Origin: Eledone cirrhosa
Lineage: Eukaryota
DNA length: 64,000 nucleotides
Direction of reading: 5' to 3'
Assembly (NCBI GenBank): GCA_964016885.1
Contig: OZ024742.1
Coordinates: forward strand, 259,284,001 to 259,348,000
Of this stretch, positions 1 to 64,000 are shown piece by piece. The notes under the pieces are model-generated. The model worked only from the letters and a program-made list of their open reading frames with translations, made no database searches and was not told the DNA's origin. Position 1 is the first letter of the stretch, and each line of letters opens with the position of its first letter. Made by a program: the position numbers and the translations under genes.

Positions 1-50
1 ATATATATATAGTTAAAAGAATAGAGGTGTAACACACAAGTTATTATATA

Positions 51-356
51 TTGGTAAACGGAATAGAAAATGCTGACAAATTGTTCACAGTTGAAAAATG
101 GTTTAATTAGGAATAAAAGAGTATTAGTGATTGTATGGGTTAGTATTCAGTTGTGGTTTTAAGATCAGAGCAAACAGCACGGACACTCTATCTCAAAATT
201 ATTTTTGAAAAACATTTAGAAATGCGCAACCGGTAAACACTTAAAAACTTAAAACCACAACTGAATACTAACCCATACAATCACTAATACTCTTTTATTC
301 CTAATTAAACCATTTTTCAACTGTGAACAATTTGTCAACATTTTCTATTCCGTTTA

Positions 357-360
<4 letters not shown>
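51..360. mobile_element. Fold-back element in (TA)n, family A: truncated inverted arm plus full ~197-bp unit; probably Penelope-like element (PLE)-derived, non-coding
   Basis: 51-163 is the near-perfect reverse complement of 248-360. TA repeats lie on both sides. The same sequence recurs at 50061-50290. Confidence 0.75.
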
Positions 361-400
<40 letters not shown>

Positions 401-2232
401 CATACATATATATATATGTATGTATGTATATATATATATATATTTGCATATATACACTTTTCTAGTCCACTCTCTTTTTTTTTTCGTTTACAAGTACCTT
501 CTTTTCCAACATAGCTGTGTGAAGCCGTTCGTTTCGTGATCAACTGATTTCACATTCAGTCCTCAAGTGTCTTCTATTGCCTTTGATTCTGCAGGGCCTG
601 GCAAATGAAATTTGATTGATAGAAACTGTGTGAAAGGTTGATGTATGTGTGTCTGTGAGCATGTGTATGTGTGTGTTTGTGCGTTTACATCTACTGTGTG
701 ATTGGGCCCCCACAACATAGTGGATCAGCAATAGATAATAGATATAATTGCCAGGATTTTTTATATTTGCGTCTATATGTTCAAGGAAATTGCATTACGT
801 CGGGACTCCAGCATGGCCGCAGACTAACGATTGAAAGTAGTAAAATAATACGTGATTTAAAAAGTTCCTTTGTATATTTTGGGACGGTATGTTCTCTTTA
901 AACAAACACGCAAAATCGGTTTTATTTATAGGCAGGAAACTGACCAGTTGCTTTAGTAACTTGATGGTTATGTAATTGCCAAAGCTCTTTCGACATACAC
1001 ATTATGTGACCTTCTCAATGACTATTTTCGCCCTCTGAATCTCCTCTTCGTTTCGATTACTCCATCCTGTCTTTCTCTTGGATTTCATTGTTTTGTTTTA
1101 TTTTTAATTATACTTACTTTCATTCAATTTGTTTCACTCCTCTTGCACCAGTTTGAAACTGAAAGTTGTCTTAATTGAAAACCTGATCTGTCAAAAAATT
1201 GAAAAAAGAAATTATTTGTTCGTCTATTTATTTATTTATTTATTTATTTCGTTACTTCTTTCTTTCTTCAATCATTTTATTTTTATCTCTTGTTTAGGAA
1301 ATTAAAGCAATTGCCATGTTAATTAGAAACGAAAACTACTTTAGTTGGCATTGTTTTTGCTCTGCTTTTTTTTCTTATTGCTTTTCGTTTTCCATTTTGT
1401 GTGTGTTCTTGTGTTGCTCGGATATTTTTGCTTTTTTTGTTTAATGTGGATATTTTTTAGGGATGGTGTTTATTGTATTCTTGTTTGAGAAGTAATTTGC
1501 TTGTTATTATTTGTAGCTTTTGTTGTAGTTCTATTTGTTCTTCGGAGATCAAACATATGTGTTGGTTTGTTTACAAGACATGAGGTTTTATTTTAACCTT
1601 TGTTTTGTAGCTGTTGTAGTTGTTGCCGTTGTAACTGCTGTTGCATTTGTTAATTATGTCAATGCCAATGCATTCAATGTCTTCTTTTTCAGTTCCATTT
1701 GGAATTTCATGCTATTTTTACTCATGAATATTTAATAGAGTATAGTGATATATCATTATCATCACTATCATCATTATTATCATCGTTTGACTTCAGTGTA
1801 ACAAGTGGTCACAATACTACTTCATCAATTACAGCTCATGTGATAGGATGTTTAGCTTTCACCATGGCTAAGATTTTAATACCCAGGCCAAATTCGAAAT
1901 CATTTCCAGAGCATGCTCAAATACGCCCGTAACCAAGCGCACCATGAACTGGAACTTTATTTTAGCGATTCTAATAGGATGAAAACCATTTTGACACTCG
2001 TGGGCTTTGAATTCAGAGTGAGTGCAGAATGTTGGAAGAAACACTTTACGAGATTCGATGCGACAACATAACAACTTAACGACTCTGTCAATTCACCGTA
2101 TGGTAATAATAATTACTTACAGTTTTTCTGCATACTTTGCCTCGGTCGATGGAAAGCATTCTTTAACACCTTATATCTGCTAGGGTTCCCTTTAGTTGTT
2201 CATTTGAGGGGGTCTCTCAATCCCCACCACCA

Positions 2233-2400
2233 AATAATGATTTCTAATATAGGCACAAAGCCAGCAATTTTTGGGGAGGGGAAAGTTGATTAAATCAACC
2301 CCAGTGCCTGACTGGTATATTATTTTATCGACCCCGTAAGGATGATAGGCAAAGTTAACCTCGGTGGGATTTGAACTCAGATCATAAACCCTATGCTGCC
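2233..2400 (-). mobile_element. tRNA-derived SINE (OK/Meta-domain-like), partial
   Basis: Reverse complement of GAGTTCAAATCCC...GCCTATCATCCTTACGGGGTCGATAAAATA...CTGGCTTTGTGCC, shared with about 20 other copies. Confidence 0.85.
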
Positions 2401-2957
2401 CACCACCAAATAATAAAAGGTAATACATATACTAAAGAATGAACTTTCAGTACAATAACAGAACAAATGATTTTACGTAATTGACACCCGATAGTATTAC
2501 ACAAAAAAACTTTAAATTACAGCCCAATAATTTTATATAATTTACACATTGTTTGTCTTTAATGTTTTTTTTCTGCTTTCGGAGAGATATACAATTTGAA
2601 TTTTTCATTTGAATTACTTCTCGTAGCGAAGTTCATATTTAATTGTCTAATTAGTGTTGATATAATTACGTTAACAATTAAACATTGCTCTGCCCATCCC
2701 GCTCCAGCTCTGAACACAGTCGATTAATTCAAGAGAAGGAAAGCGGGAGAGGAGGGAGAAAGAGATATAGAGGCAGAATCTGCCTAGTATTGGACTGGTA
2801 TTTCATCACCATCAAAGGATGAAATAGGAAGTTAAACTCAGTGTCTTTGAATTCAGAGCGGAGAGAGGCGGAACAAATATCACAAAGCATTCTATTCTAT
2901 CCACTCTGCGAAATAGACGACACACTACTGACTGCACAATTATTATTGGGCTTATGA

Positions 2958-3178
2958 AGGCGGTCAATTGGCAATATCGGTAGAGCGTCGGACAACATGT
3001 TTTGCAGCATAGAGTTACGGCCCTTTATGATCTGAGTTCAAATCCCGCCGAGGTTAACTTTGCCTTTCATCCTTACGGGGTCGATAAAATAAAGTACCAG
3101 TCACACACTGGGGTCGATTTAATCGACTTCCCCCTCCTCCAAAATTGCTGGCCTTGTGCCTATATACGTAACCATTAC
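2958..3178 (+). mobile_element. tRNA-derived SINE, full length, long-tail variant
   Basis: A-box-like TGGCAATATCGG, B-box GTTCAAATCC, core GCCTTTCATCCTTACGGGGTCGATAAAATAAAGTACCAG, internal GTCGATTTAATCGAC hairpin. Confidence 0.9.
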
Positions 3179-3534
3179 TGGGTTTATGTCTTCTGTGAAT
3201 ATTGAAGGAAATTGATAACAATCATCCAATATAAATATACCAGCTTTAACTGATGAACAATCAGAATATTCATTGGTGACGATGATAATGATGATGATGA
3301 TGATGATGAAGATGGTGGTGTCTCTGTTTTATTCGACGGTAGGTATTCAGCTCTTTGATCAACCGAACGTTCAACTAAGGAATTAACGTGGTTGAATATT
3401 CCACTTCCCAAGTCAAGGCACTTTCCAAAGATTCTACGTAGTGGGATTCATCACGGGACCAGTTGATTGCAAAGCTAAGTTCGTAAGCACACAGCCACGC
3501 TTGCTTCAATATCCACAGCAATAATGGGAACACT

Positions 3535-3720
3535 GGGCGCAATATGGCCAGATGGTTAAGGTGTTCACTTCGTAATCATTATGTCTCGGGTTCGAACCTA
3601 CATTATGACAACTTGGGCAAGTGTCATTTACCATATCATTGAATAGCATATAAATTGAAAGTGAAAGTGGTTTGGGAGGAAACTATTTGGAAACCCGTCA
3701 GATGAACTGCACCTGTTATG
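3535..3720 (+). mobile_element. CORE-type tRNA SINE, diverged; other diverged copies near 3345-3500(-), 6765-7200, 20212-20800, 46555-46860, 48440-48690(-), 52740-53050(-), 53340-53620(-)
   Basis: TGGTTAAGG...GGTTCGAACC head followed by CTTGGGCAAGTGTC, a CORE-like motif (TGTGTCCTTGAGCAAGACAC-like in other copies). Confidence 0.6.
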
Positions 3721-4035
3721 CAAGAGACCAACCTTGTCACACAGTGTGTCATACTAACGATATATTGACCTGTCATTTAAGAGACCTATCTTGTCATTCA
3801 ATATGTTATACTGGGTTGTACCTATACTTTAAGCCACCTAACTTGCTATATAATGTGTTATACTAACGGTATATATACCTGTAACTTAAACGACCTACCC
3901 TCTTAAACAATGTTATATTGACGATATATTTACATGTAATTTAAGAAACCAGCCCTGTCATACAATATGTCTAACAGGCGGCATATCTGCCTGTAATTTT
4001 ATAGACCAACATCATCATACAATCTGTCTTACTGT
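3710..4035 (+). repeat. Degenerate ~55-bp minisatellite, about 6 units
   Basis: Recurrent CTTGTCA..CAAT.TGT.ATACT....ATAT..ACCTGTAA.TTAA.GACC. Confidence 0.7.
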
Positions 4036-4839
4036 CAGTACATTCGGCCACTTACAAGTTATTTTTATGCGTAGACTGTTACTTTGATTGAACAGCTGGA
4101 ACACTCATCGTTAAAAGCGACTGAAGTCCATTCCGATCGAAACACGAGATTTCTGCCACGGCAGAGCTAATCCTCTAAATGGAATTCTTGTAATTTCAAT
4201 TTCAGTTAAGATATCATATTCTCATCTTCTCATATTCTTTTCTTGAAATCAAATCACCGACTTAAAATGGCGGTTAATCGATTGTTTACTTGGTTTGTTG
4301 TTTTTATTGCTGTTATTTTTGTTGTTGTTGTTAATTTTGTTGTTGCTGTTGTTAATGTTGTTGTTACTGTTGTTAATGTTACTGTTGTTAATATTGCTGT
4401 TGTTATTTTTGCTATTGTTGTTCTTATTGTTGCTGCTGCTGCTGGTGTCATTATTGTTGCTGTTGTTGTTGTTTAAGGCAACCATGATGGCGTATTGCAA
4501 GAATCTTTAGTCTCGTCGAAAATATTTTTGGTTTTTTTTAAGCTCTGAGTTCCGATTCTATTGAGGTCAACTCAGCTCCTCATCCTTAAGGGGTCTATAA
4601 AATATTGTACCAGTTTAGAATACTGGATGTCGATTTAATCGACGCATTACTTCTCCTAAATTGCTGGACTTGTGCCAAAATTAGAAAACATTATTAATAT
4701 TGCCTCTACCTCATGCTTCTTCCTCTTCTTTTTCTTCTTCGCCTTCTTCTTCTTCTTCTTTTTTTTTCTTTTTTTCTTTTACTCTTTTTCTTCTTATTCT
4801 TTTCCTTTCCATTCTTTTCCTTCACTTTCTCTTGTTGAT

Positions 4840-5330
4840 AGTGTAAAAGCCAAACTCGCTATCTCCAATTCGGTATTCGTGACAACCCTTACCTATGGTC
4901 ATGAATCTTGGATAATGGCCGAAAGAATACGATTGCGAATAAAAGCGACCGAAATCGGTTTCCTCTGAAGGGTCTTTTGAGTAGCGTTACTCGATAGAGT
5001 GCGTAGCTCGAAGATCAGAGAGTCACTCCATGTTGAGCCGCTTCTTCTCGGAATTGAGAGATCACAGTTCCGATATCATGGGGATATGGTTAGTATGTTT
5101 CAGGAAAGAATCGCCGGACAAATTTACGGGCAAAACGAACCGACAGAAGACCCAGGGGTAGACAGCGAGCAAGATGTTTGGTTAACATCCATGTGATTGG
5201 ATGGTCTGGCTTGGGGATCCAGCCGGATCAGTTGGAGACGTTTGCTTCTGACAGGACCCACTGGAAGGAGTGTCTGAGGACTCTGCCCCCATGACCCTTT
5301 CAGAAATAAGTGGGCGAAGAGAAGAAGAAT
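4840..5330 (+). mobile_element. RTE-clade LINE, 5'-truncated 3' fragment
   Basis: Peptide AKLAI.NSVFVTTLTYGHESW...ATEIGFL...RSSKIRESLHVEPLLL.IERSQ followed by a (GAA)n tail. Homologous to 42551-43370. Confidence 0.85.
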
Positions 5331-5367
5331 ATATATAATATATATAAGTTGAGAAGGAAGAAGAGAT

Positions 5368-5430
<63 letters not shown>

Positions 5431-8400
5431 AGGCATGAATTCTTGTAAAGATCTGGTATTTGAACTCAGAATCTAAAGAAAACTGAACAATAGCCTTAAG
5501 GTATTTTTTCCGACACTCTAAATATTCTGCCAAGCCACCGCCCTTATCTCCCAATAACAATAATAAAAACGTGCTATTGCAACGGCTACTTTACATTTGT
5601 CAAATGACAGTATGATTAATGAGAAATATTTCCCATTTATTTATCCGCTTAGAATAATATAGTCCGGCTTTGCATCTCAGTAGAGTAGGAAATTTGAGAG
5701 CAGAGGTCAGTTGATTATGTTTTCATATTGAATAGAAGTGGTCACTCTCAATACAATGGCTCGGTCATAGCTTCTTCATAATTGATGGACCCTTGTTTGT
5801 AGTATGTGTAGTAGGGAATGAAATCTACCTCTCCGTTACTTTCATCGACTAGTAATCTACTTGTTCGAGGAATAAACAAACTTCTCATAAGAATTTGTTA
5901 GCGTTGTACAGTGTTTTATATGGTTTCTTATTGACTCAACGTCACTCACAATTCACGAGTCGATCTGAGACAATGGCAAATGACATTTGACCAAGGGGAC
6001 GAACCCGGTAAATAATGGCTTCGAAGCGTTTTTCTTAAACATTTGGTAAAATGTACGGGGATATAAGGAGGAAACTCGGTGGAATATTTTCGCGAATTCT
6101 TGCTGTGTATTGGAGAGATGCTTATACTACTAATGGTTTAGCAAATTTGCAGAGTCATGAGATCGTCGGATAGAATGCTTTGCAGTATTCTTTCTAGTTA
6201 TCAAAATATTGAGATCAAATCCCATTGATGTTATTTTCAATCTTCTCGAGACCGATTGTTCCCCTTTCTCTCATTCTATCTCTGTCGCTCTCGTTCTGAA
6301 AGGAAGATCAGTTGTATTTAGACCTGGAGAGGGATTAACTCAACCAGATATGAGATGTTCAATGGGAGATGGTGCCCGAACAACTCCATCAGGATTAAAG
6401 GACCCCTGGATAGCATATAATATTTTATAGCATTGTGAAATTGCGGGGCCTAGTAGTTAGATTATTGGGATATAAAAATTACATTTAACTCTAACGTAAA
6501 ATAGAACATAATTGTAATTAATATAAAGGAAACATTGTGTATAAACATTTTTCAAGGTTTGAAATAATACCTTTCTTTGGATTTGATCCATTTATTTTCA
6601 ATTTACAAATTGTACCCCAACATCGACTGTTCCAGTTGTTAATGAAATTAATGTGCAAGTAACAAATGCAGCCTGAACATAATTCTCGAGGAGATTCAGC
6701 GTTGTACAATGTATATCTGAGCTATTCCTTTAAATTACACGTGCTAATCAATGTGAAGGCGCATGGTTTAATGAGTACAGTTTGGGAGCTCACTATCGTA
6801 AAGCCATCAGTTCGATTCCTCGTTATGAGTTGTGTCCTTGACCAAGTCACTATATTTTTAGTTTATCCTGTCCTTAACTTTCATATATCATTACAAATGC
6901 TTTTCAATATAAATTGTTACATTTTTTTTTCATGCTTTTATTCTTTTGCGTGAGAGCACATGATTCACGGCTTATGTTGTTGGGGATCATGATCACGTTG
7001 TTATTGTTTCGTATCGCAAACTAGATAAAGTTTCTATAAACAAGACACTTCATTCCGTGTTGCCCCAGGCCGCCTATCTGAAATTTAGCACCAACGGAAG
7101 CCTGGACTTAGAACTTCGATGGTGTGGTACCCTTACATGCAATTAACCCGCATGAAACTGGGATACACTCCATGCTTTGTTCAACTCTTGCAAGCATGTG
7201 AAACACATTTTAACATTTAACGTTTAACAAGTGTAACAAACATTATAACATTAGCATTTCACAGATTAATCTGAGGGAAGGAGAGCACCCATAATATTTC
7301 AGGCTCTTCTGTTTGGCATATTGTGTCACGGTGATTCAGCTTGGAATTTGCAATATGTGTATGTTTTTTTTTTTAACATTTAAATGAGCATCCTCAGAAC
7401 CGACGAATGATCCATTATAATCTCACGATGTCGTTGTGTTTTCTCAATTTTTTGTCTTTTAGCAATTCCAATACGTTCAGAGTTTTAGTGTTTCCATGAG
7501 GAATATTCCACGGGCGATATCATTGGCTTGCACAATACTAAAATATTCCAAGACTACTATTGTTGTTTTTATATTCTCCTGAATAAGGACCATAAAATTT
7601 CAGATCGCCCCATTTACCTGTAGAAAGTACCATGACTGTAATCAAAGAGAAAGAGAGAGTGGGGGAGGGAAAAGGGAAGTGAGATGTGATGGTATTCGTT
7701 CCGGCTCTCTGAGTTCAGTGTTCAAATCCCGGCGAGGTCAAATTAGCCTTTCATCCTTTCGAGGTTGATAAATTACCAGTCCAGGGCTGGAGTAGATTCT
7801 TCGCACTCTGTCTCTCTCTCTCTCTCTCATTTTCTTTTCCTGTTTTTCTCTATCCTTCTTCATCTCTCTGTTTTTCTTCCCCCTCCCCCCTCTCTCTCTC
7901 TCTCTCTCTCTCGCTTGTTGTTTTAATTTCACCTTGAACAAAACCCATAAAATTTCATATCGCTCGATTTACTTGTAAAAAGTGGCATGACCATAATCAA
8001 GAACGTAAAAGGAGAGAGTGAGAGAGGGAAAGATAGTGGGGGGGGACTGGGAGAGGGGGTGCAGATGGAATTGGTTGATGTTATAGTGCTATAGTCACTG
8101 GAATATTATGATTAACTTGGCTCTCTTCTGTTTTAAAATAGAATTCGCCTCTCTAACATCACACGGTTTATTGGAAAAGATAATGAGTAGGATAACCCAT
8201 TGAATTTAGAGGGGAGTGAAGCGAAGAGTAATGTAGTAAGGTGAAATCAAAATGGCCGCCATCGTATCCCTTCATATTGACAGTCGGGATAGAATTCTCA
8301 ATTCATCATACATACATATACATACATTCATACACACACACACACATATATGTGTGTGTGTGTATGTATATATGTAAGTATGCATGTATGAATGCATGTA

Positions 8401-8436
8401 CATATATATATGTATGTATATCTGTATGTATGTGTG

Positions 8437-8495
<59 letters not shown>

Positions 8496-8544
8496 GAATA
8501 TATGTATGTATTTATATACGTATGTATGTATGCATGTATGAATG

Positions 8545-8577
<33 letters not shown>

Positions 8578-8596
8578 GAATGTATGTATATATATT

Positions 8597-8681
<85 letters not shown>

Positions 8682-8903
8682 ATGAAGTACTTTTAATCCA
8701 CGGAAGCTTGATTACATGCGCGAAACTTGACCCATCCATAATATTGGTAACTATGGAGACCTCCTCGCAGTAGAGTATTCCTAGTGATGCTTGATTGACA
8801 TATACAGTTACCAGAATATTTCAACAGAACTCAGTGTAGCGCACATTCCTTCCTCTTGCTAAAATAATTGAGGGATGTAAATATGTTGATGATCCTTTTT
8901 CCT

Positions 8904-8971
<68 letters not shown>

Positions 8972-9075
8972 AAACATATTTTATAAAATTCCCCATCGTT
9001 ACTAAAACTATGATTGTTGCGAGCTCTCTCCTGCTTACTCCTGTTTTTACCAAAACAACCTTTTCTGAACACAAT

Positions 9076-9660
9076 CTAGGGCGGGTAAAATTCCTGAGAT
9101 CCATGGACGAGTTCTCTCCAGCGGTCTCTGTCCCTCATTATCGCTGCCATGTCCTGCGTCTCCAACAGACCAGTGTCTGTCCTAAAGGCATCAACATACG
9201 TTAACCTTGGCCTTCCTCTTCCAGTGTGTCCAGGTAGGGACGCCCACAGGAGCACTGAGTGCAATGTCAACTCTGGATGTCGGTGAGCATGTCCAGCTAA
9301 CGTCACTCTCCTCTGTGTCACTTTTGAGCTGACTTTTGGGAGGCTCCCATACATCTCTGAGTTTTTCACACTCAGTGTATACTGATTAATGTTCAGAGCC
9401 ATCCTCAGCATTCTCGTGTAGCACCCATCCACCATCTGAGTGAGTTTCTTGGTCAGTGTCCAAGTCTCAGACCCGTACAGCAGCACAGACTCCACTACAG
9501 CAATGAAGAGGCGGATTTTCAGGTCTTTACGAAGGTCTGACTTCCACACCGATCTCAAGTTGTGGCACGCCGCCCAGGCTTTCCTCCCCCTCTCAACCAC
9601 ATCATCTTCCGTATTACCAATCTTTGCTCCCAAATACAGGAAGTCCTCAACCAATTCAAT
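9076..9660 (-). mobile_element. RTE-type LINE C-terminal fragment (post-RT thumb region)
   Basis: 192-aa ORF VEDFLYLG...KIRLFIAVVESVLLYGSETWTLTK...YTRMLR...GRGRP...DRDRWR, typical of the RTE/RTEX C-terminus. Confidence 0.9.
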
Positions 9661-9746
9661 ATGAAATACATATAACAGTGATTACATATTATGTGGAATA
9701 TTGTGTAATACAAACATACCGACTACTATTACTAATTCATTATTTT

Positions 9747-9925
9747 TGGCAGTATCGGTAGAGGGTCGGACGCCATGCTTTCCAGCATAGTTACGTCCCT
9801 TTACGATCTGAGTTCAAATCCCGCCGAGGTTGACTTTGCCTTTCATCCTTACGGGGTCGATAAAATAAAGTACCAGTAATGCACTGGGTAATTTCTGGCC
9901 TTGTGCCTAAAGTAGAAACAATTAT
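9747..9925 (+). mobile_element. tRNA-derived SINE, short-tail variant
   Basis: Matches the family consensus; ends CTGGCCTTGTGCCTAAAGTAGAAACAATTATT. Confidence 0.9.
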
Positions 9926-11033
9926 TTTATATGTCTATATATATATATATATATATCAACTAGAAATTGATTGACATATAAATAGACATATGAAACAATC
10001 ACAGGGGATAATTTGTAAAAGTGTGTAAGCACACATAGCTAGGTAGGTAACTAATTAAAGTTTAACTAGAACTTCAAAAATAGATACCTTATAATTTGAT
10101 TAATTTTCCTCGTATATATTTTATTAAAGAAATATATTTCACCAATTAATCGATTGGTAAACGATAGAAGCCAGATCCTGGATTTTCAACAAGGAAGAGG
10201 TCATTAATTTAATTTGATTTAATTTAATTTATCTTAATTTTGTATATATATATATATATATAAAGATGGATAAAGGTGGTCGTGACAGTGAAAACATGCA
10301 TATATATTTATTTATTAAATTTATACACATGTAAACATATCACAATCACGAACGTCCATGTTAGAGGAAAAAATATATATGGACATCTTCAATCGCCTAC
10401 CGAACCTCATTTGCTTCTCATCAGAAAATTTCTCTACGTATTCATTCCGGCTCATTGGGCTTCGATCTCACATCCTTCGGGATTTAACTTACCATTTTGT
10501 CCTTTCATCGCCAATAAATAAAGTACCTCACACACGCCCTCCGAGAAGAAATCGACTTTGATAATGGCTGGCGATGAAGTTTCGCCACAACGTATAAATT
10601 CCCATGCCACGCCATACAAACTGGAGTGATTGTCATCACACATGAATGGAGACTCTTTCCATTTTTCCGCCTCCTATCGAAAAGAAACGCAACTAATAAA
10701 AAGTAAGTGGTAGTACAAATCTATAGCCACTTCGATCCTTCTGTATTAATGTAAGAGATAGAATGTTACAGACGTCAATGAAGGAAGATTCCAGATGTTT
10801 GAGCACAAATTCTCAGGAAAAATCCTACGCAGCGTACAAAACAAAGTTCTGTCACGAAAAATTATAATTTTACGTTGTTGGGCAAAAATTATAATTTTAC
10901 GTTGTTGAAAAGTCGAAATCTTGCTTCCTAAGGTCTCGTGTCCCTCCACGACAGCCTAACCACAAACCATTCTTCTGTACATAGTTCATTGACATTTTCT
11001 GCTGTAGTTTAGGACAGTGTTGTAGAGTTACTA

Positions 11034-11943
11034 TCTATATATATATATATATATAAAACAGAGGATGCCTGCCTGTGTAAATCCCTAAAACTCGAGAAGT
11101 ACCCAACCGCATTTTAAAGGTATCTTTAGGCTTTTTGAGGCGTAACTTGAAGGTAATCCAGCCGATTTCCTTGAAATTTGCAGCACACATTAGTTAGTCC
11201 CCTCGCATTGATGTGGACAAAAATGCCGATTCCATTAATGGTTTCTAGGAAATTCATAAATTAGCATTGGGCATTTACAATATAAACGCTACTTAAACAT
11301 CGTAAGTAGCGTATAATATTTCGTTAAAAATTTGGTTTATTTAACAGAGGACACAACACTTACTTTTAAGCAGGACCATTTTGGGGGGATTGAGGAAATG
11401 AGGAGGACCTTAAATTGTTTGTCGGCACCTTGTTGATGGTGACCCCAATAGTAAATCCGAAGCGTTTGCGATCCGATATAACAGTTCGGTCTATATCAGA
11501 TTGGGTAGATTTACAAGGAGGCTATGGTCTCCTGTGGGGAAGGCCCAACATGCTGTGCGGTTGCATGATATGTCTTACTCAAGCATTGCAGGCTTTACAA
11601 TATGCATGCAGGTGCAATAGACATAACTGATGATGTCTGTCCGGGTGACTGGGTGCGAATCTATAAAACTCGAAAAGTACCTAACCGATTTTCTCCAAAT
11701 GGAAGAAAAATCATAAGATTTAGAACGCTTAAAGAGTATCCAGTTGATTTTCTTCAGATTTTGCACATGCATGCAAATGTTTTACGATTCGGGCCTGCTG
11801 GTGTTCTACGTTTCCAGTAGATGAACAATCATTCCCTGAGAATAAGGGAATTAAAAAAATACACAGCTACATTCCTCAATATTTGCATATGTGTGTTGCT
11901 ATTTAGGTGTCCTACCCCGTGCAACGCCGAGTCCTGCTGCTAG
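11034..11943 (+). mobile_element. Non-autonomous Helitron
   Basis: 5' TC(TA)n start, 3' CTAG end preceded by a GC-rich imperfect hairpin (CCCCGTGCAACGCCGAG). Inserted between A and T with no TSD. The 5' segment is repeated internally at ~11627-11700. Confidence 0.7.
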
Positions 11944-13157
11944 TGATACATATTTGTTGAGAATATGGGTAAATTTAGAGGCATGAATGCAGCATAACTG
12001 AATAAAAAAGAAGTTCTTTAAGTAAATAGTTTGATCTGACTACGTCTTAACATGTGTTGGGTGAATTGTACCTATTAATCAAAGGAGCAGCCGGGCTACA
12101 CACTGTGTCAACCTCCCTAACAATTAAACTAAGAGGACATATGTCTCTGTCTCTGGAATACTCAGTCTTTTACACGTTAATTTCATAAGCTTGGTGTTCC
12201 TATGATTGGACAACTGGAACACTCATCGTCGAATCCGACGTATCATTCCGTGAGTCTAGCAAAAATGGGAAAGCGTTTTGTTGTAGTTTAGGCAGGCAAG
12301 ATTTGTTGTACACTAATATTTTATATTTGGCGAGTGGGTGTGTAAGTTTAGAAAAATAGGAAAAAATTTCTGCCGTAGATTTAAAGATTTTCTACAGAAA
12401 ATTCTCGGTTCTTTAATGTATGAAAATGTCCGGGAAATATTTAAGAAACAATTGCTTTACAATCGCCACCACCCGGCACTGTTATATTTTTTTGTCTTTT
12501 TGAAGTGTTCAAAGCAAACAAGAATGAAATGGGTTGATAAATATCGATCTATTCAACCTCCTCATTTTCCCTGCACCTACTCCACCTTCTTTCATCTTCA
12601 GTATTCAACATTGTTAACGTGAAATCTTTGACTGCTCTGGTCTTGGCTTAGCTTTTAATAGTGGATGGCCAACTTTATGTTATTGCAATTGTAGCTGTGG
12701 TACATCTGCAGCACATGGTGACGTTGCTGTTCTTTGTCTGTGCTCTTTATTATAGCTGTTGTAATTGTTGTCGATGTTATCATTGCTACAGTTCATGTAG
12801 TGGTAGTAGTGGCGGCGGGGGCAGTTGCTATTTTTACTATTGATATAGATATTGGTTTTGTTGAAGAAAGAGCTGTTATTGGTGCACATGCAGTAGTAGT
12901 TGTAATGGTAGAGGTGGTTGGGGTAGTGCTGGTCGTGGTGGTGGTAGTAGTAGTTGTCGTTTTGTTACTATTCATGTAACATTATTCTACACTACAATTA
13001 CTACTGCAGATGTGGTTGATGTCTATCTTAAGCACAAAGTGAATGTTAATATTTCAAAGGTTCAATCTATCCATCTACCAATCTACTTTTATTGCGTATC
13101 TTCGTTATATTTATGTATTTAATGTTCTTACATTAATAACTATTATTTTCACTGTTG

Positions 13158-14238
13158 ATTGTCAGTATCGGTAGAGCGTTGGACAACATGCTTTGTGGTA
13201 CATAACTATAGCCCTTTACGGTCGGGGTTCAAATACCCCTGAGATGAGCTTTGCCTTCCACGGTTATGGGTTGGTAAAATAAAGCACTTGTAATGCATTG
13301 GAGTCGATTTAATCGACTTTCCAATCCTGTAAAATTGTTGGCCTTGTCTTAGATCAGAAACCATTATTCCCGTTGCGTACTGTCATTATATTACCGAACA
13401 CAGCTCTGTATGGATGTGTGCAGTGTTGTTACTGGTGCTGCAATTCCTGTTATATTAAAAATACTTTTCGTAATATGTGCAAAGTTTATTAGTTTATTTA
13501 CTCTATATTTTGTATATTTGCAAGTTCTGGAGTTTGTCTTATATGCATCTCTCTATCCCTCTGGTTTCTTCTTTCTTTCTCTCTGTGTGCTTTTTTTTTT
13601 GGGGGGGGGGGGGGGTCAAATACCCACAAACAAATATTTTTCCCCATTTGTTACGTTCCTGTACACTGAGTTAAAATCCTGCCAGGGCAAATCTGGCCTT
13701 TCATCCTTTCGTGATTGATATAGTAAAGTACCAGTGAAATACTGGGGTCGGTGTAATCAATTTCCCCCTTCCCATAAGTTGATGGCATTGTGCCTAAATT
13801 AGAAATCATTGGATTGGCAGTATCGATAGAGGGTCGGACGCCATGCTTTGCAGCATAGAGTTACGGCTCTTTATGATCTGAGTTCAAATCTCGCCGAGGT
13901 TAACTTTTCCTTTCATCCTTACGGGGTCGATAAAACAAAGTACCAGTCACGCACTGGGGTCGATATAAAACGCCCCCCCCCCCCCACCACAAAAAAAAGA
14001 ATTGCTAGCCTTGTGCCTATATAAGAAACCATTATTATTCGTGGGGCGGTGGATTGGCAGTATTGGTAGAGGGTCGGACGCCTTGCTTTGACGCATAGAG
14101 TTACGGTCCTTACCATTCTGAGTTTAAATCCCGCCGAGGTTAACTTTGCCTTGCATCCTTGCGGGGTCGATGAAATGAAGTACCAGTAATGCACTGGGTA
14201 TTTGCTGGCCTTGTGCCTAACGTAGCAACAATTATTAT
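13158..14238 (+). mobile_element. Cluster of four same-orientation tRNA-derived SINEs (13158-13368, ~13665-13810, 13811-14038, 14044-14238)
   Basis: Repeated SINE consensus; the last three are nearly abutting at ATT tails. Confidence 0.85.
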
Positions 14239-14554
14239 TCGTGGTGCATATTTCAGTTATCATAATCTTGCGGGTGATTTAAATGTTGTTGATTTCTATA
14301 TTAATCTCGATATGTTTTACATTTCTGTTATGCTCTATATTTGTGAATGTTCATTTGTTTTCATTACTTTCTCTTATTCGTTAAACCCATGTCACTAAAT
14401 ACTAAATTGAAATGATATATTGTTGTTGTTACTGATGTTGTGGTTGCTACCGTTGAGCTTCACCAGATTTGTTCTCTTCTTCCCCTTCCACAACTTCTGC
14501 TCCTCCTCATCATCATCACCACCAGCAGTAACAGCGGAATTATCTTTATTTACT

Positions 14555-14588
<34 letters not shown>

Positions 14589-14840
14589 AGCTATTATCAT
14601 TATCAACATCAGTTGCCATTTTTAATTATTAACGTTATTGTTGTTTTCATTGCTGTGGATGTTGTCTTTGTTGTTGTTGTTGTCGTCGCTGGTGTTGGAA
14701 GCTGGTTGCTTTTGAATGTTTTACAAATTGCTTTGTTTTCGGTTCTGTTATGTTACTTAATATGGCGGATAAATTCAATAAAACCTTTACAATTTCCTTT
14801 TAAGCTGTGCATGGAAAGAGAGAGAGAGGGGGGGGGGGGA

Positions 14841-15160
14841 TGTAATGTAATGCTATTTTCATGGGTAGCCAGGGCAATGAGATGGTGAAATATTGTGGAC
14901 AAAGAGAGCAAAGCAAAAGAAATAATACGAAAGATATGAATCACGAATAGTTAAAGATAGGAGGAAAGAGAGATGAGAGGGAGAGAGGGGGGAGAATGGG
15001 CGAAAGCGTGTGTGTGTATTGGTGTAATGCAATGCTATATTCATGGGTAGCCAGGGCAATGAGATGGTGAAATATCGTGGACAAAGACAGCAAAGCAAAA
15101 AGAAATACTGGCAGATATGAATCGCAAGAAGATAAAGAGATAAGAGAGGAAATGAAATGA
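14841..15160 (+). repeat. Local tandem duplication, ~182-bp period
   Basis: TGTAATG.AATGCTAT.TTCATGGGTAGCCAGGGCAATGAGATGGTGAAATAT.GTGGACAAAGA at 14841 and 15023. Confidence 0.85.
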
Positions 15161-15236
15161 GAGAGAGTATGAGTGTGTGTAAAATAGGGTGATAATAATA
15201 CTAATACTGCTGCTACTAATACTACAGCTACTACTT

Positions 15237-15273
<37 letters not shown>

Positions 15274-15381
15274 CATCACCACCACTACATTATATAGGGT
15301 GGGTGAGATTGAAATATTATGTTAGGTGAACTTTTTCGCGTTGATAAATATATCAATATATGAGATGAAGTGATACGTTTA

Positions 15382-15420
<39 letters not shown>

Positions 15421-15473
15421 TGTATATATACAGTATATATATATATACAGTAATATATATATATATATTACAG

Positions 15474-15507
<34 letters not shown>

Positions 15508-15789
15508 TATATAGTATATATATATATTAAAATAACAGATTAAAGTTTTCACACTTAATACTATATATTATCCGGCGAGGTTAACTTTGCCTTTCGTATT
15601 ACTATATATATATATGTAGTGAGTTTCTACACGCCAAAGACTGGCAAGACCACAAATCAGTGTAGTGCTATATGCTGGTGCGATGCGGAAAAGCTATATT
15701 ACTGAGGTGCAGATTTGGCTGCCATCTCGAGCGGTATCAGCTCGTCATGATTACAAGCTGCAACCGTTCGAACTTGTCACAAATATATG

Positions 15790-15896
<107 letters not shown>

Positions 15897-16222
15897 AAAT
15901 GATAAGAAACGAAAAGAGTCGTGTGGTTACTATGAACAAGGTTTAGGATGGTGGTATGGACGAAACAGGAGAAGAAAAGAAAAGAAAAGAAAAAGAGAAA
16001 AAAGGAACCCTTCGTCAGCTGTAATCCGGCGCTTATTTACAGGACATATATAGCGATCAGCGGTGCGCCCAAGGCCTTTTCTTAAGCAAAAGGCCAGGAT
16101 ATATATATATATATGTACGCACACACACACACTTAAGTTTGGTGGTTTAGCACAGGGTAGAACTGGTCATAGAAATAATACTTTGAAGGTATTTCACCTC
16201 TCTGGCCTCCTGTAATTTTGCT

Positions 16223-16281
<59 letters not shown>

Positions 16282-16746
16282 TAAAATATATGATAAACAC
16301 AAAACGTGTTTGCATTGCAACAGACAGTCAGCTATTAATGAAATAAACTAATTAAGTGAATACAATTTGTCTGTCTCGATATAAGTCAATAAAGACAAGC
16401 TTATATTGGCAACTGCCATGATTCCTGGACAGATTTAAATTTCAAAATCCAAACCTGTTCTGCAGACGAATTTGAACCTCGAAACCTAAATCCGTTTCGC
16501 AATGGTGGTATGTGAATTTAAAAAATAAAGAGAATCGAAATGGAATTGAAATAAAAAGTGAAAATCCAAATCTTCTGTGCATATCAACAGGAATCCAGTA
16601 GAAATTAGTACATCTCACATCAAAAAATTTTGCAAGTCTGACTACACGTGTATAGCCAGACCAAACTAGCCGTCCCGCATTAACGGTGCTAGAAATAACA
16701 GCCATATATGCGGGATTAAAGATCAGCTCTAACATTTAAGGAGCAG

Positions 16747-16816
16747 TATACTATATAATATTTTGAGAATAAGCTCTCAGTCCTGAGAGCTTATTCTCAA
16801 AATATTATATAGTATA
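16747..16816. repeat. Perfect 34-bp-arm hairpin adjoining (TA)n
   Basis: TATACTATATAATATTTTGAGAATAAGCTCTCAG-TC-CTGAGAGCTTATTCTCAAAATATTATATAGTATA. Confidence 0.9.
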
Positions 16817-17377
16817 TATATATATATATATTTTTATTCAGACTAAATAGTGAGTCTTGTTACACTGTTTATCACAGGGTCATCAGTCAAGGACTGGCGT
16901 TTCAATAGCAGACGCTCTAAATAAAGGAATACTCGAGGTTAGGAGGTGTAATTAATATAGACTGATGGTAACAGTGGGGGATGGTAGGGTGTGTGAAAAC
17001 GAAGGTGGTAATGGGTGATAGTGGGCATAGGCATACCTTTTTAAAAGGTGAGGGTAGGTGTATTGTGGGTTAATAAAAAGGTTGGTAGTATTGGCAGGAT
17101 AACGTGGTGGATGGAATATACATGTTTATATAACTACACAAATATAGATACATACACACAAACGTATTCACACGTGCATACACACTAAATACACTTACAC
17201 AAGTGCTTACATAAATGTAAAAAAATATATTTGTATAGACGCAAACACATGTGCATATAAAATTCATGAAAGGAAATATATAAAAAATATTTTTAAAGTC
17301 ATGAAAATATATATAAAAATTATAAATGTATATATGCACATGCGAATACAATATACATATAGGTGCATGTAAATTTT

Positions 17378-17427
<50 letters not shown>

Positions 17428-17710
17428 TATTGAAATTTCCGTTGGAAACAGAAAAGGTCATAGAAATGAAGAGTGCTCTATGTAAGTATCAGAGCAAAAT
17501 TTAATGTATAAAAATCAATACAATATAATTACCTCATTACCAGAGGTTTCCCGAATGAGGCGAATACGAAATAAACGACTTCATTCGTTCGTCAGACGAG
17601 GCAATAATATATTGCCTCGTCTGACGAACGAATGAAGTCGTTTATTTCGTATTCGCCTCATTCGGGAAACCTCTGGTAATGAGGTAATTATATTGAATTG
17701 ATTTTTATAC

Positions 17711-17714
<4 letters not shown>
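17428..17714. mobile_element. Fold-back PLE-derived element in (TA)n, family B, with a hammerhead motif in each arm
   Basis: 17502-17606 is the reverse complement of 17610-17714 with one mismatch. Flanked by (TA)n. Related to 49810-50015 (shared GAGTGCTCTATGTA). Confidence 0.8.
17611..17688 (+). ncRNA. Type I hammerhead ribozyme candidate (minimal stem III); mirror copy on the minus strand in the left arm
   Basis: Stem I ATTGCCTCGT/ATGAGGTAAT (2 G-U), core CTGACGA, stem II CGAATGA/TCATTCG, GAAA, stem III ACC-TCT-GGT, GUA cleavage triplet. Confidence 0.7.
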
Positions 17715-17762
<48 letters not shown>

Positions 17763-18247
17763 AATGCACATATATATATATATATACATACTCACACACA
17801 CATAACACACACACACACATGAACGACCATACACCTATACAAACGTGCGTACATATATACACATAAAATACGCGTAAACAAAAATGTACGCATGCCTACA
17901 CAGAGATGTGCTTATATACATAGAGATATGAATATGGATATACAAGTTCCAATGCATGCATACATATATACGATGGGTGTAAGAGTACTGTGGTGGAAGG
18001 GGGGTCGTGGGGCTAGTGTTGGTGACGGCTGTGGAAATGAATAAAAATTATAAAGCGATTTAGTTTAGAATTAAAGAATAAAGTACAGTGAAGATTACGG
18101 TAATATAAAATTATATAAGTTGAGACGGGTGAATGAGTAAGTGGTGACATGGTGGTATTGGTACTAAGTAAATATGTGAAATATATAATAAAAAAGAAAA
18201 TTTCGCTTTACATGGCTGAATACAATAAATGTAATCTGAGTTTTTTG

Positions 18248-18433
18248 AATATTAATAATAACATTCGATTCGTTTGCAATTATGCAAACAAGCCTCAATT
18301 TTATAGCCATGTCAGTAGATCTGTTCGCATGTCAACACAAGAGCAAGAATGAAGGGTTCATTTTACTGACATGGCTATAAAATTGAGGCTTGTTTGCATA
18401 ATTGCAAACGAATCGAATGTTATTATTAATATT
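18248..18433. repeat. Perfect 70-bp inverted repeat with 46-bp spacer (fold-back/MITE-like)
   Basis: 18248-18317 is the reverse complement of 18364-18433. Confidence 0.85.
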
Positions 18434-18436
18434 ATT

Positions 18437-18819
18437 ATCGGTAGAGAGTCGGACGCCATGCTTTCCAGCATAGTTACGTCCCTTTGCGGTCTGAGTTCAA
18501 ATCCCGCCGAGGTTAACTTTGCCTTTCATCCTTACGGGGTCGATAAAATAAAGTACCAGTAATGTACTGGGTAATTGATGGCCTTGTGCCAAAAGTAGAA
18601 ACAATTATTAATATTATTCGAAAAGCGGTGGTTTGGCAGTATCAGTAGAGCGTCAGACACCATGCTTTACAGCATGGAGTTATGGCCATTTACGTTCTGA
18701 GTTCAAATCCCGCCGAGGTTAACTTTGCCTTTCATCCTACGGTGTCGATAAAATAAAGTACCAGTAATGCGCTGGGATAATTGCTGGCCTTGTGCCAAAA
18801 GTAGAAACAATTATTAATA
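18437..18819 (+). mobile_element. Two tandem tRNA-derived SINEs
   Basis: SINE consensus twice, both ending GGCCTTGTGCCAAAAGTAGAAACAATTATTAATATT. Confidence 0.9.
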
Positions 18820-19179
18820 TTCGAAAAACATTTATTGAAATATATAAGATATATGAATATAACTTACGGAGATAGAAAGTAAATATTATGAAATTATGTA
18901 TGATGATCATAGTGGTAGTGTCGGGTGGTGTGGGTTGTAGGCACATATAAGATATAAGTTATAAAGGAAGTAAGGAAAAAGGAAAATGCTGAAAAATGGA
19001 GAAAGGGTAATGGAAAATGGAAAAATAAAAAGTTAAAAAAACAAAAAAAAATAACAAATTTACAGAATGACAAAGTGGAAAAAAAATTATATTTTTAAAA
19101 AATTGAAAATATTTAAAAATTGAAAATTGAAAAATTAAAAATTGTAAAACTTTAATAAAATTAATATTAATTAATATAT

Positions 19180-19690
19180 TGATAATGCTAGGATATTAAG
19201 TTTTTCAGTGGTATATCAGTTGCATCTGATGCCACATCCGTTGTAGGCTTTCGCTTTTGTCACAATACTCTATTTGGTGGTAGGATTTGTCATCCCGCTC
19301 TCTTTCAATTGCCAAATATATTTTAAACTGAGTTGATGAATTCTATAATCATCCTGTATTTACTATTTTCTATTCTCTGTTTGTTTTCCCCCAAAGTCCT
19401 GTTCTCTTTTATAATTAATTCTGCAATTAACACCTGATAAAATCGCCTGCGCCTTGCATCATATACACTTGATGAAGTTGAGCGATTGAAATATGTATTG
19501 TATTTTCGCAGATTTAAAATTATAATTTTTAATGTACAACCGGTTGTTGTTTATATTGAATATTTCACTATGTTCCTGCAACAACCACTGGATACCACAT
19601 ATGCGATAGCTGATGTGCATAATGGCGAGAGGTTTATTTTATTGCATCATCGTTTACTCGCCGGAATCACCAGTTCCACCAATTGGTAAA
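19180..19690 (-). pseudogene. Decayed Penelope-like element, GIY-YIG endonuclease C-terminal region
   Basis: Hand translation of the minus strand across frameshifts: VSSGCCRNI, KYIWQLKESG, SIVTKAKAYNGCGIRCN*YTTEKLNIL. These match PLE motifs SYSCMxNI, SKYIWxLK and WSIxxxAxxY...RCNLCLxEKLxI. Confidence 0.65.
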
Positions 19691-20301
19691 TAACCTAACA
19701 CAAATGGTATATATATATACATATATATATATGTATATATATACGTTAAATACAAGCCATATATATATATATATATATACATATAGGTTGTGTTTAAGGT
19801 ACAAAATGTGTACAAAGGGGTGTGTGTGTGATTGTGTATTATGCATAGAGAAAGTGCACATGGAGATCCATAGAGATAAAAGAGAATGAATATAGGAGAT
19901 GGTGGTTTGTGAGATTCATGGAATATAGAGATGAAGGAGCAGGTAAAATTAGAAAGAAAGAATGAAAGAAAAACATACATAGAATACATTAAAGACTGAT
20001 TGAAAGACTGAACGATTGAGAGAATGGACGAATGAAAGAATGAATGAAAGGATTAGTATTATGAAAGTGAGCAAAGGCATATGATTTAATTGATTTATTA
20101 ATTACTTTTTGGAATAGAGCGGGAAATGTGCTTCACTGATGGGATCTGCATTATTGACTATTTTTCTCATGGATCTTCTTCCCCATTCATCTCTGATTCT
20201 ATCCCGATAATAGGGGAAGCTTGTAGCTTAGTGGTTAGGGCGTTCATCTCATAATCGTCAGGTCGAAGATTCGATTACCAATGGTGTTTTCTTTTCTTGG
20301 A

Positions 20302-20345
<44 letters not shown>

Positions 20346-21214
20346 TTCAAAATTCTATTTAGAAGACAATGCTTTTTATTTCTTCAGCAGGGATAACTTT
20401 TATTATGCATAACTCTAATTATAGCCCTCAGCATCGATCGTCAATATCAGTATCGATCGTCTATTATATATAAAATTTTAAGCTATGAAGGGGCTTAGCT
20501 TGGAGGTTATGTTGCGTGTGTTATGATCGTAATATCGTTATGTCGTATGTTCGATTGACGGCGATATGTTGTGTCCTTAAGCATGACACATGACTCCACG
20601 TTGCTGCAGTCAAATCAGGTGGCAGAAAATGAGATTACATGCAATTTAATGGCCACACATTATCAAGGTAAATATCACTAAGAATTACGTTATAGGTAGA
20701 TGTGTCTGTGGGACACTCAATCACTCATAAGCCATACGTCCAGCAGGGTCCATGGTGAATGACACATGCCAAAGATTCCAGGAACAGGGATTGAACACGT
20801 GATCTAACGGTTGCGTCGTCCACTGATAATCTATATCATTTGAAGGAAAGAGCAAACATCTGCATAAACAGAATGAACAATAGATTAGTGAATATGATGA
20901 AGTAGATATTATATTGTTCATTTTATTTTCAATTATTCATATATTCTTTGGAGAGCAATTATTTTCTCGTAAAAAGAAATTTTGTTTGAAAACAGGGTTA
21001 TTCTAAAATAAATATATATATATAATGTGTGAGTGTGGGGTGTGTGTGGGGGGGGGGCTAGTGTTTACACACACACGCACATATATATATATATATATAA
21101 TATTGGAGGCGGTAAAAAACAGTTAGACCATTACTCGATACTTGGGGTAGTACAGGGAGAGAAATTAGCTGTTGAAACGGCCGGAGCTCAGACGTCGGGG
21201 TCCTGAATTATTTC

Positions 21215-21288
<74 letters not shown>

Positions 21289-22013
21289 AAATGAGGAGAA
21301 GAATACTGCTGGTTGCACATGGATAACATGTAATAAAATAAGTCCCTCATCAGTGATTTGCCGACGATCATAGATATTTCATTGCATTAAAAATCATATA
21401 CCTCACGTCGGTGCAATAATAACTAAATTAAGTTATTAGGACAATTAAAACGCGTAAAGCGAGTGAAACAAGATAACAACAAAGAGGATAGCTAACCGTA
21501 GAAGGAGGGGAACAAGCTTCATAGTTATTCTGTTAGCATAAGCTAGGTGAATATATGAGCGCTTAGAAAAAAGACCTTTCAGGAGCGAATTCAAATGTGA
21601 GAAGAGAGAAAATGATTTCGTCGCGAACGAGGTGAAGTGAGAAGAGGAGAAACAGTGAGTGAGTGGAAGTGTGAGGAAGAGTTAACTGACATGACAGAGG
21701 GGGCGAAAGAAAGTAGGAGAAACAGAGAGAGCGAGGGAGCAGTAAGAGAGAGAGAGAATATATATATATAAATATATATATATCACAGAAAAAAAGAGAA
21801 TCAGTGTTGCGACGAATGGAATTTATTGGACATATTACAATCGTTTCTCTGGCGACCAGCTCGGGGCATGATCGACGTTATGATCGAACCTGACTCTGAA
21901 AATCGCAATGTTATCAGATACGCCTTGATCCTACGAAGCAGATTTTCCTATCTTTGGAGGCATCGAATGCTCAAACAGCCGACCGCATGCGGACGCTTAA
22001 AGCATCCAACACC

Positions 22014-22151
<138 letters not shown>

Positions 22152-22856
22152 ATACAGTATATATATACAGTATATATATACTTCTTTTTTTGTATTTGTT
22201 TTCTAAGATTTCTTATCGGAACACGTGCGTTGAAACAGATATTGTTATAATTTGGGGGTCTAGCTGCCAAAAGAACAGACGCGCATGTTGGTTTTCACTT
22301 CAATTTATTACACATTTACAGTTGGTTGGTTTAATTACCGAATGGTTGTTCATTATTGTCAAATCTCTTTCGTCAAACATTATGTGACCTACTCAGTGAC
22401 TAATCTCTTATTTTGTGTCTATCCTTTATTCTGTCCTACACAAATACAATGACGTCACATTTCGTTCTACTTTCCTCTTTTGCTTCCCTTATTCTGTATG
22501 TTCAGATGTCACTTCAATTCACCTCCTGATTTGCAAATGTTTTGACAAACATGGTACGAGAACTGACTCTCTGCGAAAATGTTATAATGGCCAGCTTGGA
22601 CTTTACATTCATGTGCTCTTTGGTGTGACTTCAAGCCAACGTTCGAAGACAGACTTTAGGGCATACAGGGTATTTGAAAACCAACGCTGGATAGGATTCA
22701 TAATTATTACTAATGGTCCCATTCTTCCGCATATTTTTTTCAGTTCTGCATATATTTGTATATGTGTGTGTATGTATCATATATATTTAGTTATGTATAT
22801 ATATATATATATATAGTTTTGCGAGGATTTTGATATGAAATCGTGTGTCGAAACAA

Positions 22857-22997
22857 ATATTGTTATACTTGGGGAGGGTCATATTTGTGTAATAATATTG
22901 CCAGAATTAATAACAGAACACACTCACTCAGTGTGTTCTGTTATTAATTCTCGCAATATTATTACACAAATATGACCCTCCCCAAGTATAACAATAT
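22857..22997. repeat. 68-bp-arm near-perfect hairpin between TA microsatellites (fold-back)
   Basis: 22857-22924 is the reverse complement of 22930-22997. The upstream GAAATCGTGTGTCGAAACAAATATTGTTATA resembles 22219-22250. Confidence 0.85.
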
Positions 22998-23034
22998 AAA
23001 ATACATGGAACTCCTTTAACCATCTTTTGATCTT

Positions 23035-25750
<2,716 letters not shown>

Positions 25751-26087
25751 GTATGTGAATGCATGTCAGTCTATGTTACCTCCCATATACACATCATTAC
25801 TTTCAATTATATTTTTGCCGCCATTTTGACTACTATGTGTGGTGAAGCTGCGTGATGACAGCAATAACATACCAATAATTTAATTTCGATATGTTTTATG
25901 AGGTTGTATTTTCTTTCATTTTACAGAAATCGCTTTTTTTGAAGTTTCTCTGTCTGCTTTTTGTTTGTGTCTATAATAAGGGCGTTGTAGTTACATCACA
26001 TAATAGATCAATAAATTTCGAGAAACTATATATCCATAAGTATATAACCATAGTAGATATTATCACTATTATTACTATTGTTATTAC

Positions 26088-26158
<71 letters not shown>

Positions 26159-26377
26159 TTATTGGCGAACTACGTAGGAAATCGTATTATCGTGAGCTCC
26201 GCAACGGTTTGTTGTTTTCAGTTGTTTAAAATTGCCATTTATGGAAATTTTTTGTTGTTAAGTGTTTATAAGTTCACATCTATTGTTTTTGGAAAAGGAC
26301 ACTCAAAAGGATTGGGGCCTTGAGCCCAAAATTTAAACTTTTATAATTATCAAACAAAAAATTTCTTTGAAAACATC

Positions 26378-28296
26378 ATGGACGACTCACAGCCACACCA
26401 GGCTGACAGCCTTCCTCAGAAACTGACACCTCACACCACCACCACCTTTGTAAATATTTCTAAGTTTCCCTACACTAAAAATATAAGCAGTAGCAATAAT
26501 TTAAATTTGTCTCATGCAGACATTCATTTCCCGCCATTACCACAAACTGCAGGTGTTAAAGTAACCACCCCCACCACCACAACAGCGACAACAGAAACAA
26601 AAGAAAAAAATAAATTATTATCTCGTGACATCGAAATGGATTCACCCAGAATCGACTCTTCCACACCGAACACCAATGACGCCACCACAACCACAACTGA
26701 AACTAAAAATAACAATAACAAAAATAACAATAACAACAACAGCAACAACAACAATGAGAATAACAACAAAAACATCAACACCACCGGAAATGTGTCATTT
26801 GCCAAAGCAGCCAAGAAATGCGAAACAATCGAAGTAACTCAGGAGGAATTAAATGAAGCCAAGAGAATGGTAAAGAAAAAAGATGGGTACAGGGTCAGCC
26901 CCCCCCCCCCCCCCACACACACACACCTAATAAAATGGAGCATCAGCGCCTATGTACCGTGTCTTATCGGACGATTAACACAAAATCGCGCCGGGGACAT
27001 GTGTGGGCGGAAAAAACCCACATCAAACGTGGGCAGAAATATGGAACCATGGACGTGTTCTTTGGAACTCCACAGGAGGCCAGAGAGCACTCCATGGCCC
27101 CATTAAGAAGCGACGACTTCACACTCGTCCCAAGCTATTGTGGCCAGAGCCTCGTGGAGATCAGGGTGACCCACGTTCCACCGGCCATCGGAATTCCCTG
27201 GCTAATGGCTGCCGTCCTCGCCGTCATCGAGGCCAACACCAAAATAATTGAAATATCAAAAGAAAAGCAGGAAAACTGGTCCGGATCTGGGATGGAGCTC
27301 CTGATCCAAGCGGACCAAAAAAGCATTGAGGAAATCCCAGAGGTAATAGGCCCCACCGACGACAGCCACTTCACCGTAACCGTCGAGGGTAGAAGCCCTA
27401 GGTGTGTCGTTTGTGGTGAAGGAACCCACCTAAAGGCTTTCTGCCCTCAGGCTAAAAGGTTGAGTCCACCTCTCTTACCCACCCCAGCGAATCAACCATC
27501 AACACTACAAGCAGCAGAAATGGCAGCAACAACTGTAGCAACAACAGAAGCAACTGTAGCAGCAACAACCCCAGGAAGAGTAGCAGAACTAACACCTCCA
27601 CCACCCACCGCGCCAGAACCAAAACCAACGCCTGTGGAGGATTTTCCACTCCCCGACCTATCGCAACTGCAGACAGATTGTGACGACGAGGAGTGGGAAA
27701 CTGTATCAGGAAAAAAGAAAAAAAGAAAAAGAATCCCAAAAAGAAAAAATCCTCTTCCTTCCCCCTCCAAAAACAAAATACAGAGGGAAACAAATAAACT
27801 ATCAAACAAAAAGTTAGGACAGCTATGAAACCATCCACACCAGCATCACCAACCCATCACCACAAACACCAACACCATCACCATCATTATCCCCAACACC
27901 ACCATCACCAACACCACAAAAGTCACCAAAAAGCGAAACAGAAACAAACCCACAAGAAACGCAAACAAACGCAAACAAAACAAAACAACCAAAACGATAC
28001 ACACTACACATCATTAAATTTGAATAACAACCAATTATTGCACTACATCCAACACAACACCAGCATCACAGAAAAAGACTACACAACACCCCAAAACTTC
28101 ATACCACCTCTACACATACAAATCACTCGCATCACAGAAAACGTACACGACACTAAAACAAAAGTTCCCCAAAGACATCGGAGACTTCCGACAAGCACTC
28201 TCCATAAGGACTCTGTATAAGGACATCCTTCCGGAGGAGGCCACAAACAGTGAAAAGGATGGACGAACCATCCTTCCTCTACGAGAAGTGAGGTAA
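26378..28296 (+). pseudogene. Tx1 ORF1 (gag-like, CCHC zinc knuckle), frameshifted
   Basis: SFAKAAK motif, CVVCGEGTHLKAFC knuckle, WETVSGKKKKRK, low-complexity T/N/P tracts; frameshift at the poly-C near 26900. Confidence 0.8.
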
Positions 28297-28330
28297 GTGG
28301 TCTTTCCCATCTTTTCCACTCCTTTTCAAC

Positions 28331-31300
28331 ATGACCTCACTCAGAATAGGCAGCATAAATGCGCGTGGTTTGGGGTCGTCATGGAAGCAGGGCCATCTGC
28401 TCAACAACCTCAGGTCACTAAACATAGATGTAGTGGGCATCAGCGAGCCCAGAATCTCCGAAGCACGGGCCTTCGCACCGATCTTCGGCAGCTACGATGT
28501 GTATGCATCTCCCAGCCGTCCTGGATCGGGAGTAGGAGTTGCTGTGCTTTTTCGGATAGGTTTGGATCTCGCCATACGGGCCATCTTCCTGGACCCAGAA
28601 AGTAAGTTGTTGGTGCTGGACGTGACCAACGGAGACGGGCAAGCTTTCAGGCTAGTGGCCATCTATGCCCCGACAGGAGCAGGGCGGCCTGATTTCTTCC
28701 GGCGTCTGGAGACCTTTCTTGGAACGTCCCGCTCTTTAGTGTTAGTGGGCGACTGGAACGGGATCTTAGATGCACGCAGGGACTGTGTGGGATTAGCGGA
28801 TAGGGGAGGATGGTGCAAGAGCCTCACCAACCTGCTCAGGCGTTTTGAGGTACCGATTAGATTTCCCGAATGTGCCAATCTGGACTTGGAGAAACCGCAT
28901 CGGGTCATCCAGATCATATCTAGATAGAGTATTTTGTAGGGAAATAGATAGGTCTAGCATAGGCTGTCCACAGTTCAAGATAGTCAGCTACACGGACCAC
29001 ACATTCGTGATCTATGTGGTTGACTTAGATAGGCTTCATAGACAAGGACCCGGCTACTGGAAGCTAAACGCGTCCTTACCGGCGCGCAAGGCCTACAGAG
29101 ACCGGATTAGCCAACTAGTTAAGCGGTCGTTGACGGGGGCCAGCGTCAACAACAAGTGGTGGTTAGCTCTGAAAAGAGCGATTATAATAGAGTCCATTAG
29201 GTTTAGTAAGGCTTTAGCTATAGCGAATAATAGAGCAGAGGGAGAACTAGTTAGCAAAGGCATCGCGACCGACGTACTTGCGGCGAAATTGGTCCTTGAC
29301 CAATTCTTCAATGCAAAGCACGAAGGCTGCGTTGTCAGATCTAGGATACGTGCTCTCAGACACGAGGGGACGAAAGCCGTTCAATGGGCCCGAGTGGCGG
29401 AGGCGCGTCGTGCCAACAAAGACACGATCCGGTCTTTGTTGGACCACGACTGGCGCATGATACTCGATCCCGGGCAAATGTATGAAGCTTTTCAGCGACA
29501 CTTCGCTCAGCTGTTCGGGGCAGCGGCGGGTCGGATGGAGGGTTGGACATTAGTGTCTACCTCGACGGACTGCCGCGGCTCTCTGCCACTGAGGCGGAGT
29601 GTTGCGAAAAGCCGATAACAGCCGCTGAAGTACGGGAGGCAATGACTGGCTGCACAAGGGGTAAATCGCCTGGTTTGGATCATCTGCGCTATGAATTTTA
29701 CGTACAGATGCCAGACTTGTTCGGAGGCCTCTTGGTGGACGTCTACTGCAACTGGCAACAGAACGGGAGAATTCCCATCTCTGTGAGCCGAGGAGCGGTG
29801 GCGCTGCTGAGAAAGGATCCGAACAAGGGGGATAACGTAGATAATTTCAGGCCCATAACTCTGCTAAACCAGAGTTCAAGATTTTGGCCAAGGTGCTAGT
29901 AAAGAGGTTGGCGCTTGTCGTTGGTGGTCTGGTGGGAGAAGCGCAGACATGCGCCATTCCCGACAGATCCATCCACGACAACCTCCACATCATGCGATAC
30001 ATCGTAGAGAGGGTAGCTAGGGAACATGGCACGGGTGGGTCCTTGATCAATTTAGATCAGTCGAAAGCTTTCGATAGGGTCGACCCTCGTTACCTAGCGG
30101 CAGTCCTGAGGGCCGCTGGCTTTGGGCCCGTCTTCAGAAGCTGGATCGCTGCCATGCAGAGCGACATCTGCTCTGTGGTGAGAGTGAACGGTCACCTTTC
30201 GAAACCGTTCAACATCATGCGCTCGTTCCGCCAAGGATGTCCCCTCTCGTCCCTCTTGTACGTATTGACTCTCGAGCCATTACTGCACAAAATGGAGACG
30301 TTGAGGGGGTCCCGCGCGAAGATCCGTGTCAGCAAATGCGGACGATGTCACCGCAGTGGTGTCGAACGCCAAACACATCGAGGCGATCGGCACTACACTA
30401 AGAGAATACGAAGCGGTGACAGGAGCAATGGTCAACCAGGAAAAGTCAGTGGGCCTGCAACTCGGCACCTGGAGAGGCAGTTCCATGCCGTCCAACAGCG
30501 TCGTCAGGCGCTGGACGGACGGACCGGTTAAATTGCTAGGGGTCTGGTTCAGTCGGGACCTCCAGATGGACAAAAACTGGGACGAGGTGACGAGCAGGGT
30601 GACTTCTCTCACCCAGTAATGGGCGGAGAGTAAGCTATCCCTGAAAGGTCGAGCGGAGGTGGCTTACGCGTACATCGCGTCCGTCATCTACTACCGCCTG
30701 AGCGTTGTACCTTGTCCTAAGCCTCGCCTTACTGCGCTGGAGCGCTTGCTCTTTCGCTTTTTCTGGAAGGGACGCGCTCCGATGGTCAGGCGGTCCATAT
30801 GCTGTTAACCACCGCTACGTGGGTGGCTGGGCATGCTGTGGCTGATGATGCGCAGACACGCGCTCAGGCTACGACATCTCCACCTCTTCCTCGACGGTGA
30901 TCAGGTGTGGTCGCTGTTTGCTAGACGCGTCTTTCCCCAGCTCGTCTCCTTGACGGAGCTGCATTCCTGGGTCAAGCGAAGACCGAGAGGGAGCGCTTGG
31001 AGACTGGAATGTCTTCAGGCGCTCACAGCCCTCGACCAATCGGGCAATGTGATCGGTGGAAACTCCACCTTGGCGTTCTATAGAGGATTAGTGGAGGGGA
31101 AGAGCGACGAAAATCAACTAGCCAATCTCTTCGGAAGAACTCTCAGGCCGGGGCCTATGGACAACTTCCAGAAATCCCTGGCCTGGCAGTGCTACCGAGA
31201 AGCTTTGCCAGTTCGGGATAAACTCTACAGGCATGGAGGTGCCGTCAGCCGGGCATGTCCGAGATGCGCGCAGGGCGACGAAACCGTCCTGCACGCACTC

Positions 31301-31618
31301 GTCCAGTGTCCGAGCATTGCTGACTCGTGGGTTTATGTCGAACACCTTCTGTCGCGTGTAGGACGGATCCGGCTATCAGCTGAGTCCATCGTGAGGATTG
31401 CCCCGCCCTCTTCCTTTAGCCGGGAAGGGCAGGCAATTTTTATCTGTCTGGTGGCCATGGCGAAAGAGATAGTATGGTGGACACGTTTGAAAGGGCTGAA
31501 GACGAGCACTTACCTCTTCGGTCATGCCCTGATTAACTTTTTCAAATCTCATTTGAAAAGGAAAATCAGGGTAGAAAGGAAGTGCTCTCTTCCCAGCATT
31601 GTGTTGAAAGATGGGTGA
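28331..31618 (+). pseudogene. Tx1 ORF2: APE endonuclease + reverse transcriptase + zinc finger, disrupted
   Basis: SINARGL, IYAP, GDWN, YLDR, YTDH, YWKLN, KSPGLD, NFRPITLLN, LDQSKAFDRV, RQGCPLS, ANADDV (mutated YADD), CPRC...ETVLHALVQC. Multiple frameshifts and stops. Confidence 0.93.
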
Positions 31619-31947
31619 GAGAAGCAAGAATGGCCCGAGTGAATGAGTATGCGTCTGTAAGTATGTACTCTGAGTATGTGTCTGTAAATTAAAGGTGGAA
31701 AACTGGGAGAGGGCACTTGCCCTGGTGGTCAGAGACACTGTGGCCTTTTAATGGGCTTTCTCCACAAATGCCCCTCCGAAGTCTCCCCCGTATTGGGGAA
31801 TTTTTCATTGTTATTTTTGATTACATCCTCTGTTTTTGTTTTTTACACGCAAAAATGCCCATTTGTACCGTCCTGTATTGTCCTGTACTGTCCTTAATGC
31901 CTACTTTATGTAAACCCTTGTGGTTAATAAAGAAAGTATTATTATTA

Positions 31948-31988
<41 letters not shown>

Positions 31989-32447
31989 GGAAAATATGGT
32001 AGAGAGGAAGGAGCTGACCTTCAATGTAGGGTCAATGTGGTGAGATTTATGTGACTGAATGGACTTATATTCCTGAGAGAGAACGGCAGATTATTCTAGA
32101 TTTTATGAGACTTTCTCCTGGGATTACCCTAAAGCACCCTCCCCTTCTATCGGGGAATTATTCTTAAAATAACTCATTGTTTTATATTGTCATCATGACT
32201 ATCTGTTACAATTATTATTACTAGAGTGGTGGAATGGCAGAATTATTAAAGAAAAATCGAGCAAAATAGTTCTGGTCATTTAATTACCGCCTTGCACGTT
32301 TTGATTTCGAACCCCACCTTTCGTTCTGCCGAATGATAATAAAATAATGTTCAAGTCCAGGAGTTGGGTGGATATAATCAACTCTCATCTCCCAATTCCC
32401 CACCTTGTGCCATCTGCCTCAACTAAAAGCCATTATTAATTTAAAAT

Positions 32448-32642
32448 GGCGGTGAATTGGCAGTATCGGTAGAGGGGCGGACGCCATGCTTTGATGCATG
32501 GAGTTACGGCCCTTGCCATTCTCAGTTCAAATCCCGCCGAGGTTAACTTTGCCTTTCATCCTAACGGGTGTCGATAAAGTAAAGTACCAGTAATACACTG
32601 GCATAATTGCTGGCCTTGTGCCTATTGTAGAAATAATTATTA
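32448..32642 (+). mobile_element. tRNA-derived SINE, full length
   Basis: GGCGGTGAATTGGCAGTATCGG...GGCCTTGTGCCTATTGTAGAAATAATTAT. Confidence 0.9.
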
Positions 32643-32676
32643 ATTAGAACTTTGTTTTTCCTGTTTTTGTTTCTAG

Positions 32677-32813
32677 GTAAGTGGCTCCCGAGCGTCTACT
32701 TCCGCGCCAAACTCTACAATTATCATGCATCATTGGAGCGTGACCCACGCCTACAGGTGACCGAACGTCCCTTCATATTTATATATATTGCCGTTGACAC
32801 TGTCTTTTAGGAG
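32677..32813 (+). other. Putative 137-nt exon whose first bases are themselves a 5' splice site (recursive-splicing-like)
   Basis: Polypyrimidine tract TTTGTTTTTCCTGTTTTTGTTTCTAG|GTAAGT and downstream donor GAG|GTAAGT at 32814. Stops occur in all three frames. Confidence 0.4.
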
Positions 32814-33008
32814 GTAAGTCACAACAATTTAATATAAAAAATAACACTAAGAAAAATACTTCTGAATGTCAGAAGCGTCTTTTCATACTTTTTATGCATG
32901 CATAATACATCTATGTATTTCTTCCAGGTTTCAACTCTCTAATTTCAAAACACATCGTGATTTCTACCTAGCCCAGTGCCGACGGGGTTATGCACACCCA
33001 AACATACA

Positions 33009-33083
<75 letters not shown>

Positions 33084-33362
33084 GCATACACTATATATAT
33101 ATATACATACGTTATATATCTATATAATATACATACGTTTATTATATCTATATAATTTATATATACATAGACCGAGCTGAAGATACTTGGTTTGGTGAAC
33201 TAACTCTTGTGGAACTACTTCTAATATTTATACATATATATAATATATATATATATGTGTTTCTTTTTTCTTCATTATCCATTATCTCTGTGATGTGGTT
33301 TCAAATAGATCCTTGGCGTAAATCAATTAAGTAATGTATTAAAAATATGTTATTTATTTATT

Positions 33363-33481
<119 letters not shown>

Positions 33482-33494
33482 GTGTGTGTGTTTA

Positions 33495-33641
33495 AAACAC
33501 TTAGAGAAATGAAAAAATCTTACAATGAAATTACCATTTATAACAGAAGAAAGGAATCTAGGCAACCTTGTAATTAACGAAGCATTAATCATAGCCAAAG
33601 CAAACCCACAAATCAATAATAAATTGGAATTAAGCACATAA
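33495..33641 (+). pseudogene. Penelope-like GIY-YIG endonuclease C-terminal fragment
   Basis: Hand translation KHLEK*KNLTMKLPFITEERNLGNLVINEALIIAKANPQINNKLELST* matches the PLE LxIxEALxIxxxxPxIN motif. Directly follows (TG)n. Confidence 0.6.
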
Positions 33642-33696
33642 TCCCTTGCATAGAACTAGACATACAAGATCTAACTGAGAAGACCACAGACTCTAT

Positions 33697-33964
33697 AGTT
33701 ACGTCCCTTTACGATCTGAGTTCAAATCCCGCCGAGGTTGACTTTGCCTTTCATCCTTCCGGGGTCGATAGAATAAAGTACCAGTAATGCACTGAGTAAT
33801 TGCTGGCCTTGTGCCTAATGTAGAAACAATTATTTATCTGTTCAAATGAGTTCAAATACCGCCGAGGTTAACTTTGCCTTTCATCCTTACGGGGTCGATA
33901 AAATAAAGTACCAGTAATGTACTGGGTAATTGCTGGCCTTGTGCCAAATGTAGAAACAATTATT
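33697..33964 (+). mobile_element. Two tandem 5'-truncated tRNA-derived SINEs
   Basis: SINE core and tail repeated, each followed by TTATTTATCTGT. Confidence 0.9.
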
Positions 33965-34495
33965 TATCTGTAAGATAAATGATATTCCTTCATTTGTTTA
34001 CACGATTATATCCATGAATGTATGCGTATTTTGTGCGTGCACATGTATGTATGTGCACATGTATGTTTGTGCGTGCACATGTATGTATGTGCACATGTAT
34101 GTTTGTGCGTACACATGTATGTATGTGCTTGTGCGTCAGCACGTATTAATTTATATGTGTTTATGTAGATTTAAAGGGAAATAACTCTGTGCTCCCTTTG
34201 ACCTGTCCAAACCTTTAATTTTTAAAACAAAAGAGGTTGAAGAAAATTAATAAAAATAAAACCACTTCCGATAGTATAACACGCTATATCGAACAGTGGA
34301 TTAGTCCCTTTTATTTTCCCCGAAAGAAGAGATTTTAATCTCGAAATATCAGGACATATAAGTAAACGAAGGTAAAACACACAACACCTGGTTTTACTCT
34401 TTATTTCTTTATTTATTCGTCCATTTCGCATTGTCGTGGCTTTCAAACTTCAAACTTTATATATTATACACAATGCTTGAAGTAAACTACAAATT

Positions 34496-34562
<67 letters not shown>

Positions 34563-34861
34563 CGAAGGAAATGTGGTAAGGAACCAGATGGACCGTAACG
34601 CACCAAAGTGTGTGTGTAAAAGGTAAACAGAAATAGCAACACAATCGGTACAATATATGGAAAGCATATATTAGGTTAACTCTTGAAATAGCAGGAAGAC
34701 GGTCTTAACATTTCGGAAAACCGAATGAGAAATAAGATAGATTGAAGGAATAGGCGGGGTGGAATTTGAAAAAATGTCTTTAGATAAAAACAACAGGTCC
34801 ACATACATATACACATACACTCATGCACACTCACACACGTACACACACGCACACGCACACA

Positions 34862-34892
<31 letters not shown>

Positions 34893-36647
34893 GCACATAC
34901 GGAGCCTTCTGCACCAAATCCAGTGGTTCCTAAACATTTATTTTTCACTCAGTGAACTTTGGACCCTTAGAAGAAGTAAAAATATTTGGCGCACAAAATT
35001 TGGTGTGCTTGAATTCAAACATTTATTGACAAGAGCTATTTATAGATATTAGCATAACATAAATAGTAAGTATAGATACTTAAGAATACAAAAGTATTAT
35101 TTGTATGCCTTCTTTAGTCAATAAATAGTGCAAGAAATACTTAATGTTTTTTGGCAACGTTTTCATTCTTCGAATCTTTGTTTCCTATTTCGACACTTTT
35201 ATATGAATTTTATTATAAATTTGAATTTTTATTTTTTCTATTTTGAAATAAAATCTTGCTTTTTAGCGTGTCACCTCATAACATTTCGTGGTACAGATGT
35301 ACCCAATGACGCACAGTTTTGGAACTACCATTGACGTAGTAAAAATGTATATTAATACATTCATCCGCACAATATCATGAATGTAGCTACATACCAACAT
35401 GAATACATACACAGACATGCATGCTTTGCCACTTTCATACATAACACACATAAACACCAAAAACTTGAACATTTCAATATGGATGTATATTCATCGATTG
35501 AGAAACAGGAGCCGTGCCGGAAAAGGAACATGCATAATTAACTGTTTGTTCATTGAGCTAGAATCCACAGTGATTAACAGAACTGGCGGCGAATATAGTA
35601 TCGCCGTGGGGGTTTTGTTACAAAAGACTGTACAGCAGAAACTGTTATTAGAGAGCTAATTGTTTATCATTTAAAACTGCCTTTTGAACAAAGTGAATGA
35701 AAATTGGAACCGATACGATGCGCCAAGATATTAAGAAATGGTAAAAAGGAAAACAAGAACGTGACCGGGAGGCAAAGGCTAGGTGAGCAGCAGGAAGAAT
35801 CTTTGCCAATCTTTGCCAGATGTAGTCAGTTGCCAAGTTGGCATTATAACATTCTTAGATTTCTACTGATTGTGAGAGTTCTATTGAAAATTTAATGAAG
35901 AACCTGCTTTTTTGAATGTAAAGAAAATGACGATATACACTTTAGTAGTAGTGGATAGATGGATGTGTTGTAAAGATGAGGTGAATGACTTTTGTAGAAG
36001 GATGAGATGGATGGATATGGGGTGTGATTTGATGAAAGGAAGGCGTGTATGGGTGTGGTGTAAGGATGAGGTGAATGGCTGTTGGGGTGAAGGCATGTAA
36101 TTAATGGAGGCATGGATGTGAAGGATGGCTGTGATGGAGGGAAGTGGGGGATGGCTGGGGCGGATAACTGTTGAGGGATGGTTGTGTTGGATGGCTGTGG
36201 TGAAGGGATGGTTGTGTTGGATGAATGTGGTGGTGGGGTGGCTATTGTAATTTCTAAAACTGCTTGATTAGATAATAAAACCGTTTTATTGTTTTCAAAA
36301 TGGTTTAGTGTTTATTATGCATTACGTTCCGGGGTAGATAGAAACGTTTTGGATTGCCAGCAGATACATTATATATTCATCAAAAGCGCCAGCTTTATCA
36401 TACACTCTTATGTTGAATCTCCCTGAGAGATACGTTAAAGATACACGTAAGTCTTGTATGCTCAGCCTCTTACACATTAATTTCATAATCAGGTACATCT
36501 GTTGATCGAACAATTGGAACTTTCATTGTCAAATCCGATGGGGATCCATACCATTATATATGAGTGTATGTTTGCGTATGTATGTATGTATGTATGTATG
36601 TATGTATGTATGTATGTATGTATGTATGTATGTATGTATGTATGTAT

Positions 36648-37257
36648 GTCAGGTCACCAGTTGGTGCTACTGGTAACATGTATTCCAGTACAACCTGTCC
36701 CATGGTCGGGTCGTTGGCGACTAAACTGGCAACCCCACCAAGGTTTCTTGGTGAGGAGGGTGACTTTGGACATCCTGCAGGACTAAAAACAAAACCTGTC
36801 AAAAGGCAAAGGAGCTCTTAAGAGTCAATGGCCATCCAAAATCACCGGGAGAGATGACCCCTTAGCCTTTGTCAAGGCAGAATTCTAGGAGAAGGAAAAC
36901 TCTGATATAACACCTGCAACCCTGATGGTATCCAATGATGTTGACTTGTTCTTCTTTTTGGTAAATATCATCTTGGTTAAGAGAGTGGGACTGGCTTTGT
37001 GCAGTGCCTTTGCTCACTATAAAAGCTTCACGGCACAGGCATTGCTTTATATCTGGAGATCTCTCTGCATTTGTCGTCACATGGTACCATGGGCCCAGCA
37101 CTATGTGTCAATAATTGTCACAAGTGTAGTGTTTGTACCAGAGCTTTCAAGTCGCTGGCTGGACTAAAAAGTCACACTCGTTCAGCGCATCAGTAGAGGT
37201 TCTCCTACATGGATATAAAGTAGTGGCCGTACTCGAAAACGAGTTGGCAGCCACCAT
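36648..37257 (+). mobile_element. Non-autonomous bipartite RTE-derived element, copy 2, in (ATGT)n; followed by a diverged relative at ~37345-37697
   Basis: Near-identical to 24257-24866; C2H2 [22 protein letters not shown]; (TATG)n on both sides. Confidence 0.85.
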
Positions 37258-37927
37258 GTATGTATGTATGTATGTATGTATATATTATGTATATAGATTT
37301 ATGCATGTGTATGTATATACATGAATGCATGTGCATGTATATGCGAGGGGACAGAAATAATCGGACTGGATAACCGATCGCGCTGTTAAACCACTGGGAG
37401 TGAAGGACCCCTAGCCTTTGTCAGGGCATTCTTCTAGAAGGCAACTCAGGAAACTGGGATAACTCCGACATAAAACATGCGGCTCAGTAGTTGATCTACA
37501 GATGATGTTGATCTGTTCTTCTTTTCGGGTTATAGCTACTGTCGCTCAGAGAGTGGGATTAGCTCAGTGCACAGTCTTTCCTCACTTTAAAAAAATCTTC
37601 ACGCACAGGCGTTGCACGGTAGCATTAACTGATAATTATTAATCATGTTGTATCGTGCAATGGCTATACTCGATATCGAGGGGGCAGCCATCATCATGTA
37701 TGTATGTATGTATGTATGTATGTATGAGGTGCTGTGGATTGACAGAATCGTTCAATCGACGGACAAACTGCTTTGAAGTGTTCCATTCTAGGTCATTATG
37801 TTCTGCGCTCAACACCCAACGAGTTTAAGTTGGTCTTGCCTTCATCCCAAGTTGATAAAATAATTGACTCATCAAGTAAATGTCGATTTATTCGGCTTTT
37901 TCTCCCCTCACAGTTCTGACATTATCG

Positions 37928-38105
37928 TGGATTGACAGTTTCGGTAGAGGGTCGGACGCCATGCTTTACAGCACAGTTATGTCCCTTTATGGACTGAGTT
38001 CAAATCCCGCCGTGGTTAACTTTGGCTTTCATCCTTACGGGGTCGATAAAATAAAGTACCAGTAATGCACTGGGTAATTGCTGGCCTTGTGCCAAAAGTA
38101 GAAAC

Positions 38106-38110
<5 letters not shown>
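37928..38110 (+). mobile_element. tRNA-derived SINE
   Basis: Matches the family consensus. Confidence 0.9.
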
Positions 38111-38145
<35 letters not shown>

Positions 38146-40719
38146 CTGCGAATCTCCACAGGCGCCTCTAGGGCTAGCATATCTATTTGATAATTGCCCT
38201 TAAGCGCGAAATTCCTGACCCTTGAGTTACTGGTTTAGCTTTACTGCTCATGTGTCAGTCACCGTATTAGATTTACATATTAAATCAAATTACATCGCTA
38301 CGTGTTCAAAATACCACATTACCAATATGTAACATTCCCCTTTTACTCTCCTGTCACCAATCACCTAACTTCAATGCAAAGAAATCGACACTAAACCAAC
38401 GTTATCCTCGAATTCAAACAAGCGCAATCTATAAACCTATACGTTTTCTTACCCACTAGTTACAAAGCACATTATACATAAAGTTAAACTAACCACACCC
38501 CTAAGAACCACACCCAAAGACGTCCAGCATATAAACACCCAACTGCACCCAACCTAGATTATACATATAATATAATGTATGCATAGGGCATAACCCCCTC
38601 AAATAGTTGCTATATAACACAAACCAGATTGTCAAATGCTCAGAAAGTGATACGCCGCACTTCAAACACAGTTTCAAATCTAAAGATCTGTGTAATGAAA
38701 GTCGTATATACACCACATTTCTTCCATTTCCTCATTTGCTCATTTAATATCTCTATCTTGACACTCACCTTATGTTCATTTGTCTACTTCTTTTACAGTT
38801 GCTTCTCTGTATACATAAGAAGATTAAGCGATGAAGATGCATTCGTAATCCAAACGCCAAAATGTCTCCTCTCTTCGCGGCTTCCTTCCTGTTTATCTAT
38901 TAGCTCCACTCTTATAATTCCCCCTAACGTAAACTCTTTATACTTCTTCCTCGATATAGCTATTTATCTATATATCTCCTCGTCTTGCCCATATATCTTT
39001 CCATTTTCTATTTGTCATTCGCTCAACGTAGTTCCTTTCTTCTTTTGCCCTTCCCGTTCACTATCGCAGTGCCTCATTACACCCCTTTTCTATCCCATTC
39101 TTCCTTTAATTTGCCATTTTTCTTTCTTCTTTTGGCTTCGGTTTCCCAATTTCATTGCAATTTTGAACTTCTTAGAAGCCTAGAGTGTTAAGTACAATGA
39201 AATTTCTGACAATGATGGAGTATCCAGTCAAACTGAAGTTAAGGGCACCAGTATTACTCTTGCGAAAACTTATCCGAAATCTTAATTTATTTGCAGATAA
39301 CTACCAACAAAATTTCTTTCTGGTCTTTCTTTTTCTTCGATTATTTCAACACCACTTTGGCTTGGCTTTGTGCTGCAATTGCTGTAAAATCATAGTTAAA
39401 TGCGTGCTTTCTCTGGTAATAGATCTGGATATACATAGGTAATAAATATATATATACACGAAATGATAAAGCGATTCTGTGCGCTCGATTCTATTCCAGG
39501 TCGGAGCCAGCAAACTTCACTAAATCCAATGAACGCTCAAAATAAAACTCAGTGTATAATTCTTCTTGATGTCATATATACATGCCACATCATGTAATGT
39601 TTACTAGAATAGAATTAAGTAATGCTTCTCCCAGTAAGCAAAACGTAAGATGTATATATGTGTATGTATGTATATATATATATGTTTGCGTGTGTGTGTA
39701 CATAGGTACAACAGGGATTTTCCGACACTTATGATTGTAGACACGTGCTGAATTATCAGATTTTGATGACTAACAGAAATCATGTAATGATAGTTCGGTA
39801 TAAATTCATAGGAGACTGCTGTCACGTTATTAATATGTTTGTAATAAAACCTTTACAACTCAGATAACACGGTATGAAGGCAAAAATACTCTCCCAAGAT
39901 CCTAACAATAATAGAGGCGTATCTGAAAGCCTAATATAATATATGCTTTTATATACGCATCTATTCTAAATCACGTTATGTTTGTAACACTGTTAAGGAA
40001 CTATAATCTTATAAAAGGAGATATTTTGATAGCCGTACAGTACCTGGAAGTCTTAACTAAAGATGAATGTAAGCAAGGCAGAAAAATAATTTCTCCCAAA
40101 TCAGTAGCTGCTAATATATAGATATTAAACAAGTTACAATGTCTCTTGTTGCCATTCAGTAAACGACTCGGGTAAGTCACAGAAAATGCAAGCATCCTTC
40201 CATAAATTGTGATAGTTGTCTGCCTACAAATAGCTGAACATTTTGGTTTGTACCTCTTGTATTTTCCATTGATCTCCGATTGGGAATTTCTACATTGTTT
40301 TTGTTCTTCCAACTGCATTGCTACCTTCAGCTGAGCCAAACAGCAATGATGCAACCGGGCAGTGTTTAACGTCTATTGGTTCATTATGTTACTATTAATC
40401 TCTGGTCCGGTATTGAATCATCATTCTCAAGTTCGCTAATAAACGTTTGGTTTGACAAGCGTTTTAGCAAGTCCTAAATATATACATTGATGAGACTTGG
40501 AAAGGATAAAACCGCTAAATTCTAATTTTAAACAATCATATGCGGGTTTCAATTTCTTGCAGTCAACCTTGACCAACTTTCCTGTCTTCATGAGAACTTT
40601 TCACAACTATTATTTTTAGTGATCGACAATAATTACTGTCATTTGCGTAAAGATGACTGTATTACAAATTTTAAATTATCTCAATGCGTCACGAGTCAAT
40701 CGGCTATTTATACTTATAA

Positions 40720-40905
40720 TTGTTTCTATTTGGGGCACAAGGTCAGCAATTATCCCAGTGCTTTACTGGTACTTTATGTTATCGACCCCGTAAGGATGAA
40801 AGGCAAAGTTAACCTCAGCCAGATTTGAACACAATCCGTAAAGGGACGTAACTATATGCTGCAAAGCACGCCGTCCGATTCTCTAAAAGTTGTACTGCGA
40901 ATACA
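40720..40905 (-). mobile_element. tRNA-derived SINE
   Basis: Reverse complement of the family consensus. Confidence 0.85.
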
Positions 40906-41234
40906 CCGTGACTTAAAGTCTACTAGAAATGCGAAATTAGCGACCAACAACTCTTTAGAATAATATTTAGTCCAGTCATACGCCAACTAACACATGCGGG
41001 GTAGGTTCGTCGTAGACGAAGCTTTCAAATTCTTTCATGTCTCTTTTCTCAGTTTTCTCAACTAAAAAGAGATCAACAATTATTAGAGTCATTTGCATTA
41101 GGATGATAACATTTTATATATATATATATATATATACACACACAAACAGAGAAGGTGAGAAAGAAATTATTAGTTGTACAATGGGATAAAGGCAATAATA
41201 GTATAATTCTTGCATCGTATATATTCAAGCGTGT

Positions 41235-41371
<137 letters not shown>

Positions 41372-41831
41372 ATCATATATATATTTATATATATGTCTGT
41401 GTGGTATATGTTTGTTCTTTTGCGTATATTTCAAGCATTAATAAATGATGTTAAGAACGTCACCGCCACACTGACTGTGTAATATGTTGGGCTAACTTCC
41501 TTCCTATCAATGAATATAATCGTTTCTTACCAAAGGTTTCTACTTCAACTTTTACCAAGTAGCTTTCTGCCTTGATAACTAACCTGAGTTCAACCATCGC
41601 TCAAACAAACTGCATTATCGTTGACTCTTTACGTAAATCCCATTATATTTATCGTTCCAGTCTACTGAATACGCCGTGACCTTTCTTTAAGCTGCTTACA
41701 CTGATAGACACAAAATAGCCATACAAACAAGCTGACTAGATTCACTCATATATAGAACTTCTCGCTCGCTCTTTAACTCCCTGTCTCTCTCTCCCACTCT
41801 CTTACACACACTGTCTTTCTCCCTCTGTCTC

Positions 41832-41896
<65 letters not shown>

Positions 41897-42550
41897 TCCC
41901 CTCCCTCTCTAAATCTATCAACTTTTCCATGTGTGTTTGTGCATATATATATATATATTTGAAATTTATGAGAAAGTTAGAAGCTTCAACGAAGTCTTTT
42001 TTTTATAGAAAATAGTCTAAATAATAGCACATATAAGACCCCTTAAGAGAAGAAACTTGAGATATGTTCTAATGTCCATTTTATATGCAAATTCCCCTTA
42101 TCATTTCTAAACATACATTCGTTTATATAAATGTATATATTAGCAGGAATAATACATACGAATCAAGAAAAACAGAAAACACGAACAGAGTTTTCCGTTA
42201 TAGCTACCCCAAAATGGCTAACAATGTTTCAATGCAAAAAATGTTTCAATTGGAATTTGATTAAGATTTAAAACATCTGAGAAGACGTTCGCCACCATAA
42301 AAGTGGTAAATATCCCATGAATTACGTTAGAGCAAGTGACATCTAATTGAAAATGTATTGCAAGTATGAAAAGCGGTGCTCTATGAGATTCAGAGAATGT
42401 TCCCAGTCACGCACGCAGTTTCACGCACATACATAATATAATCATACAATAATATGTATGTGTATTTGTGTGTGTATATGTGTGTGTGTGCACGCGTGCG
42501 CGTGTGTTTATGGTTTACTGCTTCATTTTAACCCGTACTCTTCAACAGTA

Positions 42551-43369
42551 TTCTTCTTCTTCTTAAGAGAGTCGTGAGGGCAGAGTTTTCACACACTCGT
42601 TCCAGCGGGTGCTCTCAGAATCAACCATCCCCAACTGATCCGACTTGATCCCCCAAGCGTGACCAGCCAAGCTCATGGATGTTATCCAACCGTCTTCCCC
42701 GGGGCCTACACCTGGGTCTCCTGCCGGTTGGTTTTGCCCGTAAAATCTGTCTTACGATTCAAACCACATGCCCATAGTATCGAAGCTGTGATCTTTCAAT
42801 TCGGAGAAGTAGCGGCAATATCTTGAGTGACTCTATCATCTCCAAGCGCAGCACTCTATCGTGTAACGTCAGTCCACAGACCCTTTGGAGGAAACCCGTG
42901 TCGTCTGCTTGTATTTACGGTTGTATCCTTTCTGTCATTACCCAAGATAAGGATTGGCACGAATACTGAATTCAAGATAGCGAGTTTGGCTTTTACACCT
43001 CCATCCCTTTTTCTGATTACTCAATGCTGAAGCTGGCGCATTCATGGACTTAATTTTGCCTCCTGACTTCCATCACTTGTGAACACTGCGCCGCGACACT
43101 TCTCTACCTGCTTCAATGGAACTCCATTTACATGTAGAGTGCACAGCGCAGGCTTGCTTGAGAGGAAGACCGTCTCAGTTTTAGCAGCACTGATTTTCAT
43201 TTCAGCCATACAGCACTCGGCATCAAACCTATCGAGTGCAAGTCAAAGATCATATTCTGTCGAGTTTAGTAACATCATATCGTCTGCAAAATCTAGCCGA
43301 CTGATTTTACACCCGCTAATCATGATAGTATTTACAACCCACCTATGCATGACAATCCTGTTCATGTAA
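42551..43369 (-). mobile_element. RTE-clade LINE 3' fragment including the RT FADD motif
   Basis: Minus strand reads RLDFADDMMLL near 43270-43300; downstream sequence is homologous to 4840-5330; (GAA)n tail at 42551. Confidence 0.85.
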
Positions 43370-43553
43370 ATAATTGTTTCTACTTTTGGCACAAGGCCAG
43401 CAATTATTTACATTACTGGTACTTTATTTTATCGACCCCGTAAGGATGAAAGGCAAAGTTAACCTCGGCGGGATTTGAACTCAGACCATAAAGGGACGTA
43501 ACTATGCTGGAAAGCATGTCCGACGCTCTACCAATACTGCCAATTCACCGCCC
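43370..43553 (-). mobile_element. tRNA-derived SINE
   Basis: Reverse complement of the family consensus. Confidence 0.9.
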
Positions 43554-43754
43554 TCATGTAAATAATGATTTCTAGTACCTGTTCATGTAAACAACAAACA
43601 GGAGAGGCGAGACTACGTACACATGAATGAAAACATACATACATGCATACATGCATACATACATCAATGCATACATATAGACATACATACATGCATACAT
43701 ACATACATACATACATACATACATACATACATACATACATACATACATACACAC

Positions 43755-44142
43755 ATGGTGGCTGCCAACTCGTTTTCGAGTACGGCCACTACTTTATATC
43801 CATGTAGGAGAACTCTTACCAATGCGCTGAACGAGTGTGACTTTTTAGTCCAGCCTGCGACATGAAAACTCTGGTACAAACACTACACTTGTGACAATTA
43901 TTGACACATAATGCTGGGCCCATGGTACCATGTGACGACAAGTGCAGAGAGATCTCCAGATATAAAGCAATGCTTGTGCCGTGAAGTTTTTATAGTGAGC
44001 AAAGGCACTGCACAAAGCCAGTCCCACTCTCTTAACCAAGATGATATTTACCAAAAAGAAGAACAAGTCAACATCATTGGATACCATTAGGGTTGCAGGT
44101 GTTATATCAGAGTTTTCCTTCTCCTAGAATTCTGCCTTGACA
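43755..44142 (-). mobile_element. Non-autonomous bipartite RTE-derived element, 5'-truncated copy 3, in (CATA)n
   Basis: Reverse complement of the 3' ~390 bp of 36648-37257. Confidence 0.85.
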
Positions 44143-44154
44143 TACATACATACA

Positions 44155-44188
<34 letters not shown>

Positions 44189-44559
44189 CATACATACATA
44201 CATACATACATACATACATACATACATACATACATGTGTATGTGTCTGACCTCCGTCAATTTCGATGAGGAATGTTCCTTATTCGAATAACGGAACAGTG
44301 TGCACCTGAAATTATTCTTCAAGTGACTGAGCTTTCTAATGACAAGTGTACATTTAACGGAATTCTCAGTGAGAGTCAAAGAAAGGAAAGTTATTTTTGC
44401 CATCTATATGGTCTTACTGAAGGATACAACACCCCTCCGGGAATCAAACGAGGGATTTTACGATTTCGAACCGAACACTCCAACCGCTAATCCACATGCC
44501 TTCATACATAGACAAATACGTACATACATAAATAAATACATGCATTCATCCATACTTAC

Positions 44560-44592
<33 letters not shown>

Positions 44593-45785
44593 AGCATGCG
44601 TGCATATACACAAACATTTATACAAACATACATGTATACATACATGGGAAATTATTGTTTCATATGTAAGTAATAAGCGAGTGGTTCGAAACATTTTCTT
44701 AGTTTTCGGAGTAAATCGGAGTGACTCTACACTTCCTCTAAGATACTAACTAGAGCAGAAACATTTCCGGCTCTACTTTCATTTCCTTTTCGTTCTTGAA
44801 GAGCTGAAAAAAAATATCAGTAATCGAATAATTTGTTCTTTCTCACTCTATTAATTCATGTATTCTACACTGGATTTCCAATGAACCATTCACTAAATAT
44901 ACTGATATATTTTCTTACAAATGTTTATGAAAATAAAAGTGTAATTCACAGTTCACACCTATGTATGTTTAGTTGGTTTCCTACACGGGCTTATATCATA
45001 AGCAGTTTCTTGTGTGTTATGACAGAGCTCACCGTATCTCACAGGCTGTATTTCATATGATTTTTCGGTATTTTAATAATAAGAACCTTATGTTATTACA
45101 GCTCACACCTATGTAGGCTTAACTGGCCTATCATTAGGCTGCATCTCACAGCATGTTTCAATTACAGAAGCCACAGACATCATGGAAAGACACGTGAACT
45201 AAAAAGTCTTGCTCAAGAGCAATGGGCCACCACAATACGAACCCAATGTTCGTGAGACCCACACCCTAACCACAAGACCAGAAATATTTATGACCAAAGA
45301 ACGTAGCAATCTATGTGTCTGGCATTAGCAAATATGTCAACTTCTATTGATATCATAGCGAAGGCGTATAGCTTATTGAGTAGAGCGTTGGAGTCACCTG
45401 TGTTAGTGAGCAAGATACTTTCTCATCACCTCCCTCCACATTGTTGGTGTGGAGAGGGGAAACTGGCATTCATGAGCGACTCCTGGTCTTCTACCAAAAA
45501 AAAAAAGCCTTGCCCTGGCTCGTGCCTCGGAAGGGAACCGAAGTAAAAAAACCCTTAAAACCGTCGATCAAAGACGAATTGAACCATTCACATCAATGAG
45601 CCATTTATTGGAGAATGAAAGGTTGATCATTGACAATATTTGAACTGACAACTTTCATGTACCTAACTTCCGGCAAACACCAACACCATTTACTATACCA
45701 TAATGACCCGCTGTAAAAGACAGCCACAATTTTACACCCCGCACGGTGGATTAATCAATTGTAGTCTCACAATCGATTGACAAGC

Positions 45786-46002
45786 TTGGCTGTCGTGTCT
45801 TTACGACACGCCATTGTGTCATTATGATCTGGCTATTGTGTCATCAGCTCTGGTCATCATATCATTAGACCTGGCCATGGTGTCATTTACGTTGGTCATC
45901 GTGTCATTAACTCTGGCTATAGTGCCATTATCACAGGCCATCGTGTCATTAGCCGAGGCCATAGAGTCATTACATCTGGCCATCTTATCATTAACTCTGG
46001 TC
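45786..46002 (+). repeat. 21-bp minisatellite, about 10 units
   Basis: Consensus approximately CTGGCCATCGTGTCATTAACT. Confidence 0.85.
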
Positions 46003-46044
46003 ATATATGCCCCCACAATAATTGCGAACCTCTATGTGTGTGTG

Positions 46045-46177
<133 letters not shown>

Positions 46178-46989
46178 CAATTTTTATCATTGCAACAGAG
46201 ATAGATAGATTTCATCATTCGGACAACCACATGTACCATTTCCAATTGAACTATACAACCAATACAGCTATTCTACGATGACATACCTTAATATTCCATC
46301 TCTTTTCTATTGTTCTATTCACAAGATTAACAACAGAAACCATTCACAGACAATTCAGTGTTCACCTCAATCAAAGAATCTCTATGTGGCAGCAGGTGAT
46401 GCTAAAAATAGCGGTGAAATCTCTATAGAAATCTCTATCACTTTAAAAAAGACATCGTTAGTCATATAATATATCTTATTACATTATATGAGTGCTGGAT
46501 TGGGATTTTATATCCACAATGATTATTTGCGATACACTTGTCCATAAACAGTGAAGGGTGGACGTGCGTGACTAAGAAGTTGGGGTGTTAGGTTCAAGAT
46601 CATAAGATTGTGGATTCAATTCCCGACGACAGCATGTTGTGTCCTTGAGGAAGAGACTTCATTTCGCGTTTCTCTAATCAGCACGGTTAACAACTAGCTG
46701 TACCATTACTTTAAATGGCCATCCTTATCACCCAATGCATCTCGCTGAATCTCCCTGAAACCTACTTTAAGGATACACATCTCTGTGTAATACTCTGTGG
46801 AATACATTTAAGCATTAAATTCAGGAGCAATTTGTTTCGTTGATTAAACAAGTGAACACATATTTCATCCAAAAGAGAAAACCTCACTCCATGTTCTTTA
46901 CGAACGGATCTCTTCCTACAATTCCCTAAATATTGATTTGTCTTTGCTTCGAAACCAATTTTAGCTAATCAATGCAGAATTAGATTAGT

Positions 46990-47510
46990 CTTTTGCCAGG
47001 TGTTGCGACTGGTAGATAATAACAGCAGTGAAAATAACAATGAAAACCTTGTTTCCTTGGTCCTATGTGATGGTTGGTTTCGTCCTTCTACCACTAATTA
47101 TGACCGACAGATATTATCAGCGATAAAATACAGTTACTTTCTTCTGCTAGATGTCGTGAAGGGCAAATAGTATCAGCAATAAAATTACCATCGCAAGCAT
47201 TGTCTACTTCGTCCGATCTGACCACTAGTTCCTTTATTCTGCCAGATAATGTGAGCCGCAGATAGTATCAGCAATAGAAACACTGTTTGTAAATCCGTTT
47301 TGCCGATTAGTTCCCCTCATTGGCTAGGAGTTGAGCTCCAGATAGTATCAGTAATACAAATACTAATGGAAAAATAGTTTACTTTGTTCAATCTGGTGAT
47401 CAGCTCATTTCTTCTGCCAGGAATTGCAATTGTCAGAGAGTAACAGCAATGGAAAAACCAATGGAAACATTGTTTCCTTGATCCAATCTAATTATCAACT
47501 TTCATTTCTT
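46990..47510 (+). repeat. Degenerate ~95-bp tandem repeat, about 6 units
   Basis: CAGATAGTATCAGCAAT-like anchor at ~47013, 47108, 47164, 47259, 47339 and 47434. Confidence 0.75.
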
Positions 47511-48932
47511 TCGATTATGTCTTACCCCATCACCGCATAATACTTCTTTAGTTCCAATTGCAGTTTCACACCATATAAGTAAACGTCATAAGTAAACGTC
47601 TATATGTATTTACATGCATCTCCGGAGCTGGATATGCACTTGTTCAACAGAGGAAAATCGTTTGTTTTCAATCATATATAAAAGTGCCACTTGCATTGTA
47701 CATGACTATATAGTCGTTTGTTTGTGTGTTGTTGTTAAAGCTTACACCTGTTTGGCCATAGCTGTCCACCAGTGAACCAATATTTCAGAATCGTTAGAGC
47801 GTCGAACAAATTGTCCGAGTTATTTTGCTGTGGTTTTTTAAAGCTTTCTTTCTCACTGTGGTCGATAAAAACACAGGAGTTCGATTTCATCAATTTTCTA
47901 CACACACTCAACTCTCTACGAAACTGCTGGCCTTGTGTATAAATTAGAAAGAATTACTTAACATATTCTAATACATTTTTTATATGCTGAAATGTATTTA
48001 AGATAGAAGTTTGGTTTATCATCCAGATTTACAGGAAGAATATAATAAAAGTCGAATGTTCTCCAGCCCACCCACCACATAACGGATGAACAAATTAGAG
48101 ATGTTGAAATAAATAATTCATTTCCCCGTGATATATGGCTATTTTGTTAGCGTAAATCATACAGCTGGGAATAAAGGCATTTGACGGTATCAATAATTGA
48201 CAGACTCTGGACTCTATCGTTAGTTACAAAATAATTCAGGTGAGAATACTAACAAACAACTATTATAATATTTTCCAGGAAGAAAGTTAAAAGCAAATAG
48301 CACTAACTTATGTATCACCACTGGGAGATCTCTCCTAAGATAAAAGTAGCATGGTGGATTGGATCTCCGTCAGTTTTGTTAATGAATTTGCAGATTTGTG
48401 ATCAATGGAACTACCTACTCAAGATATCAACGTGTAAATGGTTAAGCATTCCATAGATATGTGAGCACATAACATAGTTCTCAAGGCAATTCAACGAGAC
48501 AGAGTGCGTGACAAGGCTAACCCTTTCAATTAACTATAGTCCACGCGATGGGCTCCCCATCACTTTTCATCTACCCAACTTCACTCACCTAGGATATGTT
48601 AAATGACACATGCCCAAGGTGTAATGCAGTGGGATCCAATTATGGACCTAAAGATTGAGAAGCAAAGTCCTTAACCATTTGGTCATGCTACATCGACCTA
48701 TAAAAACACGTACTCATACAGGAATAATTTGGCACAGTCATACTGCAATAATTGATTATGTATTTCAACCCTAAACATTCTAATTTTAGCTCAAGCAACA
48801 TACTTATGATGAAAGGAACCTACAGGTTCAGATGTTTAGTACTCTAGACCTCTTCATCGTATAACAAGACATGTCAAGTTACTCTACGTGCTTTCAGTTA
48901 ACTAAAGTAATATATATATATATACATACACA

Positions 48933-50060
<1,128 letters not shown>

Positions 50061-50064
<4 letters not shown>

Positions 50065-50290
50065 TAAACGGAATACAAAATGCTGACCAAATTGTTCACA
50101 GTTGAAAAATGGTTTAATTAGGAATAAAAGAGTATTAGTAATTGTATGGGTTAGTATTCAGTTGTGGTTTTAAGTTTTTAAGTTTTTACCGGTTGCGCAT
50201 TTCTAAATGCTTTTCAAAAATAATTTTGAGATAGAGTGTCCGTGTTGTTTGCTCTGATCAGGGATCAGAGCAAACAACACGGACACTCTA
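50061..50290. mobile_element. Fold-back element family A, second copy
   Basis: Full unit (50061-50259) highly similar to the reverse complement of 163-360, followed by an inverted 28-bp copy of its end and (TA)n. Confidence 0.8.
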
Positions 50291-50350
50291 TATATATATA
50301 TATACATGTATATATTATAGTTATATGTTATATATATATATATATATATA

Positions 50351-51330
50351 TACAAATAAAATATAGAGTTATTCATATAGATACTCTGCAATTAACAAGC
50401 TCAAAGTATAAATACTGAGCATTATAATATTAATATGTGTAAACACAGTAAATCCCGTGTCTAAAATTACGAGGGTAGATTACACCACAAATGTTATATA
50501 TCATTCACCCTGAATCATATGGGATGATACAAGATTTCTTACAAGATTTCTCATACATACCATATCAATAACCATTTCATCTGCCGGACAGACTAAAGAT
50601 TTAATCTGTTTCGCCCTGAATGAATCGTGTTTGTAACAAGTAATCCGTAGGCATTTCGTCAGCGAGAGATAAGATTAAATGTTACACAACACCTATAACG
50701 ATAAACTCACTAAAGTTTACACCTCGTGCGTTGAAAATCATATGCGGTGCGAGTGGTTATGCTAGAAATAATAGCCTATTTACACTCATTTTTTTAAGCT
50801 CAACAGATAAGGAGCCGAAATACAAATAAAATATAGAGTTATTGACACATATTATTATTATAATGCTAAGTATTTATACGTTGAGCTTGTTAATTGCAGG
50901 GTATCTATATGAGTTAATAACTCTATATTTTATTTGTATTACGGCTCCTTATCTGTTGAGATTATAAAAATGAGTGTAAACATTATTTCTAGCATAACCA
51001 CTCGCACCCCATATGACTTTCAACGCACGAGGTGTAAACTTTAGTGAGTTTATCGTTATAGGTGTTGTGTAACATTTAATCTCATCTCTCGCTGACGAAA
51101 TGCCTACGGATTACTTGTTACAAACACGATTTATTCAGGGCGAAACAGGTTAAATCTTTAGTCTGTCCGGGAGATGAAATGGTTATTGATATGGTATGTA
51201 TGAGAAATCTTGTAAGAAATCTTGTAACATCCCATATGATTCAGGTTGAATGATATATAACATTTGTGGTGTAATCTACCCTCGTAATTTTAGACACGAG
51301 ATTTACTGTGTTTACTTCTACACATATTAA
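50351..51330. mobile_element. Head-to-head pair of ~470-475-nt circularly permuted monomers, each with a hammerhead (retrozyme-like)
   Basis: ~400-bp inverted repeat (50440-50843 vs 50915-51315). TACAAATAAAATATAGAGTTATT at 50351 and 50821; ACACATATTA at 50845 and 51320. Confidence 0.8.
51083..51176 (+). ncRNA. Type I hammerhead ribozyme candidate with full stem III; mirror copy at 50578-50671 (-)
   Basis: Stem I CATCTCTCG/CGGGAGATG, CTGACGA, stem II GCCT/GGGC after a 3-nt AAT insert, GAAA, stem III CAGGTTAAA/TTTAGTCTG, GUC site. Confidence 0.75.
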
Positions 51331-53907
51331 TATATATACATATATATGTTACATTTATATGTTATATATATATACATATATATTACATTTATATGTTATA
51401 TATATATACATATATATTACATTTATATGTTATATATGTATATATGTTATAGGCTGCCGGTGTGTATATATACATATACAGACCGGCAGCATCAGTTGAG
51501 ACCCCTTTTGTATTTGTTTTATTAAACTGAAAAGAATTATAGGCTGGCTATGTTGAATTATGCAATATTTCGCCAGTTCCTAAATTAACTATTGTAAATC
51601 ATTTGATACCTTTTTACACTGTCTCAGTTATATTTACTGTCGCCCAATTATTTCTAATTAGAGTTTCTAGAAAACCCACTTGCTGAAAGGCAAAAGTGAA
51701 GAGAAAAACAATGAGTTGAAATAGACTTTTGTTTATTATCTCATTAATTCCATTGTGCTAATTACAATGTCAATTAAGCAAGCGGTTGATAGGCTGTTTG
51801 ATTTTTTTTTCGTTTTTTTTTTGTTTTGGGGGGGTTTTTTTGTTCTTATGTACAACACCTCCTTGTACCTTTCGGTAATAAGTCAATGTTGACCAAGTAA
51901 TTGAAGTGATCGACTAAAGATTGAATGGTTATTATCATCATTATATTTTTTTTTTTTCGCGAACTATACTACATATTAACTGACCGTAAAACAAGGAAAT
52001 ATTATGTTTCATATACCTTAGTCAAACTTCTTTGCAAAATGTGTTTTCATCCGTTCTGTGTTACCAAATGGACAATGGATTCAGGAGTTATGAGTTTTCT
52101 TTGGGCGTATTTAGTGGAGATGAACCTATTGCAAGCATTTAGCCCGGCTCTACGTTTTGATGCCGAATCAGAGTGACAAAATTTCTGACAATACTGCGCC
52201 TTTGAATTACAGACTGTGTCCGTCGTACGAGTTTCCGGGCATTTTCCTTCCATCAAACCTCTTTCACTCACAAGGCGTAGGTCGACCCATGGTTACTGTA
52301 AATGAAAGTAGGTTCGACTCCAGACGTAATGTTTGCGAATCAAACTTTGTAACCATTCTGCCTGCTGTGTCCTATTATGTACACTAGATTTATCTAATAA
52401 CAATTCATCATTTCGTATATCGCCTTCATATTGGATTGCTATAATATAGTCTTTGATATCATTACTTCTACTAAAGATAATTCAAATCGAGGAAACTACT
52501 TCATTTTCTCAAGCTCTGTATTAACATACAATTAATTTAGGGATTCCATGCAGAATAATTATTTCTTATTCATTATTTTCTGTGTTACGAGTAACTTTCC
52601 TTTTATGTCAGTATAAGACAAAATACACAAGCGAGGAGAGTGTGTTTTCTACGTATTAATTATATTGGCCTGGATAGTTCTTGTCTGAACTAGCAGGATG
52701 TGATTTTCTAAAATAGAATTATATACACTATATAAACCAGTTTAGATGTATGTGTGCTGAGCCTCCATCTGTTTCAGCGATGAGGAAATCAGTTTCTTGT
52801 TAACAACAGTGCATGAAATTAACCTGCAAGTGGCTAAATATTCCACAGAAAACAGTACACTTATCGCGCTTCTCGGAAGGAAGGCAGCCTGACCCAATTT
52901 TTGATACGGCTGAATCTTTGAATTACAAGTACAACCCATTTTTTCTAGCAACGTGGACTGGAGTAATGTTAAATATAATGTCCTCCTCAGGAGCACAAGG
53001 TACCACATGCTAATCGAAATATCGACCTAAAGATCGTGACTCTAACATTCTAAGAACGCAAACGTCTTCACAGATTTCCTAATTAAGAGAGAGAGAGAGA
53101 GAGAAAGAGAGGAAGTGATAAAGAGATATAGAAGAAACGATCCCTTGCTGGACTGGTAAGCAGTTTATCGAACTCGAAATGGTGGAAGACAAACTTGAGA
53201 AGACGTTGATGAGATTTGACAAATACCGCGAAGCATTCTATCCGATGTTCTTACGACTCCACCACTCCTCCCCTATATGAAACTATTTTGGAATTCACTT
53301 CCTTTGGTTTCGACATTGAGTCTTCTATTTGTTCGATTAATACAATAGTCTATTCATGAAATTAACATGTGAGTGGTGACGTCTGTCATTAACATGATTC
53401 TGGGGGAAATTCAGCGCTGCACAGTGTGGAACAGGGCTAACTCTGATACAGTTCATTTTACCGGCCTCAAAAGATTTTCCATCTACTTAATTTCTATCAG
53501 AAGGCTTGGGTTGACAAAGGCTATGGTACATGACACTTGACTTATATGTCACACAGCAGGATCGAACCAGGGAAGGATCAAATGAATGCAAGATGAACTT
53601 CTTAACCATTCGACCATGCTGGGTGCACTTTGAAAGTATCTAAGCGGACATATAACTTCTGGCTGACATTAATCTTCACATTATACTCAACCAATATCCA
53701 GTGAATGGTTTGAATTATTTACTTAATATAACTTCTTAATACTCACCTGATATATATTGCTTTTAGTTATCTATGTCTTTTAGGAGGTCATAAATCATTA
53801 GATAATCACTGAATAATAACAACAGGATATCGATTTTTCAAAAATTCTTTTTTATAATTCTTTGTTGTTTTTCTGTTGTTGTTTTCAAAGTCATTTTCCC
53901 GGAAGAG

Positions 53908-53949
<42 letters not shown>

Positions 53950-54905
53950 GTGTTTGAGTATTCCCATGTAGTCTTGGCGTCTTGAATTAATGACTTCTTG
54001 TAGAGTTGTCGATCAGGTTTCAGGTTATTCTCTGGTTATTTATTCATGGGCATCATTGTCTACAATGTGTTGATATCAATATATATATATATATATATAT
54101 ATTCACACACACACATATATATATATATATTATATATACATATATAAAAGCTTCCCAAATTTTCCCTTTTAAGATGATGATCTGATATACGTTATATATA
54201 TGTGTATGAGTATGTATATAAACATGTGCCTGTATATGTAAGCGATGTATATTCTGTGATTGTAACCACTTACATGTGAGCGTGTATGTGTGTGTGTTTT
54301 TCAACACGTGCCTGTGTGTGTATATGCTTCCATATATTGCTAGTTCAGCATTTCCTGAGTTCGTGTCAGCCAATGTACTTCAAACACATTGAATACAATA
54401 TTTCTTTGTTGGAGCTTTGAATAAGACATGTCATTTGAATTTTATTAACTTCATTTCACATCAATAATATATTGATATGATTTCTCTTTTAGAAAATATA
54501 ACTAGTGAATCGTTTTCTGTTCTACTATACAAATGAGCGACGCCATTATTCCAAGCAAGATACATTAAACAGATTACTAGATAAATTTAAATGTAGAAGA
54601 GAAAACAAGTAGAATAGTTCAATGAATTATTTCATTATAAAAGTCAGTACTACCAGTTTGCGACAAGGCATCTTGAAGCTTGTTTTAAAAAAAAAAACTA
54701 AAAAGATTAGAAGACAATATATTGTCATGGATCAACTCACCATAAGCAAGGTTTTTTCCAGTACCTGGAGGTTACAAACAAATTCAACAACAGAAACATT
54801 TAGCTGATTTGTCCTTTTTCACCCTTTTTTTATTTTTACTTTTTGCCTCCTTTTATTCTATCTCTGTTTTCTTTTTTCTCTTTGTGACTCTGTTTATCTT
54901 TTTAG

Positions 54906-57900
54906 TCCTCCAGGAGTATATTTAACAGTACTAGCTTAGAATGAGGCCAGTACGAATAGATAGAATCCCACAACGTGTACCTCTGGATGGAGTTTCCTAC
55001 ATAAACATTTCTGTTGAGGGTAGGCAGCCTTCATGTTACCACTGTTTAAGCAGTGGTCACCTGAGGGCTTCCTCTCCTCAATTAACTGCGATAAAAAAAG
55101 GCACTACTGCCGACACCCAACACAACAAAACCACCACCACCACCACCACCACCACAACAACAACAACAACACACAAAAATAACCAAAACAAACCAAACCG
55201 CAAACACAGTCCCACCAACCCCTCCCCACCTAAAACAGCTCCAAAACACCCACAAGCACAACAGCTCTCCAAAACGAACCACTCCCCAATCACAGAGACA
55301 CCACAACGGACGAGGCACCCTCATTATCACTCAGTTATGATGAGGGAGAACCCCTCCGCTCCAAAAGGAAAAAAAAGACATAACACGAACAAAAAGGCAA
55401 CAAACATACAACCACCAACACAAACGACACAAACATTACAAACAAAAATCCCCCCTCCCGAAAACAAAACAACGGCAACACTCCAAACACAAACACCTAC
55501 ACCAAAACGAAAACACACACAAGAACAACAGACAAAAACCAACACAACACAACAAAAACATTACACATACATAAACAGTGAAAACAAAACCTTAATGTAG
55601 GTCATCTCCAACGACCCTTCGGTGAAAACCGAAGAGGAAACTTTTTCGAGCTGTGTAGACAGACCCAATTTAAAGAGGATTAGGGTCTCTACGGATACCT
55701 ATAAGTCTTTAAAGAAAAACTTTCCTAAGGGCGTGGGTAATCCTTACGTTAAACCCATTAACCGCGTCCTTTTAAAATGTTTCCTCACCCCCACCCCAGA
55801 CACCCCCACCACAGACACCCCCCATCCCACCAGACACCCCATCCACACCAAACATCTCTGTCCCCAACCCGCCAGAAACCACCACCCCACCAAACAACCC
55901 CTCCAACACCCCCATGGAAATTGTGCAGCCTGGTCCCCAGGAGACGAAGAGGTGAGTGATTTCTTTTCCTCTTCTTTTAACTTTTCAGCACCAACATGGC
56001 CAATATATGAGTTGGGTGTGTGAATGTACGCGGCCTGCGGATGCCCTGGAAAAATGGCAAACTCTTAAACGACCTCAGGTCGCACAGTATGGATGTAGTA
56101 GCCATTTGCGAGTCCAGGATCCACAGCGAGCGACAACTGCTGCCCCCGGATGGGGCATATGCGGCCACCAGCCTGAGGCTCCACCTTAACTACCGTCAAC
56201 GTCTAGGACCTCGTAACACAGACGGTACATCTGGACCCGGAGGGTCGACTGGTGGTTCTAGACGTTGACGGTAGTTAAGGTGGAGCCTTCAGGCAGGTGG
56301 CCGCATATGCCCCATCCGGAACACCGCGGCCAGACTTTTTCAAACGTTTAGAGACTTTTCTGGGAACGTCCCGCTCCCTGCTGTTAGTGGAGGACTAGAA
56401 TGGAATCCTAGATGCACGTTGGGACTATGTGGGAGCATGTCCAAATAGAGGGGGGTTTAACAGCCTCAAACAGTTAATCGGCCGATTTCAACTGGTCGAT
56501 AGATATCGACTAGATTTTCCAACTGTGCCACTGTGGACGTGGACCAACCATATCGGAACATCTAGATCGTACCGAGATAGGTTTCTAGTTGGAGTTAGTG
56601 ATAGGCACATGTTAAGCTGTCCACAAATGTTCATGGTTGCCTATTCAGATCACAAACTAGTGACCTTCTTAGTCAACCTTGATAGAACTCATAGACAGGA
56701 ACCCGGCTACTGGAAGCTGAACTTGTCGTTACCGACATGCAAAGCCTACAGTAGGCGGATTAGCACTTTAGTTAAGCAGCACTTGAGGGGGGGGGCATTG
56801 TAAACAACAGATGGTGGTACTCTCTCAAGAGGGCAGTCAGATTAGACTCGATAGGTTTTAGTAAAGAATTAGTGTTAGATAGAAATAAGACCGAAAAGGA
56901 ACTGGTAGATAAAGTAGAATAGGCACTTAGGAGTGGCAACATAGCCAGCGTGCTAACGACGGGAGCGGCATTGGACCAGTTCTTCTACGCGAAGCACGAA
57001 GGCTGCGTTGTCAGGAGCAAAATACTCTTCTCTGGGAAACGAGGGAGCCAAAGCTGTTAGGCGGGCCCGAGGGACAGAGGCGAAACGTGGCAATAAGTCC
57101 ACGATTCGGTCTTTGAGGGACCAAGACGGACGCGTGATACGTGAGCCGAAGCAGATGTGCGCGGCCTTTCAGCAGCACTTTGCTCAACTGTTTGGGCAGG
57201 GCGGTGGGACGGGAGGGGCTATGGAATTCAGTCCATACCTCGACGGCCTTCCGCGACTCTCAGACGGCGAGGCGAAGTTCTGCAAAAGGCCGATTTTGGC
57301 CTCTGAGTTAGGGGACGTGCTGAGCCAATGCTGCAAACGCAAATCTCCAGTCTCGATGGTTTACCCTACGAATTTTACGTAGCGGTCTACTGCAACTGGC
57401 AGAAGAACGAGAGAATTGCCAGTTCTGTGACCAAGGGCGTAATCACGTTAGTCAGGAAGGACGAGAATAAGGGGGATGACATAGGCAACTTCCGGCCCAT
57501 AACTCTGCTAAACACAGAGTTGCAGATTTTGGCCAAGGGGTTGGCAAAGGGGCTGACGCTTGTCGAAGACCTGGTGGGAGAAGCGCAGACATGAGCAATC
57601 CCGACCAGGTCCATACACAACAACCTCCACCTCATGCGATACATCATAGGGAGAGTAGGGTGTAAATCCGGCTTCGATGGGGCCCTTATCAACTTGGATC
57701 AGTCTAAGGCTTTCTATAGGGTTGACCATCGTACCTGGATGCGGTGCTCGAGGCGGCAGGCTTCGGACCCGGGTTCAGGGGCTGGATTACTGCAATGCAC
57801 AGCAGCACTATCTACTCAAGGGTATTCGGAGCCGTTCCATATCACGCGGTCCATCTGACAGGGATGCGCTCTCTCCTCCCTTCTGTATGTACTGACTCTC

Positions 57901-59543
57901 GAGCCACTACTGTGGAAGTTGGAGCTATTGCAGGGCATCCCTTTGGAACCGGGACTGTGAAAAGCGGCGTCGGCCTTCACCGACGACGTGACAGTGATGG
58001 TGTCGAGCACCTCGCAAATCGGGGAGGTCGGTACCTTACTGAAGGAATACGAAAGGTTCACAGGAGCGAAGCTGAACCGGGACAATTCCGTCGGTGTGCA
58101 ACTTGGAACGTGGAGAGGCAAACCGATGCCTTCCGATGGCGTCGTCGGACGCTGGACGGAAGGACCGGTAAAGCTGCTCGGGGTCTGGTTTGGTCCAGAC
58201 CTCCAGGTGAAGAAGAACTGGAACGAGGTGACGGCCAAGGTGTTTGCGCTCACCCGGAAGTGGGTCGAGTACAAACTATCCTTGAAAGGTCGAGCGGAGG
58301 TGGTGAACACTTTTATAGCGTCCGTCATCTACTACCGCTTGACCGTTGTGCCTTGTCCAGCCAAAACGGTCACCAAAATGGAGCACGCGCTCTTCCAATT
58401 CCTTTGAAAGAAACGGGCTCCTTTGGTGAGAAGATCCATCTGCTGCCAACACCCTTCAAAACGGAGGGCTGGGGATGCCGTGGCTGACGAAGCGCAAACA
58501 CGCGCTCAAGCTATGGCACCTCCACGTATTGCTCACGGACAACCGGTGTGGGCCCCGTTCGTGAGGCGAGTCCTCACACGAGTCGTCTCGCTGACCGAGC
58601 TGCAGTCCTGGGGCAAGCAAAGACCTAGGAAAATGGGCGACTGGCACATCGAATGTGCTCAGGCGCTCACAGTCCTTTGGCAAACGGACCCGGCGATCAG
58701 TGGAGACTCCACTTCGTCATTCCATAGAGGGTGGTCCGCAGCAAGTGCGACGACGCGCTCGCAGAAATTCTAGGCGTAGAGGAAGACGAACTGGCCAGTC
58801 TGTTCGGTAGGACCCTCCACCCGGGACCGATGGACAACTTCCAAAAGTCCCTGGCATGGCAGTGCTACCGAGGAGCTCTACCAGTTCGAGACAAGCTCTA
58901 CAGACACCGGCGCCCGGGCAGGGACTCTTCGAAAAAGATCTGTCCGAAATGCGTGCGCGACGAGGAACCGTCGCGCACGCATTTGTACACTGACCGGTAG
59001 TTTCAGACCTGTGGGGCTATGTAGAACGACTATTGTCGCGGGTGGGACCAATCCAGTTGACCACCGAGTCCATTGTCATGATCAAACCGCCACCCTCCTT
59101 CAAAAACGAGGGAGAGGCGGTTTTCCTATGTGTTATGGCTATGGTGAAAGAGGTTATCCGGCGAACAACTGATTCGTTTTTTCAAATATCATTTTGGAAG
59201 AAGAATCAGGATGGAGAGAGAGGTGATGTACCCCAGCAAATTGTATAAAAGGTGGGTGAATGTGGCAAAGATGGCCCGATTTGTTGGGCCTTCTCTCTAT
59301 ATAAGCCTGTAGGTTGAGGGAAAAAAGGAAGAGAGGAAGGGAGTACTCACTCTTGGTGCTACTGGAGATGAGGGTTGTACATTTTTTCGACGTGTGTACA
59401 ACCCCTGTGTAACGCCTCCCCCCATAGAGGATTTCAATTGTTATTTGTTATTTTATTAATAGTTTTATTTTCTTATACCTGTATGTAAACTCCCCATTTC
59501 TATTTGTCCCCTTCTTTTTTGCCCTTGTGGCTAATAAAGAAAT
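54906..59543 (+). mobile_element. Second Tx1-clade LINE (related but distinct family), 5'-truncated in ORF1, next to TC-rich sequence
   Basis: ORF1 remnant VEGRQPSCYHCLSSGH; ORF2 from ATG 55996; 3' end CCCTTGTGGCTAATAAAGAAAT; (CT)n downstream. Confidence 0.9.
55996..59311 (+). pseudogene. Tx1 ORF2 (APE-RT), heavily disrupted
   Basis: NVRGL, YSDH, YWKLN, NFRPITLLN, LDQSKAF, SAFTDDV, KLLGVWFG, CPKC; colinear with 28331-31618. Confidence 0.9.
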
Positions 59544-59553
59544 GTATCTCTGA

Positions 59554-59593
<40 letters not shown>

Positions 59594-59745
59594 ACCTCTT
59601 CGTCCTTTGTATATATTTCTTATTTAAGTGCATTAGTTATTTCTCCCAGTCTATCATAGTTTACCAGGTTCTACATGGATGTTTAATGCAGTTAAATTAT
59701 CAAATGACTAGGTTTGGGAAGGCATTATATTATTTAACTAGTGAT

Positions 59746-59937
59746 TGGCGGTGGATTGGCAGTATTGGTAGAGGGTCGGACGCCATGCTTTGACGCATAG
59801 AGTTACGGCCCTTGCCATTCTGAGTTCAAATCCCGCCGAGGTTAACTTTGCCTTTCATCCTTACGGGGTCGATAAAATAAAGTACCAGTAATACACTGGG
59901 TATTTGCTGGCCTTGTGCCTAACGTAGAAAAAATTAT
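59746..59937 (+). mobile_element. tRNA-derived SINE with probable TSD (ATTATATTATTTAACTAG on both sides)
   Basis: Family consensus; flanking direct repeat at ~59724 and ~59933. Confidence 0.9.
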
Positions 59938-60390
59938 ATTATTTAACTAGGGAATTGAATAAAATTCTGTCTTGTCAGCCACAGGACACCACATGTCAGA
60001 AGCACAAGACAAGACTTTTTATTTGCAGCACTGCTGTCCAACATGTTTAAAGGTATACCTATCTGCTACGAAGCTGAAAATCCATTTTAGTGGATCTTTT
60101 CAGATTCCATGCCACGTGTTACAGCAGAACTTCTAGACACATGTGTGGCTCATTAGTTATCTAAGGGACAAATGTGTCTGATACAGACTAATGATTGTGA
60201 TAAGAATGTGGTCTACTCTTATTCAGGTCGACGAAAAGTACAGTACGGGTAAGATGATAAAGAGAAGCCCCCCCCCCCCGTTCCTCATTATCCGGCTTTA
60301 TCTCCAAATTCACAGCCACCTTTGTATTGAAGCGGCTTCCAAAACGTATCTATTTTTCATAGGCTACAGAACCGGAAGCGTACTGTTACC

Positions 60391-62071
60391 CACCGTGTAA
60401 CAAAAAAAAATGTTTCCCTGTTCCTGGCTTGTAATCACTTTTTTTGTGTTGCTTAGGTCACAAATAAATTTAAAAAAGTGCTATTAAACAATTAAAAGTT
60501 TGGGTTTGTAAAAATTCTAAGCTATTCACTAGAATTATTTGTATGCTGGATTTTACGTTGTATGTAATTTAATTTGCTTATGTTAAATTATTTTTTTATA
60601 TATGTTTCAGGTTAAATTAAAATTATAAAATAAAGAGTAATACCTAAAGAAAATTATAAAAGTGCAATAAAGTATAAAATTGTTAAAAAGTGGATTAAGG
60701 GATTTATTGATACTGGATTTTAGCACCCTGAATAAAGGGTAAGTTGTGTTTTAAGCATTCGTCTCCAGGATGAAGCAGTGGAACTTGGTCAAGGAGGAAG
60801 TGCAGGTGACAAGTCAGAGAAGTCGAGACGAACATTTCTCAGGCTTTTACACTTTTAGGGATGGCCTCTGCTTCTGCCATGACGTGCCTGGACTATTTGA
60901 CGTTATTGGGGTGCCGTTTGCACAGCTCCACCACAAGTTTGAAGGCTGTCCTCCTCCACAATGGAAACAAGTTCCCGACACTGCCCCTAGCTCATTCAGT
61001 CTGCCTGAAGGAAGATTACTACAGTGTGAACGTCCTCTTGGAAGCTCTGCAATACAACCAGTACAATTGGGAAATCATTGGAGACTTCAAGATGGTGGCT
61101 TTCCTGCTTGGACTCCAAGGAGGCTTTATCAAATTCCAATGCTTCCTCTGCCTTTGGGACAGCAGAGCCACCTCTGACCACTACAAAAGAAATCGTAGTT
61201 GGGACCCGGTTCGTCATGTGGGAGCCACTGGTTGATCCCAGGATTGTGCTCATGCCGCCACTGCACAGTAAGTTGGGGTTGATGAAGCAGTTTGTGAAGG
61301 CTCTCAACCAAGAATCAGCCACTTTTAAGTACCTTCTTGAGTTCTTCCCCAAGTTATCTGAGGCCAAAATCATGGGTGGAATTTTTGTTGGACCTCAGAT
61401 AAAGAAGGCGTTTGAGTATACCGAGTTCTCCAATAAGCTCAATAGGATTGAGAGAACAGCATGGAATGTTTCAAGGCAGTTGTTAAGGGTTTCCTGGGCA
61501 ACTACAGAGCTGAAAACTGCAACTGGTGCAGGATCTGATAAAGGCTTTTGGCGCCATGGGATGCAGGATGTCGCTTAAACTCCATATACTGGACACTCAC
61601 CTGGAAATATTCAAGGACAATATGGGTGTCTGCACAGAAGAGCAAGGCAAACGATTCCACCAAGATGTGAAAGAGATAGAGCGGAGGTACCAGGGCCACT
61701 ACAATGAAAACATGATGGGGGACTATATCTGTGGGAATGCGACCTGGACTACAACCGCAAATCCAGGAAATCCAGTCATTTCTGACGTGTATAAGTTGCT
61801 TTATAAGTGTTATTTGTTTTTACTTGTTTGCGTTTGATAAGCTTGTGTAATAAAATAAATATATACTCTGTTGATTTAATTAGATGAACTGATAATTTTT
61901 TTTTAAATGTGTTTTTTCTTGAAAAATATGAAAATTTCGAAATAACAAACTCCTGACTGACCACAAACCCAAACTTCTGATTAAATAATAGTGGGTTTTT
62001 TTATAATAATAGGATATAACAAACCAGGAAATGACACTTAGAACCGGGGAACAAAAATATGTTACACTGTG
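60391..62071 (+). mobile_element. Chapaev3-like (CMC) DNA transposon, internally deleted
   Basis: TIRs CACCGTGTAACA.../...TGTTACACTGTG with a subterminal TTCCTGG match; transposase remnant inside. Confidence 0.8.
60770..61790 (+). pseudogene. Chapaev3-type transposase, frameshifted
   Basis: SLKAVLLHNGN, GDFKMVAFLLGLQGG...CFLCLWDSRA, MPPLHxKLGLMKQFVKAL, GIFVGPQI, MSLKLHILDTHL, EEQGKRFHQD, MMGDY. Confidence 0.85.
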
Positions 62072-62878
62072 TTATTGTAAATATTTTTGTAAGATCGGGA
62101 TATACACGTTTCGGACTTGTTATGGTTTGTCGGAAAAGCATAAACTTTATTGTATTTTGCGAAGTAGTGATGGACGAATCAAGTCAATATAGAATAATTA
62201 AAATATTTGGAATAGAATAATAGAATTCTTGGCTTAGAGAATAAATAAGTCAGACATGCCAAAAACGTGCAAAGCGACAGCTAAGTTGTGACATTTTTTG
62301 ATTAGAAGAGTATTTATTTTACGTCTAACTAGAAACACACTTTAGGCGTTAGAATAAATTTGCAACTGTGGAATGAATTGTTACATTTGTATGAATAAGT
62401 ATTCATTGCTTCCAGCATATATCGCAAAATCTTTGTTGTGAGGGATGGTAATCTGTTAGTAGGGTTTCAAGTAATCATTAAATTAAGCTTTGTTTTGAAA
62501 ATATCTACAACACTACGTATATATAGAGCAAAGTTGCACACGGAAAAAAAATATGTAGGACGAATGAACAAAAGCATACAAGTTCCTAATTAACAGCCCC
62601 TCGGGAAATGCAGTTTTGTGCATAAATGTGGTAGTGCATGGTATTCAGTGCACATTGCACAATGGCTCTGAACAAACCACGGGAAAGTTGTATGGGAGAC
62701 ATAACATCAACACACAGACGAAAGAACAAGTGAGTGTCTGTCGAAGAGGAGAGAAAGACTAGTTAGTAATCAAATATTGAGAAAAACACTTACGCCTGGA
62801 AAAATGCCAGATCACGGTGGAGACAAATTTTGCAAATGTTAACGCCAGAAGAGGGGATATAAATATATATATACATAT

Positions 62879-63481
62879 ATATAATTGAATAAACAAGACA
62901 GATGAACACTAATATAAACATACATGTGTTCGAATCGTATGGACCAAATAATTGTTAGAGATTACCCTGCGTTCTTAACTCGTTATATATTTGTCGGCTC
63001 CATCATGTAGAGCTAATTTTTATTGTCCTGTCAGCTAGGCTGCTATTTTTAGCGGCAGGGAATTTCGAGCCAAGCTGGGTTCCGAATGACACGTGCAATA
63101 ATTCATACCGTACACAATTCATTCTCTAATATTTTTAGAAGTGAAAAGATCACTAATTTCTCAACAACTACTGAGGAGCAGAGAAACGTGAGAACTTCAC
63201 TTAATAAGTCGTTAGTTGTTACCAGCCATTTTTGCCCAATATAGGTCTGTTATTTTTCTTAATTTTTCTTAATTTAATATTTAAAGTTAAGGATAACAAA
63301 CTATATTGGTGTAGTCAGTATTTTTTCACCCTAGCAAATTTGGTCCTTACGATTCGAACACATGTATGTTTATATTTGTGTTCATCTCTCTTGTTTATTC
63401 AATTATATTGTACGGCTCGGAAAACCTTTTTTCTTAGAGCTATTTAATTGTAAGAGACTACCCTGAGTCCTTAACTCATTA

Positions 63482-63485
<4 letters not shown>
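62879..63485. mobile_element. Third terminally redundant monomer (496 nt) with inverted 5' extension and degenerate hammerhead
   Basis: 62879-62949 is the reverse complement of 63338-63408. TAATTGT.AGAGA.TACCCTG.GT.CTTAACTC at 62949 and 63445. AACAACTA-CTGAGGA...GTC..TAGTTGTT at 63163-63220. Confidence 0.7.
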
Positions 63486-63550
<65 letters not shown>

Positions 63551-63573
63551 TTGTGTGTGTGTATATATGTATG

Positions 63574-63633
<60 letters not shown>

Positions 63634-63643
63634 GGTTTGTATG

Positions 63644-63688
<45 letters not shown>

Positions 63689-63709
63689 CTGTGTGTTTGT
63701 ATGTATATG

Positions 63710-63744
<35 letters not shown>

Positions 63745-63767
63745 GTGTGTGTGTATGTATGTGTATG

Positions 63768-63807
<40 letters not shown>

Positions 63808-63828
63808 TGTGTGTATGTATATGTATAT

Positions 63829-63872
<44 letters not shown>

Positions 63873-63933
63873 ATGTTTGTATATGTTTATATATATGTGT
63901 GTGTGTGTGTATGTATATAGATATGTATATTAT

Positions 63934-64000
63934 GTCGGGTCACTCTTGAGTGCTACTGGTAACATGTAACCCAGTACAACCTGTCGTATACTCGGGTCGT
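63934..64000 (+). mobile_element. 5' end of another bipartite RTE-derived element (runs off the window)
   Basis: GTGCTACTGGTAACATGTA.CCCAGTACAACCTGTCG shared with 24257 and 36648. Confidence 0.8.

What the first reader, a model, noticed from the sequence alone, without database searches (positions are those of the whole stretch)
50351..51330. Candidate cephalopod retrozyme: two circularly permuted ~470-nt hammerhead-bearing monomers, head-to-head in (TA)n
Seen: the minus-strand arm is one 470-nt unit plus a 23-nt terminal redundancy (50351 vs 50821). The plus-strand arm is the same unit opened at a different point, with ACACATATTA at both ends (50845 and 51320). Each arm holds a type I hammerhead with 9-bp stems I and III and a GUC site (51083-51176; 50578-50671). 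There is no ORF. Known: non-LTR retrozymes of animals are short hammerhead-containing monomers expressed as circular RNAs and thought to use Penelope-like RT. Inference: two different permutations of one unit imply reverse transcription from a circular or multimeric RNA. The AAT insert between the core and stem II is atypical. I do not know of a description of this family, but I could not search.
Basis: partly seen in the sequence, partly recalled or inferred. Interest (0 to 1): 0.9.

Follow-up and report, generated by a model that had tools for sequence, protein, structure and literature searches.

The report
Ribozyme-bearing hitchhiker of Penelope retroelements
This is one copy of a genome-wide family of short non-coding repeats that carry a hammerhead-type motif predicted to cut its own RNA; their insertion scars show the two fixed start points and back-to-back arms typical of Penelope-like retroelements, which likely copy them, possibly from an RNA circle.

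Summary
In detail: two back-to-back arms of one ~475-nt unit sit in (AT)n, each with a type I hammerhead motif (predicted cut after C51167). It is one copy of a dispersed family of many hundreds of copies in several subfamilies, with rare tandems up to a hexamer. The two "permutations" are not random openings of a circle. 296 of 343 arms end at one of two fixed sites 81 nt apart, and 75 of 80 classifiable back-to-back pairs use one of each. 5' ends vary and often pass the ribozyme site. This is the insertion signature of Penelope-like elements (PLEs), and an abundant Neptune-like PLE in this genome shows the same anatomy. No arm (0 of 351) is the terminal repeat of an ORF, so the family is non-autonomous. 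A more-than-unit RNA template is required; circle versus uncut multimer is undecided. Self-cleavage, expression and the partner enzyme are untested, and "cephalopod" is unverified. Unusual features: a 1-3-nt core insert, a conserved flank/loop II pairing, and one SINE insertion hot spot. Verdict: a new variant of animal non-LTR retrozymes, with footprint evidence for PLE mobilisation.

The parts
50289..50349 (.). Left (AT)n target flank
50350..50843 (-). Minus arm, about 1.05 units; 3' end at fixed site B (50350), 5' stop at 50843
50350..50426 (-). Tail between fixed ends A and B (about 81 nt in the family), present at this end only
50577..50672 (-). Type I hammerhead motif, predicted cut after 50587; stem I interrupted by a C-C mismatch
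50843..50845 (.). 5'-to-5' (head-to-head) junction of the two arms
50845..51333 (+). Plus arm, about 1.03 units; 3' end at fixed site A (~51333)
50860..50865 (+). Family SINE hot-spot site (unit position 20); empty in this copy, as is the minus-arm site at 50420/50421
51062..51127 (+). Predicted pairing of the 5' flank (51062-51081) with loop II (51109-51127): pseudoknot or competing fold
51082..51177 (+). Type I hammerhead motif: stem I 10 bp, core 51092-51098, 3-nt insert 51099-51101, stem II 4 bp, stem III 9 bp, predicted cut after C51167
51334..51445 (.). Right AT-rich microsatellite flank

Best explanation
This is one insertion of a non-coding, multi-copy ~475-nt hammerhead-motif repeat whose copies end at two fixed sites in (AT)n, and it was likely made by the reverse transcriptase-endonuclease of a Penelope-like element priming twice on a more-than-unit RNA. 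Shown: dispersed family, two fixed 3' ends (A and B), A+B pairing of back-to-back arms, variable 5' stops, read-through of the ribozyme site, one variant haplotype per insertion, no ORF. Inferred steps: (1) rare tandem copies are transcribed; (2) the hammerhead cuts part of the RNA to monomers that may be ligated to circles; (3) a PLE protein, likely Neptune-type, nicks both strands of (AT)n and starts one cDNA at A and one at B; (4) both cDNAs run upstream, mostly stop within about one lap, and are joined 5'-to-5'. The template is a circle (about 50%) or an uncut multimer (about 50%).
For: Ends: 296 of 343 distinct arms end at A or B and 264 of these run into (AT)n; leaving out the 30 query-biased loci, 249 of 294. 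Contigs of three public runs of one sample, which look like DNA, also show (AT)n loose ends at both sites. Pairing: 201 of 294 arms have a head-to-head partner; of 109 pairs, 75 are A+B, 3 A+A, 2 B+B, and 29 have an unclassified end. 5' truncation: in a sample taken by a 3' word, 5' stops spread over the unit and 45 of 80 uncensored arms (84 in all) pass the cut site. One template type: segregating alleles agree in 82/89 comparisons between tandem turns, 202/231 between arms of one insertion, and 63% between insertions. PLE precedent: partial tandems, inverted 5'-truncated copies, a tail at one end and (TA)n bias (PMC8557442, passages); two internal RT start sites that define the tail, nicks on both strands, uncut RNA as the main substrate (PMC11167929, parts 1-2 of 4). 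Candidate machinery: an RT + GIY-YIG family with 35,213 first-look candidates ends at two sites about 60 nt apart in (AT)n, 12 and 15 of 30 loci, 3 unresolved. Retrozyme-like: six motifs at 472-nt spacing; circular folds beat 40 shuffles (z -3.4 and -4.3), and the subfamily A fold holds the three-stem junction; core and stems are kept across units of 73-95% identity. The 5'-stop rate per 50 nt rises from 0.09-0.16 to 0.32-0.44 from about one lap onward (212 arms).
Against: No self-cleavage or RNA data. No partner with shared sequence was found; the Neptune-like family shows no similarity to the unit profile. 5' ends do not pile up at the cut site: none at +1, and 13 arms within -15..+14 against 8 and 7 in the flanking 30-nt windows. 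The rise in stops begins at a fixed position (unit 50-100) for both end classes rather than at exactly one unit length, which linear twin priming explains as well as a circle; that sample is also biased by the words used to collect it. The covariation signal is weak: 2 of 34 pairs change on both sides, both in stem I. 47 of 343 arms end elsewhere. The tail (81 nt) is longer than the 30-40 nt described for PLEs. In a related test only 1 of 9 predicted frog retrozyme dimers cleaved in vitro (bioRxiv 10.64898/2026.07.22.740005).
Confidence: 0.78

Rival explanations
1. The unit is simply the pseudo-LTR of an autonomous PLE, and these are its 5'-truncated ends.
For: Same ends, inversions and target as autonomous PLEs. 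Frog retrozymes resemble pLTRs (bioRxiv 10.64898/2026.07.22.740005).
Against: The sequence closes on itself after 451-487 nt (13 non-redundant natural units). None of 351 arms directly follows a PLE ORF end. Of 87 tail words, 55 end in (AT)n, 21 were scored as continuing into the unit, and the 11 others show no common ORF start. Only about 300 loci were read, so a rare autonomous copy is not excluded.
Confidence: 0.1
2. Non-autonomous PLE derivative copied only from uncut linear multimer transcripts; the hammerhead is slow, protein-dependent or vestigial, and no circle forms. This differs from the best explanation only in steps 2 and 4.
For: Read-through of the cut site and no pile-up there. 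In Poseidon, cleavage is not needed and needs protein. 3-nt core insert, competing rod fold and flank/loop II pairing.
Against: Long source arrays look rare: one hexamer and few arms above 1.5 units, yet inverted pairs like this one need more than 2 uncut units on a linear RNA. A 9-bp stem III is fit for monomer cleavage and is conserved across subfamilies.
Confidence: 0.35
3. A dispersed satellite or foldback DNA repeat spread by DNA-level events (recombination, hairpin capture in microsatellites), with no RNA step.
For: The window copy looks like a palindrome; copies sit in unstable (AT)n.
Against: Strict polarity (fixed 3', ragged 5'), the A+B rule and a conserved ribozyme core on one strand have no DNA-level explanation.
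Confidence: 0.03
4. A SINE-like passenger of a LINE (RTE, Dong/R4 or Tx1) rather than of a PLE.
For: LINE remnants are in the window, and LINE twin priming also gives 5' inversions (recalled).
Against: The ends are internal to a circularly closing unit and come as two alternatives. The real SINE in these loci behaves differently, with one 3' end and target duplications.
Confidence: 0.06

Closest known systems
Animal non-LTR retrozymes (Cervera & de la Pena 2020, PMC7229834; Li, Clavereau & Pollet, bioRxiv 10.64898/2026.07.22.740005)
   Same: Non-coding low-GC unit with a type I hammerhead; monomers, dimers and multimers; predicted self-paired circle; coexists with PLEs; proposed PLE mobilisation.
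   Different: Mostly dispersed, 5'-truncated, 0.1-1.5-unit arms in back-to-back pairs rather than long arrays. Unit 451-487 nt against about 170-400 nt in the invertebrates studied (but inside the 51-972 nt range of the 2026 preprint). Stem III 9 bp instead of 1-2 bp. Two fixed RT start sites, which the parts of these papers that I read do not describe. Circular RNA is not shown here.
EN+ Penelope-like elements, Neptune and Poseidon clades (PMC8557442, PMC11167929, PMC4209133)
   Same: Partial tandems, inverted 5'-truncated arm, tail at one end, two internal start sites downstream of the hammerhead, AT-rich target, unpaired base(s) between positions 9 and 10.1.
   Different: No ORF; tail 81 nt; full monomer-type hammerhead rather than the minimal dimeric form of metazoan PLEs.
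Non-autonomous Chlamys elements such as MRC1 (PMC8557442, passage)
   Same: Non-autonomous PLE passengers with head-to-tail insertions.
   Different: Those generally share 3' sequence with an autonomous family and belong to a group without canonical hammerheads; no sequence-sharing partner was found here.

Membership tests
Animal non-LTR retrozyme | Short non-coding repeat unit with a type I hammerhead | tested here: met
   Rfam models did not hit
Animal non-LTR retrozyme | Tandem copies with at least two hammerheads | tested here: met
   Hexamer and some dimers in related subfamilies; not in the window copy, whose two motifs face opposite ways
Animal non-LTR retrozyme | Predicted self-paired circular monomer | tested here: met
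   z -3.4 and -4.3 against 40 shuffles each, two units
Animal non-LTR retrozyme | Self-cleavage | not testable with these tools
   needs an in vitro assay
Animal non-LTR retrozyme | Expression as linear and circular monomer RNA | not testable with these tools
   No RNA run was available to test it
PLE-mobilised element | Two internal RT start sites, tail at one end | tested here: met
   296 of 343 arms; 75 of 80 classifiable pairs A+B
PLE-mobilised element | 5' truncation, partial tandems, inverted 5'-truncated arm | tested here: met
PLE-mobilised element | AT-rich or (TA)n target | tested here: met
   264 of 296 A/B ends
PLE-mobilised element | Autonomous partner sharing terminal sequence | tested here: inconclusive
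   None in one PLE family tested (30 loci) or beside 351 arms; other PLE families were not surveyed
Autonomous PLE (unit = pLTR) | RT + GIY-YIG ORF between repeats | tested here: not met
   0 of 351 arms; 87 tail words
Hammerhead ribozyme, type I | Core CUGANGA, GAAA, NUH and three stems | tested here: met
   96% of cells paired in 33 copies
Hammerhead ribozyme, type I | At most 1-2 inserted bases between CUGANGA and stem II | tested here: not met
   3 nt in 64 of 99 classified motifs, in a sample enriched for subfamily A; 1-2 nt in 35 (PMC10085705 passage)

The most novel reading that the evidence does not exclude
The scars record a PLE enzyme priming at two sites on one circular retrozyme RNA and stalling after about one lap, which would be direct genomic evidence for the proposed circle-templated, PLE-driven spread of animal retrozymes. 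The ribozyme would be an active hammerhead variant with a 3-nt core insert and a 5'-flank/loop II pseudoknot that tunes cleavage against read-through.
Probability: 0.3. Interest if true: 0.72.

Novelty: new variant of a known kind. Interest (0 to 1): 0.5.

Why it matters
That PLEs move animal retrozymes has been proposed from co-occurrence, shared ribozymes and phylogeny (PMC7229834; bioRxiv 10.64898/2026.07.22.740005). This family carries the enzyme's footprint itself: two start sites, one per arm, in 75 of 80 classifiable pairs. It is a compact natural substrate (a conserved ~135-nt start region in a 475-nt RNA) for asking how PLEs make tails and inverted copies, and whether the template is a circle. 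If the 3-nt-insert motif cleaves, it widens the hammerhead consensus and shows a class that Rfam models miss. The locus itself has no sign of host function.

Tried and rejected
Rfam scan: no hammerhead hit at E<=10, only hairpin and microsatellite noise. Sequencing runs: no RNA holder listed. The three listed runs are one sample held as contigs and say nothing on expression. Three motifs at 5.4-kb spacing on C17 looked like an autonomous tandem but are a local duplication without a PLE ORF. Pile-up of 5' ends at the cut site: not found. One-lap length rule as proof of a circle: stops follow position, not length. Shared-flank search for a common body was spoiled by incomplete SINE masking and was replaced. 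The profile lost about 125 columns, so its coordinates were not used for counts. One locus (L017) has the same SINE junction in two tandem units; no sibling exists in the genome (2 matches, same locus), and local duplication or conversion explains it as well as copying. ARAGORN found no tRNA in the SINE-bearing locus L013. Earlier scan findings: none. Literature searches for a description of this family listed none. An octopus repeat annotation has no mention of hammerhead, ribozyme or retrozyme (PMC13282606, term search). Repbase and Dfam were not searchable, the supplement of PMC7229834 could not be read, and the preprint's supplements were not seen, so a library entry may exist. Host taxon not determined.

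Full report
OBSERVATION. The window holds two diverging arms of one unit between AT microsatellites. The minus arm (50350-50843) repeats its first 23-24 nt after 470 nt. The plus arm (50845-~51333) repeats a 10-mer after 475 nt and matches the doubled minus unit at 93%. Each arm has CUGACGA, GAAA and GUC with three stems; the predicted cuts fall after 51167 (+) and 50587 (-). Plus stem I has 10 pairs; minus stem I has a C-C mismatch. Rfam finds no hammerhead. The isolated plus motif folds 1.6 kcal/mol better as a rod than as a hammerhead. No ORF above 61 codons lies in the arms.

FAMILY. The genome (3.0 Gb) gave 1725 first-look candidates, 40 scored. Exact words occur 106 (subfamily A core), 792 (3' word), 715 (loop II of other subfamilies) and 692 (tail) times, against 0-1 for controls. 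I read about 300 loci, many overlapping and mostly on the first four contigs. Natural full units are 451-487 nt and 73-95% identical to the subfamily A reference. One array has six motifs at 472-nt spacing, inverted pieces at its 5' side and an (AT)n run at its 3' end; its four full units differ at 0-7 positions. Below, q is the position in a subfamily A unit: q1 = window 50845, cut after q328.

ENDS. Of 343 distinct arms, 143 end at site A (q1-30), 153 at site B (q66-102, mode q95) and 47 elsewhere; 264 of the 296 run into (AT)n. Site A maps to about q14 by sequence. Leaving out the 30 loci chosen for full-length match, 249 of 294 end at A or B and 201 of 294 have a 5'-to-5' partner. Among 109 such pairs, 75 are A+B, 3 A+A, 2 B+B, and 29 have an unclassified end. 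The window copy is an ordinary A+B pair. 5' ends are ragged: in the sample taken by a 3' word, 45 of 80 uncensored arms (of 84) pass the cut site, none starts at +1, and the excess around the site is slight (13 against 8 and 7 per 30 nt). Among 212 arms of at least 84% identity, stops per 50 nt are 0.09-0.16 from q349 to q101 and 0.32-0.44 from q100 upstream; the sampling words bias this. Arms of one insertion share variant alleles (82/89 tandem, 202/231 across arms, 63% between insertions) and differ by about 4.3% at other sites, close to the 4.8% between insertions. One template type per event and an old, decaying subfamily follow by inference.

NOT A pLTR. With five PLE protein fragments as queries, none of 351 arms directly follows an ORF end. 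The three distinct upstream cases are separated by the PLE's own end and an (AT)n run, or by an inverted arm. Of 87 tail words, none shows a common ORF start downstream. One arm (L059) is fused directly to a truncated Neptune-like ORF; this may be a template switch or a deletion. That PLE family has RT, a cysteine linker and GIY-YIG (weak Pfam hits below cut-off). The Neptune label is mine, from the linker described in PMC8557442, which Nematis shares. The family is abundant and ends at two sites about 60 nt apart in (AT)n (12 and 15 of 30 loci, 3 unresolved), but shares no detectable sequence with the unit. It is a model for the partner, not a proven partner.

RIBOZYME. In 100 distinct motifs found by a pattern that itself demands the core, the base(s) between A9 and G10.1 number 3 in 64, 2 in 14 and 1 in 21 of 99 classified. 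One unpaired base there is usual in PLE hammerheads (PMC4209133, passages). More than two was not seen in known alignments (PMC10085705, passage). I aligned 33 of 37 non-redundant motifs. Four more rows were left out by hand, and earlier filters dropped five loci with deletions plus windows that were short or lacked a flank motif (83 of 100 kept). In that alignment 96% of cells pair, with two-sided changes at 2 pairs of stem I only. A 14-pair match between the 5' flank and loop II is 96.5% paired, without two-sided change; the flank filter inflates this figure, so it is a prediction. It could be a tertiary pseudoknot or a fold that delays cleavage. Two natural monomers fold as circles better than shuffles (z -3.4, -4.3), and the subfamily A fold leaves the hammerhead formed.

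MECHANISM. A purified Poseidon PLE nicks both strands of AT-rich DNA, starts cDNA at two internal RNA sites that define the tail, and uses uncut RNA (PMC11167929, parts 1-2 of 4). PLE insertions are partial tandems with an inverted 5'-truncated copy and a tail at one end (PMC8557442, 12 passages). The family fits this point by point, so I infer priming at A on one strand and B on the other, with the two cDNAs joined at their stops. The template must exceed one unit. A circle, proposed for PLEs (PMC4209133) and shown as RNA for coral, mussel and axolotl retrozymes (PMC7229834, parts 2-4 of 6), explains the rarity of long arrays and the rise in stops after about one lap. An uncut multimer explains the read-through and the fixed stop zone equally well. 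I put these at even odds. Cleavage, expression and partner are untested.

KNOWN AND NEW. It works like a PLE passenger and meets the sequence-level criteria of animal non-LTR retrozymes; the RNA-level criteria could not be tested. A 2026 preprint already argues that animal retrozymes are non-autonomous PLE derivatives (bioRxiv 10.64898/2026.07.22.740005, parts 1-3 of 5). My searches listed no description of this family, nor of paired start sites in a retrozyme; repeat libraries and two supplements were not seen. The additions are the footprint evidence, a long-stem-III motif with a variable insert, and a SINE hot spot. At q20, 32 of 87 tail words carry an antisense SINE. Background is at most 0.015 SINE ends per 5-letter target motif, or 0.084 per very AT-rich one. 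Forty cases show 33 different insert lengths, which points to independent insertions.

VERDICT. Real feature; new variant of a known kind; interest 0.5.

Noticed in passing
unit position 20 (window 50864/50865 and 50420/50421, both empty); e.g. L002, L011, L071: An abundant ~190-nt SINE-like repeat inserts antisense at the same site of the unit in 32 of 87 tail copies, with 33 different insert lengths in 40 cases and variable target duplications; at least about 4-fold above the most generous background. The site lies 6 nt from start site A; the cause is unexplained.
   Followed up: partly
window 49810-50011 and 50062-50291: Two more back-to-back 3' remnants of other (AT)n-targeting repeat families adjoin this insertion; the first holds the 3' half of another hammerhead family. 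The locus is a nested hot spot.
   Followed up: partly
window 17538-17678: A head-to-head pair of type I hammerhead motifs of another family, one per strand.
   Followed up: no
flanks of many loci, e.g. L073, L096, L142, L150, L051, L090: At least six unrelated type I hammerhead-like families turn up by chance in flanks, several with long stem III; the genome seems rich in such motifs.
   Followed up: no
L059 / L201 3166 (G000:C3 ~97.756 Mb): Unit position 198 is fused without an AT run to a 5'-truncated Neptune-like ORF; possibly a template switch that would name the partner.
   Followed up: partly
L017 (G000:C4 164.689 Mb): Two tandem units carry the same SINE junction, found nowhere else in the genome.
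   Followed up: yes
G000:C1 42.756-42.759 Mb (L179-L185): Hexameric array of a diverged subfamily, a candidate source locus; two of its units are identical while others differ at 5-7 positions.
   Followed up: partly
G000:C17 7.69-7.71 Mb (L061, L062): A ~5.4-kb segment with one insertion of this family is tandemly triplicated.
   Followed up: yes
window 26324-31618 and 54935-58487: GC-rich remnants of LINEs with endonuclease- and RT-like frames (Tx1-like by my recall); an RTE-like fragment at 9076-9681. No host gene was recognised among ORFs of 150 codons or more.
   Followed up: no
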